From Candidatus Eiseniibacteriota bacterium (GTDB taxonomy: Bacteria > Eisenbacteria > RBG-16-71-46 > CAVPCR01), in contig CAWGMA010000001.1 of assembly GCA_963823555.1 (NCBI GenBank), positions 1,440,001 to 1,504,000 on the forward strand: a stretch of 64,000 nucleotides of DNA, given 5' to 3'. Under the pieces are notes generated by a model that had not been told where the DNA came from, did not search any database, and was given only the letters and a program-made list of their open reading frames with translations. The translations under genes and the position numbers were made by a program. This document shows, in pieces, positions 1-64,000 of the stretch (position 1 is its first letter; the number at the start of each line of letters is the position of its first letter).

Positions 1-61
1 ATATCCGGGCCCCGGTCAACCGGGAAAAGCGGTGCTCCGAGCTGGAGCCCGATGGCGGGGT

Positions 62-147
62 TGGTGCCGGAGGCGGGACTTGAACCCGCATGACCGTGAG
101 GTCACCGCCTTTTGAGGGCGGCGTGTCTACCATTCCACCACTCCGGC
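62..147 (-). tRNA. tRNA-Leu (anticodon CAA), CCA encoded
   Basis: Reverse complement GCCGGAGTGGTGGAATGGTAGACACG-CCGCC-CT-CAA-AA-GGCGG-long variable arm-GCGGGTTCAAGTCCCGC-CTCCGGCACCA; folds as a class II cloverleaf. Confidence 0.96.
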
Positions 148-341
148 ACTGTCTTGGTCTCACGTGAGTATCACGCTTTGCGTCGCCCGGCAAGCCAGGC
201 CTGCGGAGGAACCCATCGCCGGGAAGCGCCGCCTGGACCATTCCGCCGCCATCGGCTACCATGGTTGAGGTGCCCCTCCCGATCGCGGATCCCACGCCGC
301 TCGCTCTTATCAAGCCAGGCCGCCACGGAGTCCAGACCATC

Positions 342-2150
342 ATGCAGGCGATGACCCCGCCCATCACTCGCGCGCAGCGCGTTGTCCTCCTTGCCCTTGC
401 CCTGTCGACGCTGGCAGCGACGAACATCCTGGCGGCCCCCTTCGACCATCCCTGGGCCATCGCCCCGCGCGACCCGGCGACGCTGGCCGTGGATCTCGAC
501 CGTCTGGCCGCGCGACCGGCCGGGTCGGACGGCCCAGTCTGGGTCACGTTCAGGGACAAGGGCATCGACTCCGACCAGAGCTTCGCCCGGGCGAGGGCGG
601 CCGCCACCGCGGCCCTCTGCCCGGCTGCCCGTGCTCGCCGCGCGGTCGTTGGCGGCAGCGAGCTCGTCGACTACCTGGACCTGCCGGTGCGCCCCGACTA
701 TGTGGCGGCCGTGGTCGCCACCGGCGCCCGCCTCCGGCATGTGAGCCGGTGGCTCAACGCCGTGAGCGTCGAGGCAAGCACGGCCGAGCTCGAGCGGATA
801 GCCGCATTGCCCGGTGTCGCGCGTCTCACCCCGGTGGCCCGGGGTCGCCGTTCGCCGCTTCCCGAGCCGATACCGGCGTCCGGGGCTCCCGATGCGGGCG
901 CCGGCGCCAGCCTTCTCGACTATGGGTCCTCCCTGGCTCAGCTGGCCGAGATCCAGGTGACCGCTGTCCACGATCTGGGCTACTCCGGGCAGGGGGTCAT
1001 CGTCTGCATGCTCGATACCGGCTTCTACAAGGACCATGAGGCCTTCGCCAGCATCATCAACGACGGACGGTTGATCGCTGAGCGCGATTTCATCAACGGC
1101 GACTGGAACACGCAGAACGAACCCGGCGACCCCAGCTCGCAGCACAACCACGGCACGTACACCTGGTCCGCCCTGGGCGGGGAATCACCGGGCGAGCTCT
1201 ACGGGCCGGCCTATGGCGCCACGTTCGCCATCGCCAAGACGGAGGACGTCTCCGACGAGCAACCCATCGAGGAGGACTTCTGGCTCGCGGCGAGCGAGTG
1301 GGCGGATTCGCTGGGCGCGAATGTCATCTCGAGTTCCCTCGCCTATCTCGACTGGTACACGTATGAGGACATGGACGGCAATACGGCGGTCACCACGAAC
1401 GCAGCCGACATCGCTGCCAGCCGGAACATCCTGGTCTCGAACTCGGCGGCCAACGAAGGCAACTCACCGTGGCATTACATCGCGGCTCCGGCCGACGCGG
1501 ATTCCATCCTCGCCGTCGGAGCGACCGACAGCGATAACGTGGTGGCGAGCTTCTCGTCGTGGGGTCCGACCTACGACGGGCGGATCAAGCCGGACGTCTG
1601 TGCGCGCGGGGTAGGTACCCGATGCGCCACGTCCCAGAGCACGAGCTCCTACGGCGGGGTCTCCGGCACCTCGCTTTCGGCGCCGCTCGTCGGCGGAGCG
1701 ATCGCCCTGGTCATGGAGGCCCGCCCGACCTGGAGCGCCTGGCAGGTGCGGCGGGCGCTCATGCTCACGGCGGATACCGCGGCCGACCCCGACAACCACC
1801 GTGGCTTCGGTCGGATCCGCGTGCTCGACGCCATTGATTTCTCGACCGTGGCCCTCGATCCGCAGTTAACTTCCCCGACGGCCGCTGCGCTTCGCATCGG
1901 CCCCAATCCCCTGGTGTTGCCCGCGGCGATCGACCTCGATCTCACCGCGAGCGGCCGGGTCGTCATCGATCTCTATGGCGCCGGCGGGCGTCATGTGACT
2001 CGCCTTGCCGAGCGCCACGCGGGTGCCGGTACGCTTCGACTCACCTGGGACGGCCGAGTCAACGGGCAGCGGGTGCCGGCTGGGGTGTACCTGGTGCGTG
2101 CCCGCGGTGAGGGTCTGGACGCGCGAGCCAAGGTCGTTCTCACCCGCTGA
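342..2150 (+). CDS. Secreted S8 (subtilisin-like) serine peptidase with C-terminal FlgD Ig-like domain
   Basis: Triad motifs MLDTG, NHGT, GTSLS; signal peptide; C-terminal GPNP...LTWDG...PAGVYLVR. Start at 342 or 351 (GGAG at 327-330) rather than 261. Confidence 0.92.
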   Translation: MQAMTPPITRAQRVVLLALALSTLAATNILAAPFDHPWAIAPRDPATLAVDLDRLAARPAGSDGPVWVTFRDKGIDSDQSFARARAAATAALCPAARARRAVVGGSELVDYLDLPVRPDYVAAVVATGARLRHVSRWLNAVSVEASTAELERIAALPGVARLTPVARGRRSPLPEPIPASGAPDAGAGASLLDYGSSLAQLAEIQVTAVHDLGYSGQGVIVCMLDTGFYKDHEAFASIINDGRLIAERDFINGDWNTQNEPGDPSSQHNHGTYTWSALGGESPGELYGPAYGATFAIAKTEDVSDEQPIEEDFWLAASEWADSLGANVISSSLAYLDWYTYEDMDGNTAVTTNAADIAASRNILVSNSAANEGNSPWHYIAAPADADSILAVGATDSDNVVASFSSWGPTYDGRIKPDVCARGVGTRCATSQSTSSYGGVSGTSLSAPLVGGAIALVMEARPTWSAWQVRRALMLTADTAADPDNHRGFGRIRVLDAIDFSTVALDPQLTSPTAAALRIGPNPLVLPAAIDLDLTASGRVVIDLYGAGGRHVTRLAERHAGAGTLRLTWDGRVNGQRVPAGVYLVRARGEGLDARAKVVLTR

Positions 2151-2175
2151 GCCGAGATCCCGATCCGGCAGTCGA

Positions 2176-3290
2176 CTAGCCGATCGTCTTCTTGAAGCGG
2201 GTGGCCGCAACCGCGAGGAGCGTGCCCCCGATTACCAAGAGGGCCAGGTCCTCTGGCCACAGGGCATCGATACCGGCTCCCTTCAGGAAGATCCCGCGCA
2301 CGATCACCAGGTAGTGACGCATCGGGTTGACGAGCGTCAGCCACTGGAAGATCTCGGGCATGCTCGACACCGGGAACATGAACCCGGACAGCAGCATCGT
2401 CGGCATGAAGACCAGGAAGCTCGACAGGAAGGCCTCCTGCTGGGTGTTCGAGACGGTCGAGATGAGAAGCCCGATCCCGAGTCCCGAGAGCAGATAGAGC
2501 AGACTCGCTCCGACCAGATGGAGCCAGTTGCCCATGAAGGGCACGCGGAACCAGAGGAGGGCGACCGCCGTGATGAGGGCGAGATCGAGCAGCCCGATCA
2601 GCGCGAACGGGATCGTCTTGCCGGCGATGAGCTCGCGCGCCGTGAGCGGGCTCACCATCAGCTGCTCGAGGGTGCCGATCTCGCGCTCCCGCACCACCGC
2701 CAGCGCGGTCAGGATGAGGCAGATGAGCATCATGATGGCGCCCATGACCGCGGGCACGTTGTAGTTGCGGCTCTCGAGGTCGGGGTTGAACCAGGCGCGC
2801 TCGCGCAGCTCGATCGGCGGCCCCAGCGCGCGGCCTCGGGTGCCGACATCGAGGACGATGCGCTCGGCGTAGCCCTTGGCGACTGTCGCCACGTTCGAGT
2901 TGGTGCCGTCGACGAGGACCTGGACCTCCGCCTGCCCGCGGGCCAGGTCGCGGGCGTAACCGGCCGGGATCTCGATCGCGACGATCGCCGTGCCGTGGTC
3001 GAGGGCGCGGACCAGGTCCGCCGAACGCGACCCGACAGCGACCACGCGGAAGTACCCCGAGCGGTGAGGGTGGCCAGGAGGTCGCGTGATTCGCGGGTCC
3101 GGTCGTGGTCGACGACGATGGTGGCCGTGTGGCGGACGTCGGTCGACACGGCGTAGCCGAAGATCAGGAGCTGGATGATCGGCGCCACGATCACCAGGCG
3201 CGCCAGGCGCGGGTCGCGGAAGATCTGCAGGAACTCCTTGCGGACCATCTCGGCGATGCGCTCGCCGCCCGGGCGCCGGCGATTCCTCAT
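2176..3290 (-). CDS. ABC-2 type permease (YbhR-like); one apparent frameshift near 3061
   Basis: N-part MVRKEFLQIFRD...FGYA in one frame; C-part REREIGTLEQLMVSP, LSGFMFPVSSMP in another; joined by one missing C. Confidence 0.88.
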
Positions 3291-3305
3291 GGCTGGCGCG
3301 CCCAC

Positions 3306-4423
3306 CTAGAGCTCCTTCCGGAAGACCCGCACGGCCAGCGACAGGCCGACGGCGGCGAACAGAACCATCAACAGGCCCTGGACGTAGAGCACGTCGATGC
3401 CGACCCCCTTGAGGAAGATGCCGCGCGTCACGACCAGGAAGTAGCGCGCCGGGACGAGAAAGGTGAACAGCTGCAGCGGCTTCGGCATGACCTCGATCGC
3501 GAACATGAAGCCGGAGAGCAGAAAGGCGGGAAGGAAGGTGACGATCATCGCCATCTGCGTGGCGAGCAGCTGCGAACGGGCCACCGCCGAGATGAACATG
3601 CCGAGACCCAGGGCACCCACCAGAAAGAAGAAGGAGAGAATGAGGAGGAGAACCGGGTCCCCGCGGAAGGGCACGCCGAAGAGGAGCACGCCAAGAACCG
3701 CGATCGCCACCACATCGACGAGGCCGATGACCAGATACGGGAGCAGCTTGCCGAGGACGACCTCGAGCCGTGTCACCGGCGTGGCCGCGAGCTGCTCCAT
3801 CGTGCCGCGTTCCCACTCGCGCGCGATCGTCAGCGAGGTCAGCATGGCGGCGATGATCATCATGATCACGGCGATCAGCCCGGGGACGATCATGTTGCGG
3901 CTGCGCAATTCCTCGTTGTACCAGACCCGGCTCCGGGCCGCGAGCGGGGGCCTGGTCACTCTCCCGGCGAGGACGGCGCGGCGGGAGAAGTCGCTGACGA
4001 TGGCCTGGGCGTAGGCGAGGGCGATGGTCGCGGTGTTGGCGTCGCTCCCGTCGACGATCGCCTGCACGGTCGCCGTGCGACCGGCGCCGATGTCGGCGGC
4101 GAAGTCGACGGGGATGACGATCCCGATCAGGATCCGGCCGCGGTCGAGCAAGGAGGGCAGATCGCCGCGCCGTGCCGGGGCGGCAACCAGGGTGAAATAC
4201 CCGGAGCTGCTGAAGGCATCGATGAGGCTGCGGCTCGTCGGGATGCGTCCTGATCGACCACGGCGAGGCGGATCTCGTCGACATCCCAGGTGATGGCGTA
4301 GCCGAAGAGAATGAGGAGCAGGATCGGCAGAACGAAGGCGAGGATCAGGCTGCGCAGGTCGCGCCGGAGCTGGATCAGCTCCTTGCGGGCCACGGCCACA
4401 AGTCGCATCCGACTCAACCGCAT
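3306..4423 (-). CDS. ABC-2 type permease (YbhS-like); one apparent frameshift near 4241
   Basis: ARKELIQLRRD...FGYAI then AREWERGTMEQL; frames join with one extra C (TCC CCG). Confidence 0.88.
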
Positions 4424-4436
4424 CGCTTCCTCCCCC

Positions 4437-5400
4437 TCAGTCGACCGCCGCCCCGCCGGCGGCCAGCACACGGGCGATGAAGACATCCTCGAGAGATGGG
4501 GCGATTTCCTCGCTGGCCTGAGCCTCGATGCCGGCGGCGGTCAGGCGCTCGGCGATGGCGCTCCGCGCCTGATCGAGGTCGGACACCGTCAGGTGGACCG
4601 CGCGCCCGAAGATGCCCGCGGCGATCACTCCCGGCGCGTCGGCGAGGATCTCGACCGCGCGCGGGCTCGATGCGGTCCGCACCTCGAGGATCGGCGATGC
4701 CATGCTGGCGCGGAGCGCGGCCGGCGAGTCGAGAGCGATCAGCCGACCGCGATTCATGAGGGCCAGCCGGTGGCAGTACTCGGCCTCCTCCATGTAGTGC
4801 GTGGTGACGAAGACGGTGGTGCCCCGGTCGGCGAGGTCGTAGATCAGGTCCCAGAAACTCCGGCGCGAGATCGGATCGACGCCCGAGGTCGGCTCGTCGA
4901 GGAAGAGAATCGGCGGTTCGTGCAGCACGGCGCAGCCCAGCGCCAGGCGCTGCTTCCAGCCGAGCGGGAGCTCGCCGGTGAGCCGGGTGCGCTGATCGCC
5001 GAGGCCGGCCATCTCGAGCACCCAGTCCCGCCGCTCCTGCCGGCGGGTGCGAGGCACGCCGTAGAGTCCGGAGAAGAACGCGATGTTCTCCTCGACCGTG
5101 AGATCGGCGTAGAGCGAGAAGAGCTGGGACATGTAGCCGATCCGGTGCTTGATCGCCTCGGTCTGGGTCCGGAGATCGAATCCGGCGACCTGCCCCTCCC
5201 CCGCGGACGGGGCCAGAAGCCCGGTGAGCATCTTGATGGTCGTCGTCTTGCCGGCGCCGTTGGGACCGAGGAAGCCGAAGATCTCTCCTTGTCGACGCTG
5301 AAGGTGACGTGGTCGACGGCGATGAAGCGCCGAAGCTGCGCGTCAGGTCCTTGACGGCCACGGCGGGCTCGTCCCGGCCGGGATGCGTGCCCTGGCTCAT
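4437..5400 (-). CDS. ABC transporter ATP-binding protein; two apparent frameshifts near 5327 and 5288
   Basis: Reconstructs [47 protein letters not shown] signature; FLDEPT. Confidence 0.88.
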
Positions 5401-6335
5401 GATGCCTCCCGGGCGGAGACGAGATCGATGAAGACGTCCTCCATCGAAGGCTCGCCCGGCAGCACGTCCACGATGGCGCATCCGGCGCGGCTGAGGCCGG
5501 CGGCGATGAGCGGAGCCGCGGCTCGCGCCTCGGCCACCGTGAGATGCAGGCGGTCGCCGAAGATCGCCGCTCGCTCCACTTCTGGAAGCGCGCGGGCCGC
5601 GGCTCGGGCGCGACGCGGATCTTCGCACTCGACGACCAGCAGGCGGCCGGCGAGTCGAGACATCAATGCTCCGGGCGTGTCGACCGCGAGCAAGCGTCCG
5701 CCATCGAGAAGAGCCACCCGATCGAAACGTTCGGCCTCGTCCATGTAGGCGGTCGAGACGATGGTGGTGACGCCGGCCGCCACCATGTCGTGCACGATGA
5801 GCCACAGGTCGCGACGGGAGATCGGATCGACGCCGAAGGTCGGTTCGTCGAGGAGGAGGATCTCCGGCGTGTGAATCAAGGCACAGGAGAGCCCGAGCTT
5901 CTGCTTCATGCCTCCCGAGAGCTTTCCGGCCAGACGGTCGGCGAAGGGTCCGAGATTCGAGAACGGAAAGAGGCGCTCGATCCGGGCTTCGCGCTCGGCT
6001 CGGGGCACCTCGTAGAGGTCGGCGTAGAAGTCCAGGTTCTCTCGCACGGTGAGATCGGCGTAGAGGCCGAAACGCTGGGACATGTAGGCAATGCGGGTCT
6101 TGACGCCTTCGGGGTCGCGCCCGACGCTCACTCCGCCAACGGTGGCGTCGCCGGCAGTCGGCCGCAGGACTCCGGCGAGCATGCGCAGGGTGGTCGTCTT
6201 GCCGGCGCCGTCCGGCCCGACCAGCCCGAAGAGCTCCCCCCGATCGACGCTGAAGGAGATCTCGTCCACCGCCCTCGTGGCCCGGAAGCAGCGACTGAGA
6301 CTCTGGACGGCGACAGCCTGAGCCCCCCCAGTCAT
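5397..6335 (-). CDS. ABC transporter ATP-binding protein
   Basis: GPDGAGKTT, LSGGMKQK, LLDEPT. Confidence 0.95.
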   Translation of the reverse strand: MTGGAQAVAVQSLSRCFRATRAVDEISFSVDRGELFGLVGPDGAGKTTTLRMLAGVLRPTAGDATVGGVSVGRDPEGVKTRIAYMSQRFGLYADLTVRENLDFYADLYEVPRAEREARIERLFPFSNLGPFADRLAGKLSGGMKQKLGLSCALIHTPEILLLDEPTFGVDPISRRDLWLIVHDMVAAGVTTIVSTAYMDEAERFDRVALLDGGRLLAVDTPGALMSRLAGRLLVVECEDPRRARAAARALPEVERAAIFGDRLHLTVAEARAAAPLIAAGLSRAGCAIVDVLPGEPSMEDVFIDLVSAREAS

Positions 6336-7336
6336 GGCGCGAGGTCGATCCGCACGTCGGCCGGCATGCCGGGCTTCAGATCATAGGTGGGGTCATCGGT
6401 GATCCGGACCTTCACGGCATAGACGAGCTTGACCCGCTCCTCGCTGGTCTGCACGTTCTTGGGCGTGAACTCCGCTTCGCTCGCAATGAACACGACCTGC
6501 CCGCCATAGATCCTGTCGGGATAGGTGTCCGCTGTGATCTTCGCCGGCTGCCCGAGCTGGACGGCACCGATCCGGGTCTCCGGGATGTAGATCCGGACCC
6601 AGCGATCGTCCTGGTTCAGGAGACTCAGCACCGGCGATCCCGGAGCGATCACCTCTCCGGGTTCGCGATGACGGACGGTGACGATCCCGGCGAACGGCGC
6701 GCGAATCACCATGTTGTCGAGGGTGGCCTCGACCGCGCGCAGGGCCGCCTCCGCCTGTTCGAGCGCGGCCCGCTGGGCGGCGATGCGCTCGACACGTGGT
6801 CCGCTCCGGACGAGCTCCAGCTGTTCGGCGGCTGCCGCCTCCTGGCTCGCCGCGACCTCGGCTGCCACGGCGGCCTTGTCGAGTACTTCGCGGCTCACGG
6901 CGCCGCCGGCAAAGAGCTCCTGGGCGCGCGTCAAGTCGCGCCGGGCGTCGGTCAGACGTTCGCGCGCTCCGTCGTGGGCGGCGCGCGCCTGCGCTACCTC
7001 CTCGGACCGCGAGCCGGCTTCCATTTCTGTGAGTAGGGCCCGAGCCGCGGCGACCTGGGCCCGCGATTGATCCCGCCGGGCAGCCATCTCGTCCTGGTCG
7101 AGCCGCGCCATCTCGGCAGCGGCTCCGATCCGGTCCCCCTCGCGGGCGGCGATCGCCGCGATGCGCCCCGTCAACTGGAAGCCGAGCTGGGCCTCGGTGG
7201 CCTCCACGGTTCCCGAGGCGGTGAGGATGTTTCCGGGGGCACCGGTGTCCAGGCTTCTCCAGCGCACGAGCAGCGCGATCACGATGATGACAACTGGAAT
7301 CAGGACAAGCAGGCGCCGAAGCGGCTTCCTGGTCAT
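6332..7336 (-). CDS. HlyD/YbhG-family periplasmic adaptor
   Basis: N-terminal TM, ASGTVEATE, coiled coil, AEFTPKNVQT...LKPGMPA; start MTRKPL at 7336. Confidence 0.92.
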   Translation of the reverse strand: MTRKPLRRLLVLIPVVIIVIALLVRWRSLDTGAPGNILTASGTVEATEAQLGFQLTGRIAAIAAREGDRIGAAAEMARLDQDEMAARRDQSRAQVAAARALLTEMEAGSRSEEVAQARAAHDGARERLTDARRDLTRAQELFAGGAVSREVLDKAAVAAEVAASQEAAAAEQLELVRSGPRVERIAAQRAALEQAEAALRAVEATLDNMVIRAPFAGIVTVRHREPGEVIAPGSPVLSLLNQDDRWVRIYIPETRIGAVQLGQPAKITADTYPDRIYGGQVVFIASEAEFTPKNVQTSEERVKLVYAVKVRITDDPTYDLKPGMPADVRIDLAP

Positions 7337-7370
7337 GGCCTCTGTCTCCCGCTCAACTGGGTCAAGGTCC

Positions 7371-8714
7371 TCATGGCGTCGCCCTGGTGGTGAGCTCTGC
7401 CGCGATCCACTCCGGCCCGAGCTCTCCGGTGGTCCGCGCGAGCTCGACGCGGGCCAGGATCTCGGCGTTCCTTGCTTCCGTGAGGCGGGCCCGGGTGGTG
7501 AACAGGCTCGCCTCGGCGTCCAGGTAGTCCGTCTGCGTTCCGGATCCGGCATCGAGCGCCAGCTTCTCGATGCGCGCCACCTCGGCAAAGCGCGCTTCCG
7601 CGGTCTCGAGGCTCCGGACCAGCGCCCGCGCCTGCGTGACCACGGTGCGGGCGCGATCGATGTCGTGAGCGATCTCGAGCTCTGTTGCGCGCAATGCCTC
7701 CCCGGCCCCGCGATGCGCCGCATCGGCCCGGGCGATGTTCTGGCGAATCGCACCGCCGGTGAAGAGGGGCAGCTTGAGCGCCACGCCGGTGCTCCACTCG
7801 GCCGGGAGATTCGCTTCCGGGCTGTTGCGATCGATCCAGTTCCCGAACAGGTCGACGGCAGGCCACCGGGCTCCGCGGGCGGCCGCGCGGCCGGCGTCCG
7901 CAGCAGCGACCTCGGCCCGGGCCTCCTCTCCCCTCGGACTCCGGGCGAGCGCGAGGGCGACGAGCTCGTCGCGCGACGCCACCACGGTGTCAGCGAGGGC
8001 CGGTTGCTCGAGAACACTCGCCCGCGTCGCCTCGAGAGGGGCGTCGATCAGGCGAGCGAGATCCTGCTCGGCCACGTCGAGGGTGGCCGCCAGGCGGACG
8101 TGGTCGGCCTCGGCGTCGGCGATCGCCGCCTCGACCCGCAACACCTCGACGCGCGCGGCGCGGCCCGACTCGAGCAAGCGGATCGCCCGATCGTGCTCGG
8201 CCTGGAGGGCGACGAGTTGCTGCTCTTGCGCAGCCAGGACCTCGTTCGTCGAAAGCACTTCGAGGTAGGTCCTCGCAACGCGCGTGATCAGGAGCTTCTC
8301 GCTGGCATCGCGGCGGGCACCGGCCGCGCCGGCCCGGGCGCGGGCCGAATCGATCTGGCGCCCGCGCGCAAAGCCATCGAAGAGCGTGTAGTCGGCCTGG
8401 AGAGCCGCCTGTAGGTGCGTGCGCTCGAAGGGTGGAATGAGCTCCGGGGTGAAGCCATGGATCGGCGCCACGGCCATCGGCTTCTGATACTGGGTGGCGC
8501 CCGTGGAGAATCCGAGCGTCGGCCAGCGCTGGGCCGCAACCTGTCCCGCCGCGGCCACTGCCTCATCCGCGGCGGCTTCCGCGCTGGCGAGCGCGGGATG
8601 CGTTTCGAGCGCACGGGAAACCGCGAGCTCGAGCGTGAGCGGCTGGGCGCTGACAGCGGACGCGGCCAGCATCGCCAGGACCATGGCGCCGACTGGGCGC
8701 GGGCTCCATGTCAT
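7371..8714 (-). CDS. TolC-family outer membrane efflux protein
   Basis: Signal peptide, LTLELAVSRALETHP, two repeats with PLFTGG/YTLFDG. Confidence 0.92.
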   Translation of the reverse strand: MTWSPRPVGAMVLAMLAASAVSAQPLTLELAVSRALETHPALASAEAAADEAVAAAGQVAAQRWPTLGFSTGATQYQKPMAVAPIHGFTPELIPPFERTHLQAALQADYTLFDGFARGRQIDSARARAGAAGARRDASEKLLITRVARTYLEVLSTNEVLAAQEQQLVALQAEHDRAIRLLESGRAARVEVLRVEAAIADAEADHVRLAATLDVAEQDLARLIDAPLEATRASVLEQPALADTVVASRDELVALALARSPRGEEARAEVAAADAGRAAARGARWPAVDLFGNWIDRNSPEANLPAEWSTGVALKLPLFTGGAIRQNIARADAAHRGAGEALRATELEIAHDIDRARTVVTQARALVRSLETAEARFAEVARIEKLALDAGSGTQTDYLDAEASLFTTRARLTEARNAEILARVELARTTGELGPEWIAAELTTRATP

Positions 8715-9361
8715 CGCGGGTTCCTCCTTGGCGGCTCGAGGCTGCGGCGAATGAATCGGATCGTGTGCGTGACGAATCGCTCCCGCTGTTCGGGGTCCTC
8801 GGTGTCGAGGGCGAGGACGTCGCGAAGGCGCCGGCGGAGCAGCGTCACATAGACCGGATGCGCCATGATGTTCACGGTCATGAACAGGGGCTCGCCGGGA
8901 ACGATGCTGCCCTCGGCCTGGCCGGCCCGGATCAAGCCCGAGATCGAGCGGGTCACCTGTTGCATCAGATGCCTGAGCGGCGGGGGTACGGGGCGGTTCT
9001 CGGCGAGCTCGCGGATCATGAGCGCAGAGAGATCCCGATGTTCACCCTGGTAGGCGAAGACGGCCCGTATCAGGGCCTCGATCCGATCGATGGGCGGCCT
9101 TGCCGCAGAGGCGCTCGCGCCATTGATGCGCTCCAGCAGCGGGTTGCAGAGAGATGCCAGGACCGCGTGGTAGAGGCCTTCTTTGCCTCCGTAGTGGTAG
9201 GTCACGGCTCCCAGGTTGGCCCGGGCATGGGTGGTGATGGCGCGGACCGACGTCGATTGGTAGCCGTTGCGGGCGAAGAGTCGTCTCCCCGATTCGAGGA
9301 GGGCGGCCGCGGTGCCGCGCCCGCTCGGAATGCTCTTGGGCCGCTCGCGCCTCTCATTCAT
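8711..9361 (-). CDS. TetR family regulator (CecR/YbiH-like)
   Basis: LFARNGYQSTSVRAI...NLGAVTYHYGGKEGLY HTH; heads the efflux operon. Confidence 0.92.
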   Translation of the reverse strand: MNERRERPKSIPSGRGTAAALLESGRRLFARNGYQSTSVRAITTHARANLGAVTYHYGGKEGLYHAVLASLCNPLLERINGASASAARPPIDRIEALIRAVFAYQGEHRDLSALMIRELAENRPVPPPLRHLMQQVTRSISGLIRAGQAEGSIVPGEPLFMTVNIMAHPVYVTLLRRRLRDVLALDTEDPEQRERFVTHTIRFIRRSLEPPRRNPR

Positions 9362-9373
9362 ACATTTGTATGA
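9358..9373. promoter_or_regulatory. Palindromic operator, probably for TetR autorepression
   Basis: Perfect inverted repeat TCATACA-TT-TGTATGA overlapping the tetR ATG; TTGCCA -35-like hexamer just upstream on minus. Confidence 0.75.
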
Positions 9374-9456
9374 TTACCGCAGGCGGACGGGTCTGGCAAG
9401 GGGAATCCTGGTGGTGGGGTGGTCGCGCGGGCCGGCCGACTGCCGGTTCCCGGCGC

Positions 9457-10896
9457 CTATTCGCCGATCAGGTTGCGAGCGTCGAAGATGAGATCGATGC
9501 GCCGGTTCAAGGCCCGGCCCGCCTCCGTGTCGTTGGTGGCGATCGGGACCTCCTCCCCCTTCCCCACCGTGGACACCAGGCGATCGGAGAGTTCCATGTT
9601 GGCTTCGAGGTAGTGGCGCACGGCTTCGGCACGCTCCCGGGAGAGGATGAGGTTCTTGGTCTCGTCCCCCTTGGAGTCGGTATGTCCCTCGATGGTGACC
9701 CCCGCGCCCGGGAGCTCGCGCATGGCTCGCATCACCTTGCTGAGGAGGGGAAAGCTCTCGGGGAGGATCTCGCTCTTGCCGGGGGCGAAGTGGACTTGCA
9801 TGAGGCGCAAGGTGAGCTGGCCCCGCTCTCTGAGGAGGATCGCCTCCTCGGACGTGAACAGATCGCCGACCCGCTCGAGGCGCTGCTCGCGCTCACGCTG
9901 GACCGCGAGCTCGGCGCTGAGCCCCCTTCCCTTGGCCCTGAGGGCTTCGATCTCGGCCTGGGCCAGGTTCAGATCGCGGGCCAGCTCCTGGCGCTCGAGC
10001 TTCAACGCCACGATGCCGCGCCTGATTCGCTCGCCGGTTGCCGCGAGCCCGGCGCTGAAGTCCGCCTCCTGCCCGAGGAGCGAGGCGATCGCTTCGAGTT
10101 CGTGTTCGGCCGACAGGACGAGTGTCTCATAGGCGGCCTTGTCCTCTCCGCTGCGCGCGGCCGTTCCGGCGATGGTCAGGGCCCGTGACGCATCCTTCTC
10201 CGCCTTCATGGCCAGCTCGACGGCTTCCTTACGTCGTCTGCGGTCGATGTCGAGCTCGTGTTCGGCCGCCGCGAGGGCTTCCTGGGCCCGGGCCAGGCTG
10301 ACGGGCGCCCACACCTCGGCCTCAGCCGCCAGCGCCGCGTCGATCCGTTCTCTGGCGGGGCCAAGCGTGTCCGTCTTGATGGCGGTGAGTTCCGCTTCGC
10401 GGAACCGTCGCTCGGCGTCCGCCGCCTTGATGCGTGCTTCCTGCGGGTCCTGTGTAGCCCGTTCCGCAGCTTCACGGAAGTCTCGCTCGGCTCTCTCGAA
10501 GGACTCTGCGGCGTGCATGGCGGCATCGGCGGCTCTGGCTGCGTCGTAGGCCTCGAGTGCCGGAGCAAGGAGGCGGCGGTTGGCCTCGGCCGTGAGCGTC
10601 GCCTCGGCAAGCAAGCTGGACGCGCGCTCGAGTTGCCTGGCTTGATCCTCCGCCCTGGCGCCGCGGCTCACCAGCGATCGCGCCGCCTCGACCTCGCGCT
10701 CGGCTGCCGCGTACTCGCGGGGCGCCAGGAGGTCGGCGCGGGCTTCCGTCGCGCGCGCGAAGGATGCCTCGACGGAGCCAAGTGTGGCAGGCGGCGCCTC
10801 GGCGCCCCTGGCAGGGAGCGGATCGTAGCTCTGGGCTGCTGCTCCGAGGAGAAGCGCCAGGACGAGGCGAGCGATGCTTCGCGCCTCCCCGGCCAT
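9457..10896 (-). CDS. OmpA-family peptidoglycan-binding protein with helical (DUF4398-like) N-terminus
   Basis: IEGHTDSKG, LSRERAEAV, PIATNDTEAGRALNRRID; signal peptide. Confidence 0.9.
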   Translation of the reverse strand: MAGEARSIARLVLALLLGAAAQSYDPLPARGAEAPPATLGSVEASFARATEARADLLAPREYAAAEREVEAARSLVSRGARAEDQARQLERASSLLAEATLTAEANRRLLAPALEAYDAARAADAAMHAAESFERAERDFREAAERATQDPQEARIKAADAERRFREAELTAIKTDTLGPARERIDAALAAEAEVWAPVSLARAQEALAAAEHELDIDRRRRKEAVELAMKAEKDASRALTIAGTAARSGEDKAAYETLVLSAEHELEAIASLLGQEADFSAGLAATGERIRRGIVALKLERQELARDLNLAQAEIEALRAKGRGLSAELAVQREREQRLERVGDLFTSEEAILLRERGQLTLRLMQVHFAPGKSEILPESFPLLSKVMRAMRELPGAGVTIEGHTDSKGDETKNLILSRERAEAVRHYLEANMELSDRLVSTVGKGEEVPIATNDTEAGRALNRRIDLIFDARNLIGE

Positions 10897-11072
10897 CAAT
10901 AACCTGACAGGAGGTCGTCGAGGATGCCCCAGATCATGACCGCGACAAGGAAGACGAACAAGGCGATGGGGAGAAGAAGCAGGAGCTTGCGGGTGATGCC
11001 CCGAGGCGGCTTCGGCTTGACCTCGTCGTCCGGCCTGGGCCCGCGGCTGGGAACCGAATTCTGGTTGCTCAT
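10896..11072 (-). CDS. 58-aa single-pass membrane protein (absent from ORF track)
   Basis: MSNQNSVPSRGPRPDDEVKPKPPRGITRKLLLLLPIALFVFLVAVMIWGILDDLLSGY*; TGATG overlap with the ompA start; promoter immediately upstream. Confidence 0.7.
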   Translation of the reverse strand: MSNQNSVPSRGPRPDDEVKPKPPRGITRKLLLLLPIALFVFLVAVMIWGILDDLLSGY

Positions 11073-11081
11073 GGCGCCGCC

Positions 11082-11110
11082 AAGCTATTACAGGGCCCGG
11101 GCCTGGTCAA
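11082..11110 (-). promoter_or_regulatory. Sigma-70-type promoter
   Basis: TTGACC-N17-TAGCTT, 9 nt before ATG 11072. Confidence 0.6.
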
Positions 11111-11119
11111 CTGGCTTGT

Positions 11120-14100
11120 CTAGCGGCGGCGCCACAGAACGTCCAGGGTCGTTTGCCCATCCGCGCTGGCGCCCACCTCGATCTGGATCTGCGGCAGGAG
11201 CCAGTACTCGATGACGACTCCACCGATCCCGCCGCTCCCCAGCTCCTGGTAGACACGGACCAGGGCCTGGCTGCTCAGGTACTTGCCGACGGTCACGCGC
11301 TCGTGCGCACCGGAGGTCTCGATCTGCGCCACGTCGAGTCCGAGCTGGGATCCAACGGCGTCGGCCACGGTAGCCGCAGTCATCATGGTCGCGATCTGCC
11401 CGGCCCGGTCGCCGACCATGGTCCGCTCGTCCAAGCTGAGCTCGCTCGAGTCTTTGCCGAACAGGAGGAGCGAGATGATATCGGCCTCCGGCAGCGGCGG
11501 CTCACTCGAGAGCTCGAAGGTCGGCGCCCGCGCGGTACCGAGCAGGCTCAAGATGACCCGTGTGTCCGACACCTGGATTTCAGCCTCGACATCGAGTGCG
11601 GGATTGATCTGGGTCGTGCCGTAGAAGGTCACCTCCCCCTGGGTCACCGTGAACACGCGATCGACGAAGCGAACGGTCCCGCGCTTGCTTTCCAGCTGGC
11701 CCAGGAGCCGGAGCCCCTCCTCGCTGGTGACGAGTTCGAGATCACCTGAGATCTCGACGGCGATCTGCTTGTTGCGTAGCCAGATACGCCGTGGCATCTG
11801 GATCCGGATGTCGAGATCGAAGGGCAGCTGGCGGGTCGTGCGTGGCCGCGATTCGCGGCTGTCCGAGAGACCAGCCTCGTCGTCATCGACGGCAATGAGC
11901 TTCTGCCGCCGCCGTTCCGGAACCGGGATCTCCGCTTCATCGACCAGCAGGGAGCCCTCGATCCGCGGCCGGAATACGGTCCCGCTGACAGCGAGGTTCA
12001 CGGCCCCGGTGGCCTTGAGACCGTCAGCCGTGCGGAGGTTGAGCCCGTCGGCCTGGATGTCGAGAGCGACGGTCTCTCCGGTGGCCCGGGGCATGGGTAA
12101 TGCTCCGGAGATTGCGACCCGCCCCCCAGCGGTGCGCCCACCTGCCGAGACGACTCTGAGCAGGCGCTCATCGAATGCAGCATCCAGGTGAAGATCCCTG
12201 AATCGGAGGTTGATCGGTCTGATGTCCAGCGACCCGCGGACCAGGGACAGGGCGCCCACCCACGTAGGGGCGGCAAAGGTCCCCCCCACCTTTGCATCCA
12301 GGTCGACGATTCCGTGAAGATCCACCGCCGCCGGCACGTATCGATGGAGAGCGGAAAGATCGAGTGCCGCCACCAACAAGTCCCCAGTGAGCGGGCCGTC
12401 GCGGACGATGCTCAGACGTTGCTCGCGGAGATCCACACTCAGAGGGATCTCGATGCTGGCGCGGGCGGGTCCTGATCCGCTCACATCGAGCCGGCCATCG
12501 AGCGCGAGGCGCCCGCCGCCGAGAGTCAAGTCGAGGTCACCCGAGGTGAGCGGAAATCGGGGCTCGGGAGGAAGAACGAATCGGAGATCCATGCGGCCAC
12601 TGGGCTGATCGAGAGTTCCGCCGAAGGTACCGGCTAGCGTGATGGCGCTCGCGGCGAGCGTTGCCGGGAACCGTGGCCGGTCCGAAGCGAGGTAGATCCC
12701 GAGCGAGTCCGCGTGCGCGGAGGAGGTTACGGTCAGTGGACCCTCCCCGGCGCGCACGCGCAGCTTCGCTCCGTCGACCGTGATCGGAAGGGAGAACGCC
12801 ACCCCGAGCGAGTCGAGATCGTCGCCCTCGAGCGCGAACGTGCCGGCGAGTTCTCGCGGGTCGAGCCGCGCCTGCAACGTGGCGCTCAGGGGTGGAGCGG
12901 AGGCAGAGAGCGTTCCGGGCCAGCGCAGATCGCGGGCTTCGAGGTCGATCCGGCCCGTAGCCTGGTCCGGGCCCATTTCGGCCTCGAGCTCGCCCGCGAA
13001 GACGCCCTCGATCACAGCCAGCGGACCCGAGTCCGGCCACACGGGCTGGAGGAGTGAGCGCAACGCCGAGACGTCGGCTTGCTGGAACGTGAGCGTTCCC
13101 GTGGTGCGTTGCAGATGACGGGAACCGGATCCGGAGATGGTCGCGCCTGCCAGGACGAGCGAGAGCGCATCGATGGCGAGATCGGGACCATGCCGGCGGA
13201 TCTCGAGCGGAGCGGTCAGTCTGGCGGCATCCCCCAGGCTGAACGCGGAGATCTGGATCGCGCTGGTCCCTTCGGGCTCGCGTGTCGCCTGGAGCCCAGC
13301 ATGCAGGGGCCGCGGCCCGCCAGCCAGGACCGAGAGGAAAGCCCCCCTGGCGTCGAGAACGATGTCCGTGTGCCCGCCGTCCAAGCTGACCGCGGCATCG
13401 ACGTCGGCCAGCCGCACCGCGTCACCCGCGAACAGGGAATCGGCCGTGAGCGTGGTCCGACCGGCGAGTACGCCGTCGTTCCGAGTGAGTTCGATGTCCC
13501 CGCGAACTCCAGCGAGGGTCACGCGATCCGCGTAGCGCAGATCGCGCGCCGCGACCTGTCCGTCTACCTGAAGCGCATTCGAGTACCCGCGGATCGTGAT
13601 CTGGGCCGAGCAGTCACCGTGCAAGTCCTGGCCGGTGAGATCCCGCCACCGCGCGAGGTCGCCCACCCTGACCTCGAAATCTCCATCCAGGCGCTGGCCC
13701 CGGCCGATCTCGAGGTGACCGACCACGCGGTCCGCCATGGACTCGAGCGCGACATCGTCGATCACGACCCCCTGGCGTGAGATACCGATGACCAGGTGTC
13801 CGCGCTCGAGGGCTTGGCCTTCAAGCTCGCTCTGGCGAAGATCGAGGTCGATCCGAGCGCGCGTGGGGATCCGACCTCCCGGGCCCGTGGTGAGACTGAT
13901 CGCGCCGGAGCCTGCAAGCCGTCCTGATGGCGCGCGAGGATGAAAGCGGGAGGGATCGAGGCCGGAGAAGTCGAGGCGCAGACGACTGGTGGCCCGCTCG
14001 CCGAGCAGGAGCGGTCCTGCGATCCGGATGTCGCCGCCGACACCGGCCAGGGCGAGGCGGGTATCGACGCGGCCGCGGCCCGAGCGCAGAACATCGGTGT

Positions 14101-14974
14101 CGCCCTTGGCCGAGGCCTCCAGTCCGAACGGCGACCACGGCGATAGCGCCCGGTGCAGCCGCGACAGGTGGCCGGCGGGAATCTCCCGGGCTCGGATCTC
14201 GAGAGAGAAGGTCTCGTCATCGAGCGCGAGCCCGATCGCGAGTGGTACTCCCCCCCAGCGCAGCGCCGACACGGTGAGCTCTCCATTCAGCGGTGGCCCG
14301 GAATCGAGCCCGAGGGTTGCCCTGTCGATCGCAATCGCTGGCCCGACCCAGACGCCTGCGAGTTCGTCGACCTGGACCTCGCCCCGGAACGGAGCGCCGA
14401 GAGCGACCGCGACGCTGGCCACCACGGCGAGCGAATCGAGAACCGTGGGGGATGCTCCTTCACGGCCCGACAGCTGGAAACGCCCTCTCCTGAGCTCGAG
14501 GTGGTGAACGGTGAGCCGCCAGGGCGTTCCCTCCCTCTCCTCGGCCCTCGTGGTATCAGGATGCCCGAAGCGCGGCCAGTCGAGGGTGCCGCTCGCATCC
14601 CTTCCCACGGCCACGTCGGGGCCGTCGATCTCGAGAGACCGGACCCGAACCTCGCGGTGCATGAGAGCTAGCGGCTGCAGCGCGACCTGAACCGCGTCGA
14701 GGCGAAGGAAGGGGACCGGGCCTCCGCCCGGGCTTCCGACCTCTACGGCATGCAAGCCGAGATGCAGGGGCCAGTGAAACTCGAGGGCTCCGATCTCGAT
14801 GGGCAAGCCGAGTTCGCTGCTGAGGCGTATCTCCAGCTCGTCGGCCAGGCGCGTTCTTCCCCGGTCCGAGCCCAGGACGACGCCGAGGATGACGAGAACG
14901 AGCACGAGGACTCCGCCCCCGATGGCGGCCAGGATCTCGATGCCGTTGACGATGCCGCGCCACACCTGCCGCAT
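11120..14974 (-). CDS. tamB: Translocation and assembly module TamB (AsmA-like)
   Basis: N-terminal TM anchor, long beta-rich body, C-terminal LSSEPPLPEADIISLLLFG and VTVGKYL. Confidence 0.88.
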   Translation of the reverse strand: MRQVWRGIVNGIEILAAIGGGVLVLVLVILGVVLGSDRGRTRLADELEIRLSSELGLPIEIGALEFHWPLHLGLHAVEVGSPGGGPVPFLRLDAVQVALQPLALMHREVRVRSLEIDGPDVAVGRDASGTLDWPRFGHPDTTRAEEREGTPWRLTVHHLELRRGRFQLSGREGASPTVLDSLAVVASVAVALGAPFRGEVQVDELAGVWVGPAIAIDRATLGLDSGPPLNGELTVSALRWGGVPLAIGLALDDETFSLEIRAREIPAGHLSRLHRALSPWSPFGLEASAKGDTDVLRSGRGRVDTRLALAGVGGDIRIAGPLLLGERATSRLRLDFSGLDPSRFHPRAPSGRLAGSGAISLTTGPGGRIPTRARIDLDLRQSELEGQALERGHLVIGISRQGVVIDDVALESMADRVVGHLEIGRGQRLDGDFEVRVGDLARWRDLTGQDLHGDCSAQITIRGYSNALQVDGQVAARDLRYADRVTLAGVRGDIELTRNDGVLAGRTTLTADSLFAGDAVRLADVDAAVSLDGGHTDIVLDARGAFLSVLAGGPRPLHAGLQATREPEGTSAIQISAFSLGDAARLTAPLEIRRHGPDLAIDALSLVLAGATISGSGSRHLQRTTGTLTFQQADVSALRSLLQPVWPDSGPLAVIEGVFAGELEAEMGPDQATGRIDLEARDLRWPGTLSASAPPLSATLQARLDPRELAGTFALEGDDLDSLGVAFSLPITVDGAKLRVRAGEGPLTVTSSAHADSLGIYLASDRPRFPATLAASAITLAGTFGGTLDQPSGRMDLRFVLPPEPRFPLTSGDLDLTLGGGRLALDGRLDVSGSGPARASIEIPLSVDLREQRLSIVRDGPLTGDLLVAALDLSALHRYVPAAVDLHGIVDLDAKVGGTFAAPTWVGALSLVRGSLDIRPINLRFRDLHLDAAFDERLLRVVSAGGRTAGGRVAISGALPMPRATGETVALDIQADGLNLRTADGLKATGAVNLAVSGTVFRPRIEGSLLVDEAEIPVPERRRQKLIAVDDDEAGLSDSRESRPRTTRQLPFDLDIRIQMPRRIWLRNKQIAVEISGDLELVTSEEGLRLLGQLESKRGTVRFVDRVFTVTQGEVTFYGTTQINPALDVEAEIQVSDTRVILSLLGTARAPTFELSSEPPLPEADIISLLLFGKDSSELSLDERTMVGDRAGQIATMMTAATVADAVGSQLGLDVAQIETSGAHERVTVGKYLSSQALVRVYQELGSGGIGGVVIEYWLLPQIQIEVGASADGQTTLDVLWRRR

Positions 14975-16857
14975 CAGAAGGCCTCACCCACGGCAAAGTG
15001 AAGGGCATAGGGATCGAGGAGCGAGGAGTAGTTCCCGAGCTTCCAGCCGATATCAAAGCGCAGCGGTCCGATCGGAGTGCCGAGGCGGAGGCCCGCGCCG
15101 ATCCCGGGGGCCATGGATATCGTTCCGATGTCTCGCCATTTCTCCCAGACCTGCCCTACCTCTCCGAACACCGCCCCGAAGATGCGGCCGCCGATGGGCA
15201 GCCGCAGTTCGGCGGTCAGCTCCACCACCGCTTCGCCTCCGATCCCGTACCCCTCGGCGTCGAGAGGTCCCAGGGTACGCCGCGCGTAGGAGCGCATCCC
15301 TACCGCTCCCCCACCGTATTGCCGGGCCCAAACTGGCAGCGTGGCCGTCTCGCCCGCAGGGAGTCCGAAACCCGTACGCACCTGAAGGGCCAGGATGCGC
15401 TTCGCACCCAGCGTCCTGTAGCGCGTGGCGAAGAGCTCGGCAAAGCCGTAGCTGTAATCCGAGTTCAGGGCGGACGTGGCGCCGCGGAGATTGACCGCGA
15501 TCTTGTTTCCCAGCGTGGGAGCGAGCGGCAGGTCGGTCGAGTCGTGGAGGAGTGCGGTCTGCCATTCGGTCAGGCGCGAAGGTCCTTCCTCGGGGGTGTC
15601 GCTCCCTTCGACCTTGACCGTCAGGTCGTTGCGGCTGATCTCGACGCCGATGGCGAAGTCCAGGTGCTGGCCCACGTGGCGGAGTCCGCGCAATCGACCG
15701 CCGAAGCTCCTCAGGTCATAGTTGTTCTCGGTCTCCAGCTGTTGCTGGAGGGTGGCTTCGAGGTCGAACGGACTCCGGAGGAACCGCGGCTGGAGGACAC
15801 CAATGCGACCCCCGAGGAGCAGGGAGGAGTAGTTGGCGTCGATGGTGAGCCGCCGCGCCCCGCCGAGAAAGCTGCGATTGAGCCAGGACAGACGCAGGCG
15901 CAGGTGCTCTTCGCTCGAATAGCCCCCACCGACGGCGAACGAGCGCTTGGCCCTGGCGCCGAGGCCGATCGAGACATCCACGGAATCCACGGCGACCGAG
16001 TCGGCTCGCACCTCGATCTGCTGGAAGACGGCGAGCTGCTGGATTTTGCGCCGGGCCTCCTCGACGCTCTTGGGGCGGTAGATGGTTCCGGGCTCGAGCT
16101 CGGTCTCGTCCAGGACGAGCCACTGGGGCGTGTCGGCGAGGCCGCGCTCGCCGACGGGTTCGATCACGACATCACGCAGGTAGTAACGCGCCCCCGATTG
16201 CACATCGAAGACGATGCGGGCGCTGTCGGTGATGGCCTGCGCGGCAGTCACCGTCGCTTTCCAGTAGCCGCCATCCGCAAGCACGGAAACGAGCCGCGCC
16301 TGGCTGGCATCCAGCTTTTCGAGATCGAGCCGCTGTCCGCGCTCGAGGGGGAGGTCGGTGCGAACCTCTGTAGCCGATGGAGAGACGAGCGGCCACCCCG
16401 TGATCTCGATGGCGGCGACGATGAGAGGACGGCCCTCATCGATCTTGAACTCGACGTGAGCGTCGCCGGCGATGGTGAAGGCCCGCGCCCGGACCCGCGT
16501 ACCGGGAAAGCCGCGGCGCTGGTAATGGATCTCGAGCCGGCGCCGATCGCGGGCGAACTCGCGCGGCAAGAGGGTCTCCAGGCGACCGAAGGGCCGCTTG
16601 GAACTCTCCTCCGTGTAGACATTCTGCCCGAGCTCGGCGTTCGACAGGCTTTCATTGCCCAGGAAACGAACGCTTCGTACCGTTGTGCCGGCGAGGGCGC
16701 CGAGAGCGGCCAGCGAGTCGTCGGGCGTGGCTCCGGTGACCAGGGTGGCCACCGGCTGGGCGCGCGCCGCCGCGAGGTGGAAGAGCCCTCCCCCCGCGAC
16801 GAGCAGCGAGAACAGGATCAGCAGGCGGATGCGAAGTCCGCCTCTAGGTTCCCCCAT
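14974..16857 (-). CDS. tamA: TamA/BamA-family Omp85 protein
   Basis: POTRA repeats, YGGGAVGMRSY loop, TPIGPLRFDIG, C-terminal GEAF; coupled to tamB. Confidence 0.88.
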   Translation of the reverse strand: MGEPRGGLRIRLLILFSLLVAGGGLFHLAAARAQPVATLVTGATPDDSLAALGALAGTTVRSVRFLGNESLSNAELGQNVYTEESSKRPFGRLETLLPREFARDRRRLEIHYQRRGFPGTRVRARAFTIAGDAHVEFKIDEGRPLIVAAIEITGWPLVSPSATEVRTDLPLERGQRLDLEKLDASQARLVSVLADGGYWKATVTAAQAITDSARIVFDVQSGARYYLRDVVIEPVGERGLADTPQWLVLDETELEPGTIYRPKSVEEARRKIQQLAVFQQIEVRADSVAVDSVDVSIGLGARAKRSFAVGGGYSSEEHLRLRLSWLNRSFLGGARRLTIDANYSSLLLGGRIGVLQPRFLRSPFDLEATLQQQLETENNYDLRSFGGRLRGLRHVGQHLDFAIGVEISRNDLTVKVEGSDTPEEGPSRLTEWQTALLHDSTDLPLAPTLGNKIAVNLRGATSALNSDYSYGFAELFATRYRTLGAKRILALQVRTGFGLPAGETATLPVWARQYGGGAVGMRSYARRTLGPLDAEGYGIGGEAVVELTAELRLPIGGRIFGAVFGEVGQVWEKWRDIGTISMAPGIGAGLRLGTPIGPLRFDIGWKLGNYSSLLDPYALHFAVGEAF

Positions 16858-18451
16858 GGGTCAAAAGATAGGCGAGCGTGGGCACCGGAGAACCCACTGG
16901 ACCGTCCATGGCGGTGTAGGCGATGTCGAGATGGATCCAGGGCACCTTCTCATCGATCGCATAGGCCAGGTAGCCGCCGCCCTTGGCGGTCCCGGCACCG
17001 AACTTCTGGTCGCCATCGTTGTTGAGATCGGCGATCTTGGACAACATGACCTCATTGAAGTTCTTCTCGTAGTCCGCTGCCAGGAACTCCGCATTGGGCA
17101 GGTCGTGGGACAGGGGGAGGACCCAGGCCTTCTCCCCGGCTCGCCGCGCCGCTTCGAGCAACCTCTTGCGGTCCTCGACTCCCTTCTTGTTCGACATGAC
17201 CCCGATGGTATCCGGTCCCAGGGCGATCTTGACCGCTCCGGTCAGCGTCGCGGCATCGATGACCAGGTCCGGTTGATGGATCTCCCGCGCGTAGACCAGC
17301 TGATCGTAGAGGATGATGCGACCCTCGGCATCGGTGTGACCGACCAGAGTCGTACGTCCGTCGCGATGCGTGATGATCTCGTCGGTCTTGTAGGCGTGTG
17401 GGCCGTCCATGTTCTCGGCAGCACCCGCCAGGCCGATGACCTTGGCACGCGGCGCCAGGTGGTCGACAAGCCCCATGAGTGCCACCACGGCGGCTGCTCC
17501 CGCCATGTCGCGGTTCATCTGGCTCATCATCGAGCCCTTGTCCTGGAGCCCACCGCAGTCGTAGGTGATCCCCTTGCCAACTACAACTATTGTACGTTCG
17601 GGCTTTTCGGCTGGCTCGTACGTCCATTCGATCTGGGTGACCGGATGGGCGGAGCCGCGCCCCACGGCGAGCAGCCCGGCCAGACGCTCGCGCTTGATCT
17701 TCTCCTCGGACCAGCGCTCGAAGCGTATCCGCTTGAGCCCTTGCGCTCGTCGCTCGGCCTCGGCGGCGAGGGTCCTCGGGTTCAACCGGTCTGGAGGCTC
17801 GAAGGTGAGTCCCTTGGCGAGACACGCCGCCTCGGCGATGGCCTGGGCGCGGGTGAGCACCCTTCCCATCTTGGCGGACGGCGCCGGAGCGCAGAACAGA
17901 TGGATCTCCTCCAGTCCGCGGCAGCGTTCGCGCGACTTGTACTTGGTCCACGCGAAATTGCCGTAGAGCAGGCCTTCCACGAAGGCGCCGGTGGCATCGT
18001 CATCGGCGAGAATACGGCTCGGCAGGATGACTCCGAGCTTGCGCACGTGCTTGCGTAGAGTGCGCGCCAGCTGATCGCCCTTGACCCGGAGCGTCGCGAT
18101 CGGCGCGTTGTCAGGGAGCGCCACCACCTTCAGGCGTCGCCTCCGCCCCGACCACGGGTAGAGGTACTCGCGGTCCCCGCTCTCCTCGTCGTCCTCCCGG
18201 TCCTCGCCATCGGCTCCCGGAGGAGGGCCGGGGCGGAAGCGATCGAGATCGCCTTGCACGAGCCCGGCCACGGCCCGGATCAGCTCGCCCTGGGAATCGC
18301 TCCCCATGAGATCGGTTCCGCCGAGGACGAGCGCCATGGCGTCCTGGTCTCCGAAGAAATCCCCGACTGTCCCGGGGCGGTCGGCCATCACGCGGACGGC
18401 GGGCTGCCCGCTCGCTCCCAGCGCCAGCTTCTCGAAGTCATTGCGTGGCAT
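16844..18451 (-). CDS. M17 leucyl aminopeptidase
   Basis: VGKGITYDCGG, DMAGAA, HTDAEGR, ATLTGA, WIHLDIA; start MPRNDF inferred. Confidence 0.9.
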   Translation of the reverse strand: MPRNDFEKLALGASGQPAVRVMADRPGTVGDFFGDQDAMALVLGGTDLMGSDSQGELIRAVAGLVQGDLDRFRPGPPPGADGEDREDDEESGDREYLYPWSGRRRRLKVVALPDNAPIATLRVKGDQLARTLRKHVRKLGVILPSRILADDDATGAFVEGLLYGNFAWTKYKSRERCRGLEEIHLFCAPAPSAKMGRVLTRAQAIAEAACLAKGLTFEPPDRLNPRTLAAEAERRAQGLKRIRFERWSEEKIKRERLAGLLAVGRGSAHPVTQIEWTYEPAEKPERTIVVVGKGITYDCGGLQDKGSMMSQMNRDMAGAAAVVALMGLVDHLAPRAKVIGLAGAAENMDGPHAYKTDEIITHRDGRTTLVGHTDAEGRIILYDQLVYAREIHQPDLVIDAATLTGAVKIALGPDTIGVMSNKKGVEDRKRLLEAARRAGEKAWVLPLSHDLPNAEFLAADYEKNFNEVMLSKIADLNNDGDQKFGAGTAKGGGYLAYAIDEKVPWIHLDIAYTAMDGPVGSPVPTLAYLLTHGGT

Positions 18452-18579
18452 CGTCTGTGCCCCTGGTCGGTATGAGTGACGTGTGCGGTCTTCCAGCGGC
18501 CCCGGCTTGGCTCGCCCTGGTCGGCGGCGCAAGGCCGATCAGTCTAGCATGGAGGAGGCGGTCCCCCTATCCTCCCGCC

Positions 18580-19542
18580 ATGGCCAATACCCTCCCGGAG
18601 CGCCTCTCCGGAATGAGCGCCCCGCCCGGAAGAGCTGCCGCCATCGCCGCTCTGGGCGGTCAGACGCTGATCGCGGCCAGCACGTTCGTTATCGCCAAGC
18701 ATGCCCTGGCGGCCTTCCGGCCCCTCGAGCTGGCCGGCCTCCGGATGATCGGGGCGGCGATCCTCATGGGTGGTCTCGCCGCTATCTCGCGTCCCGGGAA
18801 GGTTCAGATCCGGACCTGGGGGAAGAAGCTCGCTTTGCTCGGTCTGGTCGGGGTGGCGGCGAACCAGATCTGCTTCCTGGTCGGGCTCGCCTACTCGACG
18901 CCGACGCATGCGGCCCTTCTCTATGCGCTGACTCCGGCCTTCGTCCACCTCCTGGCCCTGGCCTCCGGTGATGAGCGCCCCGACCGCCGGCTCGCACTCG
19001 GCATCCTGATTGCGATGTCCGGGGCGGCGATCGTCATTGCGAGCCGGAGCCCGGCAACGGCGATGCGCGCCACGTTGGGCGGGGACCTCCTCATTCTCGT
19101 GGGTGTCGTGTCCTGGGCCGTCTATTCGGCGCGGGCGCGGGCCGCGGTGCGGGAACTGGGAGCCCTTCGCTTCACGGCCTCCACGCTCGTGGTCGGCGCG
19201 GTGGCCGGCTTCCCCATCACCTTGCCCGCTCTGCGAGGGTTCGATCCGACCGCGATCCCGTTCGGCGCCTGGATGGGGCTTCTCTTTCTCATCGTCTTCA
19301 CATCAGGGATCGCCTACGCGCTCTGGACCTGGGCATTGCGCGGCCTCTCAGCGAGCCAGGTTGCCGTCTTCGCCAACGCCCAGCCGGTGGCGACGGCGCT
19401 CCTTTCCTACGCGGTCCTCGGCGAGGCGATCAGCGGCGCCCTCATGCTGGGCGGTGGCTTCGTGCTGCTTGGCGTCGCCCTCACCCAGATCCGAAACGGC
19501 GCGGCCGTCGCGGTCGAGCCTCGAGGAACACCGATCGAATGA
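18580..19542 (+). CDS. DMT/EamA family transporter
   Basis: About 10 TM helices, ALLYALTPAF, NAQPVATALLS..LGE; start uncertain (18580 or 18613). Confidence 0.88.
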   Translation: MANTLPERLSGMSAPPGRAAAIAALGGQTLIAASTFVIAKHALAAFRPLELAGLRMIGAAILMGGLAAISRPGKVQIRTWGKKLALLGLVGVAANQICFLVGLAYSTPTHAALLYALTPAFVHLLALASGDERPDRRLALGILIAMSGAAIVIASRSPATAMRATLGGDLLILVGVVSWAVYSARARAAVRELGALRFTASTLVVGAVAGFPITLPALRGFDPTAIPFGAWMGLLFLIVFTSGIAYALWTWALRGLSASQVAVFANAQPVATALLSYAVLGEAISGALMLGGGFVLLGVALTQIRNGAAVAVEPRGTPIE

Positions 19543-20582
19543 AGATCAGGACAAACACGCCAGAACTCGTGGAGCGAGCTTGCGAGCGACTCAGCCGATG
19601 GATCGACATTCCATCCATATCCGGTCACGAAGAGGACTATGCGCGGTCCGTTGGCGACACCCTGGCTCGCCTCGGTTTCGAGGTCGAGCTGCGCCCGGTG
19701 GCTCCCGGAAGGCCGAACGTGCTCGCGCGGCGCGGTAGCGGCCGCATTCTCCTCTGCACCCATCTCGATACCGTGCCTCCGCATTTCCCGGCGCACCGGG
19801 AAGCGGACCGGATCACCGGCCGCGGGGCATGCGACGCGAAGGGGATCCTCACCTGCATGGTAGCCGCCGCCGAGCAGCTGGTGGCGGCCGGTGCCGGTGA
19901 CCTCACCTTCCTCCTCGTGGTCGGCGAAGAGGTTGATCACGCCGGGGCGAAGGCGGCGGGCGCGTACGATCTCCGCGCCGACGTCGTGTTGCTCGGCGAG
20001 CCGAGCGAATGCGTCCTCATGCGGGCCCAGAAGGGCATTCTCAAGATCCGGCTCTCGGCCCGGGGCCGGGCCGCGCATTCCGGATATCCCGAGCAGGGGG
20101 AATCAGCGATCGACAAGCTGCTTCGCGTTCTGGATCGCCTCGATGCGCTCCCCCTTGGTCAGGATCGCGTCCTCGGATCCGGGCTCAAGAACGTGGGACT
20201 CATCCACGGGGGTGTGGCGGCGAACGTGGTGGCTCCGGCGGCCGAGGCGGAGCTCATGTTCCGCACCGTCGGTCCTGGAGCCGATCTCGTGGCCGAGATC
20301 GAGAGGCTCGCTGCGGGTGACGTCGCAATCGAGGTGGCGGCCCTCACCGATCCGGTGCGGTTGCACGTGCTCGAGGGCTACCCGACGGGGACAGCTGGTT
20401 TCGGGACGGACGCCCCCTACCTCGCCGGCATCGGTCCGGTGGTGCTTGCCGGTCCAGGGTCGATCCTCGATGCGCACACCGCCGACGAGCACTTGACGCT
20501 CGCTCAGGTGGAAGCCGGGATCGCGCTCTACAGAGGCCTCGTCGAGCGGGTGCTGGCCGGAGAACAGGTTCTCCCCGCCTGA
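19539..20582 (+). CDS. M20/ArgE-DapE family metallohydrolase
   Basis: THLDTV, GRGACDAKG, GEE, GEP, AHS, AHTADE. Confidence 0.9.
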   Translation: MKIRTNTPELVERACERLSRWIDIPSISGHEEDYARSVGDTLARLGFEVELRPVAPGRPNVLARRGSGRILLCTHLDTVPPHFPAHREADRITGRGACDAKGILTCMVAAAEQLVAAGAGDLTFLLVVGEEVDHAGAKAAGAYDLRADVVLLGEPSECVLMRAQKGILKIRLSARGRAAHSGYPEQGESAIDKLLRVLDRLDALPLGQDRVLGSGLKNVGLIHGGVAANVVAPAAEAELMFRTVGPGADLVAEIERLAAGDVAIEVAALTDPVRLHVLEGYPTGTAGFGTDAPYLAGIGPVVLAGPGSILDAHTADEHLTLAQVEAGIALYRGLVERVLAGEQVLPA

Positions 20583-20592
20583 CGAGCGAGGA

Positions 20593-21564
20593 TCAGGGTG
20601 GCCCTGCCGTGTCATCGGTGGCATCCATCTCGCGATCGGCTTCGTCCCATGCGCGAAGACGCCGCTTGAGCCGCCGGCGCCTGAGGATGAAGGCGATGAA
20701 CGTGATGGCCGCGGCGATCAGGAACGGGGACAAGCTCCGGCGCAGAACAGCGATGAAGATCCCATGCGGGGCCCGCGCTTTCGCGAGCTCTCCCTCGAGC
20801 CCGGCGGTCGACAGTCCGGTGACCGCGTCCAGGGCCATGTCGAACGGGACCCCGCGCCCGAGCGCCGCTCCGATGGCCGCGATCGTGCCCGGACCGTGCC
20901 GGGTCTCGAGATACTCGACGGCAAGCTGGCTCTTCACATAAGCGAGCCGCATCGCGGCGATATCCTCGGGAAATCCAAAGGCCAATCGCTCGAGGGTGAG
21001 ATCGGGAGCGACGGCGGTGGTGGCGAAGTCGAGCGCACCGAGTTCCGTCATACCGCCGGCAAACCAGCTGGCCACTCCCTCCTCGAACCAGCGTGGCAGC
21101 GGGGCGGCCACGGGCTCGGCAACGCCAAGGGCCAGATGAGCGAGCTCATGGCGCAACACCCCCTCGGGAGCACGGCCGATCCCGGGGGCCAGGAGCGGGG
21201 CGTTGAGCGCAACGATGCCACGCCCGGTGAGAGCGACGCCGAGGAGCGAGCCGGAACGGGTGCGCCCTGCGTAGCGCGCAAAGCTCTCGGCATTGCCGCA
21301 TATGACCACCTTCACCGACCGCGGGAGCCCGAGCCCCACGCGTAGCGGGAGCTCCCCTGCCGCCACCTCGGCGGCGGTGGTGAGATCGGGCGCGAGCCCG
21401 CTCGGGCGGCCGATCTCGACGAGCTCGATGGTCCCGCCCGGATGGCCCACGATGACGGGCGATCCGTGCCGCGAAGGGGCGCTCCCCTCCTGTGCGCCGA
21501 TTGCCCCAGCGCCGAGCATCAGGACCATAGCCAGCGCGACCAGGCCCGTGCTGCTGCCCCTCAA
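20593..21564 (-). CDS. Peptidase MA-like zincin with C-terminal TM anchor
   Basis: LRHELAH...PRWFEEGVA; signal-like N-terminus; start uncertain (21564 or 21528). Confidence 0.8.
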   Translation of the reverse strand: MRGSSTGLVALAMVLMLGAGAIGAQEGSAPSRHGSPVIVGHPGGTIELVEIGRPSGLAPDLTTAAEVAAGELPLRVGLGLPRSVKVVICGNAESFARYAGRTRSGSLLGVALTGRGIVALNAPLLAPGIGRAPEGVLRHELAHLALGVAEPVAAPLPRWFEEGVASWFAGGMTELGALDFATTAVAPDLTLERLAFGFPEDIAAMRLAYVKSQLAVEYLETRHGPGTIAAIGAALGRGVPFDMALDAVTGLSTAGLEGELAKARAPHGIFIAVLRRSLSPFLIAAAITFIAFILRRRRLKRRLRAWDEADREMDATDDTAGPP

Positions 21565-21642
21565 GAGCGAGCCCCGGAGCTTGTGCCAGGGTGTCTCAAG
21601 ATGAGATAATTCTCGACGACGTACTCCTTTGGCCACGCCCCG

Positions 21643-23748
21643 ATGGTTGCATCCAAGATCCGACACCTTGCTCTGACCTTCGCCCTCGTCTCGGCGGCTG
21701 CCCTGGCCCCGTGCCCCATGGCCGGCGGCGATCCGGCGCTTGGGCACCAGCCGGTACGCCTCGTCGCCGTCGACCTCCGAGAGCCAGGAGATCTTCTCAC
21801 GATCACCGAGCTCGGAGCGGACATCCTGGCCCGTGACTCACCGACTCGAGTGCGCGTGGCCGCCACGGATCAGGAGATCGCAGCCCTCCAATCCAGCCAT
21901 TTCTGCCTCTCGATTATCGAGCCCGATGTCGAACTCGCAGCCAGACGCCGGCTCGGGGCCGGACACGAGATCTACCACACATTCGATGAAGTGGTGGCGG
22001 AGCTTCACGAGCTGCACGCCCGTCATCCGGACCTGGTCGGCGCGCCACTCGTGATCGGCTCGAGCTGGGAGGGACGTCCGCTCCTGGCCGTCAAGATCTC
22101 CGATCATCCGGAGCGCGACGAGAACGAACCGCGAGTGCTCTTCGATGCGCTCCACCATGCCCGCGAACCGGCCGGGATGGAGACGATCCTCCATGCCATG
22201 AAGCACATCGCGGAGAACGCCGGGCGAGATCCGGATCTGCGCGCGCTGGTGGAGGAACGGGAACTCTGGTTCGTCCCGGTCGTGAATCCCGACGGCTATG
22301 TCTTCGGTGGCGTGGGCGGGCTGTGGCGCAAGAACCGGCGGGCCAACGCGGATGGCTCCTTCGGTGTGGATCTGAATCGCAACTACGGGCACGCCTGGGG
22401 GGCTGATGACGTGGGGTCGAGCCCGGTGCCGGCAAGTCCAATCTACCGCGGGCCGGCGCCTTTCTCCGAGCCCGAGACGGCGGCCATGCGCGATTTCGTC
22501 CTCGGCCGGCGCTTCGCCGCGGGCATGACGATCCATACCTTCGGCGACTTGAATCTCTTGCCGAATGAATCGGCGATGCGTACGCCGGCTGTCCTCGCGC
22601 GGCATGAGGACGTGGCCCACGATCTCGAAGCGTTGACGGGCTATCCCCACGGTCGGGCCCGGGACGTCCTCTATCGATCCAATGGTCGGACACAGGACTG
22701 GCTGGTTGCCGCCACGGGCATGGTGGTGATCGAGCCGGAGATCGGCAGCCCCAGTGACGGATTCTGGCCTGCGCCCAAGCGCCTTCTCGAGCTGGCTGAG
22801 AGGAATCTGCCGGGGATGCTCCATCTCGCGCGCATTGCTGGTCCCCACCTCGTGACCGATGGCTACACCGTTGACGACGGGGCGTCCCGTGATGCCAACG
22901 GGGCAGCAGATCCCGGGGAAACCATCGTCCTCCGGCTCGCGCTACGCAACATCGGTCTGGCTCCGGCGCGTGATGTCACGGTCATGGTGAGCGCGGAGAC
23001 GCCGCTCATCACGGTCCTTGCCGGTCGGGCGGAGATCGTCGAGATACCGGCCGGTGCCGTGCGCGAGATCCCGGATGCCACGCTCCGGATCCGCGTTGCT
23101 CCCGACGCCCGGCGGGGAGAACCGATTCCGCTCTCGGTCGTGGCCAAGGGCCGGGGAACGGCCTCTCCGGCCATGACTCTGGAGATCACTCCGGGAACGC
23201 CTGATCTCCTCTTCGCCGACGACGCCGAGGGAGGTCTCGATCGCTGGATCGCCGTTCGTGGTTGGGGTGTCGTCACGACATCTGATGGCGGCGGCGCCTT
23301 CAGCGACAGCCCGGATGGTCCCTACCGCGCTCATGCCAATTCGATGCTGACCCTGCGCAGCCCCCTGGATCTGCGCGGGGTTGCACAGCCGCGCCTCGCC
23401 TACATGGAGCGGTTCGCCGCGGAGCCGTGGCAGGACCGCTGCCTGGTGGAGGCATGGACTCCCCGACTGGGCTGGCAGACCTTGATCGCGGTCCCTGGCG
23501 GTGTCGAGTCCCGATTCCGCCAGCGCGAGGTTTCGCTCGGCGGGCTGGCCGGCGAGCCCGAAGTGCGGCTCCGTTTCCGCCTCCTGGCGAACCAGGAGCG
23601 CGAGGCTGACGGCTGGACCATCGATGACATTAGGATCTGGGGCTACCGGACCCTGGATGCCCCGATCTTCGCGGCCAGTGCGGCTGGGTCGTCCTCGCGC
23701 GGGAGCGAGGGGACGGGCAGCGCGGGGGCGGCGAGCACGGTGGAGTGA
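21643..23748 (+). CDS. Secreted M14 zinc carboxypeptidase with C-terminal beta domains
   Basis: HHARE, NPDGY, WRKNRR, GVDLNRNY, FSEPET, IHTF, EPEIG. Confidence 0.92.
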   Translation: MVASKIRHLALTFALVSAAALAPCPMAGGDPALGHQPVRLVAVDLREPGDLLTITELGADILARDSPTRVRVAATDQEIAALQSSHFCLSIIEPDVELAARRRLGAGHEIYHTFDEVVAELHELHARHPDLVGAPLVIGSSWEGRPLLAVKISDHPERDENEPRVLFDALHHAREPAGMETILHAMKHIAENAGRDPDLRALVEERELWFVPVVNPDGYVFGGVGGLWRKNRRANADGSFGVDLNRNYGHAWGADDVGSSPVPASPIYRGPAPFSEPETAAMRDFVLGRRFAAGMTIHTFGDLNLLPNESAMRTPAVLARHEDVAHDLEALTGYPHGRARDVLYRSNGRTQDWLVAATGMVVIEPEIGSPSDGFWPAPKRLLELAERNLPGMLHLARIAGPHLVTDGYTVDDGASRDANGAADPGETIVLRLALRNIGLAPARDVTVMVSAETPLITVLAGRAEIVEIPAGAVREIPDATLRIRVAPDARRGEPIPLSVVAKGRGTASPAMTLEITPGTPDLLFADDAEGGLDRWIAVRGWGVVTTSDGGGAFSDSPDGPYRAHANSMLTLRSPLDLRGVAQPRLAYMERFAAEPWQDRCLVEAWTPRLGWQTLIAVPGGVESRFRQREVSLGGLAGEPEVRLRFRLLANQEREADGWTIDDIRIWGYRTLDAPIFAASAAGSSSRGSEGTGSAGAASTVE

Positions 23749-23793
23749 GAGGCCGGGGCCGCCGCCCACGGGGAGCCCTGTTCCAGCGCAAGC

Positions 23794-23855
23794 AAAAGAC
23801 CCAGAAGCACTTGCGGCGTACCGCCCCCGGCGGACCACCCGGGGACTTCTGGGTC
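23794..23855 (-). terminator. Intrinsic terminator-like stem with branched interior
   Basis: GACCCAGAAG...CTTCTGGGTC followed by TTTT on minus. Confidence 0.65.
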
Positions 23856-23917
23856 CGGTGTCCTGTCTTGAATTTCGCAGACGACCGCCTGCGAAGGTCA
23901 ACCTTCGAGAACAGGCG

Positions 23918-23962
23918 TCAGCGAGCAGGCACCTCGCTGGTCTCCGATTTAGGTAAATTCAT
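23918..23962 (-). CDS. Putative 14-aa peptide MNLPKSETSEVPAR behind an extended Shine-Dalgarno
   Basis: GAAAGGAGGTGGTCCA-AAGA-ATG...TGA. Confidence 0.5.
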   Translation of the reverse strand: MNLPKSETSEVPAR

Positions 23963-24049
23963 TCTTTGGACCACCTCCTTTCCGCGTGCCGTGATTGAGC
24001 CATGGAGCCCGTATCCCGTCAAGCCCAAGATTCAGGCCGCGGCGCGGAT

Positions 24050-24778
24050 CTAGCGGGAGGGCGGCAGCGCGGCAGCTTCGTCCTCCACCTGGAAGCGGTA
24101 GCCCACCTTGTGCACGGTCTGGATGTAGCGGCCCCGGGAGGACTCCCCTTCGAGCTTCTTTCGCAGCTTGGCGATGTGTGTGTCCACGGTGCGGGTGTTG
24201 GGAAGCATGTCCTCATTGTAGCCCCAGACCTGGTCGAGAAGCTCCTCGCGCGAGACGATCTGCCCCTGCCTGCGAACGAAGAGCCTCATGATCTCGAACT
24301 CCTTGTAGGAAAGCGGCACCGCTTGGCCGGCGCGCGTCACGGTCCGGCGTTCGAAGTCGATGTGGACGTCGCCGAACCGGAAACGAGAAGGGACCTGAGT
24401 TTCCGTGCGCCCGCTGGCACGCCGCAGAACGGCCTCGATCCGGGCCAGGAGTTCGCGCACCGAGAACGGCTTCGTCACATAGTCGTCGGCACCGAGTTCA
24501 AGGCCGGCGACCTTGTCCGCTTCCTGGCCCCGCGCGGTCAAGATGACGACCGGGGTGCTGACGCCGTCCTGGCGCAGTCGCTTGAGGATCTCGAGCCCGC
24601 CGAGGCCCGGGAGCATGAGGTCGAGGACGATGAGATCCGGGGCCGTGTTCTTGCCGGCAGCTAGCCCGGCGTATCCGTCCGCCGCGATCTCAACCTCGTG
24701 GCCCTCGTACTCGAGGTTGTAGCGGAGCCCCTCCTGCATGGCCGGCTCGTCCTCGATGATCAGGATACGCGGCATCAT
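24050..24778 (-). CDS. OmpR/PhoB family response regulator
   Basis: IIEDE, VLDLMLP, GADDYVTKPF, RTVDTHIAKLRKK, VGYRF. Confidence 0.96.
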   Translation of the reverse strand: MMPRILIIEDEPAMQEGLRYNLEYEGHEVEIAADGYAGLAAGKNTAPDLIVLDLMLPGLGGLEILKRLRQDGVSTPVVILTARGQEADKVAGLELGADDYVTKPFSVRELLARIEAVLRRASGRTETQVPSRFRFGDVHIDFERRTVTRAGQAVPLSYKEFEIMRLFVRRQGQIVSREELLDQVWGYNEDMLPNTRTVDTHIAKLRKKLEGESSRGRYIQTVHKVGYRFQVEDEAAALPPSR

Positions 24779-26490
24779 CTTCCTCCATGGATCTCGGTCA
24801 CGGGCGGCAGATCGCTGGCCTGCGGGGACGAGGGCGCTGCGAGCGGCAGCTCGATCGCGAAGGTCGAGCCCTCGTCGGGTTTCGATTTCACCTGCACCCG
24901 CCCGCCGTGTGCCTCGGCAATGTGCTTGACCAAGGTGAGCCCCAGCCCCGAGCCCTTGACACCCTGGACCATGCCGCCCTCCACGCGGTAGAAGAGCTCG
25001 AAGATATGCTCCTGCTCGGTCGCCGGTATGCCGATCCCGTGATCGCGAACGGAGAGCACGGCATGACGTCCGTGGCGGCGCAGTGACACGGCGATGTCCG
25101 TGGCTCCGTTCGAGTACTTGACCGCGTTGTCGAGCAGATTGAGCAGGGCGCGGGTGATGGCCTCGGGATCAACACGGGCCGTGAGCGGGCCGGGATCGAC
25201 ATGACGATCGATCACGAAGCCACCGGTATCGAACTGGTAACGATAGGCGTCCAGGGTGTCGGTCACGATCTTCACGAGGTCGGCTTCGGCGAAATTGTAG
25301 GTCTTTCTTCCGGCATCAAGACGGGCGATGTCGAGGACATTGTTGATGAGATGGGTCAGCCGCTGGGCCTCGCGTGAGATCACCTGCAGGAACTCCCGAG
25401 CCCGCGATTCATCACGCACGCGACCCATCTCCAATGTCTCGGCATAGAGACGGATGAGTGCGATTGGCGTCTTGAGTTCGTGCGACACGCTGGAAACAAA
25501 GCGGGAAGAGCGCTCGGCCGCCTCGAGCTCGCGATTGATCCAGCGCAGGAGAAAGACCCCTCCGAGGAGAATGATGCCGAGCATCCCACCGATCAAGGCG
25601 AGGTGAGTCGTCCGGACCGACCGCACCCAGGCCTTGTACTCCCGGTCTTCGAGCTGGATGCCAACCCGCCAGAAGGGAAGGAAGCGACTGAAGGGCTGAG
25701 CAGCAATGAGATCGGCTCCGGGTTGAGACCGCGTAGCGAAAGCGATCTCGCCGGCCTCGTCGACGAGGCACACAGCCACGTGATCCCGGAGATAGCCGGC
25801 GCGGAACACGGATTTGTCCTCGCTGGGGCCTCGAGCTAGCAGCGCGGGCAGGACGGTATGCTTCATGTATCCGAGGTCCCAGATCAGGACCACGGCACCG
25901 AGCAGTTCACCGGCCCAGGAGTGAAGCGTGAAATAGGTGACCTGGAAGGGCTCGCCGCGATCCTCTCCGGCCAGATGATGCAAAGGCGCGGGGCCCAGGC
26001 CATCGCTGACGAGGACCGCGTGCACCTGCGGCAGGGACCGCAGAACGGGGGCGGCGGAGCGCTCCTCCCAGGTGGCCGTCGCCGGGAAGATGATCATGGA
26101 GTCAGGCTGCACGCAGTAGACGAACCGGTAGGCCGGGAGGGTGGAGAGTTCGGCCAGGAGGCCAGGTACGGCCGGGACATCTTCCGGTGGATTGGCGCGG
26201 ATGGCGACCATCAACCGCTGTTCTTCGCTCCACAGCTCGTGCTCGGTGTCATCGAGGGTGAGCACCGCCAGATACTCCCCGTAATCACTCCAGCTGCGCC
26301 TACCCAGGGAGTCGAATTGTCCGAGCAAGGAAAGCGCGAGGGCGCTGAGAACGAAGGCCGGCAGCAGCAGCACCCCGACCATGAGCAAGATGATCGGGCG
26401 CCGCCGTGGTGAGCGCAAGAGAGGGAGGTCCAGCATGGGCGATCCGCTTGGCCTCCTTCCCGACCTGGGCATGGGAGGCACGCTCCCCAT
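24775..26490 (-). CDS. Membrane sensor histidine kinase
   Basis: Two TMs, SHELKTP, NLLDNAVKY, DHGIGI, GSGLGL; start uncertain (26436-26490). Confidence 0.94.
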   Translation of the reverse strand: MGSVPPMPRSGRRPSGSPMLDLPLLRSPRRRPIILLMVGVLLLPAFVLSALALSLLGQFDSLGRRSWSDYGEYLAVLTLDDTEHELWSEEQRLMVAIRANPPEDVPAVPGLLAELSTLPAYRFVYCVQPDSMIIFPATATWEERSAAPVLRSLPQVHAVLVSDGLGPAPLHHLAGEDRGEPFQVTYFTLHSWAGELLGAVVLIWDLGYMKHTVLPALLARGPSEDKSVFRAGYLRDHVAVCLVDEAGEIAFATRSQPGADLIAAQPFSRFLPFWRVGIQLEDREYKAWVRSVRTTHLALIGGMLGIILLGGVFLLRWINRELEAAERSSRFVSSVSHELKTPIALIRLYAETLEMGRVRDESRAREFLQVISREAQRLTHLINNVLDIARLDAGRKTYNFAEADLVKIVTDTLDAYRYQFDTGGFVIDRHVDPGPLTARVDPEAITRALLNLLDNAVKYSNGATDIAVSLRRHGRHAVLSVRDHGIGIPATEQEHIFELFYRVEGGMVQGVKGSGLGLTLVKHIAEAHGGRVQVKSKPDEGSTFAIELPLAAPSSPQASDLPPVTEIHGGR

Positions 26491-26683
26491 TATCCCACAG
26501 GATCACGGGCCGGCCGCTCCCGGCGCTCGGCCGGGAACAGGACGGCAAACGAGAAGGGAGGGAGAGAATAACTCTCTCCCTCCCATCAGCTTGCGACGAC
26601 GCCACTGCCCGCCCGGAGACTACCGATCGCCCCCCTTTGACCGGCCGGACGGCACCCGGGCGCCGCCGCGCTATGGGGGATCC

Positions 26684-27193
26684 TCAGGATCCCCGCACAT
26701 CCTTGTCCTTCGTTTCCTTCGAGGCTAGCTCGTGCAGGGCTCGAACGAGACCTGGGTCATCCGAGGTGATGATGGTGAACACGCCGTGTACCGAGTTGGA
26801 GACCTCGAATCGTGCCCCTTTGATCTGTAGCAGGAGATCCTGGCAAGTCGCGCAGGTCCTGACCTGCTCCGAGTTCTTCCAGTACTGCTCCCGTAGCCTC
26901 TGTTTCTCGAAGGTGTACTTCTGGATCTCGACCACCGTCTCTGGATGCTCGCAGCGCAGGTGAATGACCACCCCATTGGGTAGGGCACCCACCTCTCGCG
27001 TCGCTCGGTGGAGTGCCGCCGAGTACTGCGCATAGGCGGCGCAGAACACGCATCCCGCTCTGTCGGGAGCCGCCTGCTCGCTGCCGCCTCTTCCCTGCTG
27101 AGCGCCTGCTCTTGTGAAGGCCGGAGCCGCCACGAGGGCTGCGATGGTCAGAGAAGCTGCAAGCGTCCGTAACGGAGCCGTCGATCCTTTCAT
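26684..27193 (-). CDS. Exported hypothetical protein with two CxxC motifs
   Basis: Signal peptide MKGSTAPL...AGA; CVFC, CATC and CEH. Confidence 0.7.
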   Translation of the reverse strand: MKGSTAPLRTLAASLTIAALVAAPAFTRAGAQQGRGGSEQAAPDRAGCVFCAAYAQYSAALHRATREVGALPNGVVIHLRCEHPETVVEIQKYTFEKQRLREQYWKNSEQVRTCATCQDLLLQIKGARFEVSNSVHGVFTIITSDDPGLVRALHELASKETKDKDVRGS

Positions 27194-27298
27194 CTGTCGC
27201 ACCTGGCTGGTCTGACCTCGCTGGAACCTGGCCACCGGGGTGGTTCCCAGCCGCCTTTCGATCGACAACCTAATCTACCCCCCAAGGCACAGCCGTGT

Positions 27299-27337
27299 TG
27301 TCACCCGGAGGTCAACCCCCTGCAAACTATTTGTGAA
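27299..27337 (-). promoter_or_regulatory. Four 11-bp-phased hexamers, putative OmpR/PhoP-type binding site
   Basis: TTCACA-N5-TTTGCA-N5-TTGACC-N5-GTGACA; TAGATT -10-like at 27272-27277. Confidence 0.5.
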
Positions 27338-27747
27338 GGCGAGGACGCGCCGCAGGAGGGCAAAACAGGAGGCTCCGGCCTCCCTGCCCGCGCAGCCTGC
27401 AAGCCGCCGGGCAAGTCCCTTGCGCCCAGAATGATCCAGTTCGGGCGCCATCGAGCTCACGGCCCGCCGTCCTGACCCGATCAGCCGCCTGGGCACGATC
27501 CCATCCGGGGCAGGGGCTTCACCTGGCCCCTGCCCACGGGCTGGCGGGAGCGATTTTCGTGCCCAATGGCAGCACCGGGATGGACGGGAACGGACTGTGC
27601 TAGTACAGGGTACAAGAAAGTGTGCTGGCTCTGGCGATGGCGGTTGCCAGCGGGTGGAGTATGGCCACTGGGTCGATTCCCCCGGCAGCTCCCACGAAGT
27701 CGCCAGGGGAATCGGGCCGGCAACCCAAAAGAAGGGGTGTGGTTGCG

Positions 27748-27942
27748 ATGCGAGTCAAGGTGGTCGATCAGAGGTCCTTCGAGAAGGCGCTCCGTCGGTT
27801 CAAGCGCGAGTGCATTCGCGAGGGCATCATCGCCGACATGCGCAAGAACGAGTTCTACGACAAGCCGAGCGTGAGGCGCCGCCGCAAGGAGAACCGTGCT
27901 CGTCGGCGCCGCCTCCGCCTGACCGAGGGCCAGGGCGATTGA
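27748..27942 (+). CDS. rpsU: 30S ribosomal protein bS21
   Basis: FEKALRRFKR...EFYDKPSVRRRRK. Confidence 0.95.
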   Translation: MRVKVVDQRSFEKALRRFKRECIREGIIADMRKNEFYDKPSVRRRRKENRARRRRLRLTEGQGD

Positions 27943-27982
27943 TCACTCCCGGTTGCGCTTGACCCGTGACCGACGGCATCAG

Positions 27983-28017
27983 CGCCCGCTTCGCATCATT
28001 GCGGGGCGGGCGATTTT
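27983..28017 (+). terminator. Terminator-like hairpin after rpsU
   Basis: CGCCCGCTTCGCA-TCAT-TGCGGGGCGGGCG-ATTTT. Confidence 0.6.
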
Positions 28018-30140
28018 CATGGGTTTCCATCTCCCACCCCCATGGCCGCCAGCGCCGATCGAGCGCGAGGATCGCCCGGCGACACTTCCAGAGCCCGGGA
28101 GAAGAAGCGGCGAGCCTCCTCCATGTTTCCCTGCCGAGCAGCCACGCGACCGCGGGCCAGGAGGAGTTCGAGATGGTCGGTGGCGCCGTGCTCGGCGGCG
28201 GACTCGAGGTGGCTTGCCGCGGCGTCCCAGTTCCCATCCATCTCGGCCAGGAGACCGAGGTTGAGATGGGCTGCGGCATCCTCGGGATCCAGCTCGAGGA
28301 CGCGCTCGAAACCAGCTCGAGCGGAGTCGCGGCGTCCAGCCCGGGCTTCGATCAGGGCCTGGGTGAAGATGGGACGAGCCTCGGAGCGACGCCAGGCCCG
28401 AGCGATTTCAAGACTGTCGCCCTCCCCCTGAGCCAGCGCGAGAGCTCGCGCGATGCGCTCGTCCTGAGGAGAACGCTCCAGGGCGGCTGACAGGGCTGCC
28501 GCAGCGGCCTCCCGGTTGCCGAGCCCGAGCTCGGCCAGCCCGAGCCCGAGGAGCGTGCCGGCGGCCTCGGGGTCGAGTGCCAGGGCCCGGCGATACTCGG
28601 AAGCCGCCTCGGCATAGCGCCCCTCCCGATAGTAGGCGTTGGCCAGATTGTGGGCCGCCTCCGGGATCTCCCCGAGGTGGGCTGCCGTCTCGAGTTCGCG
28701 GCGAGCTCCGGCCTGATCGCCCTGCTCGGCCAGCACGGTGGAGAGAATGAAGTGGAACTGTGCCCGCCCGAAATCCGGGTGTCCGGGGAGGGCGACCAGC
28801 GCAACGAGGAGTCCCGTGGCGCCGCCGAGACGCAAGAGCCGAGCGAAGTCGCGCCTCTGGGCCGCGAGCCAAAGCTCTTCGACCGATGCTCCCACACCGA
28901 GGGCCAGGATCGGCCACATGAGGAGCCGATAGCGATCTGTGACGAAGAAGAGGGCGAGGACCGCCATGAGGAGGATCGTCGAGACCGCGAGCCATGGAGC
29001 GCCGTGCTGGCGCCGGACGCGAAGAAGGACGATCCCGAGCATTCCCAACGGTCCGATCCAGACGAATCGGATCGGCGTCAGCGCCAGGACCGGCGATCGC
29101 GCCGCAAAGTACTCCATCGGATAGTGGTTCGGCACCTCGTAATGATTGATGGCCAGAAGCAGCTTTCTGCCGAATGCCGACAACGCGGTTCCCGGGTTGG
29201 CTCGCACCCAGGCCCAGGTTCGTTCACCCCAGTAGGCCGATACCTCGTTGGGCCCCAGCGTCGAGTCGGCACTGGAGCGAACGGCGACCGCCCTGGCCGC
29301 TGGATAGAGGCCCGTCGCGCTGTTGACCAGCCCCGACCCGGGAGGTAGGTCGAACCCGCCATTGGCTCCTTCGTGATTGCCAATGTAGAAGTTGACGCCC
29401 GCCCCGGCGGAGAGGCCCACCCAGTGCCCGCTCGCCCGCCACTGGGCCAAACCGGCCACAAGGAAGACCAGAAGCGCACCCCCGATGAGCGCAAGCAGGC
29501 GGCGCCCGGGCGGTCGCGCGGCCCAGGCTGCCGGAAAGGCGCCGAGCACCAGCACCGCAGCTTGTGGTTGCCCGGCCGCAGCCGCCATGAACGAGGCGCC
29601 GGCAAGGAACAGCTCGCGCGCGCCACCCCCGGTGAGGGCCCGCGCCGCGGACCACACGCCAAGACCGACCAGGGCCAGAACCGCGCTGGCGGCCAGAAGC
29701 TCGCCATCGAAGAAGACGGCAACCGGTGAGGCCGCGATCACGAGGCCCGCGACAAGGCCTGCTCGTCGTCCCGAGAGGAGCTGAGCCGCCGCCGCCGTGG
29801 TGACCGCCGCGATGATCCCGAACCCCGCCTGCAACCAGCGCACCAGTTCGAGCGCCTCTCCCGCCGTGCCGAAGATCGCAGCCAGGAAGAGCGGATACAG
29901 GGGTGGCGTGAACGCATGAGCCGCATTCACCCCTCCGGCAAGGAAGGCGTGGGCCCGAGTCACGTACAGCTCACTGTCACCGGTTACCGCGCGGAACAGC
30001 GGATCGCTGCGGACACTGAGCAGGTGCGCCACGCGGAGAGCTGCCGCCAGAGCGGCCACGAGCACGAGGTCCGCAGCGCGAAGCTCGGTTTCGACCACCG
30101 TGGCGCGGGCGGTAGGGAGCGAGTTACGGGCGCGTGGCAT
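28017..30140 (-). CDS. GT-C fold (PMT/GT39-like) membrane glycosyltransferase with C-terminal TPRs
   Basis: GDSELY, PPLYPLFLA, GVNFYIGN, FFVTDRYR, TPRs (AHNLANAYY, AHLNLGLL). Confidence 0.8.
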   Translation of the reverse strand: MPRARNSLPTARATVVETELRAADLVLVAALAAALRVAHLLSVRSDPLFRAVTGDSELYVTRAHAFLAGGVNAAHAFTPPLYPLFLAAIFGTAGEALELVRWLQAGFGIIAAVTTAAAAQLLSGRRAGLVAGLVIAASPVAVFFDGELLAASAVLALVGLGVWSAARALTGGGARELFLAGASFMAAAAGQPQAAVLVLGAFPAAWAARPPGRRLLALIGGALLVFLVAGLAQWRASGHWVGLSAGAGVNFYIGNHEGANGGFDLPPGSGLVNSATGLYPAARAVAVRSSADSTLGPNEVSAYWGERTWAWVRANPGTALSAFGRKLLLAINHYEVPNHYPMEYFAARSPVLALTPIRFVWIGPLGMLGIVLLRVRRQHGAPWLAVSTILLMAVLALFFVTDRYRLLMWPILALGVGASVEELWLAAQRRDFARLLRLGGATGLLVALVALPGHPDFGRAQFHFILSTVLAEQGDQAGARRELETAAHLGEIPEAAHNLANAYYREGRYAEAASEYRRALALDPEAAGTLLGLGLAELGLGNREAAAAALSAALERSPQDERIARALALAQGEGDSLEIARAWRRSEARPIFTQALIEARAGRRDSARAGFERVLELDPEDAAAHLNLGLLAEMDGNWDAAASHLESAAEHGATDHLELLLARGRVAARQGNMEEARRFFSRALEVSPGDPRARSALAAMGVGDGNP

Positions 30141-30612
30141 CACGGGCCCTGGCGGCGAGAAGACCAACGGCCAGGAGCAAGACAGCTCCGTTCACTGCGA
30201 CCGATCGGCGGTGAATGGCCGAGAACGCGGCCTGCCGCCCGGCCTCCTGCTCAGCGCTCAGACCGGGCTCATGCATGGCGGACCGTCGTTCGGCGGCCAC
30301 CGGGGCAATGAACTCACCGCCGTAGATCGTGAGCACGATCATGAGGGCCAGGATCACGGCCGCGAGCCGGCCGTTGCCGACCCCCGCCTCTTGCCGCTGG
30401 CGCGCCAGCCCGATCGCGCTCAGAGCCGCCAGCGCCCCACAGGCCACACCGAGCCGCGAATAGAGCGGGAAGATGGCGGCAACGCCGTCCCCGGCCATCT
30501 CGGGAGGCAGCGCGCGGAAGAGAGTCGGGGCCGCCACGAAGGAAAAGAAGACAAGACTCCCCAGCCAGATCGCGATGGCTGCCAGGTAGATGAACTCGAG
30601 CAGTGTGCGCAT
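30124..30612 (-). CDS. DUF4149 (TMEM205-like) membrane protein
   Basis: WLGSLVFFSFVAAPTLFRAL...IFPLY...FSAIHRRS. Confidence 0.82.
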   Translation of the reverse strand: MRTLLEFIYLAAIAIWLGSLVFFSFVAAPTLFRALPPEMAGDGVAAIFPLYSRLGVACGALAALSAIGLARQRQEAGVGNGRLAAVILALMIVLTIYGGEFIAPVAAERRSAMHEPGLSAEQEAGRQAAFSAIHRRSVAVNGAVLLLAVGLLAARARDATRP

Positions 30613-30795
30613 GTCCTTGTCCGATCTCCTTCACTCGCCGCGGGCGAGGCTCCGGGGCCGTCGGGGCGCCCGCCATGCTACCCGATTTGCCCCCACGCGT
30701 GGCACTGCGTGACATGTTGGCGGATGGGCGCTAGTCTCGTGCTGCGGGGCGTCCGCTCCGGCACGCCCCCATTCCATCTCCACAGGGGGAAGGCC

Positions 30796-31898
30796 ATGCC
30801 ACGCGGGATTCTCCTCGGCCTCGCTCTGTTCGCCATCCTCCCGCTCACGACTCAGGCCGCAACCTACCGCGTGCCCGGCGACGTGCCGAGCATTCAGGCC
30901 GCCATCGACCTCTGCCAGTTCGGGGACTCCGTTGTCGTTGCTCCTGGCACGTATCTCGAGAACCTGGTCATGAAGAGCGGGATTGTCGTGCGGGGCGAAG
31001 CCGCTCCTGAAGCGGTAACCATCGACGGTCGCCTGCTGGGTCCGGTCGTTCTCTGCGATCGAGGTAGCAATTCAGCATGGAAGCACTGACCCTGACCCGG
31101 GGTTACATGAGCGCCTACCCCGGTGGCGCCGGCATCTCCATGAATCGGTCGCAGGGCACCATCACGCGCTGCATCCTGGTCGGCAACCAGGCGGGGCGGG
31201 ACGGGGGCGGAATCTCGATCGTCGATTCCTGGGCCACGCTTCGCGATTGCGCCTTCCGGAACAACAGCGCCGGTGCCTTCGACGGCGGCGGCATCTTCTG
31301 CTACCGCTCCGTTCTCGACGCCGAGGATTGCACGCTCGTCGACAATCTGGCTCAGGAGGGCGGCGGGATTGCGGTCGTCAACGTCTCGACGGCGACCATC
31401 CGGCGGTGCGTGTTGGTGCGGAACCAGGCTCTCGGACCCGGCCCCTCGGGTGGCGCGATCATCGTGGCCAGCTCCTCGGCGCAGATCGAGAACAACACCA
31501 TGGTCGGCAATCAGGTCCCTCCGGGGGGCGCGTCCGTCGCTCTCTACTCGGGATCCTCGCGTTCGAGCCGCAACATCATTGCCTTCAACACTCAAGGCGG
31601 AGGTGTTATGCGCGGCGACCTGGAGTCGGCGTTCTTCATGGCCTGCAACGACCTCTGGGGCAACGCCCCGCAGAACTACGTGGGGTGGCCGGACCAGACC
31701 AACGCCAACGGGAATATCGCCGCCGATCCGCTGTTCTGCGACCTCGTCAACCACGACTACCGCATCGCCGATGCCTCGCCGTGCGCCGCCAATCACAGTC
31801 CGGCGGGCTGCGAGCTGATCGGCGCGCTGGATGTCGGCTGCGGCCCGGTGACGCTCGAGCCAGCGACCTGGGGGCGGATCAAGAGCCGCTTCCGGTAG
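30796..31898 (+). CDS. Secreted right-handed beta-helix protein with TWGxIK tail; apparent frameshift near 31071
   Basis: Signal peptide, VPGDVPSIQAAID, repeated GN.A..GGG, ADPLFCD, ATWGRIKSRFR; two ORFs join with one extra T. Confidence 0.8.
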
Positions 31899-34800
31899 GG
31901 GCCAACTTCGGGCTCTCCCTCCCCCGAGATGCGAGCGATTCGAGTCGGTCCACCTCGAGGCTCGCGGCTCCGTGCTGCTCGCTCACCACACCCTCGACGC
32001 GCAGAGGGCCGCCGCCGGCCATGGCATGGGCCGCGCGGCGGTGGACCGCGGGGAAGAGCGTGCATTCGGCCGTTCCGGTCGGGTCGTCGAGGGTCAGGAA
32101 CGACATGGTCTCTCCATGGCGTGTCGAGGTGCGCCGGCGTGCGGCGACGAGCCCGATCACGGCCGCCCGCTGTCCGATATGGGTGCCGATCTGCCCGGCG
32201 CCCATCCATCGTGGTCCCCGTGGTGCGCCAGGGAGGCGAGCCACGGCAATCCCCAGCGTTCGTGCAGCCGCTGGATCGAGCGCCGAAGCCAGCTCCGGCG
32301 CCTCCGCGAACAGAGGATGGGCGCGCGGCGAGAAGCCGAGTCCGGCCCACTCGGCGCGGAGGCATCGCCCGAGCGACAGCTCGCGCAGCGGCGGTGGCGG
32401 CGCCTCGCCGGCGGATCCGGAGAAGAGCCCCGGTTCCACCGGATCGGTGGCGCGAATCGTGAGTGCTCGTGCTTCCCAGAGTAGCCGACTGCGCTCACAA
32501 CCGAGATGGTCGAAGGCGCCGACTTGGATCAACGCCTCGATCTCGGGCGCGCTCGCGCGCACGCGCCGGCGGAAATCGGAGAGGGAGGAGAAAGGGCCGT
32601 CGGCACTCCGCGCAGCAAGGATCGCCTCGAGCGTGGCCGTGCTCATGCCGGCGACGGCGCCGAGACCCGTGCGCACGGCCGGCGCCTCACCCTCCTCCCC
32701 GACCTCGAGCGTGAACTCGGCGGCCGAGCGGTCCACCGACGGGAGCAGCACGCCCACACCGTGGCGGCGTGCGTCCTCGACGTGCACCCAGCGCGCGTAC
32801 ATGCCCTGGTGATGGTTGAGCACGGCGCAAGCGAAGGGGGCGGGATGGTGCGCCTTCAAGAAGGCGCTCTGATAGGCCAGAAGACCGTACCCGGCGGCGT
32901 GCGCCCGGGAGAAGCTATAGGCGGCGAACCGTGCCATCTCCTCCCAGACGGCGAGCGCCCGATCCGGCTCGACGCCCGCGCGGACCGCGCGAGCGACGAA
33001 GCCGTTCTTGACGAACTGCATCTCCTCGGTGCTCGCGGCCCCGGCGATGGCCCGGCGCAGCGAGTCGCCGGCCTCGAGATCGATCTCGGCGACCGCGGCG
33101 GCGATGCTCATCACGTCCTCCTCGTAGAGGGGGATCCCGTACGTTGCGGCGAGTACCGAGGCCAGCGCCGGATGCGCGGTCGCCACCGGTTCGAGACCCC
33201 GGGCGCGGCGGACGAAACGCTCCTTCATGCCCGAGGAGGCCGGACCGGGACGGATGAGGGACAGCGCATCCACCACCTCGCGCACCGAGCGAGGGGCGAG
33301 CATCACGAGCAAATGGCGCATCCCCGGCGACTCGATCTGAAAGCACCCGAGCGAGTCGCCCGCGGCCAGGAGCTCTGCGGTCGATTGATCGCGGTCGTGC
33401 GCGCGGTCGAGATCGATGGCGGCGCCCTCGGTCGAGCCCACGAGAGCCACCGCCTCGCCGAGCGTGGCCAGAGCCCGATTGCCGAGGAGGTCGATCTTCA
33501 CGAGGCCAATCGCCGCCACCGCCTCCATCTCGTACTGGGTCACGACGATGCCCTTGGTCGCGGACTCGAGCGGCACCAGATCGGCGAGTGGTCGGTCACC
33601 GATCACGATGCCGCCGGGGTGGATTCCCAGGTGGCGGGGCAACCCGTTGAGCCCTGCGGCGCCATCGAGGATCGAACGCCACGGTTCCTCGGTCCATGGC
33701 AGATCACGGAGACCGGGGAGCGATCGCGCCAGAGACGGGAGGTCCGACCCATCGTGGGGCAGGAAGCGGGCGAGGCCGTTCACGACATCAACCGGCACGC
33801 CGTGGGCGCGGGCCGCCTCGCGAAAGGCCGATCGCGGGTGGAAGAAGGTGTGGGTCGAGATCATGGCCACCCGCCCCTCACCATGGGTGCGATAGACGTG
33901 TTCGATCACCCGGTCGCGCCCGCGCCAGTCGAGGTCGATATCGAGATCGGGAAGATCGGCGCCCCGCGCGGCGGAGAGGAATCGTTCGAAGTGGAGGCGA
34001 TGCGCCAGCGGATCGACGTTGGTGATGCCGAGCACGTAGGCGACGATCGAGCTCGCTCCGGAACCGCGGCCGACCACGGCGAGACCCTCGCTGCGTGCGA
34101 AGTCGACGATGTCGCCGACGATGAGGAAGTACTCCGTGTAGCCGAGGCGAGCGATGACGTCGAGCTCCCGCATCAGCCGGTTGACGGGACGCGGGACCAG
34201 GGCGCCATACCGCTTGCGGATCCCGTCGAGACAACGCTCGAGGAGTGCCGTGTACGCGGTCTCCCCTCCCGCCAGCGCCGGCCGGGGAAAGATCGGCGTG
34301 CCCGGGGGTAGCTCGGCGCGGCAGTCGGCGGCGATCTCGCGGCCCCGCGCCAGGAGATCACTGGCCTCGGCCCCATAGCGGCGAGCGATCGCGTGCGGCG
34401 GTTCGGGCCTGCATCCCGGAGCGGGGAGCTCGGCGTCCGTCACCGCGGCGACCACGGCGCCTCGCCGCGCGGCGGCCAGGAGACGCGCGATCTCCACTTC
34501 GTGCGCCGAGGCATACGTCACCGCTGGAGCGGCCACGGCGGCGAGGCCAAGCCGCCGGGCCAGGGAACGGCCACGAGCCATGGCGGCGCGCTCGCCACCC
34601 CCGCCGAGCTCCACGAGAACGGCCAGCCGGTCCGGAGGCAGGCCGCCGCGTAGTGCCGCGAGCAGATCAGGATCCGCGGCCAGGATCCACACGTCCTCGT
34701 GCTCGCCGGCCAGCGCGGGCGCGAGCTTGAACGTCGGATCGAGGTGGCGCCGGGTGATGAGCCGGGTGAGTGTGCGATAGCCTGTCGCCGCGCGGGCGAG

Positions 34801-35064
34801 CACGATCGCCACACGATTCTCGCTGCCTGCCGCGCCCGCGCTCTCCGCTGGTTCGTCGAGCTCGACACCCAGGATCGGGGTCAGGCCGGCAGCGCGCGCC
34901 AGGCCGGCAAAGCGCACCGCAGCGTAGAGATTGTTGCGGTCGGTGAGCGCCATTGTGTCATGGCCGGCGGTGCGCACGGCGGCGATGAGCCGCTCGAGCG
35001 GCGCGGTCCCGCGCAGCAGCGAGTAGCTACTTCGTGAGCGAAGGGGTGCGCAGAACGAAGCCAT
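31879..35064 (-). CDS. dnaE2: DNA polymerase III alpha, error-prone DnaE2-like
   Basis: PHP N-terminus (SYSLL, ALTDRNN), GRGSGASS, PDLDID, HPGG, KIDLLG, FQIESPG, YSFSRAHA, OB fold; start MASF at 35064 inferred. Confidence 0.9.
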   Translation of the reverse strand: MASFCAPLRSRSSYSLLRGTAPLERLIAAVRTAGHDTMALTDRNNLYAAVRFAGLARAAGLTPILGVELDEPAESAGAAGSENRVAIVLARAATGYRTLTRLITRRHLDPTFKLAPALAGEHEDVWILAADPDLLAALRGGLPPDRLAVLVELGGGGERAAMARGRSLARRLGLAAVAAPAVTYASAHEVEIARLLAAARRGAVVAAVTDAELPAPGCRPEPPHAIARRYGAEASDLLARGREIAADCRAELPPGTPIFPRPALAGGETAYTALLERCLDGIRKRYGALVPRPVNRLMRELDVIARLGYTEYFLIVGDIVDFARSEGLAVVGRGSGASSIVAYVLGITNVDPLAHRLHFERFLSAARGADLPDLDIDLDWRGRDRVIEHVYRTHGEGRVAMISTHTFFHPRSAFREAARAHGVPVDVVNGLARFLPHDGSDLPSLARSLPGLRDLPWTEEPWRSILDGAAGLNGLPRHLGIHPGGIVIGDRPLADLVPLESATKGIVVTQYEMEAVAAIGLVKIDLLGNRALATLGEAVALVGSTEGAAIDLDRAHDRDQSTAELLAAGDSLGCFQIESPGMRHLLVMLAPRSVREVVDALSLIRPGPASSGMKERFVRRARGLEPVATAHPALASVLAATYGIPLYEEDVMSIAAAVAEIDLEAGDSLRRAIAGAASTEEMQFVKNGFVARAVRAGVEPDRALAVWEEMARFAAYSFSRAHAAGYGLLAYQSAFLKAHHPAPFACAVLNHHQGMYARWVHVEDARRHGVGVLLPSVDRSAAEFTLEVGEEGEAPAVRTGLGAVAGMSTATLEAILAARSADGPFSSLSDFRRRVRASAPEIEALIQVGAFDHLGCERSRLLWEARALTIRATDPVEPGLFSGSAGEAPPPPLRELSLGRCLRAEWAGLGFSPRAHPLFAEAPELASALDPAAARTLGIAVARLPGAPRGPRWMGAGQIGTHIGQRAAVIGLVAARRRTSTRHGETMSFLTLDDPTGTAECTLFPAVHRRAAHAMAGGGPLRVEGVVSEQHGAASLEVDRLESLASRGRESPKLAPTGSGS

Positions 35065-36262
35065 AGCGATCGCGGGCATGTCCATCGAGAAGGGCCAGGG
35101 CACGGCCGGCGATGAGCGCGCCGTGCCCGAAGCGGTCGCGGACACGGTCGACGCTTCCGGTGAGATCCAGATCGCGACCGCCCAGCGCCGGGTCGAGGAG
35201 ATCGAGCTGCTCGCCGGCGGCGACGGTGAATCCCGAGAGCTCGATGCCGACCCGCCGGAGGGCGATTCGGCGCTGACTGAGACGCGCGAGCAGGTGCCGC
35301 GCCGAGTCGAGGAGGACGCGGTCCAGGGCGCTCGGCGCGGCGAGCGTGTGGTGCGCCTCCTGGCGGCGTTCGCCGTCCGGTTCGGTGCGCACGGCGAGCG
35401 CGCGCGCGACGAGTCCGAGTCGGCGCGTGGCCCGGGCCGCCCGCTCGACCAGGTAGCCGAGCATGGAGTCGACGAGCGCGGGATCGGCGGCAGGCGGATC
35501 GAAGCTGGTTTCGCGCGCGATCGAGCGCGGAACCTCGCGCGCCGTTACGGGGCGCGTGTCATGGCCCAGGGCTCGCTCATGGAGGACACGGCCGGAGGCT
35601 CCGAGCAGGCGCGCGAGCGCGTCGGCGCCCATGGCGGCGACGTCGGCGACGGTCTCGAGCCCCAGCGATTCGAGCACTCCGGCCGTGTGCGGGCCGATCC
35701 CGGGAAGGTCGCCGAGAGGGCGGCCGCGGAGATAGGCGATCTCCTCTCCAGGCGGCACCTGGGAGAGGCCATCGGGCTTGGCGCTCCGGCTCGCAAGGCG
35801 CGCGATCATGCGGTTCGAGCCGATCCCGATGGTGACGGTGAGACCGGTCCTGGCGCGGACACGCTCGCGCAGCGTCGCACCGAATGCGGCGAGATCCGGG
35901 TAGAGGCGTTCGGTGCCGGTCAGGTCGAGGTAGGCGTCGTCGAGGTAGCTGTCGACCGCCGGGGCGAGATCGCGGCAAATGGCGAAGACGCGGGCGGCGA
36001 ATGCCTGATAGGTCGGCGCGTGGCCGGCGAGGATGACCGCCCGCGGGCAGCGGCGGCGGGCCTCGCGGAGCGGCATGCCGGCGCCGAGGCCGAGGCGGCG
36101 CGCTTCGTAGGAACAGCTGGCGATGACTCCGGTGCCGACGATCACCGGCCGGCCGCGCAGGCGCGGGTTCTTGAGCTGCTCCACCGCGGCGAAGAAGGCG
36201 TCGATGTCGAGATGAACGATGCGGCGGACGCTCGCAGTGGGCTGGGAACGGTGGATGCTCAT
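35027..36262 (-). CDS. dinB: Y-family DNA polymerase IV
   Basis: HLDIDAFFAAVE, SYEAR, LDDAYLD, KPDG, LPGIG, SIARET, clamp motif QLDLL. Confidence 0.9.
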   Translation of the reverse strand: MSIHRSQPTASVRRIVHLDIDAFFAAVEQLKNPRLRGRPVIVGTGVIASCSYEARRLGLGAGMPLREARRRCPRAVILAGHAPTYQAFAARVFAICRDLAPAVDSYLDDAYLDLTGTERLYPDLAAFGATLRERVRARTGLTVTIGIGSNRMIARLASRSAKPDGLSQVPPGEEIAYLRGRPLGDLPGIGPHTAGVLESLGLETVADVAAMGADALARLLGASGRVLHERALGHDTRPVTAREVPRSIARETSFDPPAADPALVDSMLGYLVERAARATRRLGLVARALAVRTEPDGERRQEAHHTLAAPSALDRVLLDSARHLLARLSQRRIALRRVGIELSGFTVAAGEQLDLLDPALGGRDLDLTGSVDRVRDRFGHGALIAGRALALLDGHARDRYGFVLRTPSLTK

Positions 36263-36513
36263 GCTTCCATCATGACCGAGTCGAGGTACCAGAGCAGATC
36301 GCCGGCGCGGAAGTGGAGCTGGTACACGTCACCCGAGGCCACGCTCACCGAGAAGTAGTGGATCTTCTGCTGTCCCTCTCGATCCTCCCAGCGCGCGTTC
36401 ACCGCGACGACGCGATGGGAGACGGCGCCGCGGCGAAACAAGAGGGGCTGGATCACGCCGCCCTGGAAGTCGGCGCGTACCTTGACCGGCTCATCGAGTC
36501 GCTCGATCAGCAT
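36259..36513 (-). CDS. DUF6504-like small beta-strand protein
   Basis: DEPVKV...FRR...RVVAVNARWE...YFSV...DVYQL...WYLD; ATGA overlap with dinB. Confidence 0.75.
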   Translation of the reverse strand: MLIERLDEPVKVRADFQGGVIQPLLFRRGAVSHRVVAVNARWEDREGQQKIHYFSVSVASGDVYQLHFRAGDLLWYLDSVMMEA

Positions 36514-36656
36514 CGCTTACCCCCGGGTATGGCGGCCGCCCGGGCCGCCGCCTTAGCGGTGCCGGGCGGGTCCGGTGTCGGATCGAGGTCGCTTGTCGGG
36601 TGAGGGTGCGCGGGGGACGACGCGCCGGCAGACACCCGCCGGGGGGGAACAAGCCC

Positions 36657-36685
36657 ATTATCCATCCATATGTTTAGTGCTGCAA
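36657..36685 (-). promoter_or_regulatory. Sigma-70 promoter of the mutagenesis cassette with AT-rich operator-like spacer
   Basis: TTGCAG-N17-GATAAT; spacer contains TAAACATATG. Confidence 0.55.
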
Positions 36686-36745
36686 GCGGGATTTCAGCCC
36701 CGGGTGGTTGGGATGGACTTCTCGCTCCCCTGCCCCATTCCGAGA

Positions 36746-36771
36746 TCAAGACCGCTCCCCCACCGGCCGAT
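36746..36771 (+). promoter_or_regulatory. Sigma-28 (FliA/WhiG)-like promoter
   Basis: TCAAG-N15-GCCGAT upstream of the PilZ gene. Confidence 0.5.
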
Positions 36772-36826
36772 CCAGGAGGGAGAGCCCCCATTCCGCGGAC
36801 CCCTGGCCCGCAAAGGAGGTCACCAC

Positions 36827-37660
36827 ATGAAGCCCGGCCAGCCGGTCATGATCGCCCCCGGGACGGGGGATGACTTCACCCCGCAGAGCGCACGCGTTGC
36901 CCTGGTTGCCGACGGGGAAGTCGTGCTCCAGCTGGATGAGCCGCGGGCGGACCGCTTCGTCGTGCAGTCCGGGCTCAACCTCCGCTACCGGGACGAGGCC
37001 GGAGATCACGCGGTGACGGCTCGGGTCGTTGCCGCCCAGGGCACCGGGCGGCTCCGGGTCGCTCTTCCCGTCGAGGGCGCGGGTCCGGCCGAGGAACGCC
37101 GCCACGTTCGCGTCGAGCATCTCCTGCGCATGGAGTACCAGGTCATTGCCGGGCAGGAGATCGAGGAGTTGCGGGCCCAGGTGCTCGACGGACCGCGCAT
37201 CCTCAAGTACGAGTGGTCGCCCGGACTTCCCAGGCAAACCGCCGGCGCCGAGAACGAGCCGGTCGACCCCGAGTGGATCGAAACGCCCGACAACGAGCGC
37301 CTCACTCGCATCGAGCGCAAGCTCGATCTGCTCCTCGAGCGACTCGGTGTGGAGTCGCCCCGGTCCAGTGAGCGGCCATTCTTCAACGTCAGCCTGTCGG
37401 CGAGCGGCCTTCGCTTCCGGGACTTCCAGCGCCGCTGCCAGACCGGCGATGTCGTCTATGTCTCCCTCGAGCTCCCGCTCAATCCCACCGTCGAGGTATG
37501 CGCGATCGCGGAGACCCTCCATGTCGTCGAGGATCTCCGGCAATGGAACCTGTCCACCGGTCGCGATGTCGTGCTCGAGTTCCGCGTCATCAAGGATGAA
37601 TCGCGTGATCTGATCGAGCGCTACTGCCAGCAGTTCCAGTCGATCCAGCGCACCGCGTAG
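36827..37660 (+). CDS. PilZ-domain c-di-GMP effector (YcgR-like architecture)
   Basis: AAGGAGGT RBS; ERRHVR and SLSASG motifs; N-terminal beta domain. Confidence 0.78.
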   Translation: MKPGQPVMIAPGTGDDFTPQSARVALVADGEVVLQLDEPRADRFVVQSGLNLRYRDEAGDHAVTARVVAAQGTGRLRVALPVEGAGPAEERRHVRVEHLLRMEYQVIAGQEIEELRAQVLDGPRILKYEWSPGLPRQTAGAENEPVDPEWIETPDNERLTRIERKLDLLLERLGVESPRSSERPFFNVSLSASGLRFRDFQRRCQTGDVVYVSLELPLNPTVEVCAIAETLHVVEDLRQWNLSTGRDVVLEFRVIKDESRDLIERYCQQFQSIQRTA

Positions 37661-37715
37661 GCGGAGATAGCCCGCGCGACGCCGGCACTCCCAGTCGCTC
37701 GCGCTCGCCCTGGGG

Positions 37716-38363
37716 TCAGGGAATGCCGAGCAGCTTGTGGGTCTGCAGACTGAGCCGCCATTCCGGATGCTTGAGGCAGTAGTCGAGAGCGAGCCGCGTG
37801 TTGCCCTCCCGCTCCGGGCCGTCGATGGGCTGCAGGTAGCGGTGGTCGAAGGCCAGGCTGGCGAGGGCCTCTGGTTCGAGGCTGCGCTGCGGATAGGCGA
37901 GCTTGAGCTCCGCTCCGGCCCTGAGCACGAGAGCGGCACCGGCCTTGGGGCTGACGGTGAGCCAGTCGATGCCGGGCGGCGCGGGCAGCGTCCCGTTGGT
38001 TTCCACCGCGACCTCGAATCCGGCCGCATGGCACGCGGTGACGAGGTCGGCGTCGAGCTGGAGAAGCGGCTCTCCTCCGGTGAAGACAACGTACGGTCGG
38101 GCCCCTTGGCTCGCCGCGGCCGGACGCCAGGCGGCGCGGATCCTCAGGGCCAGGGCGGCGGCATCGGCGAAGACTCCGCCACCCGGACCATCGGTGCCGA
38201 CGAACTGGGTGTCGCAGAAGGCGCACGGGGCGCCGGCGCGATCGGCCTCGCGTCCGGTCCACAGATTGCAGCCGGCGAAGCGACAGAAGACCGCCGCGCG
38301 GCCGGCCCTGGCGCCCTCGCCCTGCAGGGTGTAGACGATCTCCTTGATGCCGTAGCGGGCCAT
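37716..38363 (-). CDS. queE: 7-carboxy-7-deazaguanine synthase (radical SAM, Cx14CxxC type)
   Basis: YTLQGEG, RFAGCNLW...CAFCDT, TGGEPLLQ, ETNG, SLQTHK. Confidence 0.94.
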   Translation of the reverse strand: MARYGIKEIVYTLQGEGARAGRAAVFCRFAGCNLWTGREADRAGAPCAFCDTQFVGTDGPGGGVFADAAALALRIRAAWRPAAASQGARPYVVFTGGEPLLQLDADLVTACHAAGFEVAVETNGTLPAPPGIDWLTVSPKAGAALVLRAGAELKLAYPQRSLEPEALASLAFDHRYLQPIDGPEREGNTRLALDYCLKHPEWRLSLQTHKLLGIP

Positions 38364-38410
38364 GAGCGCGCCTCTTCCTTCTCCCCTACGTTCTCCGTCG
38401 TGACGTTCGG

Positions 38411-39505
38411 CTACGGTATGAGCACGACCTTCCCGCAGTCGCGGTCGACCGAGGTCATCATCTCGACGGCGTGTTCCACCTGCTCGAGCGGCAAGCGATG
38501 GGTGATGACCGGCGCGGGATCGAACGCACCTGATTCGAGGAGCCCGGCCATCTGCACCCAGGTGTCGAACATCAGGCGGCCGTTGATGCCGACGATGCGC
38601 GCACCCTTGAAGATGATGTCGCGAGCCAGGTCGATCTCGACCGCGCCGGGAGGAATGCCGAAAGCGGTGAAACGACCACCCTTGGTCAATATCTCGAGGC
38701 CCTGGCGAATGGCCTCGCGAGCCCCGCTCATCTCGAGCACGACATCGGCTCCTTCGCCTTGGGTGAGGTCGCGGATGGCCGCCACGGCGTCGACCTGGTC
38801 GACATGCAGCACGGCATCAGCGCCCATGGCCTCGGCCAGGCGCCGCGAGTATTCCTGCTTGATGGTCATGATGACCTGCCGCGCGCCCGAGGCCCTGGCG
38901 ATACCGATCGACCACAGCCCGATGGGACCGCCACCGAGGACCACGACGCGCTTGCCCACGACCGGCTCGGCGAGCGTCGCGTAGACCGCGTTCCCGAGCG
39001 GCTCCATGATGGACGCGATCTCCGGCTTCATGTCGGGGGGGTTCTTCCAGGCGCAGATGGCCGGCAGCGCCACGTACTCGGCGAAGCAACCGTTGATGTC
39101 CACTCCCAGGATCTTCAGATTGGCACAGATGTGACGCTGCCCGGTGCGGCACTGCGGGCACATCTCGCACGGGATGTGACTCTCGGCGGAAACCAGGTCA
39201 CCGACAGCAAGACCGTTCACGTCTCGCCCGACCTCGACAATGGTGCCACACAGCTCGTGGCCGACGATGAGCGGCGGATTGAGCCGGTGTGAAGCCCAGT
39301 AATCCCAGGCATGAATGTGCGTGTCGGTGCCGCAAACCGATGTGGCGCGGACCTGGATCAGGATTTCTCGGGAGCCGATCGCCGGAATCGGCGCCGTCCC
39401 GATCTCGAAGCCAGGGGCTGCCTTCCGCTTCCATATCGCCCGCATGGTCCCACGCGTGTCGGCCCGGCCTCTCTTCTGCTGTGTCGTCGTTCCTGTTGTG
39501 ACCAT
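38411..39505 (-). CDS. tdh: L-threonine 3-dehydrogenase
   Basis: CGTD.HI..WD.W, GHE, SAESHIPC..C..C, EPLGNAV, GINGRLMFDTW, CGKVVL. Confidence 0.92.
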   Translation of the reverse strand: MVTTGTTTQQKRGRADTRGTMRAIWKRKAAPGFEIGTAPIPAIGSREILIQVRATSVCGTDTHIHAWDYWASHRLNPPLIVGHELCGTIVEVGRDVNGLAVGDLVSAESHIPCEMCPQCRTGQRHICANLKILGVDINGCFAEYVALPAICAWKNPPDMKPEIASIMEPLGNAVYATLAEPVVGKRVVVLGGGPIGLWSIGIARASGARQVIMTIKQEYSRRLAEAMGADAVLHVDQVDAVAAIRDLTQGEGADVVLEMSGAREAIRQGLEILTKGGRFTAFGIPPGAVEIDLARDIIFKGARIVGINGRLMFDTWVQMAGLLESGAFDPAPVITHRLPLEQVEHAVEMMTSVDRDCGKVVLIP

Positions 39506-39658
39506 GGCGCTCGTCCCCCCTCATCGTTCCCACCCGGCGGCCGGTTCGGCTCCTGCAAGGCCCAGTTGGGCAGCCTCGGATGATCCCACTGGCTCCCCAT
39601 GGGTGTCAAGGTAACGGCATGCTGGCGGCGCCGACGTGGCGACCGAGCGGAAGGTCTG

Positions 39659-40933
39659 TCACTCCGGAACGCGCGAGACCGGCACGATCTCGCGCACGCC
39701 GAACGCCAACCCCAGACGGTAGAAGCGCTCGCTTGCTCCGTTTCGCTCGCGGTCACCGCGGAAGCCGAGCTCGAAGGCGACCTGAGCGATGCCTCCACCC
39801 GTGCCGCCGATCGGGAGGCCGGCCCCGACGCTGAAGACGTGGTCCCTGATGTCCTCGCCGTATCCATCGCGGAAGTGCCAGGGGGTCGTGGAGTATCCCG
39901 CGCGCAGCGGCATCCGGCGGCGAAAACCGAACGCTTCCGGGGACCGGTCACCCTGGTACTCGATGCCGATCCCGAAGCGGGTCACGTCTCGGGTCTCGAT
40001 GTTCGTGCGGTGAATCAGGGGATCATCGCCCGTCGTGAGTTCGGTCCCGCCCCACCAGGTGCGCGTCACGTCGGCGGCGACGCGCACCTGATCGGTCAGA
40101 TCGCCACAAACGCCGAGGGCGAGGGATGTGGGCAGATGCAGCTCCGACTCCTGCAGGATCTGCGGATCGTCTACGCTGCCACGGATCTCGGTACGCGTTC
40201 CGACATTGCGGCCGAGCGTCAGGGCACCGCCTGCTCGCAGTCGGCGATGCGGGTTGCCGGCTACCCCGAGGCGCAGGATGAGGCTGCGGTCGATGTTGAC
40301 GACGAGCGAATCGTTGGTGTCGACGAAGTTGGGATCGGCGAACCGAGTCTCGTAGATGTCGGCGTAGGATCCAATCGGCAGATCGAGATCGACTCCGAAA
40401 TCGAGCCGCGGCTGAAGCCGCCGGGCGAACGTGAAGGTCACCATGCTGAGACCATCCTCGCCACGAAAGACCTGCCGGACCAGGGATCCTGTCGATGTAT
40501 CGAGATTGATGAACTCGTAGTCGACGACCGCCCAGGGCTCGACCCCGAAGCCCAGAGTACCTGCTTTCGGCACGTCGACCGCGAGGCGCAGCAAGGGAAA
40601 GGTCGTGGACTTTCCCGTGTAGTCGCCTCCCGAGCGATCGCTGATGCTCCGGCGCTCGCCCATGATCTCCCCGTGCAGGATGAAACCCCGGGTCTGCGCC
40701 AGGATGGCGGGGTTGGCAGGGCTCATGTTCCAGGGATCGGGTACGGCGATCGAGGTACCACCCATACCCCGACCCCGCATATCGGTCGGAGTCACGATCT
40801 CGCCGAGCCCCTGGGCCGAGAACACGGAATCGGCCCTGACGGGTGGCGCCAGGATCAAGACCAGAGCCAGCGTGGCGACCCGCGCCGCGTTCATGTTGCG
40901 TGCCGGGGACCTACCCTTCGCGCCGGCGAGCAT
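39659..40933 (-). CDS. Outer membrane beta-barrel (FadL/PorV-like)
   Basis: SVFSAQGLGE, RGRGMGG, NPA, alternating strands, PLRAGY. Confidence 0.75.
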   Translation of the reverse strand: MLAGAKGRSPARNMNAARVATLALVLILAPPVRADSVFSAQGLGEIVTPTDMRGRGMGGTSIAVPDPWNMSPANPAILAQTRGFILHGEIMGERRSISDRSGGDYTGKSTTFPLLRLAVDVPKAGTLGFGVEPWAVVDYEFINLDTSTGSLVRQVFRGEDGLSMVTFTFARRLQPRLDFGVDLDLPIGSYADIYETRFADPNFVDTNDSLVVNIDRSLILRLGVAGNPHRRLRAGGALTLGRNVGTRTEIRGSVDDPQILQESELHLPTSLALGVCGDLTDQVRVAADVTRTWWGGTELTTGDDPLIHRTNIETRDVTRFGIGIEYQGDRSPEAFGFRRRMPLRAGYSTTPWHFRDGYGEDIRDHVFSVGAGLPIGGTGGGIAQVAFELGFRGDRERNGASERFYRLGLAFGVREIVPVSRVPE

Positions 40934-40967
40934 GGTGGGCTTCTCTCCTTCCACCGTTCTCTGGCTC

Positions 40968-42188
40968 CTAGAACCGCACTCGCGGCGGGAGGCTGTAGGT
41001 GATGTCGAGCTCCGGCCATCCACCTGCCGCCTCGCGGGTGCGGAACCCCAGGCGAACCAGGGACGGATAGTCCTGTTCCACCTTGAGGAGGACACCCTTC
41101 TCGACATTCGCGCGCAGAGCGGCCAGCTCGAGGGTGATGGTGCTGTCGGTCGCCGCATTCACCGTGACTCGCGTGAAGGGTACCGTGGCGAACCCGACCA
41201 CGGGGAGCGGGTCCAGGTTCTCGCCCGGCAGGCTGGCGATCTCGTGAGCGCCGATCGTCACACTCGGACTGGCCTGTCCCACGGCGACCTGTGCCGGGTC
41301 GATGCGCAGAGTGAGCCGGAGACGATTCAACGTCGCGAGCGAGTTGAGGGAATCGAGATTGAAGCGGACGACCGCGCGAAAGTCGTTGGCTCCCCCCAGC
41401 AGCGCATGGCTCTCGCTTCCGGTGCCGCCTTCGACCTCGGGGCTCAGGCTGTAGAGCGTGGCGTGCTCTCGTACGGCGAGGCGCAGCGTGTCGAGCTCCC
41501 CATCGATCGAGTAGCGCACCTCGATGGCGGGCTCCTCGAGGGTTGAGGCATCGCCCAGCGTGCCGATGACGGTGCGCACGGCACGGAAGCGTTTGAAACT
41601 GCCGGTGCCGCGGGCCACGAGCGCGATCCCGTAGTTGGAATCGGGTCGAGCAACCCAGCTCTGCAGGAGACTCGCCGGGAGGGGCGCCGTGAAGCGAACG
41701 TTCGGCGTATCGCACACCCCGACGGTGAAGATGGAGGCCGGCGACAGCGGCTCATGGCTGTCGAAGGGCCAGCCCTGGCCGCTGTTCGTGAACCAGCTGG
41801 CGGCGGTCACGCCCTGGACCTCGAGGTCCTGATCCAGCGTGTTGCCATAGTCGCCGCCGGCATCGGCGTTCAAGATCAAGGAAGCGCCGGTCACCTGGGC
41901 GGCCGGCGGGATCTCGAGGACGGGAAAGCGCAGGAAGGCCTTTGCCTCGACGCTTGCGCTCGCTTCAGACTGCAGCCCGGCCCACACCACGTTGCCGGTG
42001 CTGCGTGTGGTCTGAAAGAAGGTGTCGAGATCGGAGGTCGGCAGGATGGTCGATCGAATCTGCGTCGAGTCGAGGATGCCCGGGGCCAGATCGAAACCAG
42101 AGATGGGATCGGAGTCCTCGGAACAAGCCAGGGCCCAGCCCAGAAGAACGAGCAAGACCACAAGAACGCAACGGGTCGAGTTCACCAA
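40968..42188 (-). CDS. Lipoprotein of unknown function
   Basis: Lipobox ALAC; WVARPDSNYGI and PELDITY (DNRLRE/DUF4270-like beta domains). Confidence 0.7.
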   Translation of the reverse strand: MVNSTRCVLVVLLVLLGWALACSEDSDPISGFDLAPGILDSTQIRSTILPTSDLDTFFQTTRSTGNVVWAGLQSEASASVEAKAFLRFPVLEIPPAAQVTGASLILNADAGGDYGNTLDQDLEVQGVTAASWFTNSGQGWPFDSHEPLSPASIFTVGVCDTPNVRFTAPLPASLLQSWVARPDSNYGIALVARGTGSFKRFRAVRTVIGTLGDASTLEEPAIEVRYSIDGELDTLRLAVREHATLYSLSPEVEGGTGSESHALLGGANDFRAVVRFNLDSLNSLATLNRLRLTLRIDPAQVAVGQASPSVTIGAHEIASLPGENLDPLPVVGFATVPFTRVTVNAATDSTITLELAALRANVEKGVLLKVEQDYPSLVRLGFRTREAAGGWPELDITYSLPPRVRF

Positions 42189-42331
42189 GCGCGCACCTCA
42201 TCCGGCCGGCGACCCCACCCTCCCTGGTGGTCCGTGCCGCAGGGCTCAAATGCTTAGCACGCTGGCACTTGGGGGTCAAGAACGGAGCGCGCCCGGCTGC
42301 CGCCGAGCGTGGCGCACCGCCAGGCCCTGAA

Positions 42332-44323
42332 CTATCGTACCCGGGCCGTATAGATGTTCGTGAAGACGGTCTCGCCGTCGGTGCTCGCCGTCGAGAAGTA
42401 GTAGCGGATGCCGGACCCCGCTTCGGTGGGCAGCGGGACGCCGACCGCAAAGGTCCCGGGAGCCCCCGGGATGGCCGCCATGGCCAGATCGGACCAGCGT
42501 CCCCCGATCTCGACGTGGAGGTGGACCGGCTGACCGGAGGGTGCGTCCAGGCCACGCCGGACCACGGTGAAGATGGGAGCGTCGCCGGCCTCGAGGCGCG
42601 TGAGGGGAGCGTGCTCGAGGGTGACCGCCGGGAGCTTGTCGAGATTCACGTTCAGGATGAGGCGATCGCCCTGGCGTACATCGAGGATGCGGTGGATGGT
42701 CGGGCCGGCGGCGGGACGGATCGCGATCGCATGCACGCCGGGATCGAGATCGATGTCGAGAGGGGTCTCCCCCTGCTCCACACCATCCACGACCACGGGC
42801 AGACCTTCCTTGAGCACGGTTCCGCGGTGATTGATTGAGCTCGCCTGGACCGTGACCAGGGTCACGTCCTCTATGGGCTCGACGCGCGCCACGACCTGGC
42901 TCGCTTCACCGGGGCGGACGGCAACCTCCTCTTCCCAGCTGTATCCGGCGGCACCAAGGAAGCGGACACGGTGGCGTCCGGGCGAGATTCCATCGAGCGC
43001 TGCGGGCGCCACGCCCAGTTCCTTGTCGTCGACGAAGACCCGGATCTCCGGGAGAAATGGTTCCGTTCGCGCGTTGATCGATCCCATCACGGGCGCCGCC
43101 GTGCCCTCGGCTCCCGATTCGCTGCCTGCCCTGGCAAATGAATTCGCTTCCGGGAGCGGGACGGCGCCCGCGAGCGGTTCTTCCCCGGCAAGGCGTACCG
43201 TTCCGGTGAGCGGAACCGTCCCGGCAAGCGGGGCCGCCGCTCTCACGACCTGTTTCGCGGGCGGGTGCTCGACTTGGCGGTTCGCAGAGGCCATCCGTCC
43301 CAGCTGGGCCACCAGCATCACGAGGCCGGCCACAATCACCACGACCCCGATGAGGCGCGGGGCCTGGCGCCGCCACCCCGGCCCGGAAGAAGTTGGCAGC
43401 GCCGGCCCATCCCCGGACTCGGGCTCGCTGGCAGCGAAGTCGGGTGTGGTTGGCGCGAGCCAGGACGGAAGCTCCCCATGGGGCGAGCCGTCGCGGCTGT
43501 CCGCCACGGGCATGGCGCCGCGTGCGCCTCCCGTGGCGCTGCCCCGGATCTCCACGCGCGCGTCCAGTTCGGAGTCTGGTGCCTCGAGCGCGGTATCGTC
43601 CGGCTCGGGAATGAGAACCGCCTGCAGGATCTCCACGTAAAGCGCTGCACACGGAGAACGCCAGCTCTCCTGGCGGAGCTCGCTTCCCGTCTCCGCCCAG
43701 GCCACCGCCTGCTCGAGTGTGAGCGTGGCCTGCTGCATCAGGTTGCCGGGCGCTTCCGCCTCGAAGCCCCCAGGAACGGCAACCAGCAGATCTCCCGGGT
43801 AGAGGGACTCGCTCGTCACCTCGATCAGCACGCGGGGCGACTCGCCAAGGGCAGGACGGACGCGGGGACTCAGGGGAGCCACCAGCTCGACGTCGCCGCG
43901 GCGGCGCCTGAGGCATCCCACCCCTCCGGCCGCGATCACGTGCAGGCGACCGTGTCGGGCGATCGCGATGAGGGCTTCCAGCCCCTGCCCCGTGGCGGCA
44001 TCGGTTGCCTGCCGCACCTCGTGATGAACGGCGCGGAGGAAGGAGACCAGCGTCCGGACGACCGGGGGAGCACCTCCCTCGGCAGCCGGGATGGCGGCGT
44101 CAGGATCGCTCAGGGCATCCTCGATGGCGCCGTGAAGGGCCGCCGCGAGCGGCGCCGAGCGACCACGGCCACGAGCGAGGAGCAGGAACCCATGCTCGGC
44201 GTTCGCCGAGGCATGCCACCCATCGGCGGAGCTGGCAGCCACCCGGAGCGTGATCGGCCACGCCGCCGGCGGCGTCGTCTCCAGCGGTGAGGAAGTCCGC
44301 TTCATCTCGGGATCGGTGGGCAT
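42332..44323 (-). CDS. Bitopic protein: degenerate PP2C-like N-terminus, TM, two PEGA domains
   Basis: ALGESP...LYPGDLLV; TM; VFVDDKELGVAP..PGRH, VVVDGVEQGETP..PGVH. Confidence 0.7.
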   Translation of the reverse strand: MPTDPEMKRTSSPLETTPPAAWPITLRVAASSADGWHASANAEHGFLLLARGRGRSAPLAAALHGAIEDALSDPDAAIPAAEGGAPPVVRTLVSFLRAVHHEVRQATDAATGQGLEALIAIARHGRLHVIAAGGVGCLRRRRGDVELVAPLSPRVRPALGESPRVLIEVTSESLYPGDLLVAVPGGFEAEAPGNLMQQATLTLEQAVAWAETGSELRQESWRSPCAALYVEILQAVLIPEPDDTALEAPDSELDARVEIRGSATGGARGAMPVADSRDGSPHGELPSWLAPTTPDFAASEPESGDGPALPTSSGPGWRRQAPRLIGVVVIVAGLVMLVAQLGRMASANRQVEHPPAKQVVRAAAPLAGTVPLTGTVRLAGEEPLAGAVPLPEANSFARAGSESGAEGTAAPVMGSINARTEPFLPEIRVFVDDKELGVAPAALDGISPGRHRVRFLGAAGYSWEEEVAVRPGEASQVVARVEPIEDVTLVTVQASSINHRGTVLKEGLPVVVDGVEQGETPLDIDLDPGVHAIAIRPAAGPTIHRILDVRQGDRLILNVNLDKLPAVTLEHAPLTRLEAGDAPIFTVVRRGLDAPSGQPVHLHVEIGGRWSDLAMAAIPGAPGTFAVGVPLPTEAGSGIRYYFSTASTDGETVFTNIYTARVR

Positions 44324-44367
44324 CGCTTGTCAGAATCCTTTCTTGGCGTTACCGGCTTTCCTTCGAT

Positions 44368-45816
44368 TCAAGCTGCGAGATCGTTCTCACCCTCGGCGCC
44401 GGGATCGGCATCCGTCCTGGGCGTCGGAGGAGCATCCCCCTCCGGCTGCTGCCGGGCACGGCGTAGATCGTTGTGAAACAGTGCCAGGCGATCGCTGAGG
44501 TTCGCCTCCTCCGCATAGTGGAAGAAGCGCCGCCAGGCGGCATAGGCGCGCGTGCGCTGGCCGCGTTCCTGGAAGATCCGACCCAGGTGATAGTGAATCG
44601 GGGCATACCGTGGATTCAGCTGTGCCCCTCGACGCAGGGCATCGATGGCGCGTTCCTTGTTACCCAGGTGCAGATGAATGAGGGCCATGGAGAGATAGAT
44701 GTCCGCCGACTTGAGCCCGATGGCGATCGCCCGTTCGTACTGCCCCAGGGCTTCCTCTTCGCGGTGCGTGCGTGTGTAGAGAAGAGCGAGGCTGGCTCGG
44801 GCCAGCGCGAACTTGGGGTTGAGCTCGATGGCCTTGAGGAAGCTCGCCTCGGCCGCTGCGGGTTCCTGGCTCTCGGCATAGAGGAGTCCAAGCTGGTAGT
44901 GGAGGTCGGGATAGTCCGGCGCGATGCGGGCCCCGGCGCTGAACTGCACGATCGCATCGGCCGTGCGTCCGAGTGCTGCAAGCTCGTAGCCAAGATCGAT
45001 GCGCGCTCGGACGTGATCCGGGTCGATGGCCAGGGCATGGCCGAACTCCGCCGCCGCCCCCGCCTCATCCCCTTCGATACCGAGCAATCGCCCCATCTGG
45101 ACATGGTAGGAAGCCAGGTCGAAATCCGCGGCCAGCGCCCTGGCGAATTCGCTCTCCGCCTTGCGCCGGGTTCCGAACGCGGCATACGTGAGTCCGAGGT
45201 AGAGGTGGATCTCGGCGAGGTTGTAATTGGATTCACGCTCATCGAGGAAACGGCGCACGGCCTCCGGCGTGAGCGCCCCATCGACATCCAGACGGAGGCG
45301 TAGCAGGAGATCATGGAGCTTTGGACTCAGAGCGGACAGGCGGTCGCGCAACGCTGCCGCCTCGTTCGTGCGACCCGACAACCCCAGGAGCAGCATCCGC
45401 TCCCGGTCGGCGAGCTGGCGGTAGCGACCTTCGGGCTTGACGCGGTCGAATGCGGCAAGTGCCCCGTCGGCGTCACCGGTGCGGCCGAGCGCCAGGGCGA
45501 CGTCGAGAGCCGCCCCCGCATGCTCGTTGGGATGGGCGGGCTGAGGGTCACGGGCCAGTACCGCCTGCCAGTGGGTCAGGGCTGCCTCCAGTCCCTTCAC
45601 CCGCTCGATCGCGTAGCCCAGGGCGGACTGGGCGGCGGTGTAGCGGGGATTGAGCGCCAGGGCACGCTCGTGGCGTTCGATGGCGTGTTCAGGATCGCCG
45701 GCGAGATAGAACAGCAGGCCAAGACGATGCTGCGCGTCGGCGTACTCGGGGTGCTCGGCCGCCTGGGCCGTCAAGGTCTCGAGCGCCTCTTCGTAGGCAT
45801 CGATGAAGAGGTCCAT
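44368..45816 (-). CDS. TPR repeat protein
   Basis: Many TPRs (PEYADAQHRLG, PDYPDLHYQLG, PRYAPIHYHLG); alternative start 45867. Confidence 0.88.
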   Translation of the reverse strand: MDLFIDAYEEALETLTAQAAEHPEYADAQHRLGLLFYLAGDPEHAIERHERALALNPRYTAAQSALGYAIERVKGLEAALTHWQAVLARDPQPAHPNEHAGAALDVALALGRTGDADGALAAFDRVKPEGRYRQLADRERMLLLGLSGRTNEAAALRDRLSALSPKLHDLLLRLRLDVDGALTPEAVRRFLDERESNYNLAEIHLYLGLTYAAFGTRRKAESEFARALAADFDLASYHVQMGRLLGIEGDEAGAAAEFGHALAIDPDHVRARIDLGYELAALGRTADAIVQFSAGARIAPDYPDLHYQLGLLYAESQEPAAAEASFLKAIELNPKFALARASLALLYTRTHREEEALGQYERAIAIGLKSADIYLSMALIHLHLGNKERAIDALRRGAQLNPRYAPIHYHLGRIFQERGQRTRAYAAWRRFFHYAEEANLSDRLALFHNDLRRARQQPEGDAPPTPRTDADPGAEGENDLAA

Positions 45817-45824
45817 ACGGGGTC

Positions 45825-46145
45825 TTACGGCGTGCTCTTCGTCGTGGGCGTGGTCGTGCGTTCCCAATGTTCCCCTCGCAGCTCGAAGCCGTCGATCTCG
45901 AGCACCAGGTCCTTCACCCCTTCGATGGCGCGCAGATCGCGGTCGAGAAGGTGAAGGAGCTTGAGTTCATCGTCGGGGCCCTCGACCCCGGCGGCGGTCG
46001 GAAAGAGCGGATTTCGTTTGAGCGCGCCGCGCAGGTAGATGACCCCGTTGACACTGCCGAAGCTCAAGCCACGAAGGTCGATCCAGCGGCGCAAGAGGAC
46101 ACTGCGAGTTCGATTGTTGATCACGTGATCGCGTGCTTCAGGCAT
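45825..46145 (-). CDS. Hypothetical protein, weakly BON-like
   Basis: GGAG RBS; SVNGVIYLRG...IEGVKDL resembles BON strands. Confidence 0.65.
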   Translation of the reverse strand: MPEARDHVINNRTRSVLLRRWIDLRGLSFGSVNGVIYLRGALKRNPLFPTAAGVEGPDDELKLLHLLDRDLRAIEGVKDLVLEIDGFELRGEHWERTTTPTTKSTP

Positions 46146-46199
46146 GCGCTCCCTCCGCCTCCAGGACGGGATTCAGGCGTCCTGGTGTCTCGTTCCGGG

Positions 46200-46227
46200 T
46201 TATCGGCGGCGGAGGACCGGGGCTTGA
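46200..46227 (-). promoter_or_regulatory. Sigma-28 (FliA/WhiG)-like promoter
   Basis: TCAAG-N15-GCCGATAA. Confidence 0.6.
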
Positions 46228-46332
46228 GCCGCCCGGGTCAAGGCGGGTGGGAGCCGGCGGGGTGGTGGACAGGGTCAGCGAGCCGCCAGGGGGCGGGCGC
46301 GGGCGAGTCGTTACGGACGATGCGCGTGGGAG

Positions 46333-47613
46333 TTAGTGGCCTTCCTCACCCGGGGCCTCGATGACCTCGCCGGAAGCCACGAAGCGGGAGGAGAACTGCT
46401 GCTCCACGGCGTTCGAGCCGATGCGGACGTTGCGGCCGATGCCCGCGCCATCGGGGATCCGGGCGTGCTTGCCGATGACGCTCAGGCCCGAGGACAGGTG
46501 CTCCGGGCAACCCCGGTTCGGGACGAGGAGATCTCCCTCTCCAACCCTGGCTTCGCGCCCGACATGCACGTTCTTGTCGATGATCACGCGATCGACATGG
46601 GCATTGGGTCCGATCCAGCTGTCATTGAAGATGATCGAGCGCTCGACCACGGCTCCCCGCTCGACCACGACGCCCGGTGACAGCACCGAGTCGCGCACCT
46701 CACCGTAGATGATGCATCCGTTCGAGAGAAGGCTGCGTTCGGCAGAACCGGACCCCACGAAACGGACGGGTGGGTAGTAGACGTCGCGGGTGTGGACCCG
46801 CCAATCGGGGTTCGCGAGGTTGAGAGCGGGCTCATCTGCGGTCAGATCCAGGTTGGCCTCATAGTAGGTGTCGAGCGTCCCAATGTCCTGCCAGTATCCA
46901 CGGAACGGAAAGGCATAGACACGGCAGCGTTCGAGCATGGACGGCAGCACACTCCGGCCGAAATCGTGCTTTGAGTCCTTGATGGTCGCATCCCGTTCGA
47001 GCTCACGGGCGAGCACGGAAGAACGGAAAATGTACACACCCATCGAGGCGGTGTTGATCGGCGGGCGCGAGTGCGGCTTCTCGATGAAGTTGCATACCCG
47101 TCCATCCGATTCCGTCTCGACGATGCCGAACTGCGAAGTCAGCTCCCACCTCACGGGGAGCACACCCATCGTGACGTCCGCCCGGTGATCGCGATGGAAC
47201 TCGAACATCTCCGTATAGTCCATCTCGTAGACATGATCGCCGGACAGGATGAGAACGTCCTCGACATTTCGTCGCTTGATCTCGCCCAGGTTCTGGTAGA
47301 CGGCGTCGGCGGTGCCGGCATACCAGTCGCTGGCCCGCCAGCTCAGATGAGGCTGCAAGAGCTGGATTCCGCCGTGCCGGCGGTCGAGGTCCCACGGTTT
47401 ACCGATGCCGATGTGCTCGTTCAGCGACTGCGGCTTGTACTGGGTGAGGATACTGACATCGACGATGCCGGAATTGACGCAGTTGGAGATCGTGAAGTCG
47501 ATGATGCGATACTTGCCGGCAAAGGGAACGGCGGGCTTGGCTCGCTTGTCGGAGAGCACGCATAGACGGCTACCGATCCCCCCGGCCATGATCACGGCAT
47601 AGCGAAGCGGCAT
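46333..47613 (-). CDS. glgC: ADP-glucose pyrophosphorylase
   Basis: AGGIGSRL...[39 protein letters not shown]. Confidence 0.95.
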
Positions 47614-47619
47614 CGTGCC

Positions 47620-48906
47620 TTACTCCCGCCCTATGCTTCCCGCCAGCGGACCCGGCGTGGACGCACCCGCCGCGATCCGGCTGCCCGCCGGCAGGTCGAG
47701 GGACGCGAAATCGTCCGGTGCGGCGCTGACCTCGACGACAGAGCGGCGGCCGATACGCGCCGCGGGTGGGATCACCGCCATCTTGCCGACGACGATCACG
47801 CTCGAGCCAAGGGCTTCGGGCGGCTCCTGGATGGCCTCGCCGTGTCCCACGACGGCCCCCGCGCCCACCTGAACCCGCTTGTCGAGAATGGCCAGATCGA
47901 CGCGGGCGCCACGCTGGATGATGGTGTCCTGGAATACGATGGAGCTCTGAACCAGCGCTCCCTCCTCGACGATGGCTCCCGGAAAGAGGATCGAGTCCAC
48001 GACACGGCCGCGAACGACCGCTCCGTTGGCGACGAGCGATCGGGTCACCTCGGCGCCCCTGGTCAGCTTCACCGGCGGCCGCTCTTCGGAGGGCGTGTAG
48101 ATGCGCCAGTCGGGGTCGGCCAGCACCAGCCGCGGGCGAGTCCCCAGGAGCTCCATGTTGGCCCGGAAATAGGAGTCGATGGTGCCGACATCATCCCAGT
48201 AGCCATCGAAGACGTAGGTGTTGACCGGCCACCCTTCCCGCACCAGCGGCAGGATCAAGTCGAGGACCAGGTCCTTTGCTTCTCCACCCGGGCCGAGGCG
48301 CTCGTAGAGCAGTCGCGTATCCAGCACGTAGATGCCGAGATTGGCGATGGAGCTATGGGGCTGGGTCGGTTTCTCCTCGACCTCGAGAATCCGCCCCTGG
48401 CCATCCAGGCTGACGATGCCAAAGCGGCTGCGGTCCCAATCCGGCACCTGTTTCACCACCATCGTGGCGCGGCAGCCGGATTCCCGATGCAGTCGGAGCA
48501 GCTCGGCATAGTCCATCTTGTAGACCTGGTCGCCGGAGCACACGATCACCCATCGAGCCGCCCAGTTCTCGAGCACGTTCAAGTTCTGGGCAATGGCATC
48601 CGCCGTCCCTTGATACCAGATCGATTCCAGCCGACGTCCGTACGGCTGCAGGAGCTTGATGCCCAGATCGCGGCGATCGAGATCCCAGGTGGCGCCGGTT
48701 GCGATGTGCTCGTTGAGGGATACCGGCGCATACTGGGTCAGCACGGCGACGCGGGTGATATCGGAATTGGAGCAATTGGAGAGACAGAAGTCGATCACAC
48801 GGTACTTGCCGCCAAAGGGCATGGCCGAAGCCGGACGGTGGCTGGTGAGCACACCGAGCCCGGTGCCCTGTCCGCCGGCGAGAATCATGCTCACGACCTG
48901 CCGCAA
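47620..48906 (-). CDS. Second ADP-glucose pyrophosphorylase paralogue (GlgD-like)
   Basis: Same fold, but GGQGTGL and RPASAMP replace GxGxRL and RAKPAVP. Confidence 0.85.
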   Translation of the reverse strand: MRQVVSMILAGGQGTGLGVLTSHRPASAMPFGGKYRVIDFCLSNCSNSDITRVAVLTQYAPVSLNEHIATGATWDLDRRDLGIKLLQPYGRRLESIWYQGTADAIAQNLNVLENWAARWVIVCSGDQVYKMDYAELLRLHRESGCRATMVVKQVPDWDRSRFGIVSLDGQGRILEVEEKPTQPHSSIANLGIYVLDTRLLYERLGPGGEAKDLVLDLILPLVREGWPVNTYVFDGYWDDVGTIDSYFRANMELLGTRPRLVLADPDWRIYTPSEERPPVKLTRGAEVTRSLVANGAVVRGRVVDSILFPGAIVEEGALVQSSIVFQDTIIQRGARVDLAILDKRVQVGAGAVVGHGEAIQEPPEALGSSVIVVGKMAVIPPAARIGRRSVVEVSAAPDDFASLDLPAGSRIAAGASTPGPLAGSIGRE

Positions 48907-48942
48907 GGCGATTCCTCCTGGATTCAGGCCAAGCCCGAGTCC

Positions 48943-49572
48943 CTAGCTTGCTCGTTCCAGCTCCTGCACCAGCTCTCTCACTGCAGCCTGCATGTTGTCG
49001 GCCCGTGCCACCGCCCCGATCACCGCGACCCCGGCCGCTCCCTGCCGGAGGACATCGCCCACGGTCGCCGGCTCGATACCCCCGATGGCAAAGACCGGAA
49101 CCGCACTCGCCGCACACGCCAGAGCGAGCCCGGCGAGCCCTCTGGGCGGGATCCCGGGCTTGGACGGCGTGGCGAAGACGTGGCCGAAGAGAACCCAGTC
49201 CGCTCCCCCATCCGACGCCCGGCGCGCCCCTGCCGCGTCATGAATCGACCGTCCGATCGCGAGCCGCGTGCCAGCCAGCTCTCGCACGCGATCGGGCGGC
49301 AGCGAGCATTCCCCGAGCTGTACCCCGAAAGCCCCCGCGGCGAGGGCGACATCCACGCGATCGTTGACCACGACGCGGAGCGCCCCGGCTGTGAGCTCTC
49401 GCACCAGATGGGCCAGTCGGCCGCCGCCGAGGCTCGGCTCCCGGATTTGAAATCCCCAGGCTCCGCCCTCTGCCGCGGCCCGTCCCAGCGCCGCGATCCG
49501 GGCCTCGTCCCCGGTGCCATCGCTCACGACCATGAGGGCGGGGCGATCCAGGCCAAGCTCGGTGCGCCTCAT
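48943..49572 (-). CDS. thiE: Thiamine phosphate synthase (ThiE/TenI family)
   Basis: QIRE, VNDRVDVALA, GRSIH, FATPSKP, AIGGI. Confidence 0.88.
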   Translation of the reverse strand: MRRTELGLDRPALMVVSDGTGDEARIAALGRAAAEGGAWGFQIREPSLGGGRLAHLVRELTAGALRVVVNDRVDVALAAGAFGVQLGECSLPPDRVRELAGTRLAIGRSIHDAAGARRASDGGADWVLFGHVFATPSKPGIPPRGLAGLALACAASAVPVFAIGGIEPATVGDVLRQGAAGVAVIGAVARADNMQAAVRELVQELERAS

Positions 49573-49576
49573 CCGG

Positions 49577-50377
49577 TCAGGCTCGGGGCGCTCCGGCCCC
49601 GATCGCGCTCCCGAGTCCGGCTCCGGGACTCGAGGTCGCGGCGTAGCGACGGCGCTCCATGCGCCCCGCCAGGAATGCCATGCGCCCCGCTTCGACGGCC
49701 AGCCGCATGGCCTGGCCCATGGCCACCGGGTCGTGGGCCAGGGCGATCCCGGAGTTCATGAGGATGCCATCGACCCCCAGCTCCATGGCGACCGCCGCGT
49801 CGGATGCCGTGCCCACTCCCGCGTCCACGATCACCGGGACCCTGACCGCCTCTCGGATGAGCTGGATGTTGAGCGGGTTCAGGATCCCCATCCCCGATCC
49901 AATCGGCGAGGCGAGCGGCATCACACAGGCGGCGCCGGCATCGACCAGGCGTCGCGCCATGATCGGGTCGTCGTTGGTGTACGGAAGCACGGTATAGCCC
50001 TCGCTCGCGAGGGTCTCGGTGGCACGCAGGAGATCGACGACATCGGGGAGCAGCGTCTCCTTGCTCCCCAGCACCTCGAGTTTGATGAGGTCGCCCATTC
50101 CCGCCTCGCGCGCCAGGTGGGCGATGCGGATCGCATCCTTCGCCGAGTAGGCCCCGGCTGTGTTGGGCAGGATGGTGTAGCGCTTCCAGTCGAGGTCGTC
50201 GAGGACGTTGCCAGCGCCGCGCTTGGTGAGATCAACGCGACCGATGGCGACCGTGATCATCTCGGCGCCCGAGGCGTCGATCGCCGCCCGCATCACGTCG
50301 GCGTTCGGGTACTTGCCGGTACCGACAATGAGGCGCGAGCGAAAACGCTGCTTACCGATGGTCCATTCTTGAGACAT
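49577..50377 (-). CDS. thiG: Thiazole synthase
   Basis: SRLIVGTGKY, LPNTAG, IKLEV, MPLASPIGSG, DAGVG. Confidence 0.96.
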   Translation of the reverse strand: MSQEWTIGKQRFRSRLIVGTGKYPNADVMRAAIDASGAEMITVAIGRVDLTKRGAGNVLDDLDWKRYTILPNTAGAYSAKDAIRIAHLAREAGMGDLIKLEVLGSKETLLPDVVDLLRATETLASEGYTVLPYTNDDPIMARRLVDAGAACVMPLASPIGSGMGILNPLNIQLIREAVRVPVIVDAGVGTASDAAVAMELGVDGILMNSGIALAHDPVAMGQAMRLAVEAGRMAFLAGRMERRRYAATSSPGAGLGSAIGAGAPRA

Positions 50378-50414
50378 GCCGTTCGCTTCCTTGCTCGGGG
50401 ATGTGACGCAGAGC

Positions 50415-50443
50415 ATCGTAGCGCGAGGCCGCGAGGGGGTCAA
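50415..50443 (-). promoter_or_regulatory. Sigma-70 promoter between thiS and thiG
   Basis: TTGACC-N17-TACGAT. Confidence 0.6.
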
Positions 50444-50469
50444 CTGGCAGCCGGCGTAACCAGCGAAGG

Positions 50470-50670
50470 CTAACCGCCGGCGATCATCTGGATGATCTCG
50501 ATGCGGTCGCCCGGCTCGAGGATCGTCCGTGCAAGCTCGGCCCGCTTGATGACCTGCTCGTTGCGTTCGACGACCACGACCTCCGGGCGGAGGCTGAAGA
50601 GCTCCACGAGCTGGCGGGCTGTGGTCCCGCCTTCGACCTCTCGTTCTTCACCGTTGACGATCAGTTTCAC
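50470..50670 (-). CDS. thiS: Sulfur carrier ThiS
   Basis: 66 aa, VNGE, GDRIEI, C-terminal GG. Confidence 0.93.
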   Translation of the reverse strand: MKLIVNGEEREVEGGTTARQLVELFSLRPEVVVVERNEQVIKRAELARTILEPGDRIEIIQMIAGG

Positions 50671-50697
50671 TGGCTGCCGCTCGTGTACGCGCTCGGT

Positions 50698-51789
50698 TCA
50701 GAAGCTATACGAACCGCCGATGCGATGGGACGAGTCGAAGGCAGGATGATCCCCGACGAAGGCGTAGTCGACGCCGAAGCCGCGGTAACGGAAGCCGGCG
50801 CCGGCGGTGATGGCGTCGGTGGTCGCACCGAACCTCAAGGCGAGTGCCCGTGCGTACCAGTATTCGAGGCCACCATGAAAGTCGGCGCCGAGAACCGTTT
50901 CCCCGAAGGAGACTCCGCTCGCCGTCTTGCGGTTGTCGAAGGTCATGTCCATGTCCCCGGCGGCGGTGACGACGCCGCGCAGAACGGGGACCTCGCGGGT
51001 GTACTGGGCGCCGATGGTGACCGAAGGGGCGATGGTCTCGCGCCGCCCGGAGTCCCAGGCCAGAAGCGTGGTGGTGACGTCGGAGACCCGGAGCCCGGCG
51101 GAGAAGGTCGTCGTGGGAAAGTACATGAGGCCGAGGTCGGCGCCGATGCCGAAGCTCGAGTTGCCCGGAAGCGACTGCCGGATGATCTTCGCCGTCCCAG
51201 CCAGCGAGAAGGCCGATCCCAGACCGCGCGCATACGAGATCAGGAACGCCATCTCGGACTCGGAATCGTAGCGGACGGGGATGTTCTCGATGAAGAGGCG
51301 CTCGGATCCAGCCGGGTCATCGGGATCGAAATCCCAGCGTCCGTTGCCGTTGGTGTCCTCGAACTCGACTCCCGGGATGAGATCCTCCGGATCCTTGTCC
51401 CGGATGGCGATATCGTCGACGGCGCTGCGCAGGAAGCCAAACGCTACGGCTTGCGGTTTACCGCCTCCCGTATCGGACAGGGGCTGGCGGAAGGCGATGA
51501 AGTCGTGGTTCACGAGCTGCCCGAATTGCTCGGCGTGCTCGGCCCATACCTGGCGCTGGCTCCCGAAGATGAGCCCGGCCGGGTTCCAGTAGACCGCGGT
51601 GGCGTCATCGGCCATGGCCACGAAAGCGCTCCCCATACCCAGGGCGCGGGCCCCGACCGGCAGTTTCAGGAACTCCCCGGCGTACTTGTCAATCGCCGCC
51701 GCGGGCTGGCTCGACCCGGCGGTCACCACCAGGGCGACGACCAGGGCGCATCCGAGGCCCAGACCTTTCGAATGGAGCGGGCAAATCAC
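50698..51789 (-). CDS. PorV/PorQ-family outer membrane protein
   Basis: KYAGEFLKLPVGARALGMG..AMADDATAVYWNPAGL; C-terminal SHRIGGSYSF; GTG start after GGAGG. Confidence 0.88.
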   Translation of the reverse strand: MICPLHSKGLGLGCALVVALVVTAGSSQPAAAIDKYAGEFLKLPVGARALGMGSAFVAMADDATAVYWNPAGLIFGSQRQVWAEHAEQFGQLVNHDFIAFRQPLSDTGGGKPQAVAFGFLRSAVDDIAIRDKDPEDLIPGVEFEDTNGNGRWDFDPDDPAGSERLFIENIPVRYDSESEMAFLISYARGLGSAFSLAGTAKIIRQSLPGNSSFGIGADLGLMYFPTTTFSAGLRVSDVTTTLLAWDSGRRETIAPSVTIGAQYTREVPVLRGVVTAAGDMDMTFDNRKTASGVSFGETVLGADFHGGLEYWYARALALRFGATTDAITAGAGFRYRGFGVDYAFVGDHPAFDSSHRIGGSYSF

Positions 51790-51950
51790 GACTTGGTCCT
51801 CCAGGAGGAGCCGCTCTGTGGCGGGCGCGGTCATGGGCGATCGCGTCGCCATGGGCAAGCCCTGGCCGGGCTCTCCCATGGCGCCTTGAGGGATAACACA
51901 GCATACCTGGGACGTTGGTTCCGGTGAAGCCCTGAAGCGAGCCCCCTCCG

Positions 51951-52415
51951 CTAGCCCCTCTCAGCACTCTCGATCAGGGACCGTTCCAGCCGCCAGTGGA
52001 CATAGGCCTCGATCCGGTTGTGGTCCGCCGGACTCAGATGGAGAAAGGCGATGCCGACCGCGTAGCGCTCTGCCGCGGCCGCTCCTTGCTTGCCTCCTCC
52101 CGCGATGGGATCGCAGCGCACGACGATGCCCTCGGCCCGGATCTCGCTGCCCTTCGCTCCCCCGTGAGCTACATCCTCCCTCGCCGCGCCGCCCTTCCGG
52201 GCGCCCTTCTCCTCGTTCAGGGCGAAGGGAGGAACAACGAGGGTCAGCTCGACCTTGGTCAAGGGGGTGAAGTAGCGCGGCGTGATGGCATAGATCCCGC
52301 CAGCCGACAGGTTGAGCGCCTCGGCTTCCACCTCGGGTGTGCCGAGACCGACGACCTGCAGATCGAGCTTGGTCGCCACTCGGCGGGACTTCCGTCGCTC
52401 CTTGGGATGGCTCAT
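51951..52415 (-). CDS. Stand-alone PilZ domain protein
   Basis: ERRKSRR and NLSAGG motifs; GIVVR, GIAF. Confidence 0.88.
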   Translation of the reverse strand: MSHPKERRKSRRVATKLDLQVVGLGTPEVEAEALNLSAGGIYAITPRYFTPLTKVELTLVVPPFALNEEKGARKGGAAREDVAHGGAKGSEIRAEGIVVRCDPIAGGGKQGAAAAERYAVGIAFLHLSPADHNRIEAYVHWRLERSLIESAERG

Positions 52416-54466
52416 GGACTGGACTCCCCGGGCAGCGCCTTGAGCGCACCGCCCACGATGGTGAGGTCGAGCTCCCGGTGCAGCACCGAGAGCCGCTCGA
52501 TTCGCACGCGCACCCGCTGCCCGAGGGCAAAGCGGGTCCCCGTGCGCCGGCCGGTCAGGGAATGTCCCCGGGATCCCAGATCATAGCGGTCGAAAGGCAA
52601 TCGCTCCCGGGCGACGAAGCCATCGACCGGCACTTCATCGAGGGTGACGAACAATCCCGTTGGAAGCGCGGCCGTCACCATACCGTTCAACTCCTCCCCC
52701 AGACGGGGAATGAGCAAGCGCAGGGCCTTGATCCGAACCACGAGACGCTCCGCGTCCGCGGCGGCGACCTCGGCGGCCGAGGTGGCGCGGGCCAGCTCCT
52801 CCAATCCAGGACGGTAGCGGTCGCGCACCGTCTGAAGCAAGCCCTCCGCATCGGCTCGCCGCCGGGCCCGGGGACCGCCGTCCCCGAGGGCGTCCATGGC
52901 CGCGATCAGGACGCGATGGGTGTGAAGATCGGGGTAGCGACGAATCGGCGATGTGAAGTGCGTGTAGGCCGAAACCCCCAGCCCGAAGTGCCCAGCGTCC
53001 TCATCCGAGTAGCGTGCCTTCTCGAGGGAACGCAGGAGATAGCTCGATACCAGCTCGCCCACCCCGCGCTCCTCCGCCTCGGTGATCACGTGGTGGAGAT
53101 GAACCGGATCCGCGAGGTTCAAGCCCGAGCGCACGATCCCGAGCTCATCGAGGACGAGCCCGAACTCCATGAGGCGCTCGATGCGTGGTCGCTCGTGGAT
53201 GCGGTAGAGAATAGGTAGACGTGCCGCCAGGCCCCAGCTGCCGACGACCTCGTTCGCGAGGAGCATGAACTCCTCCACCAGACGATGCGCAGCTCCCTGC
53301 TGGCGCGGGGTGAGATCCAGAGGATGCCCGAGCTCGTCCATCTTGACGCGGTATTCGGGCACGTCGAGATAGAGCCCCCCGCGCGACTCCCGGCGTGCTC
53401 TCAGGATCGCGGAGATCGCTCCCAGACGTCTGAGCGCCGTGACCCAGGTCTCATCCGGCTCCGGCGGCCCCTCCCCATCGAGGATCCCCTCGGCCTCACC
53501 GTAGGTGAGACGCCGGCGGCTCCGGATGAGCGATCGATCGATCCGCCAGGCCTGGATCTCGCCTTCTGGATCGAGAGCGGCACGGATCGAAACCGCATAT
53601 CGATCGACGTCGGGCTTGAGGCTGGCGGCATGACTCGACAGCGGGTCCGGAAGCATCGGCAGAACGAGCCCGGGCATGTACACGCTCGTGCCCCTCGCCA
53701 AGGCATCGAGGTCCACGGCATCATCGGACTCCACGTACCAGGCAACATCCGCGATGTGCACGCCGACCTCGTCCATGCCATCGGGAAGTCGCCGCCAGGA
53801 GATGGCATCGTCGAAATCGGCGGCCTCCTCGGGATCGATGGTGACTAGATCGAGCGAACGCAGGTCGGTGCGCCCGGTGTCGAGGATGGCCTCGCGGGCA
53901 CGAGCAGCGGCGAGCTCCTCCGCTTCGCGCGAGAAGATCAGGGAGAGCCCGATCTCGTGGGCGATGTCGCGGGCGTCTTCGGATGGATCGCTGAGGTCAC
54001 CCAGGCGCTCGAGGAAGCGGTAGCGGACAGGGCCCGGGCGGCGCCCCCCCTCGAGCTCGACGACGATGCGATCGCCGCTCCGGAGGTCGGGGTGCACTCC
54101 GGCGACGGGACCATCGTCGTAGCGGCGGATGATCGGCTCGAGTTCGATCCGCTCACCCCGGCGATGCACGATGCCGGCGAGCCGCCGGGGTTCACGCGCC
54201 AGGACCTCCACGACATGAGCTTGCTCGCGTTCCCGGCCGCGGAAACGACCACGTCGGATGAGGCGGTACGCGACCAGGTCGCCATGGACCGCGGCGCCCC
54301 GGTCTCCAGCCCGAACCAGGATGTCGCCCCCACCGTCCTCGGGCGTGATGAACCCCACTCCGCTCCGGCTGACTGCGATCGTCCCGGTCAGGGCGGAGCG
54401 GCCCCGCCGGCGGGTCCGGGTGGCGTTGGCCCGACGCGAGCCGCGGCGCGGTCCTTCACGGCGCAA
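52412..54466 (-). CDS. rnr: Ribonuclease R (RNB family)
   Basis: TIDPEEAADFDDA, VHIADV, RGTSVY, EEFMLLAN, YTHFTSPIRRYPDL, S1 domain; TTG start inferred. Confidence 0.93.
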   Translation of the reverse strand: MRREGPRRGSRRANATRTRRRGRSALTGTIAVSRSGVGFITPEDGGGDILVRAGDRGAAVHGDLVAYRLIRRGRFRGREREQAHVVEVLAREPRRLAGIVHRRGERIELEPIIRRYDDGPVAGVHPDLRSGDRIVVELEGGRRPGPVRYRFLERLGDLSDPSEDARDIAHEIGLSLIFSREAEELAAARAREAILDTGRTDLRSLDLVTIDPEEAADFDDAISWRRLPDGMDEVGVHIADVAWYVESDDAVDLDALARGTSVYMPGLVLPMLPDPLSSHAASLKPDVDRYAVSIRAALDPEGEIQAWRIDRSLIRSRRRLTYGEAEGILDGEGPPEPDETWVTALRRLGAISAILRARRESRGGLYLDVPEYRVKMDELGHPLDLTPRQQGAAHRLVEEFMLLANEVVGSWGLAARLPILYRIHERPRIERLMEFGLVLDELGIVRSGLNLADPVHLHHVITEAEERGVGELVSSYLLRSLEKARYSDEDAGHFGLGVSAYTHFTSPIRRYPDLHTHRVLIAAMDALGDGGPRARRRADAEGLLQTVRDRYRPGLEELARATSAAEVAAADAERLVVRIKALRLLIPRLGEELNGMVTAALPTGLFVTLDEVPVDGFVARERLPFDRYDLGSRGHSLTGRRTGTRFALGQRVRVRIERLSVLHRELDLTIVGGALKALPGESSP

Positions 54467-54531
54467 GGGGGACTCCAGAAAGCTCCTGGGGGCGGGCGCC
54501 GTGGCGGAGGGTGCCAGCACGAAGCACACAC

Positions 54532-54558
54532 AAAAAAGCGGGGATCGGGACCCCGCTT
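54532..54558 (-). terminator. Intrinsic terminator
   Basis: AAGCGGGG-TCCCGAT-CCCCGCTT plus T-tract. Confidence 0.85.
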
Positions 54559-54660
54559 CTCCATTCTCTCCGAAGGCGGCAGCGACTTCCGCAGCCGCCC
54601 TCTCGGATCGGGCTCGAACGTGCCGCGCGGCGATCGTCGCCGCGCGGCGGCGGCACTTTC

Positions 54661-54756
54661 CTAGCGGACCCGCTTCTTGTGCCGGTTCGCACGCTGCCGC
54701 TTCTTGCGCTTGTGCGTGGCGATCTTCTTCCGCTTGCGCTTCTTACCACTTCCCAT
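54661..54756 (-). CDS. 31-aa basic ribosomal protein bS22-like (AURKAIP1/COX24 domain); absent from ORF track
   Basis: MGSGKKRKRKKIATHKRKKRQRANRHKKRVR*; AGGA RBS. Confidence 0.88.
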   Translation of the reverse strand: MGSGKKRKRKKIATHKRKKRQRANRHKKRVR

Positions 54757-54812
54757 GCGTTTTCCTGCTCCCTGATGGCTCCCGCGAGCCGCAGGGGCCG
54801 CGAGGAAGCGAT

Positions 54813-55163
54813 CTACTGTTGCCCGCCGTCGGCGCTCGGGCGGGCCTCCGGACCGGAATCGCCAGCCCAGCGGTCAGGCAATTCCACCTCTCCCCGCACC
54901 ATGGCCTTGAGCTGGTTGGATGGCTTGAACACCGGCACCAGCTTCGCGGGGACATTCACCTCGTCACCGGTGCGCGGGTTGCGCGCGCGGCGCGAGCGCC
55001 GGGCGCGCACCTTGAAGGTGCCGAAGCCCCGGATCTCGATGTGGTTGCCCTCACTCAACGCCTGCGCGATCGCGTTCAAGATCTCGTCGACGATGCGCGC
55101 GTTCTCGCTCTTGGACAAACGACTGCGCTTGCAGATGTCCTCGACAAGGTCGGCTTTCGTCAT
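54813..55163 (-). CDS. HU/IHF family DNA-binding protein
   Basis: MTKADL...IEIRGFGTF...ARNPRTG...FKPS; GGAGG RBS. Confidence 0.95.
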   Translation of the reverse strand: MTKADLVEDICKRSRLSKSENARIVDEILNAIAQALSEGNHIEIRGFGTFKVRARRSRRARNPRTGDEVNVPAKLVPVFKPSNQLKAMVRGEVELPDRWAGDSGPEARPSADGGQQ

Positions 55164-55305
55164 GGCCTTCCTCCGGAACCACTGGTTCTCGCTCGCCGCA
55201 GCGTAGACGAAGGTGCCGGACGGATCCCAGGGCGAGAGACGGTCACCGAGCCGCAACCGACCTGGCCGGCTCGACGCCGACTCGTCATGCGCGAACTCGG
55301 GGGGC

Positions 55306-55334
55306 AAACTACACCGGCCAAGATGTGATGTCAA
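55306..55334 (-). promoter_or_regulatory. Sigma-70 promoter for HU/IHF-bS22
   Basis: TTGACA-N17-TAGTTT. Confidence 0.65.
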
Positions 55335-55410
55335 CAGGACTTTCGGGATTTTTCCGGCCGCGAGCCGCTCTCATCGGCCAGGCCGAGGGCTGGCGCCCGA
55401 GCCCCAGCGC

Positions 55411-56295
55411 CTAGCGGTATTCGAGCCGTGCCCAGCCTCTGGGCAGGGTCAGCGCTCCGGCGACGCGCTCCTCGAACCAGCGCTGCCAGGCTGGGATGTG
55501 CTTGCGCTCGCGCACCGTCTCGGGCTCGCCCTCGATTCCAGCCATCCGCCCCGCCACGCGCACCGCCTCGTCCAGGTCGGCAAGGCGGTCGACCAGGCCG
55601 CTCTGGTAGGCCTGACGCCCGGAGAACAGACGACCATCGGCGAGCGCACGCACCGAATCCGCAGGCAAGGGACGGGAGGCGACGATGGCGTCGATGAACT
55701 GCTCGTGGACGTCACCGAGGACTCCGGTCAACCATTCCCGCTCCTCCGGTGTCAGTGGTCGGAACGGAGAGCCGGCATCCTTGGCCGAGCCGGCCTTGAT
55801 GACCTGATAGTCGACTCCGATCTTCTTCAAGAAGGCCGAGAGGTCCGGGAAGCTCATGATGACGCCGATGGAACCCGTGAGCGTGCCGGGCAAGGCGAAG
55901 ATCGAGTCGGCGGCGGTCGCTACGTAGTAACCGCCGGAAGCGGCGACATCGTCGAGCGCTGCGATGATGGGGATGCCATCGGCCTTGAACGCCTCGAGCC
56001 GGCTGATGATGCGTTGCGTCCGCCCAACCGCGCCACCGGGAGAGTTGACATGAAGGACCAGCGCCTTGACCGAGGTGTCCTCGCGCAGGCTCTCGAGCTG
56101 GTCGAGTACATCCTCATCGTCTCCGAGAACACCGAAGACCTCGACCACGCCGACCTTGGGGCCAGGGCTGGGCAGCTTGAACTCCCCACCTGCCAGCTGC
56201 ATGGAGGCGAACAAGATGAAGCCTCCGCCGATCACGAGCAGAAGCAGAATGAAGAGACTGCACCCGATCAACCAACCGCGGGGCTCTGAGGCCAT
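55411..56295 (-). CDS. sppA: Signal peptide peptidase SppA (S49)
   Basis: NSPGG, AASGGYY, TGSIGV, DGRLFSG, GLVD. Confidence 0.93.
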   Translation of the reverse strand: MASEPRGWLIGCSLFILLLLVIGGGFILFASMQLAGGEFKLPSPGPKVGVVEVFGVLGDDEDVLDQLESLREDTSVKALVLHVNSPGGAVGRTQRIISRLEAFKADGIPIIAALDDVAASGGYYVATAADSIFALPGTLTGSIGVIMSFPDLSAFLKKIGVDYQVIKAGSAKDAGSPFRPLTPEEREWLTGVLGDVHEQFIDAIVASRPLPADSVRALADGRLFSGRQAYQSGLVDRLADLDEAVRVAGRMAGIEGEPETVRERKHIPAWQRWFEERVAGALTLPRGWARLEYR

Positions 56296-56400
56296 CCTGG
56301 CTCTCCTTTGGACTCCAACCACACCTTGCGACGGCACGCTATCAAGCGATGGAGGAAGGTGTCAATGCGGGGCGAAGGTGGGATAGTCAGGGGGTGGAGG

Positions 56401-56614
56401 GGAAAAGAAGAGGTTCCCCACCTCTGCCGTTCGTCGGGTCGTGAATCACTGCACCATCAAGAGACTGGGATCACAGCCCACGTCCCGCCGATTCGAACAG
56501 CGCAGGGAACCTAAGCTCTGGGGACCCTTGGCCGGCGTATCGACCGCCTGCTCGCAGGCGGTGAGGAGGTGGGAGGCTCGCCCCTCGCGAGCCTCCCGCG
56601 CCAGCATGGTCGAC
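56401..56614 (-). ncRNA. Putative sigma-54-dependent structured RNA
   Basis: Two perfect hairpins plus a roughly 100-nt rod (56411-56512) and U-rich tail downstream of a sigma-54 motif. Confidence 0.45.
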
Positions 56615-56625
56615 CTCGCATCAGG

Positions 56626-56640
56626 GCAATGCGCGTGCCA
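56626..56640 (-). promoter_or_regulatory. Sigma-54 (-24/-12) promoter
   Basis: TGGCAC-GCGCA-TTGC matches consensus; IHF-like AGTCAACCCGTTG at 56685-56697. Confidence 0.7.
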
Positions 56641-56781
56641 CGGCCCATTGCCGCGCCCGGATTGACTGCTAGTTGATAGGGCAACAACGGGTTGACTCAG
56701 GGCACCCGAGGCGCGTCCGATCGTGTTCGGGTTGGCGCCAGGATGCTCGTGCGGGGAAAAGCCCCGGGTCGTGGGGAGATC

Positions 56782-57756
56782 TCACCCGCGGCGGACGCGG
56801 ATGCAGCTCACCAGATGCCCTGGCTTCTTGGCCTCGAGGAGGGGGGCGATCTCCTTGCAGTCCGGGATCACTTCGGGACAGCGCGGATGAAAGGCACACC
56901 CGGCGGGCGCCGCGCTGGGGTCCGGAGGTTCGCCCACCGTGTCGGCTACGCGGTTCGGGATCCCGGGTGCGAGTCGCGGGACTGCACTGAGCAACGCCTG
57001 TGTGTAGGGATGGAGGGCTCCGCTGAAGAGCACGCGCTTCGGTGCCAGTTCGACGATCTTGCCGAGATACATGACAGCGACGCGATCCGATACGTGCTCG
57101 ACCAGGCTCAGGTCATGGGCGATGAACAGGTACGCGAGTCCGCGTTGCTGGCGGAGATCGGCGAGCAGGTTCACGATCTGGGCTTGCACCGAGACATCGA
57201 GCGCCGACACGGGCTCATCGGCGATGATCATCTCGGGTTCCACCGCCATGGCACGGGCAATGCCGATGCGCTGGCGCTGCCCCCCTGAGAACTCGTGGGG
57301 GTAACGGTCGGCGTGATCGGGACGAAGGCCGACAAGCCTAAGGAGCTGGGCCACCCGGTCCCGCGCCGGTGGACCCGACGGGAACCCCTGCAGGGTCAAT
57401 GCCTCGCCGAGGATCATCCCGACCGAGAGGCGTGGGTTGAGGCTCGAATACGGATCCTGAAAGATGATCTGCATCCGGCGGCGGAGAGCCCTGAGCTCCT
57501 GCTTGCCGGCCTTGAGCACGTCCACCCCAGCGAAACGGACCTCACCCGAGCTGGGCTCGAGAAGCCGGAGAACGAGCCGAGCCACCGTCGATTTGCCGCA
57601 TCCCGATTCACCGACCAGTCCGAGGGTCTCACCCGGGGCGAGTTCGAACCCGATGCCGTCGACAGCGACCACGGATTCTCCGCGGCGACCGACGAGCCCG
57701 CGCCGGGCAGGGAACACTTTCCGGAGATCGCGCACCTCAAGGAGCGCCGCACTCAT
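56782..57756 (-). CDS. Oligo/dipeptide ABC ATPase (OppF/DppF-like)
   Basis: [43 protein letters not shown]. Confidence 0.94.
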
Positions 57757-58787
57757 GCGCCACCTCGCTCGGAACCGGCGGCCGGGGTCTCAGCGGGCGC
57801 CGGGAAGGCGATCGGTCCGCGGTGGAAGCAGGCGGCGAGATGCCCCACTCCAGCGCGCTCGAGCTCGGGCTCCTCGCTGCGGCAGCGTGGATCAGCGAGG
57901 GGACACCGGGGATGAAAGGCGCACCCGGGAGGGAAGGAAGATGGATCGGGCACAGCACCAGGTATGGCGGGCAAGCGATCGACGGCGGCCCCCAACCGCA
58001 ACAGCGAGCCCATGAGACCCTGCGTGTAGGGATGCTGCGGACGCGCGTAGAGCGTTGTCGCCGGCGCCACCTCGACGATCTTGCCGGCATACATGACCGC
58101 CACGCGATCGGCCACCGCCGCCACGACGCCGAGATCGTGCGTGATGAACAGCATGGCCATGCCCAGCTCGCGTCGCAGGCGCGCCAGGAGAGCGAGGATT
58201 TGCGCCTGGACCGTGACATCGAGCGCCGTTGTCGGTTCATCCGCGATGAGGAGGACCGGATCGGCGGCCAGCGCCATGGCGAGCATCACCCGCTGGCGCG
58301 TCCCGCCCGACAGCTCGTGCGGGAATCGATCCACGCGATCGGATGGAGCGGGTATGCCGACGCGATCGAAGAGCTCGATCGTCCGCGCCCGCGCCGCGCG
58401 GCGCCCGACGCCAAGGTGGAGGCGGATGGCCTCCTCGACCTGGGCGCCGGCTGCCATGACCGGATTCAAGGCGCTCATCGGTTCCTGGAAGACGATCCCG
58501 ATCCGGTTGCCGCGGATCTCTCTCATGGCGGTCTTGCTCTTGGCCAGGAGATCTTCTCCCTGGAAGAGGATCGGGCCACCCCTCACCTCCGCTGGCGGCT
58601 CCGGCAAGAGCCGGAGCAAGGCGAGGGCCGTGACGCTCTTGCCCGAGCCGGACTCACCCACGAGGCCGAGGGTCTCCCCCCTTTCGATCTGGAGAGAGAG
58701 ACCGCGCAGAGCGCCGACGACACCGCTCCGCAGATGGAAATCGACGTGCAGGTCTCTCAGCTCGAGCAATGGAGTCGATGTCGTCAT
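57753..58787 (-). CDS. Oligo/dipeptide ABC ATPase (OppD/DppD-like)
   Basis: [36 protein letters not shown]. Confidence 0.94.
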
Positions 58788-58959
58788 GGGGTCCGTGGGC
58801 TGCGCCTCGCGCCCAATCCTCGTCTGGCCCGATCAGGCATATCTTCCGACAGCATAACAGAGTGAATCCCCGGCACCGGGCCCGCGCGGCTGCCACGACC
58901 GTCGCAACGAACGGGGGTCTCGTCTCGTAGAGAATGCAGACCGACAGGAGGAGGCGATC

Positions 58960-60225
58960 ATGAAGCGCAGCCTGTTGTTGCCTTGGCTCCTGGTTCCGCT
59001 CCTGGCTGGTGTGCCCGAAGCTCTGGCCGGCTCCCCCGGAGCTCGTGACTCGGCCCAGGCCCGGACCGAGCTCCTGGCGAGTGAACTCCTGCCGCAGGTG
59101 GCTGGCCTCCTCGGCTTTGCCGACTATGGTCCGGTGCGAATCGAGGCCAAGGACAAGGCTGAGCTGCGGGCCATGGTGGTTCCTACTCTCCGCGAGTTCT
59201 ATGGTGCGGAGGGACTCGAGCGCCGGAGCCGGGTGGCTGGCATTCTCGGCTTGATCCCGCCCGATTACGACCTGGGCCGCGGGATGGGCGAGCTCCTGGT
59301 GGAGGTGATGGGGGGCGGCTACGATCCGTTGCGGCACACGTATTACACGCTCATCGACAAGCCGCCATCGCTCTTTGATCCTCAGGTCGAGAAGATGGTC
59401 GCCGCGCACGAGCTGACGCACGCCCTCGAGGATCAGGTCGATGACATCGCGGCTTCACTTCGCCGCGGCGCCACGGATTGGGACTACGGCTTCGTCTACG
59501 ACGCGGTGATCGAAGGCATCGCGTATCAGACCATGATGGCGGTCGTGGCGGGGGTGTCGCTGGCGGAAGCACCGGACGCGACCGACATGCTCACAAGAAC
59601 GCGCACTGCGATGGCCGCGAGCCCGGCCTTTCCCGTCTTTGCCCGGACGCCCCCGGCGATCATCGAGATGGTCTTCGGGCCGGCCATCCACGGCCTGGCC
59701 TTTTGCCGGGCCTACATCCAGGCCCACCCACAAACCTCTCCGCTCGATCTCCTCGCGAACCTTCCGGTCTCGAGCGAGCAGATCCTCCATGTCGATCGGT
59801 ATGCGACCGATGATCGGCCCGCGACCATCGACCTGTCGCCGCTCGACGACGCCGTGCCGGCCGGGTGGCGCCCCTATCTGGCGGGCTCCCTCGGGGAATT
59901 CGACCTGAGGTTGTGCCTGGAGGCACAGGCCGCGACCCGCGAGGGGGCGGCCGAGGCGGTCGCCGGCTGGGACGGGTGTCGCTTCGCCACCTACGAGACG
60001 GTGGCCGGGGAGCTCATACTCGTCGGTCTCTCGGCCTGGGATTCCCCCACGGATGCCGGGGAATTCACTCAGGCCCTCGCCGTGGCGCTCGCCGGACACG
60101 AGGATCCGCGGACTCTGGCCATCGAGCAGTCCGGATCGATCGTGCCGTTCGTGATCGGCGCCGTGGCCCCGGCCACCCAGCGGGCGCTTCTGGCTCGCCT
60201 GGCCACCATGGCGATCGAGAGGTAG
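58960..60225 (+). CDS. Secreted putative zinc metallopeptidase
   Basis: AGGAGG RBS, signal peptide, GGYDP, AHELTHALEDQ...IEG, SSEQILH, GWDG. Confidence 0.72.
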   Translation: MKRSLLLPWLLVPLLAGVPEALAGSPGARDSAQARTELLASELLPQVAGLLGFADYGPVRIEAKDKAELRAMVVPTLREFYGAEGLERRSRVAGILGLIPPDYDLGRGMGELLVEVMGGGYDPLRHTYYTLIDKPPSLFDPQVEKMVAAHELTHALEDQVDDIAASLRRGATDWDYGFVYDAVIEGIAYQTMMAVVAGVSLAEAPDATDMLTRTRTAMAASPAFPVFARTPPAIIEMVFGPAIHGLAFCRAYIQAHPQTSPLDLLANLPVSSEQILHVDRYATDDRPATIDLSPLDDAVPAGWRPYLAGSLGEFDLRLCLEAQAATREGAAEAVAGWDGCRFATYETVAGELILVGLSAWDSPTDAGEFTQALAVALAGHEDPRTLAIEQSGSIVPFVIGAVAPATQRALLARLATMAIER

Positions 60226-60519
60226 CTCGGAACGCGTTCCAGCCGCATCGGGACCGCCACAGCAGTGTGATTCCCCGGCCACACCCCTCCCCTGCCCGAG
60301 TTGAATCCGCCCTCATAACCCCTTGTCCCCCAACGGCCCGGCGAAATCCCTGGATCGGCATGCCGCATGCGCTGGGAGGTGGCCAGTGGTTCGCGGGCTC
60401 CCGCCCCCGGCTCGACCCTCCCGGGGAAGCCAAGGCGGCTTGGCGGTGCGAGTGGGGCCTTGCCACCGCGATTGCGGGTGCCCGCGGCCGCGCCAGCTCC
60501 ACACTGAAGGAGGTCGACC

Positions 60520-61236
60520 ATGAGGGTATCCACGCTGTGCTCGCTCATGCTGGCCGCTGTCCTTGCGAGCCTGCCCGCAACGGAAGCGCTTGGCGGCAGT
60601 GCGCCGGGATGGTCCCTGTCTCGCCGGCCGCGCCACGCTCAGCCACGCCGGCCCACGGATCGCCAGAACTTCGTCCATCTGAAGCTCGGGACCTACGATC
60701 CCGAGGGTCCGGAGAATGGTGGCGCGTTCTTCGGCCTCGTGACCGGCGTCGAGTTCCAGAACCGGGTTACGGTGGGATTCGATCTTGATGTCTACCGGCG
60801 ATCCTACCGCCAGGAGACCCTCATCGCCGAGACCGTCGATCCCACCGGCAATGTCATCACGACGACCGCGACCAGCCTCAGAACAGCCTCGACGCTGGTC
60901 CCGCTCGGCATCTCGATCGGTCTGCGTTTGCCGGGAAGCCGTACGCTGACGCCCTACGTGGGAGCGGCCGCAGCCTACGAGGTCCTGGTCAACGAAGTTC
61001 GCAACTACGACCTGGGTGTCGAGGCCACGAATGTCTACGGCGGGCCGGGATGGAAGGTCTATGGCGGTTTGCTCTGCCCCATCACCCGCGAGGTTCGGGT
61101 CATGGGTGAGCTTGCCTACAACGACGCTCTGGTTCGCCGCAACATCGATCGCTACGCGCTCGGATTGCCGGTGGGAGAGCGGATCGATGTGAGCGGGCTC
61201 GGTGCACGCGTCGGTGTCGAGTTCCATTTCGATTGA
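60520..61236 (+). CDS. Small outer membrane beta-barrel
   Basis: AAGGAGG RBS, signal peptide, TPYVGA, C-terminal GVEFHFD. Confidence 0.78.
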   Translation: MRVSTLCSLMLAAVLASLPATEALGGSAPGWSLSRRPRHAQPRRPTDRQNFVHLKLGTYDPEGPENGGAFFGLVTGVEFQNRVTVGFDLDVYRRSYRQETLIAETVDPTGNVITTTATSLRTASTLVPLGISIGLRLPGSRTLTPYVGAAAAYEVLVNEVRNYDLGVEATNVYGGPGWKVYGGLLCPITREVRVMGELAYNDALVRRNIDRYALGLPVGERIDVSGLGARVGVEFHFD

Positions 61237-61279
61237 CGGCGTCCGAACGGCAGTCGAGCATACGGCGCATCCTCGGTCA

Positions 61280-61308
61280 TTGACACCTCCGGCGCGCTTA
61301 CGTAACCT
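61280..61308 (+). promoter_or_regulatory. Sigma-70 promoter
   Basis: TTGACA-N17-TAACCT. Confidence 0.62.
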
Positions 61309-61388
61309 GCGGCGCGCCGGGCGGGTCCTTCGTCGGCCGCACAGCGGTCACCCAGCCCGGATGGACTCGTGCTGAGGAGGGCTGACCG

Positions 61389-62777
61389 ATGCTGTCCAGC
61401 CGTTCCGCGTCGCTCATCGGTGGCGCGCCTGCATCTTCGCGGAGCCACGGCCGCGGGTACCTGGGATGGGCGGTGATCCTGGCCCTGGCGCTCGCCGCGG
61501 GCGCTGCCAGCGCGGACGAGGACGGCACGGGTTCCGAACGGGAGCTCAAGCCCATCGGCCAGGTGCGCGTGCGCCCCGAGTTCCGGGACAACGCCAACTT
61601 CGACAGCGACCTTTCCGATCGTCAGAAGTTCTTCGGGCAGCGCACCCGGCTCGGACTCGATGCCAAGCTGAACCCGAAGCTGGGAGGACGTATCCTGGTC
61701 CAGGACACTCGTTACTGGGGTGTCGATGAAGGTCCGAACACGGCCTCGACCGGGACCGAGCGCCAGGCCACCGATCTCTTCGAGGGCTACATCGATGTGC
61801 GCTGGATCTGGGATCTCCCCCTCGATTTCCGCCTCGGACGACAAACGCTCAGCTTCGGGCGTGAGCGACTGATCGGGGAGCTCGACTGGTCGAACTCGGC
61901 CCGCACGTTCGATTCCTACAAGCTCCGGTTCACCATGGGCGCCTTCGTCCTCGACGTGTTCTCGGCCAAGCTGGTCGACACCAACACCCCCCGCCCGGAT
62001 ACGACCCAGTTCTATTCAGATCAGGACCGCAACTTCTCCGCGCTCTACATCACCCGAGAAGGGGAACGGGTCGAGCGCGCGGACGTCTACTGGCTACGGG
62101 ACATCGACAAGACCCGCCCGACGACACCCGGTGAGATCAAGCGCCATACGATCGGGGGCATGGCTCGTGTCCGCCTTCCAGCCCACTTCGCGGTCGAGGG
62201 CGAATATGCCTATCAGACGGGCACTGCCGGCAGCGCGTTCGATATCGCGGCCCAGATGCTCACGGCCGAGCTGCACTATTCGCGGCGGGATCTCCGCGAA
62301 CTCAAGATCGTCGGTGGCTTCGACTGGGCCACGGGAGACAGCGATCCCACCGATGACAAGCTCAAGACGTTCAATCAACTCTTCCCCACCGGACACAAGT
62401 TCCTGGGACTGATCGACTACGTGGGACGCCAGAACATCCGCGACTATCGCGCCCAGCTGGAGGGCCAGCTCGTCGGCGCGATCGATGGCCAGATCCAGTA
62501 CCACTGGTTTCAGCTCGATCAACCCGAAGACGCCTGGTACAACGCCGCCGGCGGCATCAATCAGGCGGGGGTGCGGGGGTTCGCCCCCAATCGGGCAAGG
62601 ACCGCGCGCAACCTCGGCAGCGAAATCGATGTGGTCTTCCGTTTCGGTGGCATCATCGACCAGCTGGGACTGGACGCCGGCTACTCGCACTTCTTTCCCG
62701 GCGACGTGGTGGGCTCGGATGGCGGCCCTGAAGATGGCTCCGACTGGGCCTACTTGCAGTTCAGTATCGACATCTAG
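61389..62777 (+). CDS. Alginate-export (AlgE-like) family porin
   Basis: QRTRLG, GRQTLSFGRERLIG..DW, ATGD.DP.D, FNQLFPTGH, LGSEID. Confidence 0.85.
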   Translation: MLSSRSASLIGGAPASSRSHGRGYLGWAVILALALAAGAASADEDGTGSERELKPIGQVRVRPEFRDNANFDSDLSDRQKFFGQRTRLGLDAKLNPKLGGRILVQDTRYWGVDEGPNTASTGTERQATDLFEGYIDVRWIWDLPLDFRLGRQTLSFGRERLIGELDWSNSARTFDSYKLRFTMGAFVLDVFSAKLVDTNTPRPDTTQFYSDQDRNFSALYITREGERVERADVYWLRDIDKTRPTTPGEIKRHTIGGMARVRLPAHFAVEGEYAYQTGTAGSAFDIAAQMLTAELHYSRRDLRELKIVGGFDWATGDSDPTDDKLKTFNQLFPTGHKFLGLIDYVGRQNIRDYRAQLEGQLVGAIDGQIQYHWFQLDQPEDAWYNAAGGINQAGVRGFAPNRARTARNLGSEIDVVFRFGGIIDQLGLDAGYSHFFPGDVVGSDGGPEDGSDWAYLQFSIDI

Positions 62778-62792
62778 ACGGTCGCACAGCAC

Positions 62793-64000
62793 TCACGGTG
62801 CTTGGCCTGCGGTTGATGCGGGACTCACCATCAGGTTGTCGAAGTGCACATGACCCTGGAGCGCGATGAGCCCGATGCGACCGGAACCCGGCTCGTCGAC
62901 GGGCACCGTGGCGCTCAGCACCTTGCGGTCGTCGATCCAGGCGCTGATGAGCTCGCCGCGTGCGGTGATCCGTAAGGCGTGAGTGGCGAGCCCGGGGCGC
63001 ACGTAGGGGAAGTAAGCCGTCTCGATCGGCACGATCTGATCGCCCGCGATGCGGGCGATCACCGCCTCATGGTGCTGAGTCCCCGTCAGAAGCAGGGCCA
63101 CGCCGTTTCCCCGGCTGTCCCCCCGGATCAGAAGCCCGCCAGCGAACGGTGTGCTCCCGTAGCCCTCGATCTTCACTGCGACGTCGAGATCGGTGAACTC
63201 GCTGTCCCCCAGAAGCGTTTGCGCGCGCCGCGTGGCGTCCGGCGAGCATCCAAAGCCGTACTCGCCCTCATGAATGGTCCACGTTCCGGAGAGGACCACG
63301 AAGTCCTCCGTGTCTGCTGGGTCGGCGAAGCTGAAGTTGATCGAACCCCTGTCAGCTGCCCCCGTGACGGGCTGAGAAGGCGGTCCCTCGTTCCCGTTCA
63401 CGTCGGCTGCGGCCACCGCATAGCTCCAGGTCTCACCGGGGTCCACGGCGAGATCGCGATAGTGCGTTTGCTCGAACACTTGAGCCACGGCCTGGATCGC
63501 CGCCGTGTTCTGGAAGCTGGGATCCGGACCGCGATAGATGTGGTAGCTCGCAACATGCTGATTGTCGGTAGCGGGTTCCCAGGAGACTCCGAGCCCGACG
63601 GTCACCGGCTTGACCTCGACGCCGGTCACGATCTGCGGCGGACGCTGATCGAAGTAGACGCTCGAGGTCTTGAGTCCAAGGTCGAGCCCCTGGGCGATCC
63701 AGTCCGGCATGGAACCGCGCACGAAGAGAAAGGCCCGGATACCGTGACGAACGATGGCATCTGTTCGTAGCCGCCCGTTCTGCGTGGTTCCGAGGTGAGT
63801 GACCGAGAACCCTTCGATCGTGTCCGCGCTCAGCATCTCGACCGCATAGTCCCCGGCGTAGCCGAGGGCGGGAAAATCGACCCAGATCGCGGTCGAATCC
63901 TGATCCGCGAGGGAGAGGTTCGCCGTGACCAGCAGTGCCGCGTCGTCGCTCATGCGATACACCACGGACCAGAAATCGAGGTTGGATGAAGCGGAGACCG
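62793..64000 (-). CDS. C-terminal part of a large protein with FN3 and DUF1080-like domains; start beyond the window
   Basis: SWEPATDN..VASYHIYR, YAVAAADVNGNEG, GRIGL..HVHFDNL; frame open to the window edge. Confidence 0.75.
   Translation of the reverse strand, partial: VSASSNLDFWSVVYRMSDDAALLVTANLSLADQDSTAIWVDFPALGYAGDYAVEMLSADTIEGFSVTHLGTTQNGRLRTDAIVRHGIRAFLFVRGSMPDWIAQGLDLGLKTSSVYFDQRPPQIVTGVEVKPVTVGLGVSWEPATDNQHVASYHIYRGPDPSFQNTAAIQAVAQVFEQTHYRDLAVDPGETWSYAVAAADVNGNEGPPSQPVTGAADRGSINFSFADPADTEDFVVLSGTWTIHEGEYGFGCSPDATRRAQTLLGDSEFTDLDVAVKIEGYGSTPFAGGLLIRGDSRGNGVALLLTGTQHHEAVIARIAGDQIVPIETAYFPYVRPGLATHALRITARGELISAWIDDRKVLSATVPVDEPGSGRIGLIALQGHVHFDNLMVSPASTAGQAP

Follow-up and report, generated by a model that had tools for sequence, protein, structure and literature searches.

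What is encoded in a short gap between two convergent genes, where an extended Shine-Dalgarno (SD) sequence precedes an open reading frame of only 14 codons, is the question raised by this locus. The gap (23749-24049, 301 bp) is part of the window, that is, the whole stretch of 64,000 nucleotides that was analysed, and the element inside it lies on the minus strand (Table 1). Its left neighbour is an M14 peptidase (carboxypeptidase) gene on the plus strand, ending at 23748, and its right neighbour, an OmpR-type regulator gene on the minus strand ending at 24050, is located downstream of a histidine kinase gene. An earlier note, made from the letters alone, had described a gap of about 300 bp, a TTGACG hexamer, a match to 15 of 16 positions of the 16S complement and the short ORF, all of which are present, while SD2, a second SD at 23935-23930, is missing from it. 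The same note recognised no named family and considered the locus a novelty, a claim that falls on one of the note's own refuting conditions, because positions 23790-23989 of the minus strand match the Rfam family Ms_IGR-5 (RF02471) with 46.9 bits, above the gathering cut-off of 45 (E 2.1e-07, model positions 1-184). The locus is thus a further member of a catalogued family and not a new family, and it is the sole match to RF02471 in this genome.

Table 1. Parts of the element and its surroundings, in window coordinates
Feature	Position	Strand	Basis or remark
-35 hexamer TTGACG	24017..24022	-	sequence
-10 position CTCAAT, non-canonical, 17 nt past -35	23994..23999	-	CCCAAT in L003 and L005; missed by consensus promoter scan
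Predicted transcript of ~195 nt, Ms_IGR-5 family	23793..23987	-	probable start A23987; Rfam match
5' strand of helix P0 (CGC), partner GCG 23937-23935	23984..23986	-	family covariation
Extended SD1, complement of the 16S 3' tail over 16-17 nt	23967..23983	-	own 16S gene
Micro-ORF MNLPKSETSEVPAR, 14 codons and TGA	23918..23962	-	ATG 23962, TGA 23920-23918
GACCA box	23938..23942	-	partner SD1 UGGUC 23973-23969 (P1) or 3' loop UGGUC 23837-23833 (pseudoknot)
Second SD (SD2), GAGGUG, ending 9 nt short of the stop codon	23930..23935	-	family conservation
5' strand of helix P2 (GGUGCCUG), predicted to bury SD2	23926..23933	-	fold and covariation
Variable hairpin CGCCUG/CAGGCG, inner CGAAGG/CCUUCG	23886..23917	-	length and sequence differ widely across the family
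Conserved GCGAAAUUC element, internal loop between variable hairpin and P2	23870..23878	-	alignment columns
3' strand of P2 (CAGGACACC), anti-SD able to pair with SD2 or SD1	23857..23865	-	folds
Branched 3' domain, GGUCC loop, short U tract; likely terminator	23793..23856	-	folds; missed by simple terminator scan

Of the 16 bases of SD1 (GAAAGGAGGTGGTCCA, 23982-23967), 15 form Watson-Crick pairs with the 16S tail encoded in the same genome and one forms a G-U wobble, and with a further wobble at G23983 the match reaches up to 17 pairs; the duplex is predicted at -26.3 kcal/mol (15 pairs tested). In the 4.6 Mb genome AAGGAGGTGRTCC is found three times, in the 16S gene, at the SD1 site and at one other place, and the SD1 match is more than chance. 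A consensus scan of the minus strand called neither a promoter nor a terminator here, and the branched terminator of the earlier note stands as a predicted branched 3' domain with a short U tract, although the simple terminator scan leaves it uncalled. Across the family, TTG is present at -47..-37 in 169 of 237 members versus 21 in a control window, TAnnnT is present at -25..-10 in 170 of 237 elements versus 3, and an A peak at -8/-7 before AAGGAGG places the probable start at A23987. Since the -10 position of the window is atypical, read-through from the upstream operon may contribute at this locus. Flanking genes and their orientation differ between clades, with the layout of the window common only to genomes of the same genus and the same family. 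Because the downstream gene is convergent here and the neighbours differ between clades, the evidence supports the stand-alone transcript that the earlier note had proposed and not an attenuator, and the conserved promoter motifs agree with this. The histidine kinase and OmpR/PhoB-like regulator pair (24050-26490, minus strand) stops 28 nt short of the -35 hexamer, and the same layout is found in the relatives from the same family (L003) and the same genus (L005).

The Rfam entry is described as 'Actinobacteria sRNA', a label that refers to actinobacterial hosts and is not a sequence criterion; the window host, likely a member of Ca. Eisenbacteria and carrying rpsU, is outside Actinomycetota and widens the host range of Ms_IGR-5, with which the window has in common SD1, the box, SD2, the stop, the GAAUCC element, the CACC strand and the 3' domain. 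The original description of IGR-5 is reportedly that of Li et al. 2013. When 41 related genomes were searched with the RF02471 model (E <= 0.1), 18 matched, five of them above the cut-off, and among 14 control genomes the model rang weakly in Caulobacter. A two-SD pattern matched 129 of the 201 genomes of the phylum (including the unpublished G354, and a few matches, L316, L324 and L325, that look spurious), once each save in one genome, against 10 matches for the reversed pattern. Across GTDB it matched at least 120 loci (including the unpublished G042), and among the matches listed 98 are, by record title, from Actinomycetota, 13 from Acidobacteriota and 9 from other groups. Every search pattern demanded SD1 and two also demanded SD2, so these counts sample only members that carry them. 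A model named R1, built from sequence only with 15 elements of the window's class, gave 38-62 bits on the loci tested from Actinomycetota, Acidobacteriota, Sumerlaeota, Binatia and Syntrophobacter, the exception being the Bryobacterales locus L070 with 20; some examples of actinobacterial loci are L120 (55.5 bits), L044 (55.3), L112 (55.2) and L043 (44.9).

Some loci are at the margins of the family. The SAR86 loci L081 and L084 and the Bdellovibrionota locus L116 were rejected as members, having no in-frame ORF under the rule used, and with R1 L081 is unmatched and L116 reaches 17.8 bits. The two SAR86 loci (L081, 1500-1620; L084, 320-440) show SD1, GGAGGTG and a terminator, yet no standard in-frame start, and R1 gives no match. 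In Leptospira (L069) and Gemmataceae (L147) only the 5' half matches (25-26 bits). Metagenome loci such as L167, L170, L172 and L190 form a subfamily ending in EVADC with another 3' part, mostly outside the structural alignment described below. L014 and L020 (G038:C29:18455-18743) are a single element in which a long insertion separates the stop from the CACC strand, and in L306 the middle domain is enlarged.

The ORF was followed in 135 elements, namely 15 relatives and 120 GTDB loci among the matches listed, the stop being left unfixed in the pattern. Among the matches listed, 123 of the 135 carry an ATG, GTG or TTG ORF of 11-19 codons ending just past GAGGTG, most of the remaining 12 being Acidimicrobiia in which CTG takes the place of the start; the stop is matched by an in-frame start codon in 121 elements, against 9 and 19 for the two other frames, again among the matches listed. 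Lengths between SD1 and SD2 vary by multiples of 3 within families, such as 43, 46 and 49 in family f10, and 41, 47, 50, 53 and 56 in 38 of the 39 matches of family f9. SD2 sits 6 nt before the last sense codon, a distance within the 4-12 nt that separate SD1 from its start. In the 123 ORFs among the matches listed, the reading frame of GAGGTG is 0 in 115, 1 in five and 2 in three, and the spacing of the hexamer to the stop is 9 in 114, 8 in five, 10 in two, 7 in one and 12 in one, with frame 0 going with 9, frame 1 with 8, and frame 2 with 10 or 7. By comparison, of the 5024 long frames in the genome just 7 carry GAGGTG 8-10 nt before the stop. As earlier patterns had demanded GAGGTG, a synonymous-tolerant scan was run with the eight Glu-Val codon pairs and a TRR stop at spacing 9, and the exact hexamer was recovered in 118 of 120 loci (115 of 117 distinct), the exceptions being a GAGGTA and a GAAGTA, the latter with no ORF; although the TRR stop would have admitted it, TGG occurred in 0 of 120. 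Because GAGGUG is read in three frames and is exact in 118 of the 120 synonymous-tolerant matches, the hexamer is selected as RNA and not as peptide. The ORF would accordingly be kept for its frame and stop and not for its peptide, which is likely a by-product. The invariance of SD2 could come instead from a tertiary contact or a protein site. A motif search of the supplements of PMC9094748 returned only long proteins among the places displayed.

The region folds better than expected (z = -2.78, a value that none of 200 shuffles reached), and the family was compared in a structural alignment (A2), made from sequence only, of 105 of 126 non-redundant elements, 21 having been removed by hand, mostly for long inserts or a divergent 3' part. 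Later counts also leave out L012, L018, L019, L020, L217, L316, L324 and L325, which look spurious or partial, L074 and L334 from unpublished genomes, duplicates, and loci with less than 150 nt past the stop. Three helices were recovered. P0, which joins the 5' leader to the three bases before SD2, provides the top three covarying column pairs of 11628 (z 13-16; 88-90% canonical), and in the window its register is one base off relative to the family. P1 pairs the 3' end of SD1 with the GGAC box in the ORF, with a covarying G/A position (GC 83, AU 10, GU 7) that may explain the wobble of SD1 to 16S, and P2 pairs SD2 with the CAG.CACC strand. In the family structure 82.2% of cells are paired, with 0 of 500 shuffles as high and slid controls at 37-47%. 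Compensatory events counted on a tree built without the tested columns number 8, 7 and 6 for the P0 pairs, 5 for each of two P2 pairs and 3 for a P1 pair (<=0.0055 of null pairs), and two other P2 pairs are not significant on the tree. Global duplex rank tests are weak, both for P2 (mean rank 0.26, 48 types) and for a pseudoknot between the box and the 3' GUCC loop (0.41, 148 types); the pseudoknot is tentative, as the tree singles out just one of its four tested pairs, 61:349 (0.016 of null pairs, with 4 events), and the three others are not significant. The helix burying SD2 and the two helices flanking SD1 are supported by covariation, and none of them is in the Rfam consensus structure of RF02471, which instead pairs SD1 with the bases following SD2. 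The GCGAAAUUC element is conserved at alignment columns 248 and 261-264 (A97, A81, T87, C63 and C94 of 105), and the GUCC loop is missing from some members (L010, L013 and L015).

Energy models do not simply reproduce this family fold. The lowest-energy fold of the window differs from it (-87.9 kcal/mol free, -83.4 with P2 forced, -80.4 with P0, P1 and P2 forced) and pairs SD1 with the CACC strand, so that the family fold costs 4.5-7.5 kcal/mol more; over the 105 sequences the models give P0 in 4, P2 in 49, an open SD1 purine core in 46 and a paired SD2 in 103. The freed CACC strand could lock out SD1, but as a general feature this was rejected, being predicted in the window (0.73) and in just 22 of 105 members. 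The stems of the earlier note fare unevenly here. Its hairpin CAGCGAG/CTCGCTG is found in the single-sequence fold of the window and is absent from the family structure, and its alternative stem (GCAG.../...CUGC) appears in the window, L003 and L005 when the ribosome footprint is forced open, while mutually exclusive stems as a 3' switch are not family-wide. Of the checks proposed there, homologues do keep the ORF layout and helices P0-P2 do covary, with the note's own hairpins being mostly local. In the 3' tails of L003, L005, L006 and L013 the SD1 purine core is predicted to pair with a pyrimidine tail beyond the 3' domain, which may be chance and would close the 5' and 3' ends of the RNA.

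Some published data on relatives bear on the function of this RNA. In M. abscessus, the supplement of PMC4974804 gives Ms_IGR-5 an RNA-seq value of 70.3 and a Ribo-seq value of 3736.6 RPKM, a ratio of ~53, compared with ratios of at most ~2 in the 13 remaining ncRNA rows and ~4 for protein genes on the same supplement page; the ratio can be inflated, given that RNA-seq can under-count short RNAs. Ms_IGR-5 homologues carry Ribo-seq reads in both M. abscessus and M. smegmatis, and the authors treat them as non-coding and warn that small-RNA Ribo-seq signal can stem from ribonucleoprotein co-sedimentation (PMC4974804). Other papers report the transcript in Streptomyces (PMC8079986, PMC8780764), the expression of M. 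smegmatis IGR-5 as ncMSMEG15794c (PMC10454040) and its presence among NAD-captured RNAs (10.1101/2021.12.14.472595). In a literature search with most subscription journals outside its scope, no paper assigned Ms_IGR-5 an ORF, an extended SD or a second SD, and none linked rreB to CC2171.

A close parallel is provided by rreB and rreR of Alphaproteobacteria, which are, like the window element, stand-alone small transcripts with a complement of 16-17 nt to the 16S tail, an ORF of 14-18 codons (14 in the window) and a structured 3' part. According to PMC5711450, rreB is a weakly translated RNA of 165 nt with 14 codons and a 17-nt SD that co-sediments with 30S subunits; its half-life of 10 min becomes 37 min once the start is changed to a stop, ribosome binding depends on the 5'-most bases of its match, and it is far scarcer than ribosomes, with growth unchanged at 20-fold overproduction. 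The window element shares with the rre class a stretch of 16 nt or more that, wobbles counted, can pair with the 16S 3' end and that precedes a short ORF, and rreB ends in GCC CGC and a stop like the actinobacterial Ms_IGR-5 consensus. The start codon of rreB and rreR abuts the SD, the last complementary base being the first base of GTG or ATG, whereas the ATG of the window is 4 nt beyond that spacing, 11 nt after AGGAGG; the rre spacing is present in 47 of 235 members of the Ms_IGR-5 family. Moreover, rreB has CACCTC inside its ORF and no GAGGTG 9 nt before the stop, that is, no SD2. A pattern of SD plus start matched 22 of 301 genomes (the phylum of a SAR86 record), and one of these loci, L295, corresponds to the rreB oligonucleotides; such rre-type loci mostly lack SD2, with a mean duplex energy near the stop of -6.2 for the 22 versus -13.0. 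CC2171 (RF01867), a Caulobacter sRNA with the extended-SD and short-ORF layout of the rre-type loci, which is expressed, no function being given in the excerpts of 10.1101/2022.01.24.477521, matches all 16 of the 22 loci that were tested, three above the cut-off, while RF02471 gave no match on these 16 at E <= 1 and CC2171 gave none on window positions 23500-24300 at E <= 10. R1 scores 12-25 bits on rre-type loci where matched, and unrelated viral SD matches reach 16 bits. The window RNA would work like rreB at its 5' end, and as rreB is without SD2 and both the homology and an rre membership of the window RNA are putative, the rreB data carry over by analogy only. The rre-type loci of Alphaproteobacteria (L283-L304, at about 1340-1690 in each, including L295) match CC2171, and two of them adjoin other structured RNAs, an FMN riboswitch in L292 (1763-1914) and a permuted tmRNA in L283 (2721-3018).

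A second parallel concerns the stop. Leader-peptide SDs likewise lie shortly before stop codons, where ribosome occupancy is raised, and in vitro kinetics showed that an SD before the stop slows mRNA release 50-fold (PMC5737721). The SD studied there lies ~3 nt closer to its stop than SD2 does, and leader-peptide SDs control a downstream gene, whereas none follows on the strand of the window element.

From the family match, the kept ORF, the RNA-level SD2, the covariation, the Ribo-seq ratio, the rreB data and the kinetics of SDs before stops, a reading is put forward with moderate confidence in which this is a translation-gated RNA that would hold a ribosome at its start and again at its stop and be unfolded by that ribosome, the peptide being a likely by-product. 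The folded RNA is predicted to expose the purine core of SD1 between P0 and P1, with P2 hiding SD2 and the stop. A 30S subunit would then seed on SD1 and zip along the whole 16S tail, making initiation slow, as rreB and the Ribo-seq data suggest. Translation of the ~14 codons would melt P1, P0 and P2, and at the stop SD2 would pair with the 16S tail and, if the in vitro kinetics apply, delay release of the mRNA while the freed 3' part refolds. In the last and least certain step, the unfolded RNA may be degraded, so that the level of intact folded RNA would gauge free active ribosomes, and the conserved loops may act on an unnamed partner. The earlier note's idea of a ribosome-engaging RNA is supported by this reading; its suggestion of ribosome sequestration in bulk is doubtful in view of the rreB overproduction result (PMC5711450). 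It had also pointed to bS21, located beside the anti-SD, which does not seem to be required, as no PF01165 match was found in four of four actinobacterial genomes carrying the RNA, and one match was found in an acidobacterial carrier. In the window, the rpsU (bS21) gene (27748-27942, plus strand) is 3.7 kb from the element and on the opposite strand.

An unlikely alternative is that the RNA stores ribosomes or shields the 16S tail, binding idle 30S or 70S particles through the whole anti-SD tail, keeping them inactive or protecting the 16S 3' end, with the ORF releasing or clearing the complex. It would fit the observation that complementarity goes no further than the predicted 16S terminus (of 237 members, 95% have G at -2 and 90% a purine at -3), the bases past it covarying as P0 instead, as well as the need for the 5'-most bases of the rreB match (PMC5711450) and the high Ribo-seq ratio in M. 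abscessus (PMC4974804, supplement). However, ribosomes are far in excess of rreB and growth is unchanged by 20-fold more of it, the M. abscessus copy reaches just 70 RPKM, and storage alone needs no conserved frame or stop.

That the element is a base-pairing or protein-binding sRNA, with ribosome loading setting only its stability and the function residing in the conserved GAAUCC and GUCC loops, is improbable as well. The conserved loop columns are unpaired, the RNA is annotated as an sRNA and is NAD-captured in M. smegmatis (10.1101/2021.12.14.472595), but the invariant positions are SD1 and SD2 (partly by selection of the pattern) and the loss of the GUCC loop in L010, L013 and L015 does not fit a functional loop. 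This proposal also overlaps the last step of the translation-gated reading.

A product role for the peptide, as a functional micropeptide or an arrest peptide with a C-terminal EVxxR, is doubtful to a higher degree, and with it the micropeptide, stalling peptide or toxin of the earlier note, given that peptide and frame vary and GAGGTG shows no synonymous variation. Frame 0 does give EV(A/P/V)xx in 115 of 123 ORFs among the matches listed, ORF length is conserved, and RreB and RreR each show peptide conservation in their own clade (PMC5711450). Nevertheless, whole families use other frames (GGGCS*, RCLVS*), Glu-Val is encoded without synonymous variation in 118 of 120 loci, the last three residues vary, the N-termini are unrelated, and synthetic RreB is unstructured according to the same paper. 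A cis element, serving the upstream two-component operon as its terminator or attenuator, or a type I toxin mRNA, is very improbable, for although in the window, L003 and L005 the element comes after the regulator gene in the same orientation with no terminator called between, the family has its own promoter motifs, neighbours and orientations differ between clades, the peptide is hydrophilic and none of the 22 viral pattern matches is a true copy, being without the short ORF and the 3' motifs.

Beyond the translation-gated reading of the window element, Ms_IGR-5, CC2171 and rreB/rreR could all belong, as separate branches, to an ancient class of ribosome-sensing RNA that is single-copy and spread across many phyla, a possible but tentative proposal. 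Such RNAs would read the whole mature 16S 3' tail and have a ribosome translate a dummy frame, and the Ms_IGR-5 branch would catch it again at the stop via SD2 and flip a switch between P1 and the pseudoknot; they would then be gauges of ribosome number, tail maturity or recycling, and not sRNA or peptide genes.

A catalogued 'actinobacterial sRNA' to which no function had been assigned is thus recast as a multi-phylum, mostly single-copy RNA arranged around two putative ribosome-docking sites, and the Rfam structure and host range of Ms_IGR-5 are corrected. The family itself was already known; its ORF and its SD2 appear in none of the papers found in the literature search, and the ribosome-holding reading is new. 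It offers a natural case for two questions, namely how an SD duplex along the full tail affects initiation and how an SD before the stop affects ribosome recycling in vivo.

Some other features of the window were recorded. A 194-codon ORF upstream of the kinase gene (26684-27268, minus strand) has no match in Pfam or NCBIfam. A gene of the DNA polymerase III alpha family (31879-35145, minus strand) is under every NCBIfam equivalog cut-off, its score for the error-prone subfamily being 627 bits where the cut-off is 939, and a tRNA-Leu (CAA) is encoded at 62-147 on the minus strand.
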